Under the pieces are notes generated by a model. It was not told the DNA's origin and did no database searches. It saw only the letters and a list, made by a program, of their open reading frames with translations. Made by a program: the position numbers and the translations under genes. Below, piece after piece: positions 1 to 64,000 of a stretch of 64,000 nucleotides of DNA (position 1 is its first letter; every line of letters begins with the position of its first letter). Origin of the DNA: Deferribacterales bacterium (GTDB taxonomy: Bacteria > Chrysiogenota > Deferribacteres > Deferribacterales > Geovibrionaceae); the NCBI GenBank assembly GCA_050251945.1, contig JBFWLW010000012.1, forward strand, positions 1 to 64,000, given 5' to 3'.

Positions 1-989
1 TCATTGTGAAATAATTTAGGTGTATCTTCTTCATGCATGTCTTCAAGCATTAATAATGCTACAGATTGATCAAATGCTTTTTGTACTGATAAACCAAACC
101 CTATTGATGAGTAAAATTGTGCTGCGAATTTAATGGCTGCAGTATCTTCTATTGAAGAACTCATTCCTATGGCAACTTCAATGTCTTGTGTAACTGCTTC
201 TGCTTGTACTTCAGAGAAGCAAGCATTAAAAAATATGAGTCTAACTTCATCAGAAGCTGTTTTAATTGTTTTAACTATTGCTTCTTTTGGTACAAAAAGA
301 CTATTTCCATCAGTTTTTTGAAGGACAAGGCATCCATCTGAAGAACCATGACCACTAAAATGAATTATTGTAGGATTAACTTCATTTATAGCTTGTAGTA
401 TATCCGATGAACGAACAGCCCATTTTGATATAAATTTTATAGAATCTCTATGTTTTGACCTTTTTATAAAATCTTCAATTTCTCGTGCTTCTTGATCAAG
501 CCTGAGCTTTTCAGAATCTATAGGATTAGAAGCTAAAAATAATACATTTATTTGTTCTGGTAGTTTTTTTAGGTCTTGTATTTCTGTGCGGATTTGTTGT
601 TGTTGTATGTCGTAGTTATTAAATTTAGTGTTAAATTCAAAGTTCCTTCTTTTTATAGCATCGCTGTTTTTCTTTTGTTCTTTAATTTCTTCCTTTTGCA
701 GTTTTTGTTGATAATTTAGTAATTCTGTATTTTTTTTTGCAATATCACTTTCGATCTGTGCGATTTTTTTTCCTATGTTTGCCGAATCATTTTGGATTGA
801 TGCTATTTGACTTTGTTTTGATTTTATTGTTGCGTTAGATGTTGTTGAACGTATAGCTCTATTTGCATCATTAATTTTTTTTGTATTTGCAGCAAGTTTA
901 TTTATTTCTTTTGCTCTGTCTTCATTCAATTTAGATATTTCTTTTTGTTTTCTTTCGACGTCTCTTCTGTATGTATCAATTAAAGACAT
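1..989 (-). CDS. Coiled-coil + CHAT (caspase-like cysteine protease) domain protein, 3' end beyond window
   Basis: Not in ORF track (no stop in window). Manual translation from ATG 989 (GGAG 6 nt upstream): charged helical N-terminus MSLIDTYRRDVERKQKEI, then VLFLASNP..LRLDQEAREI..IIHFSGHG..IFFNACFS with the CHAT His/Cys dyad motifs. Confidence 0.85.
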   Translation of the reverse strand, partial: MSLIDTYRRDVERKQKEISKLNEDRAKEINKLAANTKKINDANRAIRSTTSNATIKSKQSQIASIQNDSANIGKKIAQIESDIAKKNTELLNYQQKLQKEEIKEQKKNSDAIKRRNFEFNTKFNNYDIQQQQIRTEIQDLKKLPEQINVLFLASNPIDSEKLRLDQEAREIEDFIKRSKHRDSIKFISKWAVRSSDILQAINEVNPTIIHFSGHGSSDGCLVLQKTDGNSLFVPKEAIVKTIKTASDEVRLIFFNACFSEVQAEAVTQDIEVAIGMSSSIEDTAAIKFAAQFYSSIGFGLSVQKAFDQSVALLMLEDMHEEDTPKLFHN

Positions 990-1064
990 ATTCATCTCCG
1001 TGAGTGGCTTATTGAATAGTAGTATTCGTTTTGAAATAATATAATCTTGATTCTTTGTTGTCAA

Positions 1065-1134
1065 TAGTTACCTTACGGTAATTAATTTATTGATTTTTAA
1101 AAATTGTGATGTTATAGTTACTGTAAGGTAACTA
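1065..1134 (+). promoter_or_regulatory. hipBA-like promoter with two palindromic operators
   Basis: TTGATT (1090-1095), 17 bp, TGnTATAGT (-10 at 1113-1118). Operators TAGTTACCTTACGGTAATTA (1065-1084) and TAGTTACTGTAAGGTAACTA (1115-1134) are inverted copies with 2 mismatches. Confidence 0.7.
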
Positions 1135-1136
1135 AT

Positions 1137-1349
1137 ATGAAGAGAATATCAGATATTGTGGAAATAGGGCAACTGCTCAGGCAGAAGAGGGAAGAACAGG
1201 GGCTAAATCAGAAAGAATTTGCTGAGGCTGCTGGTGTGGGAAACCGCATAGTTTCCGAAGTTGAGCGTGGTAAGCCGACTGCGCAGATTGATAAAGTACT
1301 GAAATTGCTTAAATATGCAGGGCTTACAGTATATATTGGTGATGAATAA
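1137..1349 (+). CDS. hipB: HipB-like XRE HTH antitoxin
   Basis: IGQLLRQKREEQGLNQKEFAEAAGVGNRIVSEVERGK HTH_3; stop overlaps the hipA start. Confidence 0.85.
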   Translation: MKRISDIVEIGQLLRQKREEQGLNQKEFAEAAGVGNRIVSEVERGKPTAQIDKVLKLLKYAGLTVYIGDE

Positions 1350-2572
1350 TGGAATCCGTTAATGTATTCATCGAAGTTAAAGGGGAGTATATTAAAGCCG
1401 GAAACCTTATAAGCACTGGCGTTGATATGCTATTTGAGTATGACGAAAAATATAGCCTTAATGGTCTGTCGCTTATCCTGCCTGTAGAAGAAAGACTGTT
1501 TGAAGGCACTGAGGCTCGCATATTCTTTGAAAACCTCCTTCCTGAGGGTGAGCAGAGACAAATCATATCGAGAGCTACGAAAATATCATCTGAAAATGTA
1601 TTTGGCTTGCTCAAACGCTTTGGCGGTGAATGTGCCGGAGCTGTTGTGATAACTCAGGAAGATGACCTTAGCGGTACTGATAATAAATATAAGCTTCTTA
1701 AAAAGGATGACATTCTTTCTCTGATTGAAAAATTGGATCAAACAACACCAGCTGAAGATAATGATATGTACCGCCTGTCACTTGCCGGCGCACAGGCAAA
1801 GACATCTGTCAAAATAGAAAATGATAAAATTTACCTCCCGTACGGTAACTCGCCAAGTACTCATATTATAAAACCATTCAATAGATTATTTAGTGGTCTG
1901 CCTGCTAATGAACTGTTTTGTAATCAGCTCGCAAAAGAATGTGGCTTACCAGTCTGTAATACAGAAATTAGGAAAGTAGGCAAGCAGTCAGCACTGTTTA
2001 TTGAAAGATATGACAGGTATATAAATGGCGACAAAATATGCCGTTTGCATCAAGAAGACTTTTGTCAGGCGTTGGGTTATTCATATGCTGTAAAATACGA
2101 ATTAGAGGGAGGTCCCAGCTTCTCAGATTGCGTAGACTTGGTCGTTAAGCAATCTGCTCAGCCTGCCGCAGACAAAATGTTGCTGGTTCGTTGGTTTATA
2201 TTCAATTACCTTATTGGCAACGCAGATGCACATGCTAAAAATATATCTCTTATCTATCCGGAGAATATGAAAGGGCGACCTGTGCTGACGCCATTTTATG
2301 ATTTAGTCTGCACCTCAATATACAGAGGTATTTCCAGTAAAATGGCGATGTCAGTGAGAGGAGAATTTGAACCATCTAAAGTTTTTTCACAACATTGGTC
2401 AGAATTTTGCGATGTCTTAGATATTAAATATAAGGTGTTTCATAGGTATTCTAATGAAATTATTTCTGCAATTTTGCGGTCAGAGATTTATGTTACCCCT
2501 GCAAATGAATTAATTGGTAATATCTGTGATGTAATAAAAGATAGAATTGAACGTTTACAAGAAAATAATTAG
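1349..2572 (+). CDS. hipA: HipA-family Ser/Thr kinase toxin
   Basis: FFENLLPEG, SLAGAQAK P-loop, IERYDR, HQEDFCQ, GNADAHAKN, PFYDL motifs. Confidence 0.92.
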   Translation: MESVNVFIEVKGEYIKAGNLISTGVDMLFEYDEKYSLNGLSLILPVEERLFEGTEARIFFENLLPEGEQRQIISRATKISSENVFGLLKRFGGECAGAVVITQEDDLSGTDNKYKLLKKDDILSLIEKLDQTTPAEDNDMYRLSLAGAQAKTSVKIENDKIYLPYGNSPSTHIIKPFNRLFSGLPANELFCNQLAKECGLPVCNTEIRKVGKQSALFIERYDRYINGDKICRLHQEDFCQALGYSYAVKYELEGGPSFSDCVDLVVKQSAQPAADKMLLVRWFIFNYLIGNADAHAKNISLIYPENMKGRPVLTPFYDLVCTSIYRGISSKMAMSVRGEFEPSKVFSQHWSEFCDVLDIKYKVFHRYSNEIISAILRSEIYVTPANELIGNICDVIKDRIERLQENN

Positions 2573-2825
2573 TTTATTATTTTGACATCCTTCCCGTGTT
2601 TAGAGATCCTTGAACAGTTGTAACGTTACGACCCTATTCAAACTTTCGTTTTACAAGTTCATTGTGCAGCGCTTCTAAGTTTTTAATGCCTTCGGTGGGG
2701 GACTCGCTTTTTGTCTGCCTGCGTCGTGCAGTCAGCCCAAAAAACCAGTCTGCTCACTTCCGCCGACATCCTGTCGGCTCATCCTCCCTACTCGGTCGGC
2801 GTTCGCATCCGTTCGAGTCCCCCAA

Positions 2826-2867
2826 ATACAAAAAGACCCATGTCATAAGACATGGGTCTTTTTGTAT
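2826..2867. terminator. Intrinsic terminator-like hairpin just beyond the displaced tRNA 3' end
   Basis: ATACAAAAAGACCCATGTC-ATAA-GACATGGGTCTTTTTGTAT perfect inverted repeat with A/T tails. Confidence 0.75.
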
Positions 2868-2922
2868 GCCGAGGGGGGGACTCGAACCCCCACAGGATTA
2901 ACTCCCACAGGTACCTGAAACC
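2866..2922. repeat. Left att site (57-bp duplicate of tRNA-Leu 3' portion)
   Basis: ATGCCGAGGGGGGGACTCGAACCCCCACAGGATTAACTCCCACAGGTACCTGAAACC identical to 43538-43594. Confidence 0.95.
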
Positions 2923-2943
2923 GTCGCGGCTATATTCTCCCGT

Positions 2944-3068
2944 TTTATCTCTGTTTATCACTGTTTATAAAATAGCATATTTGCAATGCTTTAACTTAAC
3001 CGTCTTGACAATGCCGTTTATCTCTGTTTATCTCTGTTTATCTTTTGATAAGTGTAAATCAAGTGTAA
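2944..3068. repeat. att-arm repeats (10-bp tandem units and AAGTGTAA pair)
   Basis: Two arrays of about three GTTTATCTCT-like units (2944-2969, 3016-3043); AAGTGTAA at 3050 and 3061. Confidence 0.65.
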
Positions 3069-3078
3069 GAGGCAGGAA

Positions 3079-4290
3079 ATGAAGTTGTATAGTACATCGT
3101 CGACTGGTGTCTATTATTACGAATCATCATCAAAGCGGTATCGCGGAAAACCGGACAGATGCTTCTATATCAAGTATTACAACAAAAATAATCAGCAAAA
3201 GCAAGAAAAGGTTGGATGGGCTTCAGAAGGCTGTTCCGTCGCCTTTGCCGCTCAGATCAGGAATGAACGCTTATCCGTATCAAGAGGTCACGCTGACGGA
3301 ACGCACGACATGTCCGTTTCTGCGGCGGTTGAAAAATATAAAGAATACACAAAGACACACAACAAAAGTTGGGAAGAGGACTGGCAACGTGTAGCATCTT
3401 TTGATCAGATGTTCGGCACGATGTATCTCTCGGAAATAAGACCGAACCATATTGATAGTTATCTTAATACACTGCGACAAAAGAAAATCAAAAAGAAGGA
3501 CAAGGGCACGGGGAACGTGTCTGAAGTCTTTATCACTGAATGTACAGTTAAACACTATCTTACTATTGTCAAAAGGATGTTTAGCTATCTAACAGAGTTG
3601 GAAATGTACGATAGAGTGAACCCGGCGAAAGCGGTCAAAATTAAGAAATACGATAACACTATCGTTGAATGGCTTATACCTGAAGAACTGGAGCGGTTTA
3701 TTAAAGTATGCAGTTCCGGAAAATACAAAATGCACGGCGGGGAGTTGATGTTATTCGCTCTCTATACCGGCCTTCGCCGTAGCTCAGTGTTTCGCATGAA
3801 ATGGTGTGACGTTGATTTAGTAAAACAGACGTATACGCTTAAAAACCAGAAAAACGGCAAAATTACAACAATTTATATGTCAACCAAAGCTGTTGAAATA
3901 CTACAAAGACTGACACGTCCGTATCAGTATGACGCACTCATTTTCCCCGGACTAAACGGTAGGGAACGAGTGAACATTGATACATTGTGGGCGCGTGTTA
4001 AGAAAGACGCAGGAATACGTCAGCATTTCCGGTTCCACGACCTCCGGCATAATTTCGCAACAATGCTGAGAGAGGAGGGGGTCGATTTGGACGTGGTAAG
4101 CAAGATGCTTTCGCACAGCTCTGTCACAGTCACACAGCGGTATGCGCACATCAAAGACCGTCGATTACAGTCGGCGGCTCAATCTGTAGACGCAATGTTC
4201 TCTCGCTGGGGTTCTGAAGACGTTGGCTCTCGTGCAGATACGCAGAAGGCGGCGGACACCACCTTCGACAACGACGGCGAAGGTGATTAA
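3079..4290 (+). CDS. int: Tyrosine integrase
   Basis: ALYTGLRR, FHDLRHNFAT, LSHSSVTVTQRYAH catalytic motifs; directly beside the att repeat. Confidence 0.95.
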   Translation: MKLYSTSSTGVYYYESSSKRYRGKPDRCFYIKYYNKNNQQKQEKVGWASEGCSVAFAAQIRNERLSVSRGHADGTHDMSVSAAVEKYKEYTKTHNKSWEEDWQRVASFDQMFGTMYLSEIRPNHIDSYLNTLRQKKIKKKDKGTGNVSEVFITECTVKHYLTIVKRMFSYLTELEMYDRVNPAKAVKIKKYDNTIVEWLIPEELERFIKVCSSGKYKMHGGELMLFALYTGLRRSSVFRMKWCDVDLVKQTYTLKNQKNGKITTIYMSTKAVEILQRLTRPYQYDALIFPGLNGRERVNIDTLWARVKKDAGIRQHFRFHDLRHNFATMLREEGVDLDVVSKMLSHSSVTVTQRYAHIKDRRLQSAAQSVDAMFSRWGSEDVGSRADTQKAADTTFDNDGEGD

Positions 4291-4562
4291 GATATGACAC
4301 CGTTAGAGCCCAGCAGAGCCACATAATCAATTCTTGATATGTGCCGCTATCATCACATTAATACGTCGGTCTAGTCCGGAGTCGTGGACACGCATGACGT
4401 CAGTTCCGACTTCGGCGGCACTCCGCTTTCTCTTCCGGCTCTGCCGCACCACACCGCACCCGCGCTTTTTCTGTCGAAGTTAGATGTCCGCGCATAATAA
4501 AATAAGGCAATCGTAAACAAACGACCTAGAAACTCCCTCACACACAGCGAAATTACGGTCGC

Positions 4563-4610
4563 GGGTCCTCTGGAGGGGGGTATCCCCTCTTGCGAGTCGC
4601 TAGCTCGCGA
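4563..4610 (+). other. Candidate lambda-like cos site (cosQ + cosN-like dyad)
   Basis: GGGTCCT at 4563-4569, then TTGCGAGTCGCTAGCTCGCGA with GCGAG/CTCGC dyad at near lambda-like spacing. Confidence 0.5.
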
Positions 4611-4779
4611 AAGGTGACGGATTTTTTCACAGATTTTCACTTGCACAGCATAAAAATCAGGTTTATCAGTCAATTAGGCTTTAGATGCCGCTTGCCTTTA
4701 GGCGCACAATCCGCGTGCGTGGGGGTGCATGATGCTTGTTTCCACTGCCTGATTTTTGGCATTTTGCGCGACATTCCAC

Positions 4780-5480
4780 TTCAAACTGAAAAGAGGCAAA
4801 AAAACCACCTGTTTCAACCTCAATTCTTATCGAAGTCGCACGCTTTTGCTGATCAAGGTTTTAGCTAACATACTGATATTTTTCATATGAAACTCAATGC
4901 TAACTTTTCAGCACTGAAAAGAGTTCCGTAAATAGTAGTATTATTTTCAATGGTTTAAGCTTTCTATTCCATACAGAACTCAGGCACAATATTATTTCTC
5001 TACCGCACTGCACACAGAAAAAGAAAATCGTTGAGTTCGGTTTTTTAAAATTAAAAAAATGGTGATATTCGTCTTTTTTTAGCTCGTAACATATTGATAT
5101 AAAAGTGTTTGATGGTTAAATATTAGTATGTAAACTTGCTTATAATAAGTGCTGTGTTGAGTTCTGATACAAATTTTAATGTATATTATAAACTATTTGC
5201 GTATAGCGTTATTCTTTTTGAAAAGTGCTATATAAGTTTTTCAGTTACATTTTATTAATATTAAATATTAATTATATCAATATTATAGATATTATAATTT
5301 AATCAATAGTTATTTTATTCAGTTTTTCATTGTTGTTTTTTAGTATAAAAATGCATTTTAATATTTATTTTTGAAAAGAAAAGTTTCAAAACTTATAGTT
5401 AAGTATATGATGCTTTAAAAAAATAAATGGCATAATAATAATAAGGCTAACTATTAATGTAGTAAAAATTTAAGCAAGAG
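4780..5480. other. AT-rich non-coding tract with short repeats (candidate replication origin)
   Basis: AACTCA/TGAGTT at 4891, 4977, 5032, 5158; ACTGAAAAGAG at 4785 and 4913; TTTTCAG at 4905 and 5238; very AT-rich 5240-5470. Confidence 0.4.
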
Positions 5481-5483
5481 GTC

Positions 5484-5822
5484 ATGGGGATCTGGGAGAG
5501 TCGTGTGCAGCGAAATGATCAGAAAAACAATGGACAGCAGAATTTCACGTTCCGCGACATCAAAGACAGCCGAGTAGTAATAATGATTGATAAGCACTCT
5601 GTTGCTTTAAGCGATGTAAATGATTATGAGAAAAAGGGATTCAAAGGGGTTTTGTTGGTGTTTGTAGATAATAAGCTCGCAGAGCTTCAACGCTCTGAAG
5701 AATGGTTGCGTGCTATTGTTGTTAAAGAGCTTGAAATGCGTTATGATACGTTACAGAGTGTTGATATAACGGAGTTGTTTGAAATATGCAAGCTTTTAGA
5801 CGAGTTTCATTTACAAGAGTAA
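5484..5822 (+). CDS. Hypothetical prophage cargo protein
   Basis: GAGG SD before ATG; 112 aa; no recognised motif. Confidence 0.55.
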   Translation: MGIWESRVQRNDQKNNGQQNFTFRDIKDSRVVIMIDKHSVALSDVNDYEKKGFKGVLLVFVDNKLAELQRSEEWLRAIVVKELEMRYDTLQSVDITELFEICKLLDEFHLQE

Positions 5823-6172
5823 CTATTATACTATTGATATGTACATGTATATCGGGATGTGCTGGCAAGTATACAGGCCCTAAAAACGAACACTACTATC
5901 AGTCGATCTGGTGTGATCAACAGCGTGGGAAAATGGAATATGTTCTGGATGATAGCACCCGCGTTGATTGCCTGACGAGTGAATACGCTGTAGAGGTGGA
6001 CTGGGCGCATAAGTGGGCGGAAGGCGTGGGACAGGCGCAATATTATGCACGTGAAACCCGCCGAAAACCCGGTCTGTTGCTGATAGTTGAGAAGGGAGAG
6101 GAGCGGTTCGTTAATCGTGCGAAACGCTCCGGTGAATACTCGAATTTGAAGGTCTGGACAATTAAGAAGTGA
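5786..6172 (+). CDS. Putative lipoprotein with PD-(D/E)XK-like nuclease fold
   Basis: Basic/hydrophobic signal and lipobox ISGC; TRVDCLTSEYAVEVD..KWAEGVGQAQYY pattern. Confidence 0.6.
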   Translation: MQAFRRVSFTRVTIILLICTCISGCAGKYTGPKNEHYYQSIWCDQQRGKMEYVLDDSTRVDCLTSEYAVEVDWAHKWAEGVGQAQYYARETRRKPGLLLIVEKGEERFVNRAKRSGEYSNLKVWTIKK

Positions 6173-6778
6173 TTATTGTTTTATAGCTCCGACATTGATG
6201 CCTATCGTTGATATCGTCCCAACGCTTGAAATCAACAATTCTTGTGATGTAGCTTGGTCATTTTGCATCTCAGCAACAATACTTGGTTTCTTTGTATCTG
6301 CATATTCAATGAGTTTGCTAGAGATCCCAGCTTTCAAGAGGAAAGCATATGATAAATCATCGTGTGCTTTTTTGATAGCCTTGTTGTTATCTTCACTGAT
6401 TAGTTCAGGTATTTTTAATCTTGAAAGTTCGCCATTTAATTCAACAAACGCCCGCTCAGCATTCTGAGAAAGCCTAACGGCTTCTATCATGTTGCCATCC
6501 GCAATTTGTTTCATTATGGGTTCGTATATGGAATCTATCTCAGTAGTGATTGCAACCATCTTATTATAATAAGCAGTGAAATTTGCTTGCTCCTCTTCTT
6601 TAGTCGGTGCGCCAAAGAAAATGCTTCCGATACCGACAGCTATTGCTATGATAACTATGAAGAAAATTGCAACAGATTTGTTAGAAACGGTTGGATATTC
6701 AGTGTCGCAATGCGGGCATTTTTTAATATTATTTTCAACTTCCTGCCCACATTTTTTGCATTTTTTTAAATCAGGCAT
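6173..6778 (-). CDS. Zinc-ribbon, single-TM membrane protein (immunity-region moron)
   Basis: CKKC..CPHC, hydrophobic span VAIFFIVIIAIAVGIGSIFF; follows the repressor on the same strand. Confidence 0.75.
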   Translation of the reverse strand: MPDLKKCKKCGQEVENNIKKCPHCDTEYPTVSNKSVAIFFIVIIAIAVGIGSIFFGAPTKEEEQANFTAYYNKMVAITTEIDSIYEPIMKQIADGNMIEAVRLSQNAERAFVELNGELSRLKIPELISEDNNKAIKKAHDDLSYAFLLKAGISSKLIEYADTKKPSIVAEMQNDQATSQELLISSVGTISTIGINVGAIKQ

Positions 6779-6840
6779 AATTAGAAACCTCCAATGTTAA
6801 TAATACGTTAATAGTAGCACTGGATTGAAAAGTTTTGCAA

Positions 6841-7236
6841 CTATATTTGACTGTCGGATTTCATTTTAATGAGGCGTTCGCGTAGGTTTTTACGAAACTC
6901 CGGTGATGCGTAGCGTGTAAGCAGTTCGAATATTTCAGCAATTTCATGATCTTGATGTGCGGTGCTGACGCTTCCGCTGTTGTTGAGGATGTTATTATTT
7001 CCGGTTGCTACTTGTACGTTTGATGTGTTTTTCATCTCTCCGGTGCCGTTTTCAAGCCATTCTTTCCGTATTTCAAAAGTTTCAGCTATTCTTTTTATTG
7101 TTTTTGAAGGCGGCGTTACACTGCCGCGTTCCCATGATTGTATCGTGCTGTAAGATTTTCCGAGTTTATCCCCAAAATCTTGTTGAGTTAAACCACTGTT
7201 ATTTCTGACTAATTTTAATCTGTCTTTAAAATCCAT
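6841..7236 (-). CDS. CI-like XRE repressor without peptidase domain
   Basis: MDFKDRLKLVRNNSGLTQQDFGDKLG..IQSWERG..WLENGTGEM; divergent from the lytic operon. Confidence 0.85.
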   Translation of the reverse strand: MDFKDRLKLVRNNSGLTQQDFGDKLGKSYSTIQSWERGSVTPPSKTIKRIAETFEIRKEWLENGTGEMKNTSNVQVATGNNNILNNSGSVSTAHQDHEIAEIFELLTRYASPEFRKNLRERLIKMKSDSQI

Positions 7237-7253
7237 GCTTAACCACCAAAATA

Positions 7254-7297
7254 AGCGCAATATCACGCTTGACAACGCTTAAAATTAAGCGTAATTT
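7254..7297 (+). promoter_or_regulatory. Early lytic promoter overlapped by an operator
   Basis: TTGACA (7269-7274), 17 bp, TAATTT (7292-7297); palindrome ACGCTTAA-AA-TTAAGCGT at 7275-7292; further AAGCG/CGCTT half-sites upstream. Confidence 0.65.
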
Positions 7298-7439
7298 CAA
7301 GTATAAGTTTTGCAACTTTTAAAACTGTAACACAGAAACAGCGGGTGCGGCAATCATAAAGTATCACATACGAGCGGCACGGCACAGGGGGATTACCCAC
7401 CCGCAACCCCCGCGAGGCGGGGAAACAGAGGGGTATGAT

Positions 7440-8219
7440 ATGGGCGAAGTAGTAGAGATAATGAAATTTGAGGGTGCGGAGATGATGGCGCACCCGTCAC
7501 CTGAACACGGCAAAGTTCTCAGCACTGCGGACGTAGCAAAGGGCTACGGATGCAAAGAGGGAGCTATCAGAAGCCACCTGTCACGTCATGCTGACGAAAT
7601 CATCGACGGCAAGCATTTTATTACTGTTGCAAATTGCGACAGTAATCCGAAGGCAGGAATCCCACATCAGAAAACCTACTGGACACCGCGCGGCATCATG
7701 CGCCTCGGTATGTTCATCAAGAGCGACCGCGCAAAGCGTTTCCGCGATTGGGCAGAAGACGTGCTTTTGTCCGAAGTCCGGACAGCAAGGCTAGCGAATC
7801 CTGAAAAACGGCTGGACAATATTTCGGTATGCATCGCTCGGCTTTCGAGAGCATCGAAAGACCTTGAGTTGAGCAAGTCTGAGAAAATCGCGATGATAGA
7901 TGCGCTCACTACGCGTGAGCTGGGGTACTCAGTGTTTCCTGCGGTCGAGCCGCTGCCGGATCGTCCGGCAAAAACTTTTATGTCTGCAATCTGCGGACAT
8001 GACCTTATGTTTTTTGATTACCTCAACGATGACGAACGCGTGATGGTAAAACATGCGTTTGCTGTCGGGAGGATCGCTCAAAACTTTTTGATATCAATCT
8101 ATAGAGAATACACGAAAAACTATGGACAGAGCTCAAAAGCGGCAATGGTCGAACTGCGCGAAAACGCAAAAATCGGCGAGGCTGTGAGCAGTAACGGAGC
8201 GAGGTACATACAGATATGA
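7440..8219 (+). CDS. Phage antirepressor (ORF6N/Bro-like N-terminus)
   Basis: LSTADVAKGYG..IIDGKHFI..YWTPRGIMRLGMFIKSDRAKRFRDWAEDV. Confidence 0.75.
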   Translation: MGEVVEIMKFEGAEMMAHPSPEHGKVLSTADVAKGYGCKEGAIRSHLSRHADEIIDGKHFITVANCDSNPKAGIPHQKTYWTPRGIMRLGMFIKSDRAKRFRDWAEDVLLSEVRTARLANPEKRLDNISVCIARLSRASKDLELSKSEKIAMIDALTTRELGYSVFPAVEPLPDRPAKTFMSAICGHDLMFFDYLNDDERVMVKHAFAVGRIAQNFLISIYREYTKNYGQSSKAAMVELRENAKIGEAVSSNGARYIQI

Positions 8220-8449
8220 TGAAACCGAACAGAGCGGTCAAAAATTTGCGTCGGCGGGTGGAGATGTTGTCCGCCCGTACCGTGCTGTTAGAACAATACA
8301 CGTCGTTGGGTCTGACGCAAACCGACATCGTGAACGCACTTGGTGAAAATAAGTCGGCTGTCAGCAATTATTTTGCTGGGCGGCTTGATTCCGAGGACAT
8401 GGATAATTGTGTTAAGCGGCTGATCAGCAGTCGGGGAGTCGCGGTATGA
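8216..8449 (+). CDS. Cro-like HTH protein
   Basis: GLTQTDIVNALGENKSAVSNYFAG; ATGA overlap with the upstream gene. Confidence 0.7.
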   Translation: MMKPNRAVKNLRRRVEMLSARTVLLEQYTSLGLTQTDIVNALGENKSAVSNYFAGRLDSEDMDNCVKRLISSRGVAV

Positions 8450-8570
8450 AATGGATTGAACGTCTGTATCGTCGTTTTTTCCGCAGAAGACAGCGGAAAA
8501 TCGACACAAGACCCAGATATATCGACGGAAAACTGGTAATTCTCGACGGTTGTCGGGTGGAGAGCATGTG

Positions 8571-9056
8571 ATGAAAGAGGCAGATACAAGAGCAACGTAC
8601 GAACTCACGAGGTTGTTAATGTGGGAGCTGAAGGAAAAGAAGGGTTTCACTATCGCGGAAATAGCAGAGGCGGCGGGTTTATCTCCAAAAACCGTTGAGA
8701 AATACCCGGCGGAAGGCTGCCCGACAATGCAGACAGTAGTTGCTTGGATCAGGCATTTCCGCCCCGTTGAAACCATGAAGTATTTAGCGAAGCAGGGCGG
8801 CGGGTTATACGTCATGCTGCCCGAAAGCGGCGGGCAGGTATCAAAGATTCTTGAGGGTCTTTCCGCACTCGGGACAGAGTTCTCCGATGTAGTTTCAAGT
8901 GTAAGCAAGGCTATCAGTCCCGCCAGCGACGGCGGAAGTGAGATCACGGTCGGCGAAGCAAAAGACCTGTTGGCAGAGGTTAATCAGGTTGTTGAAAAGG
9001 CGCTCTCGTTGAGCGAGGCGTTGAAAGAGGTTATCAATGGGCGCAATAAGATATAG
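8571..9056 (+). CDS. CII-family phage regulator
   Basis: N-terminal HTH (TIAEIAEAAGLSPKTVEKY) and helical C-terminus (EFSDVV..DGGSEITVGEAKDL). Confidence 0.6.
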   Translation: MKEADTRATYELTRLLMWELKEKKGFTIAEIAEAAGLSPKTVEKYPAEGCPTMQTVVAWIRHFRPVETMKYLAKQGGGLYVMLPESGGQVSKILEGLSALGTEFSDVVSSVSKAISPASDGGSEITVGEAKDLLAEVNQVVEKALSLSEALKEVINGRNKI

Positions 9057-9225
9057 CTGTTTCGTCCTTGTTTTCAGGGACAAGAAGCTTGTGTGGAAAG
9101 GCGGGATAAAAGTTTCGGCTGATGATGCCGCCGGAGCTGTTAAAGCGGCGATCCGCAAGGCTAAGTCCCTGCATCAGGGGGCTTATGTACACGTCCCAGA
9201 GAAAAACAATCCGAGGGTGTTATGA
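9037..9225 (+). CDS. Small hypothetical phage protein
   Basis: GAGG SD; overlaps both neighbours in the operon. Confidence 0.5.
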   Translation: MGAIRYSCFVLVFRDKKLVWKGGIKVSADDAAGAVKAAIRKAKSLHQGAYVHVPEKNNPRVL

Positions 9226-9542
9226 CAATCGAAACACAGATAGCGGACGCAGTGGCGGCGGCAGTGCGCCCCATGATTGAGGATGTTCGGAATCAGTTAA
9301 AGCTGATCCAGTCCGCGCCCATTTCGGAGACGTACAACCCTGATAGGTTGTACACAGACATAGAAGCGTCGGAACTGTTGAAAGTACCCGTTCAGACACT
9401 CAGAATGTGGCGCTCTGAAAAACGCGAGGTGCCTTTTGTAAAACTCGGTTCGTCTGCACGTTACAGAGCTAAAGATATCCGCGCATATCTCGACAGATCA
9501 ACGATGAAAATTGTTGACGAAAAAGGGCGAGTGAGGGGTTGA
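9222..9542 (+). CDS. Excisionase-like winged-helix protein
   Basis: LYTDIEASELLKVPVQTLRMWR..PFVKLGSSARYRAKDIRAYL. Confidence 0.8.
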   Translation: MTIETQIADAVAAAVRPMIEDVRNQLKLIQSAPISETYNPDRLYTDIEASELLKVPVQTLRMWRSEKREVPFVKLGSSARYRAKDIRAYLDRSTMKIVDEKGRVRG

Positions 9543-9997
9543 CGATGAGATGTACAGAAGACCTTTTCAGATTGATAGCACCTACGGAAACTGAATATTA
9601 CTGGCTCATGAACTGGCTGGCAGTGAGATACCAGACCGACGAACTGTCGGATGTGGTTGTAAAAATTACCGGAGACGACGGCGGCGCGCTTTCAGCAATC
9701 CTTGAAATGCTGCTGGGGGAAGTTTTTGGACGCGGAATCAACGTCCTGCGGCTGCACGAACAGCAGATAACATATATCGCACATAAGCGCCGTCAGAACG
9801 TGATCATTGTAGAGCAGTGGTACGATGAGCAGATAAATGGCATACGCAAACCGATTCAGGTTTTCAATGTTCTCCGCTGCCCTGCTTTCACGCTCGCGTT
9901 TATTGAGTGCCTCCACGACGAACTTACGGCGTTCAAAGAGTTTCTGCAATCATACGAAACAGATATGACAATTTATAGCACAAGGGGTGTGGCATGA
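9539..9997 (+). CDS. Degenerate SF3 helicase paralogue with broken Walker A
   Basis: YYWLMNWLAVRYQT..GDDGGALS aligns by eye to YYAWFMNWLAGFFQT..GDQGSGKS of 11599-13101. Confidence 0.7.
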   Translation: MTMRCTEDLFRLIAPTETEYYWLMNWLAVRYQTDELSDVVVKITGDDGGALSAILEMLLGEVFGRGINVLRLHEQQITYIAHKRRQNVIIVEQWYDEQINGIRKPIQVFNVLRCPAFTLAFIECLHDELTAFKEFLQSYETDMTIYSTRGVA

Positions 9998-10536
9998 CAC
10001 AGCACGCATTCAACATAGCTGACTATCCTGTGGATTTTGCAAAGTTTAAGGGGATTGTAGAAGCCTTGGCACGTGTGATGCGTGACCCGCATAGCGTCCT
10101 GACACCAAGATACGTGAGTAGCTGTTCGCCAGCGATACGTGTCCCTCATAGTGTCCCGACCTCCGCTTTGGTTATGTGGTTTATTTATTGGTCTGCATGT
10201 TCAATACAAAACCGTAAAGTTTGCAAGCTTAATATAATTGATAATCAGTATCTCTTTTATGATTTTATTATATGCCTCGGTCTTGCTTTTCCGCATTGTA
10301 AAAACATAACTTATTTGAGGGAAAGGCAATATTGCCGTTCTATTGCCGATGTTGAAATCATAGGCGACTGGGCTGACTATTTGGGCATTATAGAGTTTGG
10401 CGCTGATGAATTTGTATGTTTAAGAACGTATTTAAGATGCGTCAGCACAAACGACATCCCGCGCTCATACTCCCACGACGACAGTTATCTTGATGTTGTA
10501 GAACATCTCAAATCCCAGCCGTCGGTGTTCGCATGA
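9994..10536 (+). CDS. Hypothetical protein, possibly a second more diverged helicase paralogue
   Basis: MWFIYWSACSIQN..LFYDFII resembles AWFMNWLAGFFQT..MFFEHVL; coupled start/stop codons. Confidence 0.55.
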   Translation: MTQHAFNIADYPVDFAKFKGIVEALARVMRDPHSVLTPRYVSSCSPAIRVPHSVPTSALVMWFIYWSACSIQNRKVCKLNIIDNQYLFYDFIICLGLAFPHCKNITYLRERQYCRSIADVEIIGDWADYLGIIEFGADEFVCLRTYLRCVSTNDIPRSYSHDDSYLDVVEHLKSQPSVFA

Positions 10537-11372
10537 AAATGTCAATTTCGAACGGAGACATGACATACGGCTACCGCACTGTTGATGTGCCGTTCCTGCG
10601 TCTCGTGGAGGTTACGTCTCGGTATAATTATTCTGTTGGTCTGTACAGCAACGGACACCGCCACAGAGACAATCTTGTTGGGATGTCCAGCTTGCTCATG
10701 TATGACTTTGATGATGGATATCCACTTGACGAGTGTATCGCATTTTTCGAGAGCGTAGACATCACCGCTTTTTTCGCGACAAGCCGAAACCACCAAAAGA
10801 TCAAAAGCGAGACAAAACCCGCTTGCGACCGTTACCGCCTTTTTATCCCTTTCAATCAGTCAATTGCTCTGCCCTTCGGGGAGTACCAGAGTTTCTATAT
10901 GTATATCGCCGCTCTCTTGGGGCTTGATGAGCTGAACGATCACGCGACACAAGATCCCGTACGCTTTTTCTTCCCGAACCCCGATCAGCAGACGCACCTC
11001 GTAAATACCGGACAAGTTCTTGATTTCCCTCTTCTGCGCGACAATTGGGCTGTATATAGTTCACAACAAAAGGAAATCAAACAGACAGAACAGAAAAAAC
11101 AGAAAAAGAACTGGAAACCAAATAACAGTTCTGCGGGCGGACTTAAAGAAAACGAACTTCCGAAATCCCATCCCATAGAAACAAAGAAAGGCACTTTCAG
11201 CTTTGAACATTTCGAGTATTTACGGGGAGATGAAACAGCCCCCTGCCGATGCCCTGACCCTGCGCATGCTGACCGCAACCCGTCCGCATTTGTCGGTCGG
11301 TCAAAAAGTTCCGGCGGTCTGTTTGTGAAGTGTTTGAGCTGCGGATACGCCAAATTTATGGGAGCGAAATAA
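10533..11372 (+). CDS. AEP-type primase/primase-polymerase with C-terminal zinc finger
   Basis: LMYDFDDG (DxD), TSRNHQ, RYRLFIP, D-ATQDPVRFFF; CPDPAHADRNPS..CLSC. Confidence 0.75.
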   Translation: MKMSISNGDMTYGYRTVDVPFLRLVEVTSRYNYSVGLYSNGHRHRDNLVGMSSLLMYDFDDGYPLDECIAFFESVDITAFFATSRNHQKIKSETKPACDRYRLFIPFNQSIALPFGEYQSFYMYIAALLGLDELNDHATQDPVRFFFPNPDQQTHLVNTGQVLDFPLLRDNWAVYSSQQKEIKQTEQKKQKKNWKPNNSSAGGLKENELPKSHPIETKKGTFSFEHFEYLRGDETAPCRCPDPAHADRNPSAFVGRSKSSGGLFVKCLSCGYAKFMGAK

Positions 11373-11599
11373 TGTACGTTACAGCTTTTTTTGAACAATA
11401 TCAGGGATATTGCATAGATAGCATTGGCGAAGAAATAGGCATATGTAAACCCGGCGCGAGGGTACTGGAATTGATTACATATGCGGAGCTTTTTCCTGAA
11501 CTTGATCTCGTAAATATTGATGATTTTCTGGCCTATTGCAAAGCCACGGGCGAACAACCTGCGGCGGTGATAATAAACACGTTTACGCGGGAGTGGTAA
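11372..11599 (+). CDS. Hypothetical phage protein
   Basis: TAATG coupling at both ends, between primase and helicase. Confidence 0.55.
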   Translation: MYVTAFFEQYQGYCIDSIGEEIGICKPGARVLELITYAELFPELDLVNIDDFLAYCKATGEQPAAVIINTFTREW

Positions 11600-13101
11600 T
11601 GTCGGACGAAAAAAAGCAGGGAAAGAAAAAACCGTTCAATCACGAGATGCTCCCTCTTGAACAAGGGAAAAAGTATCTTCTGGATATAAAGCGGAAACAG
11701 TCTTTCAGCAAGTTTGTTGTAAATAACTGGCTTCGGGAGATGATAGACCGCGACATTGAAGATTTGGAAGAAGTCGAAAATCTAGTGTTGAGGCGTATTT
11801 TCAAACATGGAGCGGCGATCTGGTTGTCTCCCGAAGGCAACATAGTTTATCGCCCATCGGTTGATGCAGACCCTATAGAATTAAGCAGTGATGAACGTGC
11901 GAAACGCGTTTTCTGTTCGATGATGAAAGAGAAAAATATCAAGCTGTTCAAAGGGTTCACCGACAAGGACGGCGTACATCATAAAGCAGATATTCAAGCG
12001 CAGGAGCTTCTTGTAGTCTCAGATGAATTTACACCGTTCGCGGCTTCTGAGTTTTATGTGAAAGATGGCCTCTGGAAGCGTACAAGTTTCCGCCCCACAT
12101 CTTTTATGCTGATTAACAAGCCTACAAAATTTCCGTATCCAGAGAACATAGACAAGCTGATCCAGAACTTATGTAACAACAACGCTGATTATTACGCGTG
12201 GTTTATGAACTGGCTTGCTGGTTTCTTTCAAACTCTTCAAAAATCCCACGTTGCGGTCGTTATGCGCGGTGATCAGGGTTCCGGTAAATCAATGTTTTTT
12301 GAACATGTATTGATGCCGTTATTCGGCGAAAAGCATTGTGTTGTTGTTGATCAGGCCCGTATCGAATCCCAGTTTAAAAACTGGATACAGAATGTACTGT
12401 TTTACAATCTGAACGAAGTCGCTGTGGATATGAAAGGCAGAAAATATCTGAAAAACTTTCTGAAACAGCTTGTAACAGATACCACTGTTCAAGCTGAACT
12501 TAAACACAAAGATGCCGCTGTTGTCCCGATATACGGCAATATATACATCACATCAAACGAGGCGCTTCCTGTTGAGATAGAGCCGTCCGACAGGCGTTTC
12601 ACGGTATTCCAGACCGGAGGATCGCTCAGAAAAATGGGCTGGAACACGGCGGAACTTGTAACAAACATCCAATCGGAGCTTGTGAATTTTGCGAAATTGC
12701 TGAAGACGATGCGTGTAGATTGGGAGATGTACAACACAGCACTTGATACACCGGAAAAAAGAGCAATTCAGAGCGGTACAAACAGTAAACTTTCACTCTT
12801 TATTCAAGCGCTGCTCGGCAAAGATATCCTCTATTTTGCGGAGCTGGCGGACATCGGCAATACGGAATCGGAAAGAGAGAATAACAAGGAACTACACAAA
12901 CGTTTCACAGAGCAAATCACGAAAGGGAAGCTTAAGCAAGACGACCTGATTAAAGCTTATAAAGAGCTTCACGACGTTGATCACAGCAGTAAAAAAGTAA
13001 TGGAAAATATGCGTATGCTTGAGCCCGTTATATTTGCGAAAGAAAAGTTTCAGAGCAGTAACGGCGGCAAATGGCTAACGTTTCCATGGGGTGAAGAATG
13101 A
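11599..13101 (+). CDS. SF3 (D5-like/DUF5906) replicative helicase
   Basis: Walker A GDQGSGKS, LNEV Walker B, ITSNE motif C, SDRRF arginine finger. Confidence 0.88.
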   Translation: MSDEKKQGKKKPFNHEMLPLEQGKKYLLDIKRKQSFSKFVVNNWLREMIDRDIEDLEEVENLVLRRIFKHGAAIWLSPEGNIVYRPSVDADPIELSSDERAKRVFCSMMKEKNIKLFKGFTDKDGVHHKADIQAQELLVVSDEFTPFAASEFYVKDGLWKRTSFRPTSFMLINKPTKFPYPENIDKLIQNLCNNNADYYAWFMNWLAGFFQTLQKSHVAVVMRGDQGSGKSMFFEHVLMPLFGEKHCVVVDQARIESQFKNWIQNVLFYNLNEVAVDMKGRKYLKNFLKQLVTDTTVQAELKHKDAAVVPIYGNIYITSNEALPVEIEPSDRRFTVFQTGGSLRKMGWNTAELVTNIQSELVNFAKLLKTMRVDWEMYNTALDTPEKRAIQSGTNSKLSLFIQALLGKDILYFAELADIGNTESERENNKELHKRFTEQITKGKLKQDDLIKAYKELHDVDHSSKKVMENMRMLEPVIFAKEKFQSSNGGKWLTFPWGEE

Positions 13102-13445
13102 TGCTTGGCGACCATTTCAAACAAATTCTTGATGATGCCGCTGCGCGTGAGATTTTCATCGGCGAACTCCATGGCGGAAAGTGCAAATGCCCCGATTGCG
13201 GAGAGCTTCTCGGAAACATACAACGGTTTAAAGCGGGAAAGAAAGTGAATTGCGTTCGTTGTGGAAAATGGTTCAACTATGCAACCGGAACGTTTCTTTC
13301 CGGCGTTAAAATGAGCCCCGCAGTGCTGATGTCTCTGCTGATAATGCTGGACGAGGGGGTCGCCGACGAAACGATAAGCCGTTTGCTTGGGATATCTCTT
13401 GAAACTATCAGGTTGTGGCGTGTTCGCCGGAGGGAAAACGTATGA
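13098..13445 (+). CDS. Zinc-ribbon + HTH DNA-binding protein
   Basis: CPDCG..CVRCGKWFNYATGTFLSG then ISRLLGISLETIRLW. Confidence 0.7.
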   Translation: MMLGDHFKQILDDAAAREIFIGELHGGKCKCPDCGELLGNIQRFKAGKKVNCVRCGKWFNYATGTFLSGVKMSPAVLMSLLIMLDEGVADETISRLLGISLETIRLWRVRRRENV

Positions 13446-14107
13446 GCATCGAAGAGCAGGCGTTAAAACTCATCGATGAGCTGAAAGAACATGAAGCCGA
13501 ATTGCTTTCAACCGCTCTCATTGCGTATCAGAACGCGCGCACGGGGGCAAAAGAAAACGGCAAAACGGCAAATGTGAAGGCTTTGGAAGCTGCTACCCGC
13601 CAATTGCAACGGCTTCTTGAAAAGCATACGAATATGGAATCGTTTAAAAACACAGCCGCCGTGCATAAATATCTGGTTGATATGGGTTACAAGGTGAGTA
13701 AACGCTCGCTTTATAATCACATCGATAGCGGAGCTTTAAAGCTTATGTCGGGAAAATATCTGAAATCAGATGTGGACGCATACGCGGAAAATCATCTCAC
13801 ACTCAAAGAAGGCAGCGGCGGCTATGCGGAACAGAAAATTCAGGCGGAAATCGAACAGAAAAATGTAAGGACTGAGTTGATCAAAATAGAACTTGATCAA
13901 AAACGTGGGCTGCTGGTTGAGCGCGATAAAGTCGGTCAGGAGTTTGCGGCTAGAATAGCCACTCTTGCTGCTGATCTTGATCGTAGCGCGGATGTTATAT
14001 CTTTGCTGATAGTGGGCAAAAGCTCGGCAGAGGTAAGAAAAATAATCAGAGAACAACATATGCACGTAATGAGTAAATACGCTCAAAAGCTGGAGAGTGT
14101 GAAATGA
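13442..14107 (+). CDS. Putative terminase small subunit
   Basis: HTH (GYKVSKRSLYNHI) and Nu1-like ELDQKRGLLVERDKV; overlaps the terL start. Confidence 0.7.
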   Translation: MSIEEQALKLIDELKEHEAELLSTALIAYQNARTGAKENGKTANVKALEAATRQLQRLLEKHTNMESFKNTAAVHKYLVDMGYKVSKRSLYNHIDSGALKLMSGKYLKSDVDAYAENHLTLKEGSGGYAEQKIQAEIEQKNVRTELIKIELDQKRGLLVERDKVGQEFAARIATLAADLDRSADVISLLIVGKSSAEVRKIIREQHMHVMSKYAQKLESVK

Positions 14108-15951
14108 TATCTCTGATAGATGCCCTGAGGGTTGAATATCATCATATCGAACAGGCCGATCATGAGATTGAGGAATATTTCGAGGCGGAATATATCTCAG
14201 CTCTCCCCGGCGACGACATGACATGTTCCGAATGGGCAGAGAGATACCGCATAGTTGCAAGCGGTACCAGCGCCGTTTCAGGCCCGTGGTCAAACGATCT
14301 GTACCCGCACACAGCAGGTATCATGGACGCGTTGTCGTCCGGTGCAGTCGCGGAATGTATGATTGTCGGCGGTACGCAGTTGTCGAAGACCGAAGTCTAT
14401 AATAATTATTGCGGCTATCGTATACACAAACACCCGGTCTCAATCATGCTTACGATGCCGACAGAAGACAAAGCGAAGGAGCTTTTCGACGATCGACTGT
14501 ATCCGATGATACGCAATGCAAAAGACGGCATACTCAACAAACTCTGTATCTTCGCGGGAGACCGTGATCTTAGCTATGTAAACGGAAACTTTTATCTGTC
14601 GTGGGCAACGTCCGCGTCGACACTTTCGACCCGCCCCATTGAAGTTGCGATCATTGATGAAGAAGACGAAATGAAGCCTCTAAAGGACTATGGACACCCT
14701 GTTGATCTGGTTCGTGAGCGTCTTAAAGCATCACCAAACGGAATATTGATCAGGGTCGGCAAGCCCATGAGTTCCACGGGAATAATCGCGGCGGCAAGAG
14801 CCGCCGATTATATGTTTCTTCGTTACGTCCCATGCCCGCATTGCGGCGGGGAATTTGTGTTTGAACTGGAGGGTTTGCAACCCCGCAATATTCCGTTGTC
14901 GCAATTTAAGGGCAACGCTTACTATGTTTGCCCCCATTGCGAAGATCGCATAACAGAGAGAGACCGCAGGGCTATGCTTTCCGAAGGTGTGTGGCGAACA
15001 AATGAGGGCGACCTGCTGGAAGATGTTTTGGAAAACGGTGAAAGGCTTACAATATCTTTTCATATAAGTTCTTTTTATGCTCCGTTCATCAGCTTTGACG
15101 AAATGCTGAAAACATACCTGACAGCAAAATCATTGGGGTCTGCAAAGCTCCGCGTGTTCTATGAAGGTTGGCTCGGTATCAACTATGACAGTATCTCGGC
15201 ATTTGACGAAGACAGTATAACAATTATTTTTGACCGTCGAGAAGACTACACTTACGAGCTTTTGCCGTCGGGCGTTTGCGTGTTGACGGCGGCGGTGGAC
15301 GTTCAAGCGAACAGGCTTGAGGTGCTGATAAAAGGCTGGGGCAGAAATTACGAAAACTGGCACATACGCCATGAAGTTATCAGCGGCTCATATAGATCAA
15401 ATATACCGTGGGACGGGCTTGACAGGCTGCTGGCTCATAGATACCCGCATCCGTGCGGTATTGCGTTTCCGGTTCTCTGCACTGTCGTAGATTCGTCCGC
15501 ATTTACAGAGTACGTCTATAAATACACTAAGCCGCGCGAAAAGCTCAATATATTCTCTGTCAAGGGTGCAAGTACAACTGAGGGCCCCATTGTGGGCAAA
15601 CACACGCTCGCAGGAAATCAGAAAACAAAACTGTATATCGTAAACGTACACCAGCTTAAAACAAACATCTTTGATAACTTGCGCGACACTGCCGAATTTC
15701 ACACCGGAAAAGCGGCGGCTGGTGTAATCGGTTTCATGCATTACAACGAGCAGTGCGATCAGCGCTATTTTGAACAATTGACATCCGAAAAACTAATAGG
15801 CTCCGGCAAACAAGCTCATTACGAACTTATACCGGGTCGGCGCAATGAAATATTGGATATGACCGGATACAACGAAGCTGCGCTTCACATATCCGAGGTG
15901 AACATAAATGAAATGGCTGAACTGATCAGAATCAAAGGAGGGGCAGCGTGA
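14104..15951 (+). CDS. Terminase large subunit, lambda GpA family
   Basis: SEWAERYR, GPW, TQLSKTE Walker A variant, AIIDEED, VPCPHCG, LTAAVDVQ, RRNEILD. Confidence 0.92.
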   Translation: MISLIDALRVEYHHIEQADHEIEEYFEAEYISALPGDDMTCSEWAERYRIVASGTSAVSGPWSNDLYPHTAGIMDALSSGAVAECMIVGGTQLSKTEVYNNYCGYRIHKHPVSIMLTMPTEDKAKELFDDRLYPMIRNAKDGILNKLCIFAGDRDLSYVNGNFYLSWATSASTLSTRPIEVAIIDEEDEMKPLKDYGHPVDLVRERLKASPNGILIRVGKPMSSTGIIAAARAADYMFLRYVPCPHCGGEFVFELEGLQPRNIPLSQFKGNAYYVCPHCEDRITERDRRAMLSEGVWRTNEGDLLEDVLENGERLTISFHISSFYAPFISFDEMLKTYLTAKSLGSAKLRVFYEGWLGINYDSISAFDEDSITIIFDRREDYTYELLPSGVCVLTAAVDVQANRLEVLIKGWGRNYENWHIRHEVISGSYRSNIPWDGLDRLLAHRYPHPCGIAFPVLCTVVDSSAFTEYVYKYTKPREKLNIFSVKGASTTEGPIVGKHTLAGNQKTKLYIVNVHQLKTNIFDNLRDTAEFHTGKAAAGVIGFMHYNEQCDQRYFEQLTSEKLIGSGKQAHYELIPGRRNEILDMTGYNEAALHISEVNINEMAELIRIKGGAA

Positions 15952-16148
15952 ACGGAGTGAAAAAAAATGTAAATCTAACACCGAAAGAAGCGGCGGACAT
16001 CATTAATTGTTCTGTGTCTACCGTTTACAGATATATAGCCGAGGGACACCTCTCGGCATTCAAAAGACCGGGGCGGAACGGTAGCTGGCTGATCCCCGAC
16101 AGCAGTGTACATGCATTTTTGGCAGAGTGCCGGAGAGCGGGCGAATGA
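15948..16148 (+). CDS. Second excisionase-like HTH protein
   Basis: LTPKEAADIINCSVSTVYRYIAEGHLSAFK. Confidence 0.8.
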   Translation: MNGVKKNVNLTPKEAADIINCSVSTVYRYIAEGHLSAFKRPGRNGSWLIPDSSVHAFLAECRRAGE

Positions 16149-16366
16149 TGAATCTTGACGTGATTATGTGGGCGCTGACGATTTTGTCGGTTGTCGGTGT
16201 GGTTTTGAATATCCACAAAAGCCAGTGGTGCTTTGCTGTCTGGTGCGGTACCAATGCGGGCTGGGCAATCATAGATTATCGCGCGGGACTGTATCAGCAA
16301 GCGGCTTTGTTTGTTTTATATTTCGCCCTCTCTCTGTGGGGGCTGATCAAGTGGAGGCGGGCATGA
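16145..16366 (+). CDS. Small 3-TM PnuC-like membrane protein
   Basis: WALTILSVVGVVLNI..FAVWCGTNAGW..GLYQQAALFVLYFALSLWGLIKW. Confidence 0.65.
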   Translation: MMNLDVIMWALTILSVVGVVLNIHKSQWCFAVWCGTNAGWAIIDYRAGLYQQAALFVLYFALSLWGLIKWRRA

Positions 16367-16578
16367 CAAAGAAAACCGCGCTGAAACGCATAGTAAATGG
16401 TGGCGCTGTTGTTCACCCGGCGTTTGATGGGTGTTTCTATTACAACGAACATAGCGTCCGGCCTATTCGTTTTATCCCCGAAAAGGGGAACGAACGGGAC
16501 GGAGTGTTACTGTTTTTCAGTCCCGCCAGCGAAACGAGAACAGGTTGGGAAGAGTTAAAACAAGGAGGAATGAAATGA
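16363..16578 (+). CDS. Hypothetical phage protein
   Basis: GGAGG SD, ATGA overlap with the upstream gene. Confidence 0.5.
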   Translation: MTKKTALKRIVNGGAVVHPAFDGCFYYNEHSVRPIRFIPEKGNERDGVLLFFSPASETRTGWEELKQGGMK

Positions 16579-16624
16579 CGGAAACAGAACTTTATAAAGA
16601 AATAGAAGCCCTCAAGGGCGAGGG

Positions 16625-16912
16625 GTGACGGAGATGGAAACATATCATATTCGGCATTTTTTAAATAAAGAAGGAAATTTGGCAACTTCTCAAATAACAG
16701 CATTTTATGGTGAAGTTCCATATGAAACTTCCGAAGGTGAGACGAAATATTACGTTGAAAAATCTTTACGCATTTCGGATTGCTCAAAAACCATTCGTAT
16801 TCATGAGACTTACGGCAAACCGAGTCAGGATTTTGTAGACAAGCTGAGACTGATAGCAAAAACCTGTAATGATTTCGCAGACCATCTTGATTCGATAAAA
16901 CAAGGGCGGTGA
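16625..16912 (+). CDS. Hypothetical phage protein
   Basis: ORF within the co-oriented operon. Confidence 0.55.
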   Translation: MTEMETYHIRHFLNKEGNLATSQITAFYGEVPYETSEGETKYYVEKSLRISDCSKTIRIHETYGKPSQDFVDKLRLIAKTCNDFADHLDSIKQGR

Positions 16913-17311
16913 GTGATGGGATTCTTAAATAAAGTCATACTGCTCGGCAATGTCACACGCAACCCCGAGGTGCGGTTCATACCCGGACGCGACCTGCCTG
17001 TTGCCAAATTCGGATTGGCAGTCACAAGGAAAACAAAAGACAGAGAAGAGACTTGTTTCATCGGCATAGTGACTTTCGGCAAGACCGCAGAAATGTGTGG
17101 TGAGTACATCACAAAGGGTATGCCCCTGCTCATCGAAGGCAGACTTCAATATAGCACATGGGAACACGAAGGTCAGAAGCGTTCAAAACATGAGGTGGTT
17201 GCCGAGAACATCCAATTCGTGAGCCGCAAGGACAAAGGCGGCAAACCCGCGGACGATGCGCCGGATTCCGCGAGCGGCGGCGGTGTGGACGAAGACGATA
17301 TCCCGTTTTAA
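16913..17311 (+). CDS. ssb: Single-stranded DNA-binding protein
   Basis: LNKVILLGNVTRNPEVR..IEGRLQ..acidic DDIPF tail. Confidence 0.95.
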   Translation: MMGFLNKVILLGNVTRNPEVRFIPGRDLPVAKFGLAVTRKTKDREETCFIGIVTFGKTAEMCGEYITKGMPLLIEGRLQYSTWEHEGQKRSKHEVVAENIQFVSRKDKGGKPADDAPDSASGGGVDEDDIPF

Positions 17312-17335
17312 CAGAAGAGGAACGGCGAGGCAAAC

Positions 17336-18754
17336 ATGAACTACTTATCACTCTTTTCTGGTATCGAAGCGGCAAGCGTGGCTTGGGGTGTCCTCGGGTG
17401 GCAACCCGTTGCATTTGCGCAGTACGACCCCGAACACGACTACAGCAAGGGCTTGGACTATCCGAGCAGAGTTTTACAACACCATTACCCAGCCGTGCCG
17501 AACCTCGGCGACGTAACTAAAATTACGGAGGAAACTATAAATGGATTACGCGTTAGACCTGACGTTGTTGTTGGAGGCAGTCCCTGTCAATCCTTCAGTG
17601 TCGCCGGACTTAGAAACGGCATCAACGATCCTCGCGGCAACCTCGCTCTTGAGTTTTTGCGGATCGTTGATGCCGCAAGACCTCGCTGGGTACTCTATGA
17701 AAACGTCCCCGGCCTGTTATTGTCTGGCGGAGGACGTGATTTCGGGATCTTTCTCAGCACGTTGGGCGAGTGCGGGTATGGGTACGCATACCGAGTGCTG
17801 GACGCACAGTTTTTCGGAGTACCACAGCGCCGCAGAAGAGTCTTTGTTGTCGGACATCTTGGAGATTGGCGACCTGCCGCCGCGGTTCTATTTGAGCCCG
17901 AAGGCATGTCGGGGGATTTTGCTCCGCGCAAAAAACCGCGAGAGAGAGTTGCCGCATACACTGAAAGCCGCTTTGGAATGTATAGTGAAGGATGCGGAAC
18001 ATTACGAAGAAAAGGCGGTACGCAGGGCGATGGCTCGGAAACGCTCGTAGTGCATGGTACTCAAGACCCAATAACTGCCACGGAAACAGCATTTCCGCTC
18101 GGACGCAACAACGGACAGGAAAATGTGTTATGTTTCGATGCGCGGTGCAACGGCGACGGGAATACAGTTAACACGCTCACGGGTGACCACGCCGGACGAC
18201 CGACAGATTACACGCCTGTTATCGTCGCGATTCAGGCGAACATGATAAACCGCTCTGATAAAGCTGGTCCAAACGGCAAAGGATACAGTGAGGATGGAAC
18301 GATGTTCACTCTCACTAGAAAAGATCAGCACGCAGTTGCTATCTGCGATGCACCGCAGGCTTTCGCACAGAACACGCGGGACGAGGTACGGTATATCGGC
18401 GGCGATGGGCAGACTGTAGGCACTCTCTGTTCCGGAGTCGGAGCGAAACAACAGACGTATATTCGGCATGGGTTCACTGTCCGCCGCCTCACGCCGCTGG
18501 AATGTGAGCGCTTGCAGGGATTCCCCGACGGATACACGAGGATCCCCGAAAAGGTGCTGGCATCGAAGCCACGAACAAAGCATTTCGAGCGATTCCCAGA
18601 CATGTACGGCGAAAACCCGGACGGAACGTGGACAAAGTACGCGTGCGACAGCCACCGTTATGCGGCTTTAGGCAACAGCAAAAACACATATGTTGTCCGC
18701 TGGCTCGGTCGCCGCATCGAGTTTGTCGAAAGCGTTATGAGAGGTGAAGTATGA
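17336..18754 (+). CDS. DNA (cytosine-5)-methyltransferase
   Basis: SLFSGIE (I), GGSPCQSFS (IV), ENV (VI), PQRRRRVF (VIII), RRLTPLECERLQGFP (IX), RYAALGNS (X). Confidence 0.93.
   Translation: MNYLSLFSGIEAASVAWGVLGWQPVAFAQYDPEHDYSKGLDYPSRVLQHHYPAVPNLGDVTKITEETINGLRVRPDVVVGGSPCQSFSVAGLRNGINDPRGNLALEFLRIVDAARPRWVLYENVPGLLLSGGGRDFGIFLSTLGECGYGYAYRVLDAQFFGVPQRRRRVFVVGHLGDWRPAAAVLFEPEGMSGDFAPRKKPRERVAAYTESRFGMYSEGCGTLRRKGGTQGDGSETLVVHGTQDPITATETAFPLGRNNGQENVLCFDARCNGDGNTVNTLTGDHAGRPTDYTPVIVAIQANMINRSDKAGPNGKGYSEDGTMFTLTRKDQHAVAICDAPQAFAQNTRDEVRYIGGDGQTVGTLCSGVGAKQQTYIRHGFTVRRLTPLECERLQGFPDGYTRIPEKVLASKPRTKHFERFPDMYGENPDGTWTKYACDSHRYAALGNSKNTYVVRWLGRRIEFVESVMRGEV
17541..18050 (+). CDS. Overprinted alternative-frame ORF (M.EcoHK31I beta-like candidate)
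   Basis: 169 codons inside the C5 MTase in another frame; GGAGG at 17527-17531, 9 nt before ATG; ESLLSDILE..PRFYLSPKACRGILLRA. Confidence 0.6.
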   Translation: MDYALDLTLLLEAVPVNPSVSPDLETASTILAATSLLSFCGSLMPQDLAGYSMKTSPACYCLAEDVISGSFSARWASAGMGTHTECWTHSFSEYHSAAEESLLSDILEIGDLPPRFYLSPKACRGILLRAKNRERELPHTLKAALECIVKDAEHYEEKAVRRAMARKRS

Positions 18755-19596
18755 TTCCATACGTCGGCGGCAAGTCCGCGCTTACAGACTGGATAATCGG
18801 GACGTTCCCGGAGCACCGCGCATTTGTCGAGGTTTTCGGCGGCGCTGGCTGGGTCACTCTGGCAAAGTCTCCGTCCGATGTCGAGGTGTACAACGACATA
18901 GACGATGCGCTCATCAACCTGTTCCGTGTTGTTCGCGACACTCAAAAGTCAAAAGAGTTTCTGCGGCGGGCAAAATGGATGCTCCACTCTCGCGCGGAAC
19001 AACTGACCATGAGAAAAATATACCAGGACGACACCGCAAAAGACGACATTGATAAGGCTCTGGCATTTGCGTACTACATGACATGCTCTCGAAGCGGCAA
19101 ACGCAAGGGCATGAGCTTTAAGCTCAACAAGTCCGACAACGCTACCGCACCCGCCAGCTGGCAAAGTTTTCTCCGGCGCATAGTCGAGACAAGAAACAGA
19201 CTGCGCCCCGTTATCATCGAGAGCCTTGATTATGCCGACCTCGTTATGCGGTACGACAGTCCGGACACGCTTTACTATCTTGACCCGCCATACATCAAGT
19301 CCGACTATTACTACTGTGTGAACTGGAAATCAGCAGACCATGAACGGCTTGCTGGCGTTCTCCGTAACATAAAAGGCAAGTTCGTTCTCAGCTATTACGA
19401 CGGCGCCTATGTCAGGTCGCTTTATCCTGGTTCTCATTTCCTGACGAAAGAATCTGTCGTCAAGGTGTGGCACAGCCACGGCGGCGACGGCTCGGAAACA
19501 AAGCCGAGGTCAACGGAACTGCTGATAACAAACTTTCAACCGATGGTCGGCGGACAGCTCACAATTGAACACTACATGTCAGAGGTGCAGCGATGA
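18751..19596 (+). CDS. Dam-family (D12) DNA adenine methyltransferase
   Basis: PYVGGKS, FVEVFGGAG, YNDID, YLDPPY. Confidence 0.92.
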   Translation: MIPYVGGKSALTDWIIGTFPEHRAFVEVFGGAGWVTLAKSPSDVEVYNDIDDALINLFRVVRDTQKSKEFLRRAKWMLHSRAEQLTMRKIYQDDTAKDDIDKALAFAYYMTCSRSGKRKGMSFKLNKSDNATAPASWQSFLRRIVETRNRLRPVIIESLDYADLVMRYDSPDTLYYLDPPYIKSDYYYCVNWKSADHERLAGVLRNIKGKFVLSYYDGAYVRSLYPGSHFLTKESVVKVWHSHGGDGSETKPRSTELLITNFQPMVGGQLTIEHYMSEVQR

Positions 19597-20150
19597 GCTT
19601 GAATAAAGGTCATTTGACAGCAAATAGAGATACTCAGTCTGATGAAATGTATACGCCGTATTATGCGGCAGAGCCGATCGTCAAGTATATCAATCCGGCA
19701 CTGACAGTTTGGTGCCCATTTGACAAAGAATGGAGCGCATACGTCCGCATGTTTAGCAAGAACGGTAATCAAGTGATAGCTACCCACATTGACGACGGGC
19801 AGGACTTTTTCACATATGAGCCTGAGCACTATGATGTGATTATCAGCAACCCGCCCTTTTCTAAAAAAGATGCCGTGTTGAAGCGGCTTTACGAACTTAA
19901 TAAACCGTTTGCCGTTTTACTTCCGCTGAACAGTTTACAGGGAAAGGGTCGTTTTGAGATCTTCAAACAGGGGGGGGCTCAGATGCTTGTCTTTGATTCT
20001 CGGTGCGGATTTCATAACCCAGTTAGCATTGATAAAACAGTTGAAAATACACCGTTTGCCTGCGCTTACTTCTGCCGTGGCTTATTGCCATGCGACCTGA
20101 TTTTTGAGCAACTTAAACGCTATAAAAAGCCTCTGGAGGTACAGTCGTGA
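19593..20150 (+). CDS. Small phage amino-methyltransferase (NPPF type)
   Basis: DEMYTP, VWCPFD, GQDFF, IISNPPFSKK. Confidence 0.8.
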   Translation: MSLNKGHLTANRDTQSDEMYTPYYAAEPIVKYINPALTVWCPFDKEWSAYVRMFSKNGNQVIATHIDDGQDFFTYEPEHYDVIISNPPFSKKDAVLKRLYELNKPFAVLLPLNSLQGKGRFEIFKQGGAQMLVFDSRCGFHNPVSIDKTVENTPFACAYFCRGLLPCDLIFEQLKRYKKPLEVQS

Positions 20151-20404
20151 ACAATCCTGAGCTTGTGAAACTGCGGACGCTGAACGCAGGCGAACGCTTT
20201 ATATTCAGGTGCTATGCGAAGGGTGTCGATGAACCCGTATACGAATACACGGGAACATTCGGACGTGTGTACGAAAAGAACTCAGACTATTGCGTCGTAA
20301 AAGCAGATGGAGACGAAAAAGCGGGCCTGGAACCGAGCTACTGGCTCGTTGAAAAGATAGAAAATGAGCAGAAAGGACTTGATACCGTGCCGCACCAGAG
20401 TTAG
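20147..20404 (+). CDS. Hypothetical phage protein
   Basis: GGAGG SD, GTGA overlap. Confidence 0.55.
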   Translation: MNNPELVKLRTLNAGERFIFRCYAKGVDEPVYEYTGTFGRVYEKNSDYCVVKADGDEKAGLEPSYWLVEKIENEQKGLDTVPHQS

Positions 20405-20634
20405 TGTCGGATATAATAAAAAACGGAGTAACAACAATGAATAATGAAAAAATGGAAGCAGAATTCAACGAAGTTAAAGAAAGAGCTTTAATGCTTGCAA
20501 ATAAAATTACAGAAGGGATTAACAAGTCATACGCCACCCCCGACTGGGTCTCTGTTGACGAACTGCTATACATCTCCGCTCGTTTGCAAGAGATAAGCGA
20601 TTCCGTGAATGGTGAGGGCGAACATGCTGAATAA
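20404..20634 (+). CDS. Hypothetical phage protein
   Basis: ORF in operon; the true start may be the internal MNNEKM. Confidence 0.5.
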   Translation: MSDIIKNGVTTMNNEKMEAEFNEVKERALMLANKITEGINKSYATPDWVSVDELLYISARLQEISDSVNGEGEHAE

Positions 20635-21043
20635 CTGGATGATCACAGTTCCGCGCCCACTCGCGGGGGATTTTCTTCGCGAGGTGGAGGATGGCAAACG
20701 TGAGCCGCTGACAAAGCGGTTCAGAGTTCCGCCGCACATCAAAAACGTGCAACCCGGCGACCGTATGTATGTTGTGTTTCATGGACGTGTCAGGGGCTAC
20801 ATGACTGTCCTTTGGAACTACGTTGTCGAGGACTATGCAGAGTGCCGGACAACAGGTCGTTGTCTCTCGCCGGGGCGATACATCGGGTGCGATATCTCCG
20901 GCTATGTTGCAATCGAAAACGGTGAGACAATGCAGGGCTTCCGTGGTATAAAAAAGGTGACTATTCCATCTTATAGCGAATTTGTAACAGACATTTTGTC
21001 GTCGCTGGAGCAAGCCGTTTCCGTCGAAACCGAAGAGGTGTAA
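20624..21043 (+). CDS. Hypothetical protein, possible ASCH/PUA-like fold
   Basis: VQPGDRMYVVFHGRVRGYMTV..MQGFRG pattern. Confidence 0.5.
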   Translation: MLNNWMITVPRPLAGDFLREVEDGKREPLTKRFRVPPHIKNVQPGDRMYVVFHGRVRGYMTVLWNYVVEDYAECRTTGRCLSPGRYIGCDISGYVAIENGETMQGFRGIKKVTIPSYSEFVTDILSSLEQAVSVETEEV

Positions 21044-21045
21044 TT

Positions 21046-21369
21046 ATGCTAATGCAAAAAGCTGTTCAGCAAGCGTTGATTGAGGAAGAACGGTTTCTTA
21101 TACTCGCCGCCGAATACGGCTTTAACGAAGAAGAAAGAAAAGTTATCAGAGACTATATGCGCCATTTGGCAATGACGACTATTGATAGCTATAGCGTTGT
21201 GTTAGACAGAAAAGGAGGGTATCTTCTGAACGGGTTATCAATAAGAAATGGCACTCATCTTCTTGACGAAGTTGGTTTGATTATCAGGAACGGTGAAGAC
21301 CCTTTCAGGAAAATGCAGGAGATTGTATCAGAGTTTAACGGGAGAAAAGAAAATGCACGGAATAAATAA
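21046..21369 (+). CDS. Hypothetical protein with one copy of a ~60-aa repeat domain
   Basis: IRDYMRHLA..YSVVLDRKGGYL..GLIIRNGEDPFRKMQEI. Confidence 0.7.
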   Translation: MLMQKAVQQALIEEERFLILAAEYGFNEEERKVIRDYMRHLAMTTIDSYSVVLDRKGGYLLNGLSIRNGTHLLDEVGLIIRNGEDPFRKMQEIVSEFNGRKENARNK

Positions 21370-21895
21370 AGGTTTTTTCCAAGAGAAGATCCCAGAAGAG
21401 ATAGACGGGATCATGATTATTGAAGAAGAATATCTTTTGCTCTTGTCAGACAAGGGCTTTACTACAGATAAACTTAGAATCATGAGAGAATATATTTATC
21501 AATTATCAGCGACAACTTGCGAGCGCTATAGTGTTGTTGCGGATAGAGAAGGATATCATCTCGCTATCGGTATCTTGCGTAATGACGAAGATCACCTTAA
21601 AGCCGCTGGATTGATTCTCGAACCGGGTGAAGACACTTTTGAAAAAATGCAGGAAAACATAGATAAACTTAAAATGATGAGAGAATATATTCGTAGATTA
21701 TCAGATAGATGTAAGCACTATGGTTTTGTTTCGGATAAAAAAGGAGATCATCTCGCATACGGTATCTTGCGCAACGATGATGATCATCTTAAAGCCGCTG
21801 GATTGATTCTCGAACCGGGTGAAGACGCTTTTGAAAAAATGCTGGAAATCATGGACGATTTGGATAAGGAGGATAATGGTGGGCGAAACAGATAA
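21353..21895 (+). CDS. Hypothetical protein with two copies of the same domain
   Basis: MREYI..GILRND(E/D)DHLKAAGLILEPGED.FEKM twice; DNA duplication ~21465-21650 and ~21660-21842. Confidence 0.75.
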   Translation: MHGINKGFFQEKIPEEIDGIMIIEEEYLLLLSDKGFTTDKLRIMREYIYQLSATTCERYSVVADREGYHLAIGILRNDEDHLKAAGLILEPGEDTFEKMQENIDKLKMMREYIRRLSDRCKHYGFVSDKKGDHLAYGILRNDDDHLKAAGLILEPGEDAFEKMLEIMDDLDKEDNGGRNR

Positions 21896-22166
21896 ATATA
21901 CGTTATTCATTGATGGCAAGGAATTTAAGGGTCAAGTCGTAACATTGCCGGAAACTGACCCCGAAGCCGCACCCTTTCCGCTGGGGTTGCCCGAATTGTC
22001 GGGCAGTTTGACATTGCCTGAACTTCCGGCTCCGTGTGCGATAAGCCATTCTGCTATAATGATGCGCGCGATAAATCCCGCCGGATATGCCGCCGCGAAA
22101 AAAGATTTGGAAACCAGAGCGGGGTATTGATTACAACATTTTTTTAAACTTTTTTCATTTTACCCC

Positions 22167-22195
22167 TTGACATACCGAATAATATTCGGTATATT
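22167..22195 (+). promoter_or_regulatory. Strong sigma70 promoter with a perfect operator
   Basis: TTGACA (22167-22172), 17 bp, TATATT (22190-22195); ATACCGAATA-A-TATTCGGTAT at 22172-22192. Confidence 0.8.
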
Positions 22196-22235
22196 CACTT
22201 TATCAAGAGCGGAACACCGCAGAAAGGAGAAAAAA

Positions 22236-22475
22236 ATGAGAGTAGTGAAAGTAACAAAAGAAACGAACACGATCAACGAAAATGAAATGAGAATGGAAAC
22301 AGAAACAACCGATCTTTTCTCTATCAAGTGTGGCGATATATCGTCACACATTTACCACTCGCTTGTGCTTGAGAATGTTTCGAAAGATGGGCTTAAAAAG
22401 CTGGAAGATGCAATAAATGAACACGGGAGAGAGAACATCCGCGTTAATGGCAAGCTCTTAGATTATATTAAATAA
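22236..22475 (+). CDS. Small moron protein
   Basis: AAGGAG SD, ATG 22236, AT-rich, followed by a hairpin. Confidence 0.7.
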   Translation: MRVVKVTKETNTINENEMRMETETTDLFSIKCGDISSHIYHSLVLENVSKDGLKKLEDAINEHGRENIRVNGKLLDYIK

Positions 22476-22503
22476 AAAAGGCGGCTGTTTAAGCCACCTT
22501 TTT
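22475..22503 (+). terminator. Intrinsic terminator-like hairpin
   Basis: AAAAAGGCGGCT-GTTTA-AGCCACCTTTTT. Confidence 0.55.
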
Positions 22504-22588
22504 AAAGAACTTTTCTAGTTCGTTTCAACTCACAGGGGCGACCGCAATCGCCCCTGACTTTCTTAAATAATAACACACAGGTGGAGAA

Positions 22589-22834
22589 ATGGAAATAAAA
22601 GTTTCAGCAACAGAGTTAAAAAAAATCCTTGAGCTTACAAATAAAGAGATTGCAGAGGCTCTGGGCAAGAGCGAGAGAGCAATCGAAATGTATTTTTCAA
22701 AAGCAACATCCCAAAACAACAGAGATATGCCCGAAGCTGATAAGAGATTGTTGATCTTACGATATAAGATAAAAGAGAAAGGGCTTGATCCTGATGAGCT
22801 TATAAACGAATTTTACGAAGATGAGGGGCTTTAA
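22589..22834 (+). CDS. HTH DNA-binding protein (likely moron autoregulator)
   Basis: LTNKEIAEALGKSERAIEMY; GGAG SD. Confidence 0.7.
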   Translation: MEIKVSATELKKILELTNKEIAEALGKSERAIEMYFSKATSQNNRDMPEADKRLLILRYKIKEKGLDPDELINEFYEDEGL

Positions 22835-23012
22835 CTCCGCTTTCCCCCGCGTGGCGGGGGAAACACCCCCGCCATCCCCCTGTTCCCGCGCCTGAAAATC
22901 TGATAAAATAATTCGCCATATTTAACTATATTCTCCGTATTCTCCATGTTCACCATGTTCGCTGGTCGGTTCCGCAAATTATTGTATGTTTGCGCTATAA
23001 GGAGCGGCAAAC

Positions 23013-23222
23013 ATGGCAATATCAAAAGCAACAGCACAGGAAATGCTTGATCTCTGGTTGAAAGCTGATAAAGCCGTCGCACTGAATCAGGAGTACAAAA
23101 TCGGCGACAGGACATACACCCGCGCCGATGCCGATGTTATCACCGAAAAAATCACATACTACTCAGATATAGTCGACAGTTATACCCCAAAACGCTCAAG
23201 GGTCAGCAGGGTGGTGTACTGA
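23013..23222 (+). CDS. gpW-like head-tail joining protein
   Basis: NQEYKIGDRTYTRAD; AAGGAG SD; directly before the portal. Confidence 0.75.
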   Translation: MAISKATAQEMLDLWLKADKAVALNQEYKIGDRTYTRADADVITEKITYYSDIVDSYTPKRSRVSRVVY

Positions 23223-24664
23223 TGGGCGTTCTTGTAGATTTTCCCCCAACACACAAAGATATTTCGCCGTTCAAGGGTGCATCTATAGCTGAATCTTTCG
23301 GCAAGATGTGGCTTACATACACAGCAACAGCTGATGAAGAGGTTCTTTCAAGTCTCGAAATGTTAAGGGCGCGGAGCCGCTATCTCTGTAAAAACGATGT
23401 ATCCGGAGGGATGATCGAAAACCTTGTAACGAACGTTGTCGGCACAGGGTTGCGTCTCGATATCACGCTCGACAACGAGTTGCTGGGGATATCCGAAGCA
23501 GACGCGGCGACATGGAGCCGCAATGTTGAGCGTCGTTTTCAGGTCTGGGCATCAAGCCCCGAACCCGATATCGAAAACAAAAGGTCTTTTTATACGATTC
23601 AGAGAAACGGTTTCCGTTCAATGCTAATCGATGGTGATGCAATCGCATTGCTGACAAATATAGAGCGCATGGGGAGTATTTCCTCTCTCCGCGTAAACAC
23701 CATCGATGCGGCGCGCGTACAGTCGTCGGTTAGCGCATCGGGCATCATAAAAGATTCAAACGGCATGCCAGTAAAAATGGTTGTACAGAATCCCACAGAT
23801 AACACTATCCGCACAGTTAATATTTATCACGAACTAGGACTTAGAAACATAGTCCACAGTTATATTGATGTGCTTATCGGTCAGAGCCGCGGTTTGCCGT
23901 TTATACAGTCGATCATCTCCCGCATGCGCAAACTTGAAAAATATTCCGAGGCTGAACTCGGTGCCGCTGTAATAACTTCCCTCCTTGTGCTCGCGTTCGA
24001 GAAAGCCCCGTCAAACGGCGGGGCTGCGGACGCATTCAAAGAACTACTTACGGGTAAATCTGGCGACGGAAAAGAGCAAAAAGGGCGTGATATACATATG
24101 ACAGAGGGGATGCAGATTGATCTTGAACCCGGTGAGAAGATACAGACAGTAAAATCCGACCGCCCGAACAGCGGGTACGGCACATTTGTAGAATCGGTAT
24201 GGAAAGAGATATCAATAGCGTTGAACGTCCCATATGAAATCCTTACAAAACAATTCGGTAAATCCTATTCCGCATCTCGCGGAGCAATACATGAAGCATA
24301 CAAATACTTTCTGGCAATGCGCGACCAGTTTGCCAGTGAGTTTGTCCAACCGATTTACGAGCGCTGGCTCTTTGAAGAGGTAGCTGAAGGGCGCGTTGTT
24401 GCGCCGGGGTATCTTACTGATGCCTTCCTTCGGCGTCTCTGGTCTGCTGCCCGTTGGGTAGGCCCCCCGAAAAGCGCGCTGGACGAAAACAAAGAAGCGT
24501 CTGCCGCCAAGACCCGTATAGGAACCGGATACAGCACACTGAAAAAAGAAGCCGCAGCGTTTGACGGTAGCAACTATGAAGATGTTTACGCACAGCGCAA
24601 ACGTGAAGCCGAAAAAGAAAGAGATCTGGAGGCTATCAAAAATGAATCTTTATCTTACAAGTGA
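23222..24664 (+). CDS. Portal protein, lambda family
   Basis: LRARSRYL, NVVGTG, GQSRGLP, VPYEILT..SYSASR, LDENKE. Confidence 0.93.
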   Translation: MGVLVDFPPTHKDISPFKGASIAESFGKMWLTYTATADEEVLSSLEMLRARSRYLCKNDVSGGMIENLVTNVVGTGLRLDITLDNELLGISEADAATWSRNVERRFQVWASSPEPDIENKRSFYTIQRNGFRSMLIDGDAIALLTNIERMGSISSLRVNTIDAARVQSSVSASGIIKDSNGMPVKMVVQNPTDNTIRTVNIYHELGLRNIVHSYIDVLIGQSRGLPFIQSIISRMRKLEKYSEAELGAAVITSLLVLAFEKAPSNGGAADAFKELLTGKSGDGKEQKGRDIHMTEGMQIDLEPGEKIQTVKSDRPNSGYGTFVESVWKEISIALNVPYEILTKQFGKSYSASRGAIHEAYKYFLAMRDQFASEFVQPIYERWLFEEVAEGRVVAPGYLTDAFLRRLWSAARWVGPPKSALDENKEASAAKTRIGTGYSTLKKEAAAFDGSNYEDVYAQRKREAEKERDLEAIKNESLSYK

Positions 24665-25754
24665 TAATGCCGCTGCCGAAGCAGTGCATAAGCTGTTATC
24701 AACACATACAGAAGTAACCGTTACGGATGGGGTGACAGTCGAAGACCTCGACATCATCAACGGAGTAGCGGTTATCCGTGTCGCCGGACTTCTGACCCCT
24801 TACAGATACTGGGAAAGCACTATGTATACTGGGATGAACTTTCTGAGAGCTAAACTGCAATACGCTGCCAACTCTCCGGATGTTCGTGAAATCGTTCTTG
24901 AAATTGATTCCCCCGGCGGGGCGGCTGTGGGCATAGACGAAACTGCCGCATATATCCGCAAAATATCAGAAACAAAAAAGGTCACTGCTTTTGTGTCGGG
25001 AGTGTGTGCCAGTGCTGCCTATTGGCTGGCATGCGCATGCTCTGAGATAGTGGCAACACGCACCGGGCAGCTCGGGAGCATCGGCGTTGTTATCAGCATG
25101 TTTAAGATGGGTGATTTCATCGCAACGGTAACATCAAAGCAGAGCCCGAACAAGAGCCTGACTCTCGAAACCGATGAGGGAAAAAAGCTCTATCAACAGA
25201 GAGCCGATGATCTTGCCGACATTTTCATAAATGCAGTTGCTGAATACAGAAAAATGAAGGCAGAGGAGGTTATCAAAGCGGGTGATAGCGGGAACGTGCT
25301 TATAGCATCAAAAGCCGTTGAAAACGGACTTGCTGATAGAATATCCACTCTGAACGAGTTGCTGAACATAAAGAATACGGAGGACAACAACATCATGGAT
25401 ATCAACGAACTGAAAGAAAAACACAAGTCGGTTTATGCCCAGGCCGCTGCCGACGGCGTAGAAGCTGAAAAGAAAAGACAGAGCGATATCAGGGCGCTGT
25501 CTCTGCCGGGATACGAAGACCTGATAGAAGCGGCACTGAACGATACGAAGCAGACCGCTGCGGCGGTTTCTGTGGAGATGATACAGCGACAGAAAACAAA
25601 GGGCAAAGACGTGCTTAAAACTCTGAAACAGAAAAGTGAAGATGCTGTACTGGCTGTTGAAACCGACCCCGCCGCAGAGGAACCCAATGCAAAAGCTGTT
25701 GCTGATGCGAAAGCCGAAGACGGTGCCTATGCCTTTATGACCGGAGGTAAATGA
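24642..25754 (+). CDS. S49 head maturation protease with scaffold-like C-terminus
   Basis: IDSPGG, CASAAYWLA, GSIGV. Confidence 0.9.
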   Translation: MNLYLTSDNAAAEAVHKLLSTHTEVTVTDGVTVEDLDIINGVAVIRVAGLLTPYRYWESTMYTGMNFLRAKLQYAANSPDVREIVLEIDSPGGAAVGIDETAAYIRKISETKKVTAFVSGVCASAAYWLACACSEIVATRTGQLGSIGVVISMFKMGDFIATVTSKQSPNKSLTLETDEGKKLYQQRADDLADIFINAVAEYRKMKAEEVIKAGDSGNVLIASKAVENGLADRISTLNELLNIKNTEDNNIMDINELKEKHKSVYAQAAADGVEAEKKRQSDIRALSLPGYEDLIEAALNDTKQTAAAVSVEMIQRQKTKGKDVLKTLKQKSEDAVLAVETDPAAEEPNAKAVADAKAEDGAYAFMTGGK

Positions 25755-26113
25755 TGAGCGGAATAAGAAGAGAAACTTTTGAAGATGTCCAGCTGATCAG
25801 CGGACGTTTTCCCTACCACTCTCATGTTGTAACGGTCGAATCCGGACAGAATCTTTCCCGCGGGGCAGTTCTCGGAAAAGTGACTGCATCGGGCAAGTAT
25901 AAACTGTCCGCCTCGGCGGCGACAGATGGAAGCCAGACAGCAGTTGTAATACTCGCAGAAGACGTTGACGCAACGTCGGCAGACACCGACGCTATCGTGC
26001 TGATAACTGCCTCTGTTGTAGCTGACGCACTCATATACGGCGAAGGACACACACAGGAAACAGTGTGGGAATCTCTCGCCGCAAACTCAATTTATATCAT
26101 CGAGGTGCTTTAA
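25751..26113 (+). CDS. Head decoration protein (gpD-like)
   Basis: GQNLSRGAVLGK..ATDGSQTAVVILAEDVDAT. Confidence 0.85.
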   Translation: MMSGIRRETFEDVQLISGRFPYHSHVVTVESGQNLSRGAVLGKVTASGKYKLSASAATDGSQTAVVILAEDVDATSADTDAIVLITASVVADALIYGEGHTQETVWESLAANSIYIIEVL

Positions 26114-27150
26114 TGCCGTTTCCTACAATTACAAGAATATCAGATGTTGTTTCCGCGAGAAAACGCAGAAGCACCATCCTTTCCAGAAAAGCTTTTAAGT
26201 ACGACACCCCTCGTCTTGAGGGGACAAGAAAAGTCCGTATTGACATTAAAAAGTCCGGACGCAAACGTGCGCCGCTGGTTACACCGCTGACGGGTAATCC
26301 GATAATAGACCGTACAAACGTTGACAGAATTGAAATCGAGCTGCCTGTTCTCGGCGGAGCCACGGAAACAACAGCAGAAGAGCTGTTCAAAGCTTATGCG
26401 GGTAAAGCGGAAGTTACTACGTCTGAATACATAGATGTTTACAATCGGATTCTTGACGATTCGGCTGAAATCGACGATGCGATCACCCGGACAGAAGAGT
26501 ACATGGCGGCAGAAGCCCTTAAAACAGGCGGGTATACACTCGAAGGTCTTGACGGTTCCGGAGGAACTATCGAAGTCGCGTTTGACTTTTTGAGAGATCC
26601 CGAACTGACGGTAGTTCTTTCCGGCACAAGCCGTTGGGGTCAGAGCGGTGTCAGTGCGTACAAATCTCTGTCGGCTCACAGAAGTCTTGTCCAGACAAAG
26701 GGCGGACTTAACCCGAATCATTTTTTCATGGGCGAAACAGCAATGGAGCTATTTCTTCTTGACGATGATGTTCAGAAACTTCTTGACAACAGAGGTATGA
26801 ACATGGGTCAGCTGATGCCCGACGAGTTGGACGGTGATGTAACTTACATGGGCTTTGTTCGCACAATCGGACACATCTATAAATACACCGCAGGATATGC
26901 AGATGATGATGGTTTTCACAAGTACATCCCCGACAACGGTGTCGCAATGTTCTCAGATGCCGCCGACAACAGAACGTACTATGGCGGTATCGCTGTAAAC
27001 GTAAACGATACTATCATTATTCAACGCGGGCGCCGCGTTGTATATCACAACGTTACAAAACGCCCTCCCATCACGGAATTCCTCGATGTTAACAGTTCCC
27101 CCCTGCTTGTTCTGGGTGAGCCCGACACGACCGGATATATGGAGGTGTAA
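26113..27150 (+). CDS. Major capsid protein (lambda gpE family)
   Basis: Position after the decoration gene; APLVTP, RTEEYMAAEAL, SSPL. Confidence 0.88.
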   Translation: MPFPTITRISDVVSARKRRSTILSRKAFKYDTPRLEGTRKVRIDIKKSGRKRAPLVTPLTGNPIIDRTNVDRIEIELPVLGGATETTAEELFKAYAGKAEVTTSEYIDVYNRILDDSAEIDDAITRTEEYMAAEALKTGGYTLEGLDGSGGTIEVAFDFLRDPELTVVLSGTSRWGQSGVSAYKSLSAHRSLVQTKGGLNPNHFFMGETAMELFLLDDDVQKLLDNRGMNMGQLMPDELDGDVTYMGFVRTIGHIYKYTAGYADDDGFHKYIPDNGVAMFSDAADNRTYYGGIAVNVNDTIIIQRGRRVVYHNVTKRPPITEFLDVNSSPLLVLGEPDTTGYMEV

Positions 27151-27151
27151 C

Positions 27152-27475
27152 ATGTATATCGCAATTAAACATATCAACCACGACGGTAAAAAATATCAAC
27201 CCGGTGCGGCTCTGCCTGAGATGTCAGCGGAGGATATTGATCGTCTGAAGGGACACAAGGCGATCAAGGAAGTCGCTGAAGCAACAGTCTCAGCAACTAC
27301 TGAAAAGAAATCTGTTTTTGAAACAATAACAGATGAAACGGCGCTTACCGAGGCACTGCTTAAAAAACTGACAAACGACGAGCTTGTAAAGCTTTGCGAC
27401 GCGCGCGGCGTTGGGCACAGCGAGTGCAGTAAAAAGGCTGACTATATAGAAGCCCTTCTTTCCCCCGAAGAGTAG
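27152..27475 (+). CDS. Head-associated (gpFI-like) protein
   Basis: INHDGKKYQPG N-terminus and a small helical C-terminal domain (LTNDELVKLC..KKADYIEAL). Confidence 0.6.
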   Translation: MYIAIKHINHDGKKYQPGAALPEMSAEDIDRLKGHKAIKEVAEATVSATTEKKSVFETITDETALTEALLKKLTNDELVKLCDARGVGHSECSKKADYIEALLSPEE

Positions 27476-27536
27476 GTTTTGCCCGTTGTCCCCGGCACGT
27501 CCGGGGGCTTCGGATAACGCCGTACAGAGGTAAAAC

Positions 27537-27788
27537 ATGGACGCAGGAATTGTAATCGGTTTAGTGCAGCTTGGGGTTACTGTAATCGGCGGGTTTGTGC
27601 TTATGCCCATGCGCGGAGATATAAAAGACCTGCGTGACAAGGACGATAAAACGCATGAAAAGTTTGTATCTAAAGAGACTTACAACAGAGATCACGCAAC
27701 ACAGGAAAAGGTGAACGACGACCTTTTCAAGCGGATGAATAAACAGGAAGTGCTTTGCGGAACAAGGCACGGAGGAACATGCAAATGA
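27537..27788 (+). CDS. Single-TM holin-like protein
   Basis: N-terminal TM and charged tail; precedes the endolysin candidate. Confidence 0.5.
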   Translation: MDAGIVIGLVQLGVTVIGGFVLMPMRGDIKDLRDKDDKTHEKFVSKETYNRDHATQEKVNDDLFKRMNKQEVLCGTRHGGTCK

Positions 27789-28192
27789 AAAAAGCTGAAT
27801 TGATAAGAGTTGAACACGGGAAGGAACACACTATCGGCGTGATGCTGATAGATGGGGTTGCCTTGGGGTTCACAATGGAAGATGAGTGGGCAGACAACAA
27901 AAAGTCGGTTTCCTGCATACCGACAGGTACCTACACTGTGGTACGCCATCAGTCGCCGAAATACGGTGAATGTTTCATGGTTGAGAACGTGCCGAACCGT
28001 TCGCTGATACTGATACATGCTGGCAACACGGACGACGATACCGAGGGCTGTATCCTGCTCGGGCGAAACACAGGCATGATGAACGGGGAGCGCGCTGTGA
28101 TGAACAGCAAGCTGGCAGTCGCTGATTTCATGGCTCTCATGAAAGGCGAAAACAAATTTGAACTCACGATCACAGATTGGAGGTCGGCATGA
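27785..28192 (+). CDS. DUF5675-family endolysin candidate
   Basis: SCIPTGTY, VPNRSLILIHAGN..DTEGCILLG. Confidence 0.75.
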   Translation: MKKAELIRVEHGKEHTIGVMLIDGVALGFTMEDEWADNKKSVSCIPTGTYTVVRHQSPKYGECFMVENVPNRSLILIHAGNTDDDTEGCILLGRNTGMMNGERAVMNSKLAVADFMALMKGENKFELTITDWRSA

Positions 28193-28368
28193 CAGGTCTC
28201 GTATCCAAAGCCATTATCGCAGGACTTACTAAAGTCCTGTCGGCGTTTCTCGCAGAGAAAGTACTTACAAAAGTGATCATTGGCATTTTGAAAATCCTTG
28301 CGACAAGAACGACAAACACCCTCGACGATGAACTCGTTGTCGAGGTGGAAAAGGCACTGGGCGAATAA
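28189..28368 (+). CDS. Small amphipathic lysis-region protein
   Basis: GGAGG SD; TTNTLDDELV motif. Confidence 0.55.
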   Translation: MTGLVSKAIIAGLTKVLSAFLAEKVLTKVIIGILKILATRTTNTLDDELVVEVEKALGE

Positions 28369-28369
28369 G

Positions 28370-28690
28370 ATGAACGTTAAAGAGCAGATGCGGGAAGACC
28401 TTAACGCAATATTCAGCACCGACGAAAACGCGGTGACGCTGCGTATCAACAACGTTGAGATGATCGTAATTGATCTTCGCACCGGAGGCAAGCGCGCAGA
28501 AAGCGAATACGGTAATTATGCTATGCATCAGGCTAACACAAAGACCAGGACACTGCACATCAGAGAAACAGATATGCCGGCCGCACCTGTCCCCGAGAGC
28601 ATCATGTATGTCGGGGACGAGGCGTGGACGGTAAAAGAAACCGATTACGCCATGGGCGAACACATCGTCACGCTGGAGATGAACGTATGA
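28370..28690 (+). CDS. Head closure/head-tail adaptor
   Basis: VKEQMREDLNAIFSTDE; position in the morphogenesis operon. Confidence 0.6.
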   Translation: MNVKEQMREDLNAIFSTDENAVTLRINNVEMIVIDLRTGGKRAESEYGNYAMHQANTKTRTLHIRETDMPAAPVPESIMYVGDEAWTVKETDYAMGEHIVTLEMNV

Positions 28691-29313
28691 AACGAATCGG
28701 CGGCAGATACAAAGCGCAAACACGGAGCCTCAGTTTCACGGCTGAATCAGATATCGGTGAGATGATAGCGGCTCTGAAATTGTACACACACGAGCTTGAT
28801 ATCGTCGTTCCTGAACTTGTAAATAAGTCGCTGGACGACCTGCGGACAGAGCTTAAAGACAGGGTAACAAGCGAATACAACGTATCTGCAAAAGATGTCC
28901 GCTCGGCAATGACAATTAAAAAGGCATCCAAAAGCCGCCCTCGTGGGGCTGTTTCTGTGTATGGCGGACATATCCCGCTGTTCGATTTTGCACCCGACCC
29001 AAGCACACGCTACAAACGCATAGCCGACCGACCCGAAATCGGCGTGTCTGCACAGATCAAGCGCGGCGAAGCCCGTACCATGTTTGCCGGGTCTTTCATC
29101 GCTGATATGCCCTCTCGCGGGATGGGTGTTTATAAGCGGGTGGGAAAAGAGGGCGGACAGGTTACGCACCTGACGGGCCCGAGAATCCCGCAAATGGTCG
29201 TTGAATCGTCAAACGTATCATACGTTGAGGACTACATTCACCGCAGGTTTTATCAAAGCTTGTCTCTGTCCACGGGACAGGGGCATCAAGGACGTATAGG
29301 ATTCGGCAAATGA
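28687..29313 (+). CDS. Minor tail protein (gpZ-like)
   Basis: YNVSAKDVR..IPLFDF..GSFIADM..LTGPRIPQMV. Confidence 0.7.
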   Translation: MKRIGGRYKAQTRSLSFTAESDIGEMIAALKLYTHELDIVVPELVNKSLDDLRTELKDRVTSEYNVSAKDVRSAMTIKKASKSRPRGAVSVYGGHIPLFDFAPDPSTRYKRIADRPEIGVSAQIKRGEARTMFAGSFIADMPSRGMGVYKRVGKEGGQVTHLTGPRIPQMVVESSNVSYVEDYIHRRFYQSLSLSTGQGHQGRIGFGK

Positions 29314-29837
29314 ACGCAGAACTGACAAAAGCACTCAAAGAACTCTTTCAGAACACACTGAATGATTGCTTTGAAGAGGACAATAAAGGGGAGTACAAGC
29401 CGTTGTCTTTTTACGAATACGCCCTGCCGAGGCGAGATGCCGCGGGAGAGAAACTCCCTTTTATAGTTTTTTTCCCACTTGACGGCGAGGACGATGACAG
29501 CAGCGAAAAAGAAGTTACTCATATCGCGATAAGCTGTTGCATACACTTGGCAATGGACAAAACAGGTTCTTTTGAACAGCTCTCAGAGGGCAATCTTGCT
29601 GTGATGTTACTTTTGAATAGAGTCAAGAAGGTTTTAAGGGAAAACAGGATAGTCGGCAATATGTTCAGAAGAACAGGAAAAATGAAATGGAAACTTTTTG
29701 ATAATAACACTCAACCGTCACCTTTTTTTTATGCGGTGATTGAAGCGTCGTTTGAATCATACATCGAAAGAAAACCAACAAAAGCGGAGGATAACGCATA
29801 TGGCAAAAAATTCGGAAAAGACTTCGTCCTCAAGTGA
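29310..29837 (+). CDS. Tail terminator-like protein
   Basis: LPFIV..QPSPFF; lies before the sheath gene. Confidence 0.55.
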   Translation: MNAELTKALKELFQNTLNDCFEEDNKGEYKPLSFYEYALPRRDAAGEKLPFIVFFPLDGEDDDSSEKEVTHIAISCCIHLAMDKTGSFEQLSEGNLAVMLLLNRVKKVLRENRIVGNMFRRTGKMKWKLFDNNTQPSPFFYAVIEASFESYIERKPTKAEDNAYGKKFGKDFVLK

Positions 29838-30096
29838 AGGTGATAACATCACTCAGACTGGCGAGGATGTGAAACAGGAAGAACCCACAGCGGCAGTCGT
29901 AAAAAAAATCTATGGCGGGCCTACAATCATTCCGCTGGGTATTAGCAAGGGTACAACATATCTGTCTATTCCTTCGGGCGTTCCCGACTATATGCACTTT
30001 ATGTTTTTGCCCATTGCTGAATACAGATCAACCGTGCAATCTGCGTCTTTCATCAGAAAATGCACAGAAGCCATAAAGAAATATAAGGAGGCTTGA
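29800..30096 (+). CDS. Hypothetical tail-region protein
   Basis: GGAGG SD; IYGGPTI motif. Confidence 0.55.
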   Translation: MAKNSEKTSSSSEGDNITQTGEDVKQEEPTAAVVKKIYGGPTIIPLGISKGTTYLSIPSGVPDYMHFMFLPIAEYRSTVQSASFIRKCTEAIKKYKEA

Positions 30097-30097
30097 T

Positions 30098-31534
30098 ATG
30101 GCATATTTCCACGGCATAAGAACATATGAAAGCGGCACAGGGATATCTACCCCGATTGTGTTAGAAGCCAGTGTCCCCGTAGTTGTCGGTACAGCTCCTG
30201 TTCATAAAATTGAAGAGGGATCGACTGGTGCGGTGAACACTGTCAAGCTCTGTCGTACATATTCAGAGGCTATTGAATATTTCGGCTATGATGCGGATTG
30301 GTCAAAATACACGCTCTCAGAAGTAATTTATTCTCAGTTTCAGGCATATGCTATTGCACCTGTTCTGATGATAAATGTATTCAATCCAGCTGTGCATCGT
30401 ACAACTGTTGACGAGGAAGCGGCAACTTTTACTGCAAAAAACACAGTCTCTCTCAAGTATGACGGTATTCTTGCCGATCCTGTTGTCAAAACCGTCGATG
30501 CAACAACAACATATGTAAAAGATGTTGACTATGAGGTTGACAGGATTGGCGGGGTTATCACGCGACTTACAAGCGGTTCTATCCCCGCGAGCGGCAACGT
30601 GGCAGTTTCTTATGTATACGGTGACCCAACTCTTGTCACTGCTGACGATATCATCGGCGGTGTTGATGCCGGGACAAATGCAAGGACAGGCTTTTCACTG
30701 ATAGACAACTGTTATACTCAATTCCGTATTGTACCGGGCATGATTGCGGCTCCGGGGTGGTATCAAAACGATGTAATTACAGTTGCACTTGCGAAAGCAT
30801 CAAGCGTCAATACGGTTTTCAAGTGTTATGTTGTTGCAGATATCCCTGACAAGATTGTAACAAAGTATAGGGACGCTGTCGCATACAAAAATGACAATAA
30901 TCTTGTAGACCCCGAACTTATACTGTGCTACGGCACACTTGGACTGTCTGACAAAAAATATCGTCAGTCTACTCAGTTCTGTTCACTGACACAATCAATC
31001 ACTTCCAATAATCAGGGTATTCCACATGAGTCTCCGTCGAACAAAAATTACAAGATGGATTCGATGTATATCAACGATGAAGAGGTTTCTCTTGAGTTGA
31101 CTGAAGCGAACTATCTAAACAGCAACGGCATTGTTACAGCGCTGAATTTTGAAAACGGATGGACTTGCTGGGGGAATGACACTTCGGCATACCCCAGTAG
31201 CGGAGACGTGAAAGATTATCAGATAGTCGGCAGACAAATGTTTCTTTGGGAGCAGGTAAGTCTGATCAGAAGATTCTGGAGAGATGCAGATAAGCCGATG
31301 ACAAAACGTCTCGTAACAAGAATCCTTGATACAGAAAACAGAAAACTGGACGGTCTTACGTCTGCCCAGAAAATCCTTGGCGGACGTGTTGAGTTCAACT
31401 CAGACCAAAACTCAACAACAAGTCTGATGTCTGGCGCAATGTTGTTCAAAGTTTGGATGTCTTTTGCCGCGGCGGCAGAAGATATATGTTTCGATATAGA
31501 GTATGACCCTGCGTATACGCAGTCGCTGATTTAA
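30098..31534 (+). CDS. Contractile tail sheath
   Basis: YFHGIRTYE, VVGTAP, SPSNK, ANYLNSNGIVT, CWGNDT. Confidence 0.93.
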   Translation: MAYFHGIRTYESGTGISTPIVLEASVPVVVGTAPVHKIEEGSTGAVNTVKLCRTYSEAIEYFGYDADWSKYTLSEVIYSQFQAYAIAPVLMINVFNPAVHRTTVDEEAATFTAKNTVSLKYDGILADPVVKTVDATTTYVKDVDYEVDRIGGVITRLTSGSIPASGNVAVSYVYGDPTLVTADDIIGGVDAGTNARTGFSLIDNCYTQFRIVPGMIAAPGWYQNDVITVALAKASSVNTVFKCYVVADIPDKIVTKYRDAVAYKNDNNLVDPELILCYGTLGLSDKKYRQSTQFCSLTQSITSNNQGIPHESPSNKNYKMDSMYINDEEVSLELTEANYLNSNGIVTALNFENGWTCWGNDTSAYPSSGDVKDYQIVGRQMFLWEQVSLIRRFWRDADKPMTKRLVTRILDTENRKLDGLTSAQKILGGRVEFNSDQNSTTSLMSGAMLFKVWMSFAAAAEDICFDIEYDPAYTQSLI

Positions 31535-31546
31535 TGGAGGTATGTA

Positions 31547-32077
31547 ATGGGAAAAAATACTAATCTTCTTTCAGGCCCTGTTGACGCGTTTATAGTTTAC
31601 AGAGGTGACACAAGCATGCTCGGTGTAGCAGAGTTTACAGGCCCCGATATTGAAAGAATGAAAGAAACTCAGAAACTTGCAGGCGTAATGGGCGAGCTTG
31701 ATTTTGTGACAAGATCATTAAAAGCTATGACTGCAAAAATGAAATTCAGCTCAACAAACGGGCTGACATATGAGCTTGCAGAACCCGGTAATCAGGAAAT
31801 TGAGCTGAGAGCAGTAATAATCAGCTATGACAAGGGAGAAACCGAGTATACAGAAACCGGACAGGTTATCCGCATTAATGCTGAAAATACAAAAGCGCCC
31901 GTGGGAAAATTCGCAACGGGCAACAACATGGACGCCGAATACGAGTTCTCTGTTCATAGTCTGAAAGTAACTATTGACGACGAAGATGTCACACAGATAG
32001 ACCCTGCAAACTTTATTTATAAAATAAACGGTACCGACTATATGGAAAACTATCGGTCGTTGCTGGGGATGAACTGA
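31547..32077 (+). CDS. Tail tube (P2 FII-like)
   Basis: LGVAEFTGPDIE..IDPANFIYKINGTDY. Confidence 0.88.
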   Translation: MGKNTNLLSGPVDAFIVYRGDTSMLGVAEFTGPDIERMKETQKLAGVMGELDFVTRSLKAMTAKMKFSSTNGLTYELAEPGNQEIELRAVIISYDKGETEYTETGQVIRINAENTKAPVGKFATGNNMDAEYEFSVHSLKVTIDDEDVTQIDPANFIYKINGTDYMENYRSLLGMN

Positions 32078-32078
32078 T

Positions 32079-32381
32079 ATGAGCGAAACAGTAATCGTAA
32101 AACTTAAAAAACCGCATGCGTTTGACGGCAAAGAATGTACGGAACTGGCGATGCGCCAGCCCTTGATCGGCGATGAAGTTAAAGCGGCGAAATTTTCTCA
32201 GGTAAAAGAAGAGCGGGAAACCTATCTCATGGCTAAACTCTGCGGGGTAAAACATGAAGATTTTCAGAAAATGCCGCTGTCAAATTACGAGGGCTTTACA
32301 GATGCGTATAACAGTTTTTTCCGCGAGGACGACGAGAGTACGCAGACATCAGATACTGCGTCGTCCAGCTCTCAAGAGTAA
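32079..32381 (+). CDS. Tail assembly chaperone (gpE-like) with a -1 frameshift extension to 32482
   Basis: VKLKKP..ELAMRQP; slippery T TTT TTC at 32315-32321. Confidence 0.85.
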   Translation: MSETVIVKLKKPHAFDGKECTELAMRQPLIGDEVKAAKFSQVKEERETYLMAKLCGVKHEDFQKMPLSNYEGFTDAYNSFFREDDESTQTSDTASSSSQE

Positions 32382-32450
32382 CGAAAACACCGATATCGTT
32401 CTGGCTTGAACTCGACGAAGAGGAATTCCACGAATGGTATCAAACGGCTG

Positions 32451-32648
32451 TCAGGGTCGTGAAAGACGAGAATAAAGACTGAAAGCCGCTTTAACGGCAA
32501 ACTTGACGGGCAGCATGATCAGAAAGCCCATGATAAGCCCGAAGATGATATTTGCGATTCTATCCTCCGGTGTGTTGCCAGCGAGGGCATACACGGGGGC
32601 GAGAAGATAGTAGCCGAGGGCAAATGTCAGCAGATAGGAGAGAGGCAA
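32451..32648 (-). CDS. Small antisense two-TM membrane protein
   Basis: TTG start 32648; LSYLLTFALGYYLLAPVYA..IANIIFGLIMGFLIMLPVKFAV; fills the gap before the tape measure gene. Confidence 0.45.
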   Translation of the reverse strand: MPLSYLLTFALGYYLLAPVYALAGNTPEDRIANIIFGLIMGFLIMLPVKFAVKAAFSLYSRLSRP

Positions 32649-32649
32649 A

Positions 32650-35295
32650 ATGAAAGAATTTGGAATCAGTTTTGTCATAGGTGCCGTCCTCGGTGGTAGT
32701 TTCAAAACTAGTATAGGCACCGTTGAGGAAAAAGTCAAGGCGCTGGACGGAAACGTCGGGAGCCTTGGCAAGACGATGAAACAGATAGATAGTCTGCGCA
32801 GTCTCGACGAATCACTCATTAAGAATAAGGGCGGGCTTGAAAAAGCCCGCGCCGATCTTGCGGCGCTTGAGCCGCGTCTTGCGGAGATACGCGGTAAATA
32901 TACCGCGCTGTCGGATGCCGTAAAATCCGCCGACGTTGAGATGGCGGCGTCAAAAGCGAATTATGAGCAGGTGCGCAACCGCGTTTCCTCTCTCAAAATA
33001 GAACTCCAGAATACAGATACTTCCACCGACGAACTGAAAAACGCTCTTGCATCCGCGAACCGTGAGCTTGCACAGAGCAAATTACGTTTCGATGAATCAA
33101 AAACCGCTATGTCGAAGGCAAAAGCGGAACTCTCCGCCATCACGCCGGAGATGAAAGAACTGGATCAGGCTCATAAAAAAGCCACATCGAACGTTGATAT
33201 GTTTGAGAACACTATCAAAAAAGAATCCCGCTCGGTAGTCGAACTCGGCGAGGCTCTGAAAAAGGCGAAAGTTGACACAGCAAATCTTGACGCAGAACAG
33301 AAAAAACTTGCGGCGACACTTGAAAAGCAGAAAGCGCGGAAAGAAAAGCTCGGCTCTCTGATGGAGACAAGGGACAATCTGGCAGATCAGCGGAGCCGCT
33401 TAAACGGTCTGGTGCTGGGTGCGGCGGCAAGTGTCGGCACACTCTCAATCCCCATGAAATTGAGCATGGAAAAAGAAGATTTCATGCTTGATGTGTCTAA
33501 AAACGTTAAAGGGTTGGATACTGCCGCGGACATGCACGAAATGGAGATGGAAGTCCGCAAGATCGGTCGTTCCTCTCTGCTGGGGGCTGAAGGCGTGGCG
33601 AAACTCGTTGCGGAAGCTGGTATGATCGGCATGGCGAAAAATGACGCTATACAGTTTGCCGGGACTGCTGAAAAAATGGCTACAGCTTTCGGCTTGTCTG
33701 CCGATGAAGCGGGCGCATCTATATCTAAAATAAAAGCTACGATGGGGCTGTCTCTGGGAGAGATAAGCTCTCTCGGAGATGCGATAAACTATGTCGGCGA
33801 TAATACGGCGTCGTCCGCCGCAAGTATAACAAATATGCTACAGCGGAACGGCGGGTTGTTAAAATCGACGACAGGACTTGCATCAGCACAGATAGCGGCA
33901 TTGTCCGCCGCTTTCGATGCCGCCGCCCCGAACACGGAAATGGCGGCTACAGCACAGAAAAACTTTATCCTCACCATGACTTCCGGAGCCGCCGCAACGA
34001 GCGCACAGCGCGATTCTTTTAAGGCGCTTGGACTGTCCGCGGAGGATATGGCAGAGCGTATGCAGACAGATGCAACAGGGGCAATCAAAGAAGTGTTCGA
34101 CGCACTGAACCAGCTTTCGGACGCAGATCGCGGCGCAACAATGGCAGAACTGTTCGGCAAAGAATCAGTCGGCCCCATCGCGGGGCTTATGGGCAACATG
34201 AAAGAGTTTGAAAAAACCATGGGTCTTGTCGCTGACAAAACGAGATACGCAGGGTCTATGCAGTCTGAGTATGAACGCAAGATGGGTACTGCCGGAACCT
34301 CTTCTGTTAAGATGAAAAACTCAATGAAAGAGATCGGGTATGTAATCGGCGATATCTTACTTCCGCCGCTTGCAACTGTTTTCGGTGTTATCGGCTCGCT
34401 GGCTGTCCGGTTCGGTGATTTTGCCGCCGCAAATCCACGTGTTACTAAAACAGTTGTCGGTCTTGCTGTGGGTCTGGGTGTCGGACTTACTGCTGTTGTC
34501 GCCTTCGGATACGGGATAAATATCATTCGTACTGGACTTGTGTATACCCGAATAGCACTTATCAGCACAAGTATGGCTACTGGAAAGTTTGGCTCTATCG
34601 CCAGCATTACAGGTATGCGCATGGCTGTTGTATCCGGTGCTACAAAAGCGTGGGCAGCAGCGCAATGGCTCTTGAACGCCGCGATGTCTGCAAATCCGAT
34701 CGGCGCAATCATTGTCGGCGTGGGCGCGTTAATAGCCATTGGTGTTGTGTTGTACAAAAAATGGACACCGTTTAGGTTGATGGTTAACAGAATATGGAAC
34801 GGAATGAAACAATTTGGCGGTATTGTCGGGATGCTGTTCCCTATCGCCGGACTTGGTACATTTCTTTATAAAAAATGGGAACCTTTCAGAAAATTGATAG
34901 ATGGTGTAGGTGGTGGTATCAAAAAAGTCGGCGGATTTGTCGGCAAGCTGTTCGGATTCGGCAAAGGCGATAAAGCTGAAGAACAAAAGAAAGCGGCGCC
35001 TCAGGTCGGTAGAACAGCACGCATGATAGCGCCGAATCGTCAAGCAACTCCAGACAAGATGCCCGCGCAACAGGCACAGCCGCGGAATATCCCCATTACC
35101 CCATACAAAATGCCAGCACAACAGGGCGGCGGACAGCAGAAACAGGTGAATATCACCGTTAAAAGCTCGCCGACAATTGTTGTTCAGGGCGGTTCTGTTG
35201 ACGCGGCGAAAGCGGCTCTTGCAGGACACCACGACGATCTGGCGCGTAAGATCAAAAAAATGCAGGAAGAAAAAAGCAGGGTCTCATATGAGTAA
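32650..35295 (+). CDS. Tail tape measure protein
   Basis: Coiled-coil, TP901-type core (LGDAINYVGDNT, LFGKES), AAQWLLNAAMSANPIG. Confidence 0.92.
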   Translation: MKEFGISFVIGAVLGGSFKTSIGTVEEKVKALDGNVGSLGKTMKQIDSLRSLDESLIKNKGGLEKARADLAALEPRLAEIRGKYTALSDAVKSADVEMAASKANYEQVRNRVSSLKIELQNTDTSTDELKNALASANRELAQSKLRFDESKTAMSKAKAELSAITPEMKELDQAHKKATSNVDMFENTIKKESRSVVELGEALKKAKVDTANLDAEQKKLAATLEKQKARKEKLGSLMETRDNLADQRSRLNGLVLGAAASVGTLSIPMKLSMEKEDFMLDVSKNVKGLDTAADMHEMEMEVRKIGRSSLLGAEGVAKLVAEAGMIGMAKNDAIQFAGTAEKMATAFGLSADEAGASISKIKATMGLSLGEISSLGDAINYVGDNTASSAASITNMLQRNGGLLKSTTGLASAQIAALSAAFDAAAPNTEMAATAQKNFILTMTSGAAATSAQRDSFKALGLSAEDMAERMQTDATGAIKEVFDALNQLSDADRGATMAELFGKESVGPIAGLMGNMKEFEKTMGLVADKTRYAGSMQSEYERKMGTAGTSSVKMKNSMKEIGYVIGDILLPPLATVFGVIGSLAVRFGDFAAANPRVTKTVVGLAVGLGVGLTAVVAFGYGINIIRTGLVYTRIALISTSMATGKFGSIASITGMRMAVVSGATKAWAAAQWLLNAAMSANPIGAIIVGVGALIAIGVVLYKKWTPFRLMVNRIWNGMKQFGGIVGMLFPIAGLGTFLYKKWEPFRKLIDGVGGGIKKVGGFVGKLFGFGKGDKAEEQKKAAPQVGRTARMIAPNRQATPDKMPAQQAQPRNIPITPYKMPAQQGGGQQKQVNITVKSSPTIVVQGGSVDAAKAALAGHHDDLARKIKKMQEEKSRVSYE

Positions 35296-35494
35296 ATACA
35301 CTACTATCAGCGGCGACATGTGGGACATGATCGCTTATAAAAAATACGGCACTGAAAAGGTATTTCCGAAAATCATCGAGGCAAACCCGGAGTATTGCTC
35401 TGTTGTTGTTTTCCCCGCCGGAATCGTGCTGACACTGCCGGACATCGACACCACAGAGCTTGCTGACCTGCCGCCGTGGAGTACGGAATCATGA
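35288..35494 (+). CDS. Tail protein X (LysM-like)
   Basis: YTTISGDMWDMIAYKKYG..ANP..LPPW. Confidence 0.88.
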   Translation: MSKYTTISGDMWDMIAYKKYGTEKVFPKIIEANPEYCSVVVFPAGIVLTLPDIDTTELADLPPWSTES

Positions 35495-36492
35495 TAGCGA
35501 GATATGCCCGCGTCCGCGTTATGTATAACGGAAAAAACATAACAGCGGACGTATCAGATAAAATTCTCGGGTTCACGTTCACCGATAATGCCGCAGGAGA
35601 AATGGATAATATTGATCTAACGCTTGAAGATACAAATCTCAATTTCATGGGGTCATGGTTTCCGGGCAAGGGAGCCAAAGTAAAAGCCTACATCGACACA
35701 TTCAACTGGAATAAATCCGGTGAAAAGCTCTCGCTGTACTGCGGTTCGTTCCGCATCGACGAGGTCGAGTGTTCGTTTAACCCGAACACAATCAGCATGA
35801 AAGGCGTATCCGCGCCTCTGGGTTCCGGTATGAAAAAAACAAAGAGGACGAAAGCGTGGGAAGGCATGAAGCTGAAAGACATTGCAAGCCAGATAGCTGC
35901 CGCGAATGGGTTAAAATTTTTCTGGCACAGCACAATGAATATGGGTGCCATGCGCTATGATCAGCGCGATGAATCCGACCTCACGTTCCTGAAACGGGCG
36001 CTTGATGTGTACGCACATCATGTGAAAGTGAGTGAAGAAACGCTTGTTTGCTATTTCGAGGATGATTATAAACTGATCGTCCCCTCTGTAACATACACGC
36101 CGAAAACGATCGAAACAGGTTCGTTTCGCGACAAAACGGACGGTACCTACAGCAAAGCAAAGGTACGTTACAACAATCCGAAAACAAAAAAAACCGAGAG
36201 CCACGAAGTATCTGACAGCACGAACACCAGCGGACAGGAGCTTAATGTAAACGTCCGCGCAGAGAACAAAGCGGATGCTGAAAATAAAGCGAAAGCCGCC
36301 CTCAAAAAGAAAAATAAAGAGGGCGTAACATGCAATATATCGTGCATGGGCAATCCGTCGCTGCGCGCGGCGTATCGTCTTTCACTGTCCGGTTTCGGGC
36401 ATTTCAGCGGGACGTATTTCACAGATAAGGTTACTCACAGCTTGGATAAAAGCGGCGGGTATACCTGCTCGGTGGAGGCACACAGACCATGA
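35491..36492 (+). CDS. Baseplate hub (P2 gpD-like)
   Basis: FTDNAAGEMD, GSFRIDEVE, DQRDESDLTFL. Confidence 0.88.
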   Translation: MIARYARVRVMYNGKNITADVSDKILGFTFTDNAAGEMDNIDLTLEDTNLNFMGSWFPGKGAKVKAYIDTFNWNKSGEKLSLYCGSFRIDEVECSFNPNTISMKGVSAPLGSGMKKTKRTKAWEGMKLKDIASQIAAANGLKFFWHSTMNMGAMRYDQRDESDLTFLKRALDVYAHHVKVSEETLVCYFEDDYKLIVPSVTYTPKTIETGSFRDKTDGTYSKAKVRYNNPKTKKTESHEVSDSTNTSGQELNVNVRAENKADAENKAKAALKKKNKEGVTCNISCMGNPSLRAAYRLSLSGFGHFSGTYFTDKVTHSLDKSGGYTCSVEAHRP

Positions 36493-37103
36493 TTGATAAT
36501 GGCGATGTAAAAGAATTACAGGATGTCGTGATGAACTTAACCCGCGTTGGCGTTGTGTCCGCGGTGGATGCTACCCGTGCCGCTGTGCAGGTTGTTTTCA
36601 ACGATGCCGACGACATGGTCTCGAACTGGCTGCCCGTTCTTCAGATGTTCGCACACAAGAACAAAGCCTATGCCCTGCCGGACGTTGACGAGCAGGTGCT
36701 TTGTGTTTTCCTCGCTTCGGGGCTTGAAAACGGGTTCGTAGTGGGTTCGTTTTACAGCGATGAGGATACCCCGCCCGTTACCGATGCCGACAAGTTCCAT
36801 ATCGCCTTCGAGGACGGAACGACGATCGAATACGATCGCGCGGCGCATAAGCTCACAGCGGACGTAAACGGAGACGCGGAGATCAAATGCAATCTGCTTA
36901 CAGTGGATTGTCCGGACAGCACGTTCACGGGCAAAGTAATAGTCGAAAATGGTCTTGAGGTCTCCGGCGGCGGGGAAAACGCTGTTAAAGTTAACGGACG
37001 CATGCAGGCAACCGACGTTGCAACGGACGAAGGAATCAATCTTGACAGCCACGTCCACGGCGGCGTTGAGCATGGAGATAAAACATCAGGAGCGCCACAA
37101 TGA
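36489..37103 (+). CDS. Baseplate spike (gpV)
   Basis: VSNWLPV, PDVDEQV, FEDGTTIEYD, HVHGGV iron-binding motif. Confidence 0.92.
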   Translation: MIDNGDVKELQDVVMNLTRVGVVSAVDATRAAVQVVFNDADDMVSNWLPVLQMFAHKNKAYALPDVDEQVLCVFLASGLENGFVVGSFYSDEDTPPVTDADKFHIAFEDGTTIEYDRAAHKLTADVNGDAEIKCNLLTVDCPDSTFTGKVIVENGLEVSGGGENAVKVNGRMQATDVATDEGINLDSHVHGGVEHGDKTSGAPQ

Positions 37104-37486
37104 TAGGCAGTTGGGGTTCAAGCATAATTTTTGAAACGTCGGCGGATTACATCCATACGTTCACGAATCTGAAACGTGATGTAGAGGCGAAGACGAAAAG
37201 TCACAGCCTTGTAAATTCACTTGATAAGACACAATTTCTCGGTCGAGGACTTTATAAAATCACGTTCGACATGGTTTTTAAAGTACAAATGGGCATAGTG
37301 CCGATGCAGTGCGTTGATCGCCTCCATGCGGCGTTCACGTCTGGAGAGGTTAATAACCTCCGAATCGGCAAAAAGGGATTCGGGAAATTCATGATCACGA
37401 ATCTGTCGGATACGTTCGACGATATCATGAATCGCGGCGAGATAGCCTCCGCCACCGTGTCTGTAACATTGCAGGAGTATGTATGA
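37100..37486 (+). CDS. P2 gpU-like tail protein
   Basis: MIGSWG..VTLQEY. Confidence 0.8.
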   Translation: MIGSWGSSIIFETSADYIHTFTNLKRDVEAKTKSHSLVNSLDKTQFLGRGLYKITFDMVFKVQMGIVPMQCVDRLHAAFTSGEVNNLRIGKKGFGKFMITNLSDTFDDIMNRGEIASATVSVTLQEYV

Positions 37487-37776
37487 GCATAAACATAATG
37501 CCATCGGACACTTACGAAGAGGTCGTACAGAACATAGCAATGATTCTGGGCACGCTGAAAGGCTCTGTGCTTACGGACAGAGAATTCGGCATCAGCGCCA
37601 CGCTGATAGATTTGCCAATGCCAGCGGCTATGGCGGCTCTGGAAGCGGAAATCCTTGATGCAATCGAAAAATATGAGCCGCGCGCGAAGATTACGAGCAT
37701 AGAGTTTTCGCAGGATGCGGACACCATGGGTGGGCAATTGATGCCTGTTGTACAGTTTGAGGTGATAGATGAGTAA
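37483..37776 (+). CDS. Baseplate gp25/gpW-like protein
   Basis: VVQNIAMILGTLKGSV..REFG..YEPRA. Confidence 0.85.
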   Translation: MSINIMPSDTYEEVVQNIAMILGTLKGSVLTDREFGISATLIDLPMPAAMAALEAEILDAIEKYEPRAKITSIEFSQDADTMGGQLMPVVQFEVIDE

Positions 37777-38872
37777 TCTTGATTTGATAACAGTGGATGT
37801 TGAGACAAAAAAGACATCGTACATCAATGAGTTTGAGGCGGCTAGCGGGCGGACGCTGGGAACGGCAGACCCGATCCGCCTGCTTTTGATAACGCTGGCG
37901 GGGATAGTTTCCGCACACGAAACAGTTATCAACAACATAGCCGCACAGATGTTTTCGCAGACCGCCACAGGCGGCAATTTGGACTATCACGGATATGATG
38001 TGCTTACTGATCGTCTTGAGGCTTCCGCCGCCGTTACCACGTTACAGTTCACGCTGTCTGCGTCGTTGACGTTCAGCGTTGTGATTCCCTCCGGAACCCG
38101 CGCCACAGCGGGTGATGATTACGTTTTTGCCACCGACAAGGCGCTTACAATACCCGCTGGGAATGTAACGGGTTCGGTGTCCGCAACATGCACCGTTTCG
38201 GGTGCGTTTGCGAACGGGCTTGTCGCAGGGCAGATCAATAACATTGTTGATCCGGTGGGGTATGTGCAGAGCGTTGTAAACACGTCCGCCACGTCCGGCG
38301 GTGCCGACGCGGAGTCGGACGATAACTACCGCGAGCGCATCCGCATAGCTCTTGAGAGCTTCACGGTTGCCGGCCCCGAAGGTGCGTACATTTACCACGC
38401 AAAGTCCGCACATCAGGACATAGCTGACGTGTCGGTTGTTATGACCGAGGCGGGTACCGTTACGATTTACCCGCTGCTGACCGACGGCATACTGCCCACC
38501 ACGGAGATACTTGATCTCGTCGCGGCGGCGTGCAGCGCAACGGACGTGCGCCCGCTGACCGACAACGTGATTGTCGCCGTGCCTGAACAGGTTGAATACA
38601 CCGTGGCGCTGACATACTACATATCCGAATCAAACGAACAGCTACAAACTTCAATTGATACCGCTGTTAAGGCTGCGGTTAACGAATATACGCTCTGGCA
38701 GGCATCGAAACTTGGACGGAATATCAACGATTCGGAGCTGATCAGGCGCGTTATCGCCGCCGGAGCTTCGCGGGTTGCGCTCACGTCGCCTACGTTTACT
38801 GCGTTGGAAGCAAATCAGCAGGCGGTTGCAACGTCCGTATCCGTTTTATACGGAGGTACGGAGCATGACTGA
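37769..38872 (+). CDS. Baseplate J protein
   Basis: GGADAESDDNYRERI, AGPEGAY, VRPLTD. Confidence 0.92.
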   Translation: MSNLDLITVDVETKKTSYINEFEAASGRTLGTADPIRLLLITLAGIVSAHETVINNIAAQMFSQTATGGNLDYHGYDVLTDRLEASAAVTTLQFTLSASLTFSVVIPSGTRATAGDDYVFATDKALTIPAGNVTGSVSATCTVSGAFANGLVAGQINNIVDPVGYVQSVVNTSATSGGADAESDDNYRERIRIALESFTVAGPEGAYIYHAKSAHQDIADVSVVMTEAGTVTIYPLLTDGILPTTEILDLVAAACSATDVRPLTDNVIVAVPEQVEYTVALTYYISESNEQLQTSIDTAVKAAVNEYTLWQASKLGRNINDSELIRRVIAAGASRVALTSPTFTALEANQQAVATSVSVLYGGTEHD

Positions 38873-39428
38873 TTTTTCAGCGTTAAGTCTGCGGGCGCTT
38901 TTGCCCGCTCCGCTGCGTAGCGACGAAGAGATCGCCATAGTAGCGGATATCATTTCCGCCGATCTTCAGAAGATAAACAATACCGTTAAGCTCATAAATC
39001 TGAAAGCAACATTGGCACAGCAGACCGACGCGGTTCTTGATGAGCTTGGCTATGAAAAACACATAGAGGGCTACAGTTCCACTTTGTCCCGCGCAGTGCG
39101 GGAATCGCTCATTCACAGGGCTATACAACTGCACAGATACAAAGGCACACCCGCGTCGATGCAGTCCGCTCTGGATTCGCTCGGATACGGCATAACGATC
39201 GCCGAATGGTTCGATTACGACGGAGAGCCGTATCACTTTAAGATAGAGCTGGATCTCTATGGGCAGGAAATCTCGGACGCGGAATACGCGCTGATAGATA
39301 CGTTTATTGATCAGTATAAAAACGTCCGGTCAAAACTGGACGGTATCACAGTCAATTTCGCGCTCGATGGTCTTTTTTACGAGGCTGTGAGCCTCCAAAC
39401 GTCAGAAATCATTACATTAAAACCGTAA
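38865..39428 (+). CDS. Tail protein I
   Basis: HRYKGT, EWFDYDGEPYHF, KNVRSKL. Confidence 0.9.
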   Translation: MTDFSALSLRALLPAPLRSDEEIAIVADIISADLQKINNTVKLINLKATLAQQTDAVLDELGYEKHIEGYSSTLSRAVRESLIHRAIQLHRYKGTPASMQSALDSLGYGITIAEWFDYDGEPYHFKIELDLYGQEISDAEYALIDTFIDQYKNVRSKLDGITVNFALDGLFYEAVSLQTSEIITLKP

Positions 39429-39437
39429 GAGGTAAAA

Positions 39438-42113
39438 ATGGGAACATATAGTCCGATACTTACAAACACAGGAGCGGCGGCTATTGCGGCGGCGCGGGCA
39501 AACGGCACAGAAATCAATTACACACAGATAGCCGTGGGGGATGCGAACGGCACGTCATACGCTCCGTCGGCTACGCAGACCGGACTTGTTAATGAAGTCT
39601 GGCGCGGCTCTGTTGAGAGCGTATACATTCATGAAAACTATGATAACAGGGTCGTATGCGAAGCACGAATCCCCATCGACGCCGGAGGGTTCGATATCCG
39701 AGAGGCAGGAGTTTTTGACGAAAACGGCGTAATGATAGCTCTGGCAAGATACCCCACGACTACTAAACCTTTGCCGGGTTCAGGAAGCGAAAAAGACCTG
39801 CTTGTGCGTTTTATTTTTGAGGTCACGTCCGCCGCTGAAGTTACGCACATTATCGACCCTTCGCTGATCTATGCGACGAAAGAGTATGTTGATGCGCGTA
39901 TACGCCACGTCCGGATTGCCACGTCCGGAAACATCACGCTTTCCGGCGCGCAGACGATAGACGGTGTTTCCGCTGTAGTGGGCGACCGTGTTCTGGTATG
40001 TGCGCAAAGTGTAGGCACTGCGAACGGCGTTTATGTAGTGTCCGCGGATGCGTGGACAAGAGCCCTTGACTTTAACACAGATGAAAATATTCTACCTACG
40101 GCGCTGATAACAGTATCCGAGGGGACACTACATAAAGACAGCCTTTGGATGCTGACAAACGACAGCATCACAATAGGCACCACGGCGCTTGCGTTTACAA
40201 AGGTGTTGCCCGATGAATCACAACGCACGATTATTGATACCGAAGCCCCCACGGGCAACACCGCCACGCCGACAAAACTGTGGTCATGGCTCGCTAATAC
40301 GATCAAGAGTATCACCGGAAAACCCAACTGGCGCACAGCTCCGGCAATCACGCTGGAGTCGACAAAAAGTCACGTGGACGCAACCGTAGCCCATGGGGCA
40401 ACATCCGCCTCGACCGCTATGGCTATGATGTTGAGGGATGTAAACGGTTATTCAAACGTCGCCACGCCCCCGGCCGGGGATGCAAGCACAAAAATAGCGA
40501 CCACCGCTTTTGTTGAACCAAAAGTCGATAAATTGCAGACGCTTACATCCGCTATAAATTTAGATACGTTAAAAACCACAGGGTTTTATATGAACCCCAT
40601 CAGCACAAATGCTACTAGTAATAACTATCCGGAGATATCTGCCGGATATCTCTCAGTAGTTGGCAACGGCATGTCGGCGGAGCAAACTTATGCTGTGTAT
40701 AACAGCACAAAAAAGTGGCGGCGATTTTGCATTAATGATGGCACATGGACTGCGTGGGCTGTAATCTGGGATGCAAATAGTGATGGCGCAGGTTCAGGGC
40801 TTGATGCCGATCTGTTGGATGGGTTAAATTCGGCAGATTTTACCCGCCGTTGGTATGTAGCCACTACCTCTAGTACGGCGAGGTGGGCAAAATTATGCAG
40901 CATCTCTGCGGGCATGAGTGGCGGGTCGCGGATCACATTTTTGCTCAGCGGCGGTGTCGGAGCGTATGGAGATGCCCGCGGGAACGGGCACGCGATACTT
41001 GATCTCACGCTGTTGAACACGAGCCTCTGGGCAGCCACGTTATACAACACGATTGGTCTGGCATCGCCAGCAATAAGAGGTGTGAAAATAGTCGATCTTG
41101 GCAACACAGCCGCTGAAGTATGGCTCGAGATGAGTACATATGCTACAGTCAGCGCTATCATGCTTAGTAACAATGAGGCGAAGGTTACACCAACCTCGTA
41201 TGCTACAACAACAGCTCCTGAGGGGTCGGATGGGTATATATATTATATGTGGCACAGCGGGAACGATGGCGCGGGTTCATGGCTTGATGCCGATATGCTG
41301 GATGGTATCGAATCAGCACGCATGATATACGGCGATTCTGCTAATGGTTCAATCGCTGTAACAGATGCAAACGTAATCGTTAAATCGGGTTTTTATCATT
41401 GCGATTCGGCAGCGGCAAATATCCCTGTTGTGCTTGGTGGCTCTTTGTTGCACCAACAACACGCTACTGTAGATACCTATGCATCACAGATATTCATAGT
41501 TTACTCCACTGGGGTTGTATACCGGCGCACAAACGTGTCAGGCACTTGGTCGGCGTGGCAGATAATGTACACGTCCGGAAATTTCCCTTTCGAGGCAACA
41601 GCATCAAATATAAAAATGGATGGTACGCAGTCCGCTGGCTCGCTCGCCACCGCCGCCAGAGGCGATCATGTTCATCCGAGCGATGCCTTGAAGGCGAATA
41701 TTGCATCCCCCGCGTTTACAGGCACACCCACAGCGCCTACAGCAAGCGTGTCTGAAAATTCAACTCGGATCGCCACAACAGGCTGGGTACGCTCTGCAAT
41801 GGCAACGATAATGTCTGCGCTGGGTTTTGCCATCAGCCTTGGTAGCTCTGGGTATATTAAATTCCCTTCGTGTCTGGGAGGGTTCCTCGTTCAGTGGGGT
41901 TACATAGCAGGCGTTGCAAATACGGAAATTTCCGGTACGTTCCCGCTGGCGTTTCCTACAGCGTGTTTGCGAGTTATAGGCTCGGCAGAATATGCAAACA
42001 TCTCCGCGGTGAACGGTAACGCAGTAAGCATCGCTTTTACATCCGCGTCGGGTTTTCATGCTATCTGTTCTGAGGATGCTACACAAATAAACTATGTCGC
42101 AATCGGTTACTAA
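39438..42113 (+). CDS. Tail fibre
   Basis: P2 gpH-like collar (IAVGD, GGFDIREAG), GSGLDADLLDG-type repeats, knob domains, SPAFTGTPTAPT, LVQWG C-terminus. Confidence 0.9.
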   Translation: MGTYSPILTNTGAAAIAAARANGTEINYTQIAVGDANGTSYAPSATQTGLVNEVWRGSVESVYIHENYDNRVVCEARIPIDAGGFDIREAGVFDENGVMIALARYPTTTKPLPGSGSEKDLLVRFIFEVTSAAEVTHIIDPSLIYATKEYVDARIRHVRIATSGNITLSGAQTIDGVSAVVGDRVLVCAQSVGTANGVYVVSADAWTRALDFNTDENILPTALITVSEGTLHKDSLWMLTNDSITIGTTALAFTKVLPDESQRTIIDTEAPTGNTATPTKLWSWLANTIKSITGKPNWRTAPAITLESTKSHVDATVAHGATSASTAMAMMLRDVNGYSNVATPPAGDASTKIATTAFVEPKVDKLQTLTSAINLDTLKTTGFYMNPISTNATSNNYPEISAGYLSVVGNGMSAEQTYAVYNSTKKWRRFCINDGTWTAWAVIWDANSDGAGSGLDADLLDGLNSADFTRRWYVATTSSTARWAKLCSISAGMSGGSRITFLLSGGVGAYGDARGNGHAILDLTLLNTSLWAATLYNTIGLASPAIRGVKIVDLGNTAAEVWLEMSTYATVSAIMLSNNEAKVTPTSYATTTAPEGSDGYIYYMWHSGNDGAGSWLDADMLDGIESARMIYGDSANGSIAVTDANVIVKSGFYHCDSAAANIPVVLGGSLLHQQHATVDTYASQIFIVYSTGVVYRRTNVSGTWSAWQIMYTSGNFPFEATASNIKMDGTQSAGSLATAARGDHVHPSDALKANIASPAFTGTPTAPTASVSENSTRIATTGWVRSAMATIMSALGFAISLGSSGYIKFPSCLGGFLVQWGYIAGVANTEISGTFPLAFPTACLRVIGSAEYANISAVNGNAVSIAFTSASGFHAICSEDATQINYVAIGY

Positions 42114-42123
42114 GGAGGCTGAG

Positions 42124-42507
42124 ATGAGCATATATGCAAAATTTGATATCAATGGTGTTCCCGTAGGTTTTTACAACGAGGCGATACATAACGATATCCC
42201 CGAAGGGGGGGTTGATATCTCTGAAGAGCAATGGAAAGAATTTATCAACAATCAGGGGCAACGCCGCTGGGACGGAGAAAAGGTAGTTGAATACGCCCGC
42301 GTAGCCACGGACGATGAACTCGCGGCGACGATCCGCGCACAGCGCGACAGGTTACTCGCTGAAACTGATTATCTGTTGATGCCGGATTATCCCATAGCGG
42401 GCGAAGCGCTCGACGCTCTGGCGGTGTATCGTCAGGCGCTGCGGGACATAACGAAACAGGAAACGTTCCCGCTGTCTGTCACTTGGCCCGATAAACCCGA
42501 AATATAA
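42124..42507 (+). CDS. Tail fibre assembly chaperone
   Basis: IRAQRDRLLAETDY..YRQALRDIT..WPDKP; AAGGAGG SD. Confidence 0.88.
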   Translation: MSIYAKFDINGVPVGFYNEAIHNDIPEGGVDISEEQWKEFINNQGQRRWDGEKVVEYARVATDDELAATIRAQRDRLLAETDYLLMPDYPIAGEALDALAVYRQALRDITKQETFPLSVTWPDKPEI

Positions 42508-42510
42508 AAT

Positions 42511-42651
42511 TCGGACAGAGGATTCGGAGTTCGCACCTCCGGCTCATCATGTTAACCCATGATACAGATCAGGTCTGCCAATGTCCGAGCCATGCACGGC
42601 GAACGTAGCATAGCAGACCTACAGGATTTGTCAAATACTGGAGGTGCGCCC
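42511..42651 (+). ncRNA. Candidate structured cis-regulatory leader of the terminal Dam-family gene
   Basis: Pairings TCGGACA/TGTCCGA, ATCATG/CATGAT, AGGTCTGC/GCAGACCT, and CGCACCTCC complementary to the SD region GGAGGTGCG. Confidence 0.45.
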
Positions 42652-43455
42652 ATGAACGCTTTAATCGGGTGGCTCGGCGGCAAAAGCCGTCTTGCCGATA
42701 CAATTATTTCAAAAATCCCCCCGCACACATGCTACGTTGAGGTGTTCTGCGGCGGGGCTCACGTTTATTTCACAAAACAACCCTCAAAAGTAGAGGTAAT
42801 TAACGATATAAACGGCGAACTGGTCAATCTCTATCGGGTTGCGAAAGAACATCTCGAAGAGTTCATCCGGCAGTTCAAATTTCTGCTTGTCAGCAGAGAG
42901 CAATACAAAAAATACCAGGACACACCGCCGGAAGTCATGACCGATATTCTTAGAGCCGTCCGGTTTTACTATCTCATGAAAATGTCGTTCGGTGCGAAAG
43001 TCACGGGGCAAAACTACGGATATTCGGTCACGTCCCCGCCACGTCTTAATCTTTTGCGCGTCGAAGAAGATTTTTCCGAGGCATGGGTGCGCCTTGCCCG
43101 TACAAACATCGAAAATCTGCCATATTCCGTCTGTATGGCGAAATATGATAGCGCGGATACGTTTATGTACCTCGACCCGCCATATTTCGATTGTGAGGGC
43201 GATTATGGCGCTGGGATATTCAGTAAAGAGGATTTTGTCAGGCTCCGCGACATAATGAAGGGGTTGAAGTCAAAATTTATGATGAGTATTAACGATGTGC
43301 CGCAGATTCGGGAAATATTCGGCTGTTTCCGCATCGAAGAGGTTACAACAACGTATAGTGTTGGCGATACCCAGAAAGCCGTGCCGGAACTGCTGATCAC
43401 AAACTATGACCCTGTCGAACGGGCGGCTTCGTGGACGGACTATCTCGATGAGTAA
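42652..43455 (+). CDS. Second Dam-family DNA adenine methyltransferase
   Basis: GWLGGKSRLA, YVEVFCGGA, INDING, YLDPPY; GGAGG before ATG 42652. Confidence 0.92.
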   Translation: MNALIGWLGGKSRLADTIISKIPPHTCYVEVFCGGAHVYFTKQPSKVEVINDINGELVNLYRVAKEHLEEFIRQFKFLLVSREQYKKYQDTPPEVMTDILRAVRFYYLMKMSFGAKVTGQNYGYSVTSPPRLNLLRVEEDFSEAWVRLARTNIENLPYSVCMAKYDSADTFMYLDPPYFDCEGDYGAGIFSKEDFVRLRDIMKGLKSKFMMSINDVPQIREIFGCFRIEEVTTTYSVGDTQKAVPELLITNYDPVERAASWTDYLDE

Positions 43456-43502
43456 ATCACATCATTTACACTCAGCAAGTGTAATACGAGTGTAAAATGC
43501 AA

Positions 43503-43526
43503 AAGCCCCGCTGTTATGCGGGGCTT
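43503..43526. terminator. Hairpin between convergent MTase and tRNA
   Basis: AAGCCCCGC-TGTTAT-GCGGGGCTT with an upstream A-run that gives a U-tail on the minus strand. Confidence 0.75.
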
Positions 43527-43537
43527 ATAAGTTATTG

Positions 43538-43594
43538 ATGCCGAGGGGGGGACTCGAACCCCCACAGGATTAACTCCCACAGGTACCTGAAACC
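43538..43594. repeat. Right att site (57 bp, 3' part of the intact tRNA)
   Basis: Identical to 2866-2922. Confidence 0.95.
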
Positions 43595-43623
43595 TGCGTG
43601 TCTACCAATTCCACCACCACGGC
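43539..43623 (-). tRNA. tRNA-Leu(CAG)
   Basis: Reverse complement GCCGTGGTGGTGGAATTGGTAGACACGCAGGTTTCAGGTACCTGTGGGAGTTAATCCTGTGGGGGTTCGAGTCCCCCCCTCGGCA: anticodon loop TTCAGGT, long variable arm, GTTCGA T-loop, CCA not encoded. Confidence 0.95.
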
Positions 43624-43711
43624 TCTGTACCGCCGTAAACAGCGGTAAGGGGGTTTATACCGTTTTATGCAATTCTTGTCAAGCTACTTATTTTGTATCA
43701 ACAATAAAAAT

Positions 43712-45577
43712 TTATGCCGACCGGAACTTAAGAAGCACAGCCGAATTCAGTATCACCGCAACCGAACCGACGTTATGTACCAGAGCACCCATAATGGGGT
43801 TCAGCGTCCCGTTCATCGCAAGGATTATCGCAATAAAATTCAACAGCATTGAGAGCGTCAGATTCAGCTTTATAGTACCCATAGTACGCTTTGCAAGCTT
43901 CATCAGGTGGGGGATGTTTTTGATATCGTCGCCCACCAGCGCTATATCCGCCGCATCAACTGCGATATCACTTCCTATGCCGCCCATCGCCACGCCGACA
44001 TGCGCCTTTTTAAGGGCTGGTGCGTCGTTTATGCCGTCGCCCACCATGCACACCATGTCGTTATCTTTCTGATATTTATCAATCGCCGCCATTTTATCTT
44101 CCGGCAGACAGTCAAATTTTACGTTGTTTATGCCCGCTTCCCGCGCTATGAAATTTGCGGCGTGCATATGGTCGCCTGTTAAAAGCACGCTTTCAATGTT
44201 GATTCCGCGCAGTTTGCGTATAATTTCTCTTGTTTCAGGTCTGATAACGTCTGAAAGCGCTACAAAACCCACCGTCTTGCCATCTTTTGCAATATAAATT
44301 ACAGTGCATCCCTCGTTTCTGTGTTTTGCGGCATCGTTAAGCACCTCTTCCGGCAGTTTTATGCCGTTATCTGCCATCATATCAACGTTTCCCGCAAGAA
44401 TGTACGAGCCTTCTATAACAGCTTTAACGCCTCTTCCTGCCTTAAGCAGAAACTCATCAGGCTGGGGAAGGACTGAAGCGGAGACTTTTTTGTAATGAGC
44501 AGTGACAGCCTTGCCAAGCGGGTGTTCCGAGCGCTGTTCCGCCGCCGCTGTGAAGCGCAGAAGTCCTTCGTCGCTCAACCCTTCCTGATAGCTTTTTGCA
44601 TACGTCACTTCCGGTTTGCCGAATGTCAGAGTACCTGTTTTGTCAAAAGCTATCTTGGATACTTTCGCCAATCTTTCAAGCGCATCGCCTTCGCGGATCA
44701 GTATGCCGTATTTTGTCGCGTTGCCGATACCCGCCATGATTGCTGTTGGCGTTGCCAGCACCAGCGCACAGGGGCAGAAAACAACAAGAATGGTGACTGC
44801 GCGGATTATCTCGCCTGTGAAAAACCATGTTCCAGCCGCCGACACAAGGGCTATTACAACTATCCATGTCGCCCATCTGTCCGCCATGCCCACGATCTTT
44901 GCCTTGCCTGCGTCCGCGGATTCCACCAGCCTTATCATTCTCTGGATAGAACTGTTCTCGCCAACCTTAACCGCCAGCATATCAAATGCTCCGAACTGGT
45001 TCACCGTACCGCTGAAAACCTCATCCCCTCTGCTCTTATCGACAGGTAATGATTCGCCCGTCATGACCGACTGGTCGACAGATGTCTGACCTGAGATTAT
45101 AGTTCCGTCAACGGCTATGGTCTCACCCGCCAGAACACGCAGAGTGTCACCGACATTCACATCTTCCGCAGGAATGACGTGTTCCTGACCGTCTCTTACA
45201 ACTCGTGCCGTTCTTGGTGTCAAATGAACGAGTTTTTCGATGCCTGCACGGGCTTTCGACACGGTGCGCTCCTCAAGCATAGCTCCAAGAGCCATGATAA
45301 ACGCTATCTCCCCGGCTGCAAAAATCTCCCCTATGATAACCGCTGCCACAAGAGCAAGCGATACCAGAACGTCCGCCTTTATATCAAATTCTTTCACCAG
45401 CCCGATGATGGCTCCTTTGATGATAGGCAGACCGCAAAGGATGATGGCAATCCATGCGATATCAGGTCGTATGTCAACGATCTTGAAGAAACTGAGAATA
45501 AGAGAAATGAAGGACAGCGCCAGAAAAAGCATTATCCTTTTTTCGTCGTCTTCAATAAAATTCTTAATAAATGCCAT
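43712..45577 (-). CDS. Heavy-metal P1B-type ATPase lacking an N-terminal metal-binding domain
   Basis: TGES, CPC, DKTGTLT, SEHP, GDGINDAP. Confidence 0.93.
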   Translation of the reverse strand: MAFIKNFIEDDEKRIMLFLALSFISLILSFFKIVDIRPDIAWIAIILCGLPIIKGAIIGLVKEFDIKADVLVSLALVAAVIIGEIFAAGEIAFIMALGAMLEERTVSKARAGIEKLVHLTPRTARVVRDGQEHVIPAEDVNVGDTLRVLAGETIAVDGTIISGQTSVDQSVMTGESLPVDKSRGDEVFSGTVNQFGAFDMLAVKVGENSSIQRMIRLVESADAGKAKIVGMADRWATWIVVIALVSAAGTWFFTGEIIRAVTILVVFCPCALVLATPTAIMAGIGNATKYGILIREGDALERLAKVSKIAFDKTGTLTFGKPEVTYAKSYQEGLSDEGLLRFTAAAEQRSEHPLGKAVTAHYKKVSASVLPQPDEFLLKAGRGVKAVIEGSYILAGNVDMMADNGIKLPEEVLNDAAKHRNEGCTVIYIAKDGKTVGFVALSDVIRPETREIIRKLRGINIESVLLTGDHMHAANFIAREAGINNVKFDCLPEDKMAAIDKYQKDNDMVCMVGDGINDAPALKKAHVGVAMGGIGSDIAVDAADIALVGDDIKNIPHLMKLAKRTMGTIKLNLTLSMLLNFIAIILAMNGTLNPIMGALVHNVGSVAVILNSAVLLKFRSA

Positions 45578-45584
45578 ATGTTAG

Positions 45585-45860
45585 TTACCCCATTCTTGAA
45601 AAATGTTCCACCGCCTTAGCAAAATCGTCGATTGTCTTTTCAGCGTCGCCGTGTTTGATTCCGTCGTAGACGCAGTGGTGAAGGTGTCCCTCCAGAACCA
45701 TCTTGCCAACCTTGTGCAGGGCGCTTTTTGCGGCGTTTATCTGGATAAGGATATCCTCGCACGGGACGTCCTTTTCAACCATTTCGGAAATGCCTCTGAG
45801 CTGCCCTTCAATTTTCTTAAGTCTTGTCTGAACCTTAGGTATGTCGATACACTGACGCAT
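45585..45860 (-). CDS. CsoR/RcnR-family metal-sensing repressor
   Basis: RLKKIEGQLRGISEM..CEDILIQ..HLHHCV; GGAGG before ATG 45860. Confidence 0.9.
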   Translation of the reverse strand: MRQCIDIPKVQTRLKKIEGQLRGISEMVEKDVPCEDILIQINAAKSALHKVGKMVLEGHLHHCVYDGIKHGDAEKTIDDFAKAVEHFSRMG

Positions 45861-45922
45861 ATTGTCCTCCGCTGGAGCATTTTTCATAAAGAATAACGTA
45901 GATACCAAAATCAAATCAAAAT

Positions 45923-46005
45923 GAGATCGCGTCGTCGCTTCGCTTCTCGCGAAGACGGAATAAAAATCACGTCTCTGCGAACCCCGCCCGGGGTGAAGCA
46001 GTCTC
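45923..46005. repeat. REP/BIME-like palindromic doublet
   Basis: GATCGCGT..TTCTCGCGAAGAC and GTCTCTGCGA..GAAGCAGTCTC units, shared with 53256-53332. Confidence 0.7.
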
Positions 46006-46045
46006 GTATTTCGGTATGTGACATAACCTATGAAAAATGTTCTGC

Positions 46046-46100
46046 AATATACCCCATAGGGGTATGGGGTATATTTAAATTTATTGATATTGATTGTCAA
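46046..46100 (-). promoter_or_regulatory. CsoR-type operator and promoter
   Basis: Perfect IR AATATACCCCATA-GGGG-TATGGGGTATATT (46046-46075); TTGACA on the minus strand at 46095-46100. Confidence 0.8.
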
Positions 46101-46176
46101 TATAAAACTTTGAAAAGATATAAAAAAACCGCCCGAACGTTTCCGAAGGGCGGTTGTAAAATATGCTATATTATTG

Positions 46177-47331
46177 TTATCGTTCCAGATACTCGGCGGC
46201 TACCCATCCTTTGCCTGTGTCGACCCATCCGTATTTGCGGTCGTATTCGCAAACTGTATCGCCTTTGTTATAGGTTTTAAGAACTTTTGCGCCTGCATCC
46301 GGCTTTTTGCGAGCTTTCAGAGTTTTGGAAGCGACAGTGAAGCATTTGACATCTTTCAGGTTGGCAAGGTTAACCCAGCCTTTGTCGCTTCTTCCCCAGT
46401 CGTCGTTTATCTCATAGAGGCAAACTTTCTCGCCCCTGTCGAAATTTCCAACAAGCTTGGATCGTTTTGATGCGGTCTTTCTGATATTCGCTTTGCTGTA
46501 AGATACATACATGCATTTAATTATTTTGTCTTTAGGCTCTTCTTTCTGAGCTGTTTTTTCCCCTGACGGTTTGTCGGAGATGTATTCGGTACTCACCCAG
46601 CCCTCGGCTGTTCGTATCCATCCTTTTTGTTTTTCAAGGACTTCAATTTTTTCGTTTTTCTGGTACTGTCCGACAACGTCGGCCCTAATGTCTGCCAGAG
46701 AACGGATATTTACTTTTGCGCCGGTAACATATTTATATTCGACCTTTGCCTGCTGTTTCGGTTTGACGGTCTCTATGGTTTTAGTGTTTTTTACTGTTTT
46801 CTGATCTCCGACCGGATTGTCGTAATTGTATTCCGTCATGCGGGTTTTTGTCTCTGCCTCTGCCGCTGCCATTTTCTGTTCAGGTTTTGCAATATCGTCG
46901 GGCATTTTCGCGGAGAGAAATTTTGTGTTGACCCATCCTTTGCCTGTGTCTATCCAATCGCCGATGCGGTTTTCCTCGCAGATGTAGCTGCCCTTTTTGT
47001 AAATTCCTGTCCTTTCGGAAAGAAAAGAGGGATTATTTCTGATATTCGTAACCTGAGAAGTTACATAATAGCATTTTGTATCGGAAGAGGGAGCCTTATC
47101 TGTCTGCTGCTGTTTTTGGGGTTGTTTGGAAAATTTTGTATTATCCTGCCATTTGACAGGGTCTGCAACAGGGGCTGTTTCCTGAGTCTGCTGGCTTACG
47201 GGTGTCTCTTTAAGATCAATGCCCGTTTGTCCGAGAATACCCCTTACGTTATTTTTCTGCTGTTCGTCCGCAGATGCGGAATTGACTATGAGAAATGCGG
47301 AAACTATTGCTGGAAATATATATTTTTTCAT
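46177..47331 (-). CDS. Secreted protein with four bacterial SH3 domains
   Basis: Signal peptide; repeated (N/K)(I/A)R..G.YKKG..GWV units. Confidence 0.85.
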   Translation of the reverse strand: MKKYIFPAIVSAFLIVNSASADEQQKNNVRGILGQTGIDLKETPVSQQTQETAPVADPVKWQDNTKFSKQPQKQQQTDKAPSSDTKCYYVTSQVTNIRNNPSFLSERTGIYKKGSYICEENRIGDWIDTGKGWVNTKFLSAKMPDDIAKPEQKMAAAEAETKTRMTEYNYDNPVGDQKTVKNTKTIETVKPKQQAKVEYKYVTGAKVNIRSLADIRADVVGQYQKNEKIEVLEKQKGWIRTAEGWVSTEYISDKPSGEKTAQKEEPKDKIIKCMYVSYSKANIRKTASKRSKLVGNFDRGEKVCLYEINDDWGRSDKGWVNLANLKDVKCFTVASKTLKARKKPDAGAKVLKTYNKGDTVCEYDRKYGWVDTGKGWVAAEYLER

Positions 47332-47423
47332 ACGAACCTTTGTCTGTTTTAATGAATAAGCATTATAACAGCATGGTCGGTTTTGTCCATAATTTTTTAA
47401 AAATGTTAAAGATTATGTACTTT

Positions 47424-48257
47424 TTATAGTACCAGAACGCTTTTGAACAGGTTTTTCCAGTCAAAATCAATGAGCGATAAGCTGTTTATTACTGATTCCC
47501 CGTTTTTCCCCTCATCTCCGAACATGAGACATGACCGGACCAGCAACGTCTTGTTTTTATCGTTGCGGATATAAAGGAACAGCCCCGGAACGCTTTCCGT
47601 TTCGGCAATTGTGCGGAAGGTCGATTTGTAAAGCGGCGGCAGTATATTTTCATAATCCGTATATTGTGTTACTCCCGCGTCTGCCTTTTTCAGAAAGACC
47701 TGTGTGAAAACGTCATTCCAGCCCTCTGCGAAAAGACTGGTGAAAGGCGCGTTATAGAACATTTTACGCATGTGGGAGTGAGCGAGGAAATAACCGCCTG
47801 TGGAATAGGGCGAAGAGAAAGCGACGGTTTTATTTTTCAGGTCGTTTATCCATTTCGTATGTGATTCTTTAAGTACGAATATGCAGGATTTGATGTAAAG
47901 ACTGTTGTTTGCCGTCACCGCCATGTCGGGCGCAATCCGGTGATTTTTATGCATGATAACCGACGGGTATATAGACAGGAAAGCCATGTCAATACGCCCT
48001 TTGGCGAGAGCTTCCGCTGTTTCCTGCGGGTTGTCCGTCTCGATTATTTTATATGCAGTGTATTTGCCGCTATGCATGATAAAATCTGCAAACGGGCGCA
48101 GTTCATCCGTATTTTTGAAATAATCGTTTTTCAGTATGCCGATGTTGAGTGTTTCGGCGTATGACAGACCCGCAGATAAAAAGAGAGCGGCGGCAATGAC
48201 CGCCGTCCGTATTATTTTCCTGCAAGCCCCAGACGCAGATATTCTTTGAATATGCAT
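47424..48257 (-). CDS. PhnD-like periplasmic substrate-binding protein
   Basis: DLKNKTVAFSSPYSTGGY, KADAG. Confidence 0.75.
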   Translation of the reverse strand: MHIQRISASGACRKIIRTAVIAAALFLSAGLSYAETLNIGILKNDYFKNTDELRPFADFIMHSGKYTAYKIIETDNPQETAEALAKGRIDMAFLSIYPSVIMHKNHRIAPDMAVTANNSLYIKSCIFVLKESHTKWINDLKNKTVAFSSPYSTGGYFLAHSHMRKMFYNAPFTSLFAEGWNDVFTQVFLKKADAGVTQYTDYENILPPLYKSTFRTIAETESVPGLFLYIRNDKNKTLLVRSCLMFGDEGKNGESVINSLSLIDFDWKNLFKSVLVL

Positions 48258-48631
48258 TTATCCTCTACATAGGGAATATTTGCGTAGGCGGCTATTTTTT
48301 TAGCCTCTTCCGATTCGACGCCTTCCTGAAGCCAGATGAGCTTAGCGTTCTTTCCGGCGGCCTCGCGTACAACCTCTGCGGCGAATGCGCTCTGGCGGAA
48401 AATATCCACGATATCCGGTTCAAAATCGAGTTCCTCAACACAGTCCACTGTGGGAATGCCCAGAACCTCTTTTTCTATTGGATTGACGGGAATGCATTTA
48501 TAGCCGTTTTTCATCAGAAATTTCATTATTCCGTTGCTGGCGCGTTCAGGTTTATTTGATGCGCCTACGATTGCAACTGTTTTCGCATTTGAAATAAGTT
48601 CCTTAAGCTGTTCGTCTGTGAGATTGGTCAT
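48212..48631 (-). CDS. CoA-binding protein (YccU-like)
   Basis: TVAIVGASNKPERAS, PVNP, DIVDIFR, IWLQEG. Confidence 0.9.
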   Translation of the reverse strand: MTNLTDEQLKELISNAKTVAIVGASNKPERASNGIMKFLMKNGYKCIPVNPIEKEVLGIPTVDCVEELDFEPDIVDIFRQSAFAAEVVREAAGKNAKLIWLQEGVESEEAKKIAAYANIPYVEDKCIFKEYLRLGLAGK

Positions 48632-48673
48632 TGAAATCCTCCGAATTGAGCGTATTATATCAGAAGGGAACAT

Positions 48674-48958
48674 ATGATACAAGGATTGTATAACAGCCTT
48701 AACGGCATGAAGACACAGGTTGATGCTCTGGACAAAACGGCGAACAACGTTGCCAATATAAATACGCCCGGATATAAGACCGTAGAAACAGCCGCCGCAG
48801 ACGAAAATATGGACAAGGTGGATATTCAGTGGTCCGGTGTTGACGCCGGAAAAGAGATGACTGATATGCTTGTGGAAAAGCGTGCCTTCCAGTTTAACGT
48901 TGCCGCTTTGAAAGCGCAGGACGAGATGCTCGGAACCGTTATCGACCTGAAAGGCTGA
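48674..48958 (+). CDS. Short flagellar basal-body rod/hook-like protein
   Basis: ANNVANINTPGYK and SGVD..EMTDML..DEMLG. Confidence 0.8.
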   Translation: MIQGLYNSLNGMKTQVDALDKTANNVANINTPGYKTVETAAADENMDKVDIQWSGVDAGKEMTDMLVEKRAFQFNVAALKAQDEMLGTVIDLKG

Positions 48959-50057
48959 GAGGCAGTTCTATATAAAATACCGTTCCGGTTTCCTCCGTGG
49001 AGCAGAAGTAGATGGCTCCTTTCAGATACCTTTCGGTGAGAAGTCTCATGCTGTATGTGCCAAGTCCCCTTCCTATGCCTTTCGTCGTAAATGAACGCTG
49101 GAAAATTGACGCCTTTGTCTCCTCTTTCATGACAAAATTGTTCTGAACGTAGATGATAAGTCTGTCGTTTGTCACTCTGCTTCCCATGATGACCTTGTCG
49201 CCGTCGCTTGATGCTTCCACAGCGTTCTTTGTCATGTTTGTGACAATGCGTTTGAGGATGTTCTCGTCGGTGTCGATGATTGTCTCATCTCTGTCGGTCT
49301 CTATAACGAAGGTTATGCTCTTGTCCAGAGTTGTTTCTTTGAAAAAAGCGGCGACGGATACCAGAGCTTTTTTTATGTCACAGGGTTCTTCCTGAAGATC
49401 GAGCTCGTCCTTTTCCGCCAGTGCCAGCATATAGCTTGAGCGCAGTTCATTGTTCAGACTGCTCATAGCGCCTGTCAGAAGAGAAGTCGTCTCTTTTATT
49501 GCGGTCAGGTCGTCTTTTTTAGCATAGCTGTCGATAAAATCGACTATGAGCGTCAGACCGCCTGCAAGATTGTTTATGTCGTGAAAGAATATTTTTTCAA
49601 GAGCCTGTTTTCTGTTTTCTGCACTGGTGTCCAGCACGCAGAAGAGAGTGAATTCACCTGTTTCGATGTTTATTCTTGATGTGCTGACTTTAAGGTCGTA
49701 TGCAATTCCGTTTTCGGCTGTGATGCGGCACTCTTCAATGTGTCTCTCTGTGTCGGTCAGTGCGGCGGTTATCGCCTGATATGCTCCGCAATAACGGCAG
49801 AATTTTGTTTCTCCGCACACGTCCGCATTTTCAAGCGCGTTGACACACCTGAAAACATCGCCCGGTCGCACTCCCGTAACGGGGTTAAGTTGATTACTTT
49901 TTGCAAAATCTGCAAATTGCCTGTTGAAAAAGACTATTCTGCGTTCATGGTCTAAAATAAACAGCATTTCATGCACTGTCTCTGAAACAGCGTAAAGAAC
50001 AGGAAATTTATCTTTCAGCAGATTTGTCATATTCTTGTTATATTTAAAATTGTCCAT
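48939..50057 (-). CDS. PAS-domain sensor histidine kinase
   Basis: FFHDINN H-box, NMTKNAVEA, FTTKG.GRGLG. Confidence 0.88.
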   Translation of the reverse strand: MDNFKYNKNMTNLLKDKFPVLYAVSETVHEMLFILDHERRIVFFNRQFADFAKSNQLNPVTGVRPGDVFRCVNALENADVCGETKFCRYCGAYQAITAALTDTERHIEECRITAENGIAYDLKVSTSRINIETGEFTLFCVLDTSAENRKQALEKIFFHDINNLAGGLTLIVDFIDSYAKKDDLTAIKETTSLLTGAMSSLNNELRSSYMLALAEKDELDLQEEPCDIKKALVSVAAFFKETTLDKSITFVIETDRDETIIDTDENILKRIVTNMTKNAVEASSDGDKVIMGSRVTNDRLIIYVQNNFVMKEETKASIFQRSFTTKGIGRGLGTYSMRLLTERYLKGAIYFCSTEETGTVFYIELPLSLSGR

Positions 50058-50398
50058 GTTTCGCCTTTAGGAGTATATTCTTTTTAACTTATGTTTGCAT
50101 CATTTTTTTCCAATAATGGTGTATTGAATTAAAAAAGATTAGCTGATACTATTTTATGCTTACCTATTAATGAACAAAGACCTTTGAAAAGGGTCATTGC
50201 AGCATGCACGATGTTTAAGGTATACTTTGTATTATAGCATAGGTTCGTTTATTGTGCATTGATGCAGATTATTTAAAAGATTAACTTGAGTTAATCAGAA
50301 TGATTTACGATTATAACTGTGTGCGCGGTGCGCATTTTATATTATAACAATGAAAACAGAGAGCGGACATCTGCGGATGCCGATGCTCCTGACAGGAT

Positions 50399-51271
50399 GT
50401 GACAGTGAGCGAACAGGAAAAAAACACAGAACAGGCTGCCGATAAAGGCAAAAAAAGTTTTGGTAACACAATAGTATTGTTTATCGTCTTTTTCATCATC
50501 TTCACAGCGCTTGTTACAGGCGTTGCTTTCTTTGCAGATAAGCTTAAGCGCTCCGGCAAAGACGTGAAGACGACGGAACAGGTTGCTCCGGAGGATATGA
50601 CGAATCCTGACAACGGTAAATCGTTTACTGTTGACGGAGAAGGAAACAGGACGGAAGCAGCTCCCGCTGTTCAGCCGGCGGCACCGAAACCTGACGGGGA
50701 GAAACCGGATGCGGTTTTAAGTTCTCCTCCTGTCGATACAGCTAAACCCGCACAACCCGCCGCACAGCCGGAACCGGCGAAACCTGTTGTGAAAGAAGAA
50801 CCTAAGCCCGCAGCGAAACCAGTTGTGAAAGAGGAACCCGTCAAGGCTCCGGAACCTGCGAAACCCGTTGTGAAGGAAGAACCTAAGCCTGCGGCGAAAC
50901 CTGCCGTTAAAGCAGAGGTTCCAAAACCTGCGGTCAAAGCGGAAACACCCAAGCCTGCCGTTAAGACAGCGGCTGCGAAACCTGCGGCAAAACCCGCACC
51001 TGTCGCCGAGAAAACGGCATCTGCTGCGAACAAACCCGGGGAATATTATGTTCAGCTTGCATCTTTCAAAAGCCTCGACCTTGCGAAAGAGGAGTTCCAG
51101 AGGATGAGCCCGAAAGTGAACGATCTCCAGCTTGTTCAGGTGGATCTGGGGGAAAAGGGTGTATGGTACCGCCTCAGATGCGGCACTCCGCTCCCTTATA
51201 ATAAGGCTCTTACAAGAGCGGACGATATAAAAGCTAAAACCGGATACAATCCAGACATAATGAAGAAATAA
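50399..51271 (+). CDS. SPOR-domain membrane protein (FtsN/DamX-like architecture)
   Basis: TM segment, Pro/Lys/Ala-rich linker, YYVQLASFK..GVWYRLRCG. Confidence 0.85.
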   Translation: MTVSEQEKNTEQAADKGKKSFGNTIVLFIVFFIIFTALVTGVAFFADKLKRSGKDVKTTEQVAPEDMTNPDNGKSFTVDGEGNRTEAAPAVQPAAPKPDGEKPDAVLSSPPVDTAKPAQPAAQPEPAKPVVKEEPKPAAKPVVKEEPVKAPEPAKPVVKEEPKPAAKPAVKAEVPKPAVKAETPKPAVKTAAAKPAAKPAPVAEKTASAANKPGEYYVQLASFKSLDLAKEEFQRMSPKVNDLQLVQVDLGEKGVWYRLRCGTPLPYNKALTRADDIKAKTGYNPDIMKK

Positions 51272-52425
51272 TGCTTATACGCTTTCTGATAGTGACAGCC
51301 CTGCTTCTTTCGGCAGGGCTGTCTTTTTCTTCCGAACAAAATCCCAAAATAAACGGCGTTCAGGTGTTCGTGCTTAACAAAGACTACGACGGCGACCTCG
51401 ATGCGTTCTTCGGCGGTCTCAAGGCAAAAGGATACGACACGGTATTTCTGCGCGTATTTCACAACGGTGCAGACAGATATCACTTCAATGATGAAAACCA
51501 TGACTGCAAAAGCGGGGTTTATTTCAAAACGGACAAAGCCTGCGTTGTGCGCGACGTTCTTGGCGAAGCAGTCGCCTCCGCCGGAAAGAACGGGCTTAAA
51601 ATATATGCGTGGATGGCTACCCGTTCACTGACTTTTCTGAAAACACCGGAACAAATGGAAAAAAATTTCGCACCCGAAGGCACAGCGGACGGCTACGGTG
51701 CGTCTGTATTTGACAGCGGCGTGCGCGAAACCCTTAAGGGACTTTTTGCCGACCTCGCGAAATACGATATAGACGGCGTACTGTTTCAGGACGATTTCAT
51801 TATGCGCTATTCAGAGGGTGCGTCCGATGAAGCTGTTACAATGTACGAGAGTGAAACAGGTAATAAGCTGGCTTATGATACTCTTTTCGGGTGTAAAAAC
51901 GATTATAAAATCACGAAGGTGTCGGGTGCATGCGCGGAAACATTTCTGCCGTGGGTGCGCTGGAAGAACGGAAAGCTTATGGATTTTTTCGGTGAATTGA
52001 GGGATTCCGCCAAGGCTGTTAATCCGGATATAAAATTTGCCGCCAACGTGTATTACGAAACACCGATAGACAGAGCGAAAGGTCTGGCATGGTATTCCCA
52101 GAGCGTACAGTCCATGCTTGCCGCCGGATTCGATTATCTTGCAGTGATGGGATATCACGACCAGATAGCTGTGGAGATGCGTAAGGATACAGACGAGGCG
52201 GTTGAGGTTCTTTATGAAATGGCGGAAAACCTCGTTGCAGCCACAGACGATGAGAGCCGCATAATACTGAAACTTCAGATAACATCTTTCGATAAAATGC
52301 GCAAAGTTGACGACGGACAGATAGATATGCTCTGTCGCATGACCTCCGACTATCCGGCTATCAGCCGCGTGCTTGTACCTGTCAATTCACTTGAGGATAT
52401 CAAAGACATCTGCTTTTCCAACTGA
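51271..52425 (+). CDS. PgaB C-terminal-like glycoside hydrolase domain protein
   Basis: GYDTVFLRVF, IYAWM, IDGVLFQDD, DYLAVMGY; signal peptide. Confidence 0.7.
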   Translation: MLIRFLIVTALLLSAGLSFSSEQNPKINGVQVFVLNKDYDGDLDAFFGGLKAKGYDTVFLRVFHNGADRYHFNDENHDCKSGVYFKTDKACVVRDVLGEAVASAGKNGLKIYAWMATRSLTFLKTPEQMEKNFAPEGTADGYGASVFDSGVRETLKGLFADLAKYDIDGVLFQDDFIMRYSEGASDEAVTMYESETGNKLAYDTLFGCKNDYKITKVSGACAETFLPWVRWKNGKLMDFFGELRDSAKAVNPDIKFAANVYYETPIDRAKGLAWYSQSVQSMLAAGFDYLAVMGYHDQIAVEMRKDTDEAVEVLYEMAENLVAATDDESRIILKLQITSFDKMRKVDDGQIDMLCRMTSDYPAISRVLVPVNSLEDIKDICFSN

Positions 52426-52490
52426 ACTTGTCCTATTGAGAAAACCTTGTTACAGTATAATATTAACAGTATAAACCATAGGAGGATACC

Positions 52491-53174
52491 ATGCCCAGAA
52501 TAGGAATAGTGCTGAGCGGATGCGGGGTTTATGACGGTGCGGAAATACATGAGGCTGTACTGTCTATGTATTATCTTAAAAAGTACGGCAACGAACTTCT
52601 CATTATGGCTCCGAATGTGGAACAGTCCCATGTTGTCAACCATCTGACAGGAAAGGTTGAAGAGGGGCAGAAACGAAATGTTCTGGAAGAATCCGCAAGG
52701 ATAGCCAGAGGAAATATAACCGATATGGCCAAAGTTACCGTGGACGACTTTGATGCATTGCTGTTTCCCGGCGGTTTCGGAGCGGCGAAAAACCTTGTTT
52801 CGTTCGCTTTCGACGGGGCGGAATGTTCGATCAACCCGGATGTTAAAAGGCTCATCAAGGCGACAGTAGATGCGAAAAAGCCTCTTGCCGCTGTATGTAT
52901 CGCCCCTGTTGTTGTGGCGAGGGCGCTGGAAAATTCGGGTATCAAGGCTAAGCTGACCATCGGGAACGACGATGCCGCTGCGCAGGCTATAAACACCATG
53001 GGTGCAGAACATATCGAAAGCCCCGTAAAAGAAGTAATCATCGACGCGCACCACAATATAATAACTAATCCGGCTTATATGCTGGCGGCAGATATTGCCG
53101 AAGTGGGCGAGGCGATAAAGAAAACGATGCAGGCTCTCACGGGAATGGTAAATAATTTATCGTCAGGGTGCTGA
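52491..53174 (+). CDS. elbB: ElbB glyoxalase (DJ-1/PfpI family)
   Basis: LSGCGVYDGAEIHE, ESARIARG, PGGFGAAKNL, CIAP. Confidence 0.92.
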   Translation: MPRIGIVLSGCGVYDGAEIHEAVLSMYYLKKYGNELLIMAPNVEQSHVVNHLTGKVEEGQKRNVLEESARIARGNITDMAKVTVDDFDALLFPGGFGAAKNLVSFAFDGAECSINPDVKRLIKATVDAKKPLAAVCIAPVVVARALENSGIKAKLTIGNDDAAAQAINTMGAEHIESPVKEVIIDAHHNIITNPAYMLAADIAEVGEAIKKTMQALTGMVNNLSSGC

Positions 53175-53370
53175 TAACAATAATCGGACTGTTGGACAGG
53201 TCGGCAGAGGGGCTTTGTGTCCCTCTGCTGACTAATGACAAAGTCAGGAAAATGCGGGATCGCGTAGTTGCATGCTCTTCTCGCGAAGACAAAGAACCGT
53301 CTCTGCGAGGAGCATGGCGACGAAGCAGTCTCATCGGGTTTCATCAAAATTGACTTCGTCAACAACCTGT
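53164..53370. repeat. Possible MITE-like element containing a REP doublet
   Basis: Ends CAGGGTGCTGA and TCAACAACCTG form an imperfect IR; internal hairpin and REP-like doublet at 53256-53332. Confidence 0.4.
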
Positions 53371-53572
53371 AGACGGGCTTTGCGCCCCTCTTTTTTTCTG
53401 CCGTTGGTATGCGTCGCTCTGCCGCGTCAGTTTCTGCCTGTCTGTATCCTTTCGGCACCTTTGTTATATTAATATAAATTTCGGGTAAATTTAACTAAAC
53501 AAACGTTTATCTTCTTGATAAATCATCATGATTGATATATGCTAATTATTATTGTTATAGGTTGGAGGCGCT

Positions 53573-54340
53573 ATGCGGATTCTGCTTGCAAATGACGACG
53601 GTATATATTCTGACGGCATCTATGAGATGTACAAAGCGCTGAAAGAGTTCGCAGATGTTACAGTTGTGGCTCCTATAACAGAGCAGTCCGCTGTCGGTCA
53701 TGCCATAACTATCGCAGACCCGCTCCGCGTTACCGATTTCTTTAAATTCGGCGAATTCTTCGGATACGGTATCAAAGGCACACCCGCCGACTGCGTTAAG
53801 ATTGCTCTTACCAATATAATGGACGAAGCTCCTGATCTGATTGTTTCCGGCATCAACCACGGTGCGAACGTTGCCAGCAACGTCATATATTCCGGCACTG
53901 TGTCTGCCGCCACAGAGGGCGCTATGCTCGGCATACGCTCAGTTGCGGTGAGCCTTGCCACCAAAGAAAAGTTTGATTTCAGTCATGCCGCGCAGGTCGG
54001 AGCGTATTTCGCGAAATATCTGCACAACTCTGATATGCCTGCAAACACTGTACTGAACATAAACGTTCCTGCCTTGTCTATGAAGAATATAAAGGGATGG
54101 CGCTTTGCTGTACAGGGCAATACGAAATTCCTTGACACCTTCGAGAAAAGACGGGACCCGAGAGGCTACAGCTATTACTGGCTGACAGGTGAGAAGAAGG
54201 AGTCCGACATGGACGAAAATTCCGACGATCACCTTGTTTCAAACGGTTTTGTCAGCGTTACTCCGCTGATGTTTGACATGACAGATCATAAGATGTATAA
54301 ACATTTGAAAGAAAAGGGAGACGAAGGTGAATTCAGTTAA
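53573..54340 (+). CDS. surE: 5'/3'-nucleotidase SurE
   Basis: ILLANDDG, GTPADCV, SGINHGAN, YSGTVSAA. Confidence 0.96.
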   Translation: MRILLANDDGIYSDGIYEMYKALKEFADVTVVAPITEQSAVGHAITIADPLRVTDFFKFGEFFGYGIKGTPADCVKIALTNIMDEAPDLIVSGINHGANVASNVIYSGTVSAATEGAMLGIRSVAVSLATKEKFDFSHAAQVGAYFAKYLHNSDMPANTVLNINVPALSMKNIKGWRFAVQGNTKFLDTFEKRRDPRGYSYYWLTGEKKESDMDENSDDHLVSNGFVSVTPLMFDMTDHKMYKHLKEKGDEGEFS

Positions 54341-54458
54341 AAGATTCATACTTGCTGTGCTTCTGGTTTCCGCTTTCAGCGGGATAGTAGGATGCGAGGG
54401 CGGCTGTTCCGACTCGAACCCTACCTCACCGGATCAGTCACAGCAGCAAAGCAACTGA
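54327..54458 (+). CDS. Unlisted 43-aa lipoprotein
   Basis: GTG start after GGGAG; MNSVKRFILAVLLVSAFSGIVG-C-EGGCSDSNPTSPDQSQQQSN. Confidence 0.6.
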   Translation: MNSVKRFILAVLLVSAFSGIVGCEGGCSDSNPTSPDQSQQQSN

Positions 54459-54471
54459 TAAACAAGGGTAA

Positions 54472-57123
54472 ATGAAAAAACTTACTGCGATAATAGCTCT
54501 TTTTGTGTTGAACTCTGCCGCGCAGGCAGCTGTAAGCCTGCCGGACTTCGCCTTTACGGGACAGGAGCTGACGGGATTTTCGATCCGTCCCTCTTTTAAG
54601 CAAGTGTCCGTTTCGTTCAGCGTTCAATCCGGATTTGACAGCTATTTAAAGCAGGAAAGCTTTGAACTTAAGCAGGTGGATTCCAAAGAATACCAGTCTG
54701 CAGACCCGGGCGGGATGTACTCGGGAAGCTTCGGTACATCTCTGTCCTCAGTCTTTGTGGGCGAAAAGGCCTATCGCAACAATATCGTAAAAGGTTATCT
54801 GGACAAACAGTATCTGTCCGTTATCCAGTCATATGAAAAATATTATCCCAAAATAGCGAAAACGCAGTATGAGCAGGAGGTCAATCTTGTCTATGCGTTT
54901 GCGCTGCTTGAGACAGGTTCCATAAGCAAGGCGATGGATATTATGAAGGGCGTTGCATACGGCGACAGCACATTCGCCGGAGTGGCTTCAGACAGGATAA
55001 TGCAGTATTATCTTGAAACAAGGCTTTACGAAGAGGCGGATATTTTTGCCTCCGGTCTGAAAACTGTCACTCCGTATTCACTGTACGGCTGGTTTTACAG
55101 CCTTTTACAGCTCCAGAGATATGAAAGGGTCATCGCGACATTCAATTCCCACAGCGAGATAATATCCAAAGACAAGCGGTTTTATGATTTCCTTATAACC
55201 GCCGAATACAGCCTCGGAAAGTTTGACGAAGTTATAAAGAACAGAGAGAATGCAGGAAACAACACAGTTGCCCTTCTTGCGGATTCGTGCCTTGTCCGCG
55301 GTGATGTCAAATGCGCCATAGACAACTATAACAGCATCCCCGACAACAATATGAAGAACGTCATTTTCGGCAAGATAGCCGTTGCAGACGGAAACTATAA
55401 AGAGGCTGAGAAGGTTCTTGCCGCTCTTGATTCCGACGAGGACAGACTTAATATTTTCTTCTTTTATATAGGCAGAAATTTTCCGGATATCGATCTTGCC
55501 TTCATGGACAAGTTCGTGTTCGACAGCAAGATAAACAACGATTACAACAAATTCTACAGAGGTATCTGGTACCTTTCAAAAGGCGACGGGATGAACGCTG
55601 TCCGCCAGATTGACGGGATCATCTTCAACCGCGACCTCATAAACACTGCGTACTATTACAGAGGGCTTGCATATTCCACCATAGACACCGACAGGGCGCA
55701 GAGGTATTTTCTGCGGTTCATGGAGCTTTCACAGGACGAACAGAAGCTCATGGTTACAAGATACATGCTGGGTCAGATATATTATCTGGACGGTCGCGCG
55801 GATGATGCACTGATGCTTATTCAGCCATGCAAAACTGATTATTGCAGTGTGCTTAAGGGCAAGATATTCATAGACAAAAAAGACCTCGGTTCCGCATGGA
55901 GCAGTGTCGACGGTGTTAAAGGAAACGATGCGGCGTTTGTCCGTGCATCCATTCAGTACAACAAAAAGAACTACAAAGACGCTCTGGCACAGCTTAAGCC
56001 GGTATCGCCGAAAGACGTTCAGAGTGACCTGTTGCTGATGCTCACATATCTGAAACTTGGAGACAACTCCTCCGCGGGGGACGTTTTCAACAGACACTCA
56101 AAGGACGAGCGGTTTATGGATGCCTATCTGGATAACATGATGCTTGCCGGGCAGTATCAGCAGGTGCTTAAACTTACCGAGGGGAACAAGGACAGATACA
56201 GACTTGTGCGCTCGAAGGCTCTGTTCTCTCTGGGGCGCTATCAGGAAGCGCTTGCAGGATTCAGAAGCCTTGTGGACGGCGGACAGCAAAGCTTTGACGC
56301 ATGGTACGGCATACTTACATGCTATTCTGCAATGAAGGACGACAAGCGGTTTGACGACGCGGCGCGTGAGATAACTCAGGTCCGCCAGCAGTTCGACAGA
56401 AAGGATTTCCTTATTTTGCAGGCGGCAAAAATGGCGCTTGATACTAAAGATACCAGACTCGCCACCATGCTTCTTAACCATTTCTTTGATAATTATGACG
56501 TTTCACCATATAAACGCGACGCGTATCTTCTGCGCGGACAGCTTTTCCGCGACACAGGCAGGCTTGAGCAGTGTCTTGAGGATGCCCAGATGATGCAGAA
56601 GGGCGGACGCAGTGACGAAGGACTTTTCCTTAAGGGTGAGTGCCTCCAGACATCGAAACCCGATGACGCAAAGGTCATATTTGAAGACCTTGCAAAGAGT
56701 TCCGACAGGTACAGGGAACTAAGCTATGCCAAACTTGTCGATCTTGAAACTGATCCGAAAGACCTGAAACCGGCTGTCCTGTTCTTCAGAAACAGAGACA
56801 CTGAAATATATGCGAAAGGGCTTGAGAAATATTTCTCAATGCTGTCCGCTTCGCAGCTGACAGGAGAAAAAGCTCTTCTGGACGGACTTGTAAAGGATGC
56901 TAACCCCGCTGTTCTGCCTCTGGCATACTATTACAGCGGAATGGCGCAGTATGGTGCGAAGGACTTTGAAACGTCCGCCGCAACACTGCTTAAAGGTTAT
57001 TACCTTTACCCGAACTCAAAATATGCCGCGAAGAGCCTTGATAAGGCAGCAGATGCCTATGATAATCTTGGCAGAAAGGACGAGGCGGAGATAATGCGTA
57101 AAAAAATTAAAGGTACAAAATAA
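54472..57123 (+). CDS. Exported TPR-repeat protein
   Basis: Signal peptide, many TPR-like helices, C-terminal YPNSKYA repeat. Confidence 0.85.
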   Translation: MKKLTAIIALFVLNSAAQAAVSLPDFAFTGQELTGFSIRPSFKQVSVSFSVQSGFDSYLKQESFELKQVDSKEYQSADPGGMYSGSFGTSLSSVFVGEKAYRNNIVKGYLDKQYLSVIQSYEKYYPKIAKTQYEQEVNLVYAFALLETGSISKAMDIMKGVAYGDSTFAGVASDRIMQYYLETRLYEEADIFASGLKTVTPYSLYGWFYSLLQLQRYERVIATFNSHSEIISKDKRFYDFLITAEYSLGKFDEVIKNRENAGNNTVALLADSCLVRGDVKCAIDNYNSIPDNNMKNVIFGKIAVADGNYKEAEKVLAALDSDEDRLNIFFFYIGRNFPDIDLAFMDKFVFDSKINNDYNKFYRGIWYLSKGDGMNAVRQIDGIIFNRDLINTAYYYRGLAYSTIDTDRAQRYFLRFMELSQDEQKLMVTRYMLGQIYYLDGRADDALMLIQPCKTDYCSVLKGKIFIDKKDLGSAWSSVDGVKGNDAAFVRASIQYNKKNYKDALAQLKPVSPKDVQSDLLLMLTYLKLGDNSSAGDVFNRHSKDERFMDAYLDNMMLAGQYQQVLKLTEGNKDRYRLVRSKALFSLGRYQEALAGFRSLVDGGQQSFDAWYGILTCYSAMKDDKRFDDAAREITQVRQQFDRKDFLILQAAKMALDTKDTRLATMLLNHFFDNYDVSPYKRDAYLLRGQLFRDTGRLEQCLEDAQMMQKGGRSDEGLFLKGECLQTSKPDDAKVIFEDLAKSSDRYRELSYAKLVDLETDPKDLKPAVLFFRNRDTEIYAKGLEKYFSMLSASQLTGEKALLDGLVKDANPAVLPLAYYYSGMAQYGAKDFETSAATLLKGYYLYPNSKYAAKSLDKAADAYDNLGRKDEAEIMRKKIKGTK

Positions 57124-57136
57124 CAGGAGGATATTT

Positions 57137-57754
57137 ATGTTCGAGTTCAATATGGAGCTGATGCAAAAGGGCGGGGTGCTGATGTACCCGATAGTTCTGC
57201 TCTCGGTCATTGCTCTTGCCGTCTTTCTTGAAAGGCTTATGAGCCTCCGCGAATCGAACTTTGTCCCCAGAGATTTCATGGAAAGGCTGATGGAAAAGCT
57301 TAACAGTAAGGACATTGAGGCTGCAAAGACAATGTGTGCAGAGAACAAATCGTCCATATCCATCATTGCCGCCGATATCCTTAAAAACCTGAACCTGCCC
57401 TTCGCAAGGCTTGCGGAAACCGCAGAGGAGTCCGGCAGATTTCAGGCGAAACGTCTTGAACGATTTTTGCCCACACTTCAGGCAGTATCCACCATCGCAC
57501 CCATGCTGGGTTTCCTCGGTACGGTGTTCGGTATGATAAAGACCTTCATGGCTCTGGCAACATACGGCGCAGGTAATGCACAGCCGCTTGCGGAAGGTAT
57601 CGCAGAGGCGCTTATTACCACGGCAGCAGGTCTTTGCGTGGCGATTCCCACTATGGCGTTCTACTATTTCGTTCGTTTCAGAAGCGAGCGCATCACAGGG
57701 GAGCTTGAAAAATCCGCAAGCAGGATAATGAACGCAGTCGTTAAAGAGGACTAA
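57137..57754 (+). CDS. exbB: ExbB/TolQ family proton channel
   Basis: APMLGFLGTVFGMI, GIAEALITTAAGL. Confidence 0.9.
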   Translation: MFEFNMELMQKGGVLMYPIVLLSVIALAVFLERLMSLRESNFVPRDFMERLMEKLNSKDIEAAKTMCAENKSSISIIAADILKNLNLPFARLAETAEESGRFQAKRLERFLPTLQAVSTIAPMLGFLGTVFGMIKTFMALATYGAGNAQPLAEGIAEALITTAAGLCVAIPTMAFYYFVRFRSERITGELEKSASRIMNAVVKED

Positions 57755-58156
57755 ATGAAATTCTCCAGAGACGAAAAGAAACATCCGGAAATAAACGTTA
57801 CGCCGCTGATAGATATCGTATTTATACTGCTGATATTTCTTATGGTGTCAACTTCGTTTAACTTTACAAATTCCATTGATGTGAACCTTCCCGCGGCGAA
57901 AGGTGACGAGAAACCGCTCGTTGAGAATATCCGCATCGTTATGACAAAGGAAGGGGTTGTTACCGTTAACGACAACGCTGTCCAGCTTACAGGCGTTGAG
58001 TCTCTTCTTGAAGAGTTCAAGAAGACCGCTCCTGATGCAACAGTCATAATTGAGGCGGACAAAGAGGTTTCCCACGGGCAGGTTGTGACCGTTATGGATG
58101 CCAGCCGCAGGGCAGGATACTCTAAATTTGCAATAGCTGTTGAGGAACAGGAGTAA
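57755..58156 (+). CDS. exbD: ExbD/TolR family protein
   Basis: INVTPLIDIVFILLIFLMV. Confidence 0.92.
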   Translation: MKFSRDEKKHPEINVTPLIDIVFILLIFLMVSTSFNFTNSIDVNLPAAKGDEKPLVENIRIVMTKEGVVTVNDNAVQLTGVESLLEEFKKTAPDATVIIEADKEVSHGQVVTVMDASRRAGYSKFAIAVEEQE

Positions 58157-58159
58157 AAT

Positions 58160-58897
58160 TTGAGATTTACACTTTTTCTCCTTCTCTCTCTGCTGGTGCA
58201 TATTCTCATCATTGTGAACGTGCACGGGCTTCATATGACGAAGGCGGAAAAACCTCAAAGCAAAATAATCGACGTTGAGATAGTGCCTCCCGCTCCGCAA
58301 GAGGAAGAGATTCAGCCGGAGATACCTGAGACCGCAGAGGCGGACAAGGGTGCCGCGGAAGAAGGGCAGAGCATAGCGGGTAACGTTATCCCTGCGCCCA
58401 GCGCCACTATCCCTGAAATAGAGATACCTAAGATGTCCACCGAAGACCTTACAAAGATAACCATGCCTAAGCTGAATTTCAATTCAGAGGTCAAGTCGGG
58501 CAACTCTCAGGCAGAAGAATCTCTCAAAAGCGAGATAGCGTCCGAGGCGGAAAAATATCACCGCTCCGAAAAGCAGTCGGCTGGCGAGCAGTCAACCGGA
58601 AAGACCGCCGGAAGTCAGGACGCCAGTGATTTCTTTAAAATTAAAAATCTCGGCGGAAACAGGAAGCTTGTTTTCACTCCCGAAAAGCCGACGTTTTCAC
58701 TTACATCAAATACAAACGTCCGCGTGGAATTCAAAGTTGACCGCGGCGGAAACACATACTCAATAGTTCTGTTAAACAGAACAGATTCTAATATTGAAAG
58801 GCTTGCCATTGACTTTGTGCGCAAATTGAAGTTTAATGCCGTTCTGAACGCAGATGCTGAATCTGCGGAAATAACATTATATTTCAGAGTGAGATAG
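58160..58897 (+). CDS. TonB-like energy transducer
   Basis: SLLVH TM motif, Pro/Glu-rich linker, C-terminal VEFKVDRGG. Confidence 0.75.
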   Translation: MRFTLFLLLSLLVHILIIVNVHGLHMTKAEKPQSKIIDVEIVPPAPQEEEIQPEIPETAEADKGAAEEGQSIAGNVIPAPSATIPEIEIPKMSTEDLTKITMPKLNFNSEVKSGNSQAEESLKSEIASEAEKYHRSEKQSAGEQSTGKTAGSQDASDFFKIKNLGGNRKLVFTPEKPTFSLTSNTNVRVEFKVDRGGNTYSIVLLNRTDSNIERLAIDFVRKLKFNAVLNADAESAEITLYFRVR

Positions 58898-60030
58898 TGG
58901 ATACAAGTCTTCAAACCTACGTTGAGAACCTCGTCCGTGAAAAAGGACAGATAACCTTTGCTGAATTTATGGACATTGCCCTTTATAAAGAGGGGATGGG
59001 ATACTATCAGAGAGAGAACCCTTTCGGACAGCAGGGGAGCTTTTACACGTCCGTGAACGCATCCGAATCCTTCGGGCGCACGCTGGCGAAATCCTTTGTT
59101 TACATGATAAAAACTCTGGGACTTGAAAATTCATTCTGCGAGATGGGCGCCGGCAGCGGCATGCTTGCCAACGACATCCTTAACTATCTGAAAGAAAATG
59201 AAAAAGATACATATGACTCACTGTCGTACACGATAATAGAAAAGAGCGGATATCTCATAAACCGTCAGCGCGAGCTTATCGAACAAGAACATAAAGGAAA
59301 GGCAGTCTGGAAGACATTTGAAGAACTGGACAATTTTTCCGGTGTGTTCTACAGCAACGAGCTTGTGGATGCATTTCCTGTTCACCGCGTTATACGCATG
59401 AACGACGAACTGAAAGAGCTTTATGTCAAAGAGGTGGACGGCAAACTCCGCTTCTTTCCCGACGAGCTGTCAACTCCTAAGCTGAAAGAATTTCTTGACG
59501 CCATTAATCTGAAAGTTGTTGAAACCCAGATAGTTGATATAAATCTCGACCTCATGGGCTGGGTACAGGCACTCGCCGGAAAGCTGAACAAGGCGGTTGC
59601 AGTCACCATCGACTACGGATTTGAAGCTCCAATGCTTTATCAGTCATACAGGCGGGACGGAACTGTCACCTGCTATTATCGTCACACGCAGAACAACGAC
59701 TTTTTCGAGCGCATAGGCTATCAGGACATCACCGCGTTCGTGGATTTTACCTCACTTTCCCTTTACGGCTCTCAGAAAGGGCTTCAGCCGCTTGCATATA
59801 TTCCCCAATGGCTTTATCTGGTTCAGTCCGGCATACTGGAAGAGATTTCCGCATGCAAGACCGACCTGCAAAAGCAGTCCGTTAAAGCGCTCATCATGCC
59901 GGAGGGTGGTTTCGGGACTAATTTTCAGGTGTTTATACAGGGTAAAAACGTTGATATATCTCCTGATTTCAAATATACCCGCTCCACACGCGAGGTGCTT
60001 GACGAGATGGGGAAAGTTTTTTCCTCCTGA
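58897..60030 (+). CDS. MidA/NDUFAF7-family SAM-dependent methyltransferase
   Basis: FAEFMDIALY, EMGAGSG, SNELVDAFP, IDYG, QDITAFVDF. Confidence 0.9.
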   Translation: MDTSLQTYVENLVREKGQITFAEFMDIALYKEGMGYYQRENPFGQQGSFYTSVNASESFGRTLAKSFVYMIKTLGLENSFCEMGAGSGMLANDILNYLKENEKDTYDSLSYTIIEKSGYLINRQRELIEQEHKGKAVWKTFEELDNFSGVFYSNELVDAFPVHRVIRMNDELKELYVKEVDGKLRFFPDELSTPKLKEFLDAINLKVVETQIVDINLDLMGWVQALAGKLNKAVAVTIDYGFEAPMLYQSYRRDGTVTCYYRHTQNNDFFERIGYQDITAFVDFTSLSLYGSQKGLQPLAYIPQWLYLVQSGILEEISACKTDLQKQSVKALIMPEGGFGTNFQVFIQGKNVDISPDFKYTRSTREVLDEMGKVFSS

Positions 60031-60085
60031 AACTGGCACGCAACGTGCTTATTAGTCCTCAGAACAAAGTTTACAGGGGGCTAAG

Positions 60086-60529
60086 ATGATAATCTCAGGA
60101 AAATATTACCCGACGCAGGATCTTACAAATAAAAATGAAACATCCTCTACGTCTTCAACTAAAACTTCAAACGTCGACAGTATTGTTGCACTTAAAAGCT
60201 TCTTTGGTGAAAGCGAAGATTCACAGCCTACGGGTTTAGCCGATACAGTGGATATTTCCGCAAAAGCACTCTCCGTTCTTGAGGACTACGTTCAGTCTTC
60301 CGGTACAGGCGAGAGCGATTCTCTTCTTAACTACATCAAAGGCAACGCCCGCGAAAAATTCCTTGGCACATACGACAAAAGCGCCATGGAAGAGCTTCAG
60401 GGCGCAATGCAGTCTTTCAGCAACAAAGAGCTTGAGGACGTGTACGAGAAGGTGAAAGAGGCAAACCAGCAGATGTCCGGCAGTTTCATCGCTGTAGCTT
60501 CCAGAAACGGCGTACAGTCACTTCTTTAA
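60086..60529 (+). CDS. Hypothetical protein
   Basis: ORF with SD; DTVDISAKA motif. Confidence 0.65.
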   Translation: MIISGKYYPTQDLTNKNETSSTSSTKTSNVDSIVALKSFFGESEDSQPTGLADTVDISAKALSVLEDYVQSSGTGESDSLLNYIKGNAREKFLGTYDKSAMEELQGAMQSFSNKELEDVYEKVKEANQQMSGSFIAVASRNGVQSLL

Positions 60530-60532
60530 AAA

Positions 60533-61135
60533 TTAAAACTCTGCAAATTCCATAACATCGCTGAACACAGACCTGACGGCATTGTCTGTCAGGTCGTTCA
60601 GTATAGAGATGTTAAATTTATCCGATTTTGCCGCCGCAAAGTGGTTGTTAACCGCGAATCCTGCGAACGCCAGATTCTCTCTATCCAGAAAATAATAGTT
60701 CAGCATGGCGTGGTTGATGCATCCGAGCCGGTTGGGTACCACTATCACCGTTTCCAGCCCGCAGTCCTTTGCTATGTCAAAGTTCATGTAACCCTCGTCC
60801 AGAGGAACCATGAGACCGCCGGCGCTTTCAACTATCAGCCAGTCAAAACCGTTTATCTCGTTTATCTTTTTTATGGTGTTCTCGTATGGGAAGTCGTCGA
60901 ACGCGAGGTATGGCGCCGCAGGGAATTTTGCCGTGTTGAGCGTGTATGCGTGTTCGGGTCTTAAACCGGACATGTTTATAACGGTCTGTCTGTCGTCGTC
61001 TTCAGGATATCCCGTCTGTACCGGTTTTACGTAACAGACTGAATCCCCTTTTTCCAGCAGATATTTGCAGAACAGTCCGCAGTAGTGTGTTTTTCCTATC
61101 CCTGTGTCGGTTCCCGATATGAACATTTTTCTCAT
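60533..61135 (-). CDS. bioD: Dethiobiotin synthase
   Basis: SGTDTGIGKT, KPVQTG, ESAGG, LGCINH. Confidence 0.95.
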   Translation of the reverse strand: MRKMFISGTDTGIGKTHYCGLFCKYLLEKGDSVCYVKPVQTGYPEDDDRQTVINMSGLRPEHAYTLNTAKFPAAPYLAFDDFPYENTIKKINEINGFDWLIVESAGGLMVPLDEGYMNFDIAKDCGLETVIVVPNRLGCINHAMLNYYFLDRENLAFAGFAVNNHFAAAKSDKFNISILNDLTDNAVRSVFSDVMEFAEF

Positions 61136-62460
61136 TAAAGCACCTCATAAACAGATTCGTAAGCTATATCGACAAGTTTTACCATCTCGTCCTCAGTTAT
61201 GACGTATGGAGTCATAAAGTATATCACATCGCCCAGATTGCGCAGATATGCACCTTTTTCAATGGATTTTCTGAATATCTGAAATCCGGTTCTCGCTTTC
61301 CAGTCGAATTTTTCTTTTGTTTTGACATCTTTCACAAGCTCAACGGCGGAGACGCATCCGAGGTGGCGTACTTCGCCAACATGGGGTTTGCCCCCGAATT
61401 TTTTATCAAGGTATTCGTGCATTACGGGGAATTTTTTAGCGTTGTTTTCAACAACTCTGTCCTCGCGGAATATTTTCATGGTTTCCACTCCGGCGGCACA
61501 GGCGAGGGGGTTGCCTGTGTAGCTGTGGCTGTGGAGAAACGCTTTCAGCGTGGTGTAGTCGTCGTAGAACGCGTCGTATATGCCATCGTGGGTCATGACG
61601 ACGCTGAGGGGCAGATAGCCGGATGTTATCCCTTTGGAAAGGCAGAGAAAATCGGGACATACGTCAGCCTGTTCCAAAGCGAACATTGTTCCTGTTCTGC
61701 CGAACCCGCAGGCTATTTCGTCGAATATGGTGTGTATGTCGTAATGCGCCGCCGCCTGAACCAGTTTTTTCAGATACACGGGCGGGTACATTTTAAATCC
61801 GCCTGCGCATTGGAGAAGTGGTTCCAGTATGACGGCTGTGATGCGTTCATGGTTATCCGCCATTGCTTTTTCCATGTGACAGAAACATTCCGCGTCGCAT
61901 GAGCTGCGCTCCTTGCCGAACGGACACCGGAAGCAGTCCGGACCCTGAACACGGACGTTATCTATCATTATATCGCCGAAAAGCTCAGTATAAAGCTCTT
62001 CGCCGCAAACGGACAGCGCTCCCAGAGTTTCGCCGTGATATCCCGCATCAAGATATATGTATCTGTTCTTTTTGGAGTTTCCTGTATTGTATCTGTAACC
62101 GTAACTCAGTTTCATGGCGGATTCCACCGCCGCAGAGCCTATGTCGGCAAAGAAGACCTTTGTCAGCTTTTCCGGAGTGAGCTTAACCAGCTCATCGGCC
62201 AGTATCTGTGCCGGAGTGTGCGTTATGCCGGCGAATATAACGTGTTCTATCTTATCCATCTGGTCGGATATCGCTTTTTTGAGCCTCGGGTTATTATGTC
62301 CAAAGAGGTTCACCCACCACGACGACACGGCATCAATATATTTTTTGCCTTTGTCGTCTATTAGATAGATGCCTTCACCCTTTTCAATCTTTATTATAGG
62401 GTAGGTCTCGTGATCTTTCATCTGTGTGCAGGGGTGCCATATTGGCGTGTTAACTTTCAT
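61135..62460 (-). CDS. bioA: DAPA aminotransferase
   Basis: IWHPCTQM, SSWW, DEIACGFGRTG, SKGITSG, HSYTGNP. Confidence 0.96.
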   Translation of the reverse strand: MKVNTPIWHPCTQMKDHETYPIIKIEKGEGIYLIDDKGKKYIDAVSSWWVNLFGHNNPRLKKAISDQMDKIEHVIFAGITHTPAQILADELVKLTPEKLTKVFFADIGSAAVESAMKLSYGYRYNTGNSKKNRYIYLDAGYHGETLGALSVCGEELYTELFGDIMIDNVRVQGPDCFRCPFGKERSSCDAECFCHMEKAMADNHERITAVILEPLLQCAGGFKMYPPVYLKKLVQAAAHYDIHTIFDEIACGFGRTGTMFALEQADVCPDFLCLSKGITSGYLPLSVVMTHDGIYDAFYDDYTTLKAFLHSHSYTGNPLACAAGVETMKIFREDRVVENNAKKFPVMHEYLDKKFGGKPHVGEVRHLGCVSAVELVKDVKTKEKFDWKARTGFQIFRKSIEKGAYLRNLGDVIYFMTPYVITEDEMVKLVDIAYESVYEVL

Positions 62461-62510
62461 GATCTTTCCTTATTCATTGACAGGGCTTGTGCCTCTGATA
62501 TTATTTCCCC

Positions 62511-63668
62511 ATGAGAGATAAAATCAAGAAAAAACTGAACGAACTGAAGGAGCAAAATCTTTTTCGCACCATGCCCGACATAAGCGAGGGCGCCGGTAAG
62601 TTCGTTAACATTGACGGCATGAAATATCTGAATCTGGCTTCAAACAACTATCTGGGGCTGTCGGAAGTTGAGGCGATACGCGAGGCTTCGGCAGAGGCTG
62701 TTATGAAGCTTGGCACCACCAGCGGCGCATCCCGCATCGTCACAGGGAACTACAGTATATATGATGAACTGGAACATAAGATAGCATTGTTCAAACAGAC
62801 TGAGAAGGCGCTTGTTTTCAACAGCGGATATGCGGCTAACCTCGCGATATTTTCCGCTCTGGCAGACAGAAACACTGCCGTTTTTTCCGATAAGCTGAAC
62901 CATGCCAGCATAATAGACGGCATACAGTTAAGCGGCGCAAAGCATATCCGTTATAAGCACAACGACACGGCAGACCTTGCGGCTCTGCTTGAAAAACATA
63001 AAGACATAAAAGACAAAATAATAGCCACCGACACTGTGTTCAGCATGGATGGCGATGTGTGTCGCCTGCGGGATATAGTCGAACTGGCGCGAAAATATGA
63101 AGCGCTGACTGTTATCGACGAGGCTCACGCATCCGGTATTTTCGGTCGCGGCAGTGGCTATGCACACGAGGCGGGACTTGAAGCTTCGGTCGATGTGCAT
63201 ATGGGTACTTTCAGTAAAGCTTTCGGATCGTTCGGCGCATACGTTGCCGGAGATTCGGATATCATAGACTATCTGAGGAACAAAGGACGTTCGTTCATAT
63301 ATTCCACATCACTTCCGCCGGCTGTGGTTGCGGCAAATTTGGCGGCTGTTGACTACGTTCGGGATAACCACGACATAGGTTACAGACTGCTCGATTTTGC
63401 TGACAGCATACGCAGTTCCCTGCGCTCGATGGGGTTTGACACAGGACTTAGCGTAACGCAGATAATTCCCGTTATCCTCTGTGGAAACGAGCGTGTTCTT
63501 CTGGCGAAAGAGTTTCTGATGGAAAAAGGAATATACGTCGGCGCCATACGCCCGCCAACCGTTCCTGTGAACACGGCACGGCTGAGGCTTACCATGCGGC
63601 TCGACGTTATGGACGAGCAGGAGCGTATTCTTGACGCGTTCAGAGCGCTCAGGGCGAGCGGGATATGA
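62511..63668 (+). CDS. bioF: 8-amino-7-oxononanoate synthase
   Basis: SNNYLGL, NHASIIDG, FSMDGD, DEAH, GTFSKAFG, IRPPTVP. Confidence 0.95.
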   Translation: MRDKIKKKLNELKEQNLFRTMPDISEGAGKFVNIDGMKYLNLASNNYLGLSEVEAIREASAEAVMKLGTTSGASRIVTGNYSIYDELEHKIALFKQTEKALVFNSGYAANLAIFSALADRNTAVFSDKLNHASIIDGIQLSGAKHIRYKHNDTADLAALLEKHKDIKDKIIATDTVFSMDGDVCRLRDIVELARKYEALTVIDEAHASGIFGRGSGYAHEAGLEASVDVHMGTFSKAFGSFGAYVAGDSDIIDYLRNKGRSFIYSTSLPPAVVAANLAAVDYVRDNHDIGYRLLDFADSIRSSLRSMGFDTGLSVTQIIPVILCGNERVLLAKEFLMEKGIYVGAIRPPTVPVNTARLRLTMRLDVMDEQERILDAFRALRASGI

Positions 63669-64000
63669 AAGACGTTTTTGTTTCGGGCTGGTGCGGATTT
63701 GAAGAGCTGTTCGGAAGTTTTGCCGACAGATTCGAGCTTATCGTGCCTTTCCGCGACGAGGTAAACTTTGAAAAACTTTCCGGAAGGAATCTCGTCTGCT
63801 GGTCAACGGGTGCAAATCTGGCACTGAAAGCCGGAAATCTGAATTTTGACAACATAATACTGGTTTCTCCCTTCATAAGGTTTACGGATTACACTCCCGA
63901 ACGCGTGCTGAAGCTCATGATAAAAAAATTCCGTGCTGTACCGGATGCGGTTATAAAAGATTTTCTGACCGCTTGTGGCTGTCCTGAAATAGATTTGCCA
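63665..64000 (+). CDS. Alpha/beta hydrolase, probable pimeloyl-ACP methyl esterase (partial)
   Basis: ATGA overlap with bioF; MKDVFVSGWCG..LVCWSTGA nucleophile elbow; open to the window end. Confidence 0.65.
   Translation, partial: MKDVFVSGWCGFEELFGSFADRFELIVPFRDEVNFEKLSGRNLVCWSTGANLALKAGNLNFDNIILVSPFIRFTDYTPERVLKLMIKKFRAVPDAVIKDFLTACGCPEIDLP

Follow-up and report, generated by a model that had tools for sequence, protein, structure and literature searches.

The DNA analysed here, called the window below, is a stretch of 64,000 nt from a Deferribacterales bacterium (contig JBFWLW010000012.1, positions 1 to 64,000). It holds a prophage of ~40.7 kb flanked by a 57-bp repeat at a tRNA-Leu gene, and the closest related prophage is L007, from Deferribacteraceae bacterium UBA6793. 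The early region reads, in order, a leftward cI-like gene, antirepressor-like, cro-like, cII-like and xis-like genes, a miniature gene that we call mini, an open reading frame starting at 9994 (ORF 9994), a primase, a 75-aa ORF, a helicase and the terminase; the cI, cro and cII labels are based on helix-turn-helix (HTH) matches and position. The features that matter for what follows are these:

2866-2922, no strand assigned: attL, a 57-bp direct repeat with 43538-43594 (end of tRNA-Leu)
7440-8219, forward strand: antirepressor-like gene, an ORF6N/Bro-N-like N-terminus (below the Pfam cut-off) followed by a winged-helix-like copy of the helicase Tail at about 7959-8216
9222-9542, forward strand: excisionase-like HTH_17 gene (xis-like), adjoining mini on its upstream side
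9545-9997, forward strand: mini, 150 aa, ATPase-dead stand-alone Body of an NrS-1-type SF3 helicase with an internal deletion of ~53 aa
9671-9694, forward strand: degenerate P-loop GDDGGALS, with DDGG invariant and Lys absent in 7/7 family members
9994-10536, forward strand: ORF 9994, 180 aa, possible second and more decayed Body paralog, under purifying selection (dN/dS 0.15-0.27)
10533-11372, forward strand: primase-like gene, separate from the helicase, with a PHROG DNA primase match
11599-13101, forward strand: full NrS-1-type SF3 helicase (DUF5906) with intact motifs; Body at about 12148-12738, Walker A at 12268-12291, Tail at about 12775-13089
43538-43594, no strand assigned: attR, at tRNA-Leu(CAG) 43539-43623

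The profile of the window helicase family matches PDB 6k9e/6k9c with an E-value of 2e-65. Primase and helicase are separate genes here, with the 75-aa ORF (11372-11599) between them, and are fused in NrS-1 polymerase. A zinc-ribbon and HTH gene at 13098-13445, between helicase and terminase, weakly matches an IS1595-type Zn-ribbon and is kept in most related prophages; at 17336-20150, three consecutive ORFs resemble DNA methyltransferases by motifs judged by eye. Promoter and terminator counts were at shuffle level, and no iteron array was prominent among the top repeat families listed. A 13-nt repeat shared by the antirepressor and helicase genes (8059-8083 and 12607-12631) was judged to be due to chance.

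The earlier note had placed the mini ORF at 9539..9997. The frame is indeed open over that whole interval, with an alternative TTG start at 9539, but the likely start is the ATG at 9545, because a GAGGGG stretch resembling a ribosome-binding site lies upstream of it and a Met occupies the same position in the homologues of L007, L020 and L022. At its other end mini overlaps ORF 9994 by ATGA (9994-9997).

The collinear likeness of mini to the helicase at 11599-13101 was confirmed. Residues 18-62 of mini are 44% identical to residues 199-243 of the helicase (E 3e-9), with a Smith-Waterman score for this N-terminal block of 97 as compared to a mean of 32 and a maximum of 59 in 2000 shuffles; for the C-terminal block (116-147 against helicase 350-380), the score was reached by 0.2% of 2000 shuffles, and z was 7.1 on the helicase profile. 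Both blocks are joined in a single hhalign match of mini 4-147 to helicase 184-380 (97.5%, E 7e-12, 144 columns). Mini spans this part of the helicase only, with no HMM match of Head or Tail to it. The best AlphaFold2 model of mini has a pLDDT of 84 (67-71 for the remaining four), and this predicted model has the SF3/AAA+ Body fold with a helical N- and C-terminal subdomain. When it was used as a Foldseek query, the ten best matches were all NrS-1 chains; model residues 1-146 superpose on NrS-1 6k9c residues 404-603 with Z 13.6 and rmsd 2.7 over 144 aligned residues, followed by other SF3 helicases, and as described in PMC7102993 the NrS-1 segment comprises the Body domain (404-593) and the start of the linker. 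The ESM Atlas likewise groups mini with DUF5906 clusters (features 0.92, TM 0.81). Searches of mini against Pfam, PHROG and PADLOC gave no match at E 0.1, and Pfam DUF5906 (PF19263) matched none of the six mini-family members scanned, mini itself giving none at that threshold; two stand-alone Bodies from related prophages that are described below, P0007 and that of L023, score above the DUF5906 cut-off.

The loss of the Walker A lysine reported in the earlier note extends to the whole family. The helicase loop GDQGSGKS is GDDGGALS in mini, and takes the form GDDGGAL, GDDGGSI or NDDGGVL in all seven members, none of which has the lysine (K230) found in 77/77 helicases; the consensus GxxGxGK[S/G] with its catalytic Lys (K453 in NrS-1) is thus absent from mini. 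Across the same 77 helicases G227, G229, K230, E273, K289, N320, D331, R332 and R333 are invariant, whereas the residues invariant in the mini family and not shared with helicases are R9, R28, K40, D45, G47, E90 and P113. The earlier note had also described the region of motif C and the arginine finger as apparently missing. This fits one of two registers for the deletion, in which helicase residues 288-344 (hairpin, motif C, Arg finger) are lost and which the helicase profile slightly prefers (257 bits versus 241-251, summed over 6 sequences). The alternative is loss of about 265-313 (Walker B, helix, hairpin), which is preferred by two stand-alone Body templates (770 versus 723 and 611 versus 583) and agrees with the modelled mini strand at 104-108, and from the alignments the two appear to fit about equally well. 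Under either register the lysine of the ssDNA-binding beta-hairpin (K525 in NrS-1; K302 in the window helicase by alignment) is deleted, as is one of two strands, so that the Walker B Glu, motif C Asn and Arg-finger pair do not occur together; nor is DRR retained in the window mini. Mini is homologous to NrS-1-type SF3 helicases yet fails every catalytic feature examined. In NrS-1, the substitution K453A is reported to abolish dCTPase activity, and K525A, R555A and R556A to abolish unwinding (PMC7102993). Judged by these mutant data, a protein without Head, Tail, pore hairpin and Walker A Lys would neither hydrolyse NTPs nor unwind DNA, and by this analogy mini cannot be a motor.

A gene that has lost this much could be a functionless fragment decaying after a recent duplication, and a graded decay among the paralogs (intact Body, mini, perhaps ORF 9994) is what such a process might leave. 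However, relatives of the window mini are found at 98.7% identity (P0009, two differences), 88-89% (P0008), 81% (P0002), 57% (P0003), 53% (P0106) and 31% (P0004), all of them are full length, and the frame is open in 7/7 sequences down to the most distant. In the two closest pairs dN/dS is 0.12 (window/L007; bootstrap CI 0.06-0.24) and 0.10 (L020/L022; CI 0.05-0.18), intervals far below 1 and values similar to those of xis in the same pairs (0.13 and 0.07); four distant pairs, with dS near saturation, give 0.28-0.46. The likeness of the mini gene to the helicase gene at the DNA level is moreover limited to one 34-nt stretch at 79%. Decay is therefore scarcely credible, provided that the gene is expressed. 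Two of the checks proposed in the earlier note, pairwise or HHalign comparison and dN/dS, thus came out in favor of its view of mini as an intact gene and an ATPase-dead SF3 derivative, one that is kept by selection: the alignment is significant, and neutral evolution with stops was not seen. The substitution pattern indicates a functional gene under purifying selection and no relic.

Mini is patchily distributed. Among the 17 loci surveyed, 16 have both xis and primase, and in this slot four of the 16 carry mini, 11 have only 9-104 nt of spacing and one (L023, also G005) has other genes, although several of the 16 are near-duplicates and these counts are not independent. Wherever context was available (4/4 prophages), mini lies directly after xis and upstream of primase. 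Its profile found strong matches in 2 of 68 genomes of the phylum, and extra Body genes were found only on contigs L020 and L022 among 58 viral loci scanned; a metagenome scan returned a full helicase only (L008). A tblastn search of mini against 50,697 phage records yielded one weak match to a primase (E 0.1), and the helicase core matched 269 phage records, at one place each, and 6 plasmids, but a copy that has diverged as far as mini would probably escape these phage- and plasmid-record searches. One plasmid record, H65, matches the helicase core at two places. Several candidates were set aside: a two-ORF match in L034 is one helicase gene (1667-3154) interrupted by an in-frame stop; P0005 and P0006 proved on reading their sequences to be repeat artefacts; and the match in G032 covers the C-terminal helix only, with no core HMM match.

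The earlier note had offered a helicase loader as one possible role, and mini might in principle be an obligatory assembly factor, given its position and coupling upstream of primase and helicase. Its absence from 12 of the 16 related prophages, in 11 of which xis and primase almost adjoin, argues against an essential loader, as does the description of the related SaPI Reps as self-loading in PMC9371898, and we regard this role as very unlikely. On the evidence of its alignments and predicted model, mini is a folded, selected and accessory pseudo-ATPase that consists of the Body only of an NrS-1-type helicase.

The description of mini as a copy of the phage's own helicase did not hold if it is taken to mean a duplicate that is recent or matched. 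Compared with L007, the window has a mini 88% identical and a helicase only 44% identical; likewise, the mini of P0009 is 98.7% identical to that of the window, and P0031, its putative helicase partner, is 45% identical. When the 77 helicases were ranked for each of four minis, the cognate helicase came 7th, 68th, 16th and 53rd, one of these pairings (P0004 with P0012) being presumed. A 40,207-nt contig in run X3 matches window positions 8414-10046, where 126 letters differ, and passes over primase, helicase and terminase. In the same contig, window position 16360 is joined to 2866, a junction to be expected of a circular or permuted phage genome, and the contig is a mosaic of window-like and L007-like modules. 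In trees, the minis form one clade (100/99) on a long stem that joins P0007, with a long-branch warning and unstarred support; the first tree was built under a cutting rule that skipped eight helicase rows (4 among the 40 chosen), and the second included 16 helicases. An AU test did not reject an origin of mini within the lineage of its own helicase (p 0.23), so such an origin may still be compatible with the sequences. Because of the long-branch warning and this result, we infer the order of events rather than read it from the trees: a stand-alone Body gene with intact Walker A, similar to P0007, may have been duplicated in the slot between xis and primase and then have lost catalysis.

In this prophage family, the early operon contains several genes derived from the helicase, of which mini is one. 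P0007 (L020, 2821-3432) is a 203-aa Body-only protein with the same boundaries as mini but with intact Walker A, hairpin Lys, motif C Asn and RR; in L020 it lies in tandem, directly after mini and before the ORF 9994 homologue, and it has the motif NWLAVR.QT in common with mini. In L023, the reverse-strand gene 10769-11569 encodes a stand-alone 266-aa protein, comprising an N-terminus of ~60 aa and an SF3 Body with a GVQSSGKS loop and HR in place of RR. This gene directly precedes and overlaps an antirepressor-Tail gene and is collinear with a helicase, an arrangement that resembles a duplicate helicase cut in two by an antirepressor domain. ORF 9994 may belong to the same group. It resembles the mini family in hhalign (54%, E 1.2e-4) more than the helicases (10%, E 0.003), its score of 26.2 exceeds the maximum of 21.8 in 100 column shuffles and the 10-14 obtained for six neighbour families, and it shares W-F-x-x-W-x-A and ERQY with mini and the helicase Body, a weak profile likeness. 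It is present in three of the four mini prophages, L022 having mini without it. These likenesses are suggestive only of a further-decayed Body paralog; if the paralogy holds, the slot between xis and primase would be an array of one to three Body paralogs.

The helicase Tail, too, has been copied. The Tail copy on the antirepressor-like gene is found by HMM with E 9e-8 among 1593 ORFs, and its model superposes on NrS-1 618-717 with Z 9.6 and rmsd 2.5 over 85 aligned residues. Fusions of this kind occur in 8 prophages (window, L007, L020, L022, L023 and L031-L033), the N-terminus being ORF6N-like or Bro-N. When the predicted recognition helix and wing of the Tail copies were compared with those of the helicases across four lineages, the cognate arrangement ranked first of 24 possible pairings (sixth for the helix alone), although these segments were hand-picked after seeing the alignment; whole-Tail similarity followed the cognate helicase in L007 and the L031 group only. 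There is thus some sign in the sequences that the Tail copy tracks its helicase, and no such sign for mini. The helicase and antirepressor-Tail genes of L023 share a 33-nt stretch at 85% identity. The 3' ends of these two genes also have a 40-nt repeat in common (3922-3961 and 9990-10029, 80% identical), possibly through gene conversion of the wing.

One could envision, then, that mini works together with the antirepressor-Tail fusion: the Body and the Tail of a helicase duplicated long ago would re-associate in trans and regulate origin binding or transcription. All five prophages with a Body-only gene carry the fusion, the Body gene of L023 is placed next to it as it would be in a helicase, and C-terminal domains of SaPI Rep are described as domain-swapping onto the neighbouring ATPase body (PMC9371898). 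On the other hand, L031-L033 (3/8 fusion prophages) have no Body copy, and between the window and L007 the Tail has been replaced (19% identity) while mini stayed at 89%. We thus consider this partnership improbable.

We tentatively favor the explanation that mini is a nucleotide-free cap that brakes the ring assembly of NrS-1-type helicases, a possibility to which we give limited confidence and each step of which we infer. Mini would cap a helicase subunit on one side: its acidic dead P-loop (DDGG, with the invariant K40 and E90 nearby in the fold) would take the place of the nucleotide and receive the arginine-finger face (K289, D331, R332, R333) of that subunit, and since it has no Head, Tail or hairpin, the ring could not be extended. 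We conjecture from the alignment that DDGG acts as a phosphate mimic. Since its synthesis would closely follow that of xis and closely precede that of primase and helicase, mini might hold replication back or restrain it when the prophage is induced, for instance until excision, and relatives that co-infect the cell could be hampered as well. Consistent with a cap are the Body-only boundaries and fold, the loss in 7/7 minis of catalytic residues invariant in 77/77 helicases, purifying selection like that on xis, the position between xis and primase in 4/4, and in L020 the tandem Body with intact Walker A, the same boundaries and NWLAVR.QT. In addition, NrS-1 polymerase is reported to exchange between monomer and hexamer (PMC7102993), which makes assembly a step that can be regulated.

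Several observations are at odds with a cap. Mini does not co-vary with the helicase, minis 88% and 98.7% identical occurring beside a helicase that is 44-45% identical. Such co-variation is expected only of a cognate-specific inhibitor, however, and because the arginine-finger face is invariant in 77/77 helicases, a cap would act on any NrS-1-type helicase; the constancy of this target would account for mini's independence of its own helicase. NrS-1 that lacks the Tail alone is described as monomeric, the Tail being needed for the hexamer (PMC7102993), which implies that Body-Body contacts are weak and that mini would need to have gained affinity. The absence of mini from 12 of 16 related prophages also counts against a cap, and if mini poisons the helicase of its own phage while being expressed together with it, some step must release the helicase, and none is known. 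A prediction of the complex that mini might form with the full helicase scored 0.00 (mark 0.32), its controls having failed to fold, and counts neither for nor against binding.

Alternatively, mini may be directed at the host, as a dead mimic of the fold that fills, but does not activate, a host sensor for phage replication ATPases, or as an inhibitor that binds another host factor. Under this explanation, the main rival to the cap, the array of one to three Body paralogs per phage would be a diversifying counter-defence slot. It could account for the observation that mini ignores its cognate helicase but is conserved (88%) in prophages of same-genus hosts, for its accessory and patchy occurrence, and for its faster divergence between lineages (52-56%) than that of the helicase (82-83%). 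There is also a precedent for sensing of an ATPase fold regardless of catalysis, bacterial Avs20 being reported to bind the RecA-type fold in this manner (bioRxiv 10.64898/2026.01.04.697583). As described there, though, Avs20 senses RecA/SF4-type folds and not SF3, and a faithful mimic would be more likely to trigger such a sensor than to block it. In this analysis no sensor of SF3 helicases came to light, and plain linkage to xis and cII (83-92% for that pair) would look just like the apparent tracking of the host. We therefore regard a decoy or host-directed inhibitor as possible but rather doubtful.

Mini could also have become a scaffold with no remaining link to helicase or sensor, serving a new ligand or partner, such as a metal or nucleotide site (D44, D45, K40, E90) or a heterodimer with ORF 9994. 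The family-specific invariant residues named above, the long stem branch of the mini clade and the adjacency of ORF 9994 in 3/4 would agree with this, but the position beside replication genes (4/4) and the co-occurring helicase pieces would be left unexplained, and L022, with mini and no ORF 9994, speaks against the heterodimer. We think such a scaffold unlikely.

Returning to the nucleotide-free cap, a broader and more speculative version, in which we place rather little confidence, is that the helicase has been disassembled into a control kit for the early operon. A tandem Body array (intact P0007-type, dead mini, more decayed ORF 9994) would cap or poison NrS-1-type rings of the phage itself or of competitors via the phosphate-mimicking dead P-loop, accompanied by an antirepressor Tail copy with a recognition helix and wing that follow the cognate helicase.

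We thus conclude that mini is a real, selected pseudo-ATPase in a small prophage family and part of a larger reuse of helicase domains; judged from its sequence it is probably a brake or a decoy, with a putative partner. If mini caps rings via the invariant arginine-finger face, it would be a small, lineage-independent inhibitor of SF3 helicase assembly and would provide the prophage with a means of timing replication against excision, and if the control-kit reading is true, a phage pseudo-ATPase subunit would regulate a hexameric replication motor. A decoy, in turn, would point to an unknown host sensor of SF3 helicases. Because full helicase, intact stand-alone Body and dead, deleted Body form a series in comparable prophages, the birth of a pseudo-ATPase is traceable and testable here, and because the window helicase is close to the crystallised NrS-1 enzyme, the assays already exist. 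Judged from listings, we found no description of a pseudoenzyme derived from a phage replication motor in the open-licence PMC and bioRxiv literature.

Of known systems, the nearest is NrS-1 polymerase's helicase domain (Body 404-593; PDB 6k9c/6k9e/6lrb; PF19263 DUF5906), which has the fold and boundaries of mini (Z 13.6) and in which K453 is reported to be essential (PMC7102993). Unlike it, mini is a stand-alone gene with no Head or Tail, with ~53 aa deleted including the equivalent of the KN-hairpin, and without the Walker A Lys. A separate SF3 helicase-domain-only protein, described as monomeric, is made by a virus in the case of AAV Rep40/Rep52 (PMC3375335). Like mini, these consist of the SF3 helicase domain only, and Rep40 structures are among the fold matches of mini (Z 6.7). 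The gene that encodes the initiator also gives rise to Rep40/52, in which the ATPase motifs are retained; mini, by contrast, is a separate, diverged and catalytically dead gene with an internal deletion. Control of replication through the helicase's own domains links the present case to phage P4 alpha with Cnr and to SaPI Rep. The antirepressor Tail copy, which is winged-helix-like, weakly matches the origin-binding domain of P4 alpha (1ka8, Z 4.8). In P4, that domain is bound by Cnr, a small and unrelated protein, whereas the candidate regulators here are paralogous pieces of the helicase. The C-terminal winged helix of SaPI Rep is reported to bind iterons, and origin binding by NrS-1-type Tails is described as untested in the same source (PMC9371898). 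Mini also keeps an enzyme fold after loss of its catalytic residues, as do the exapted enzymes of orthopoxviruses. These are said, in a study of that genus, to be inactivated virus enzymes of host origin that have taken on structural roles; unlike them, mini derives from a phage replication motor and sits in an early operon.
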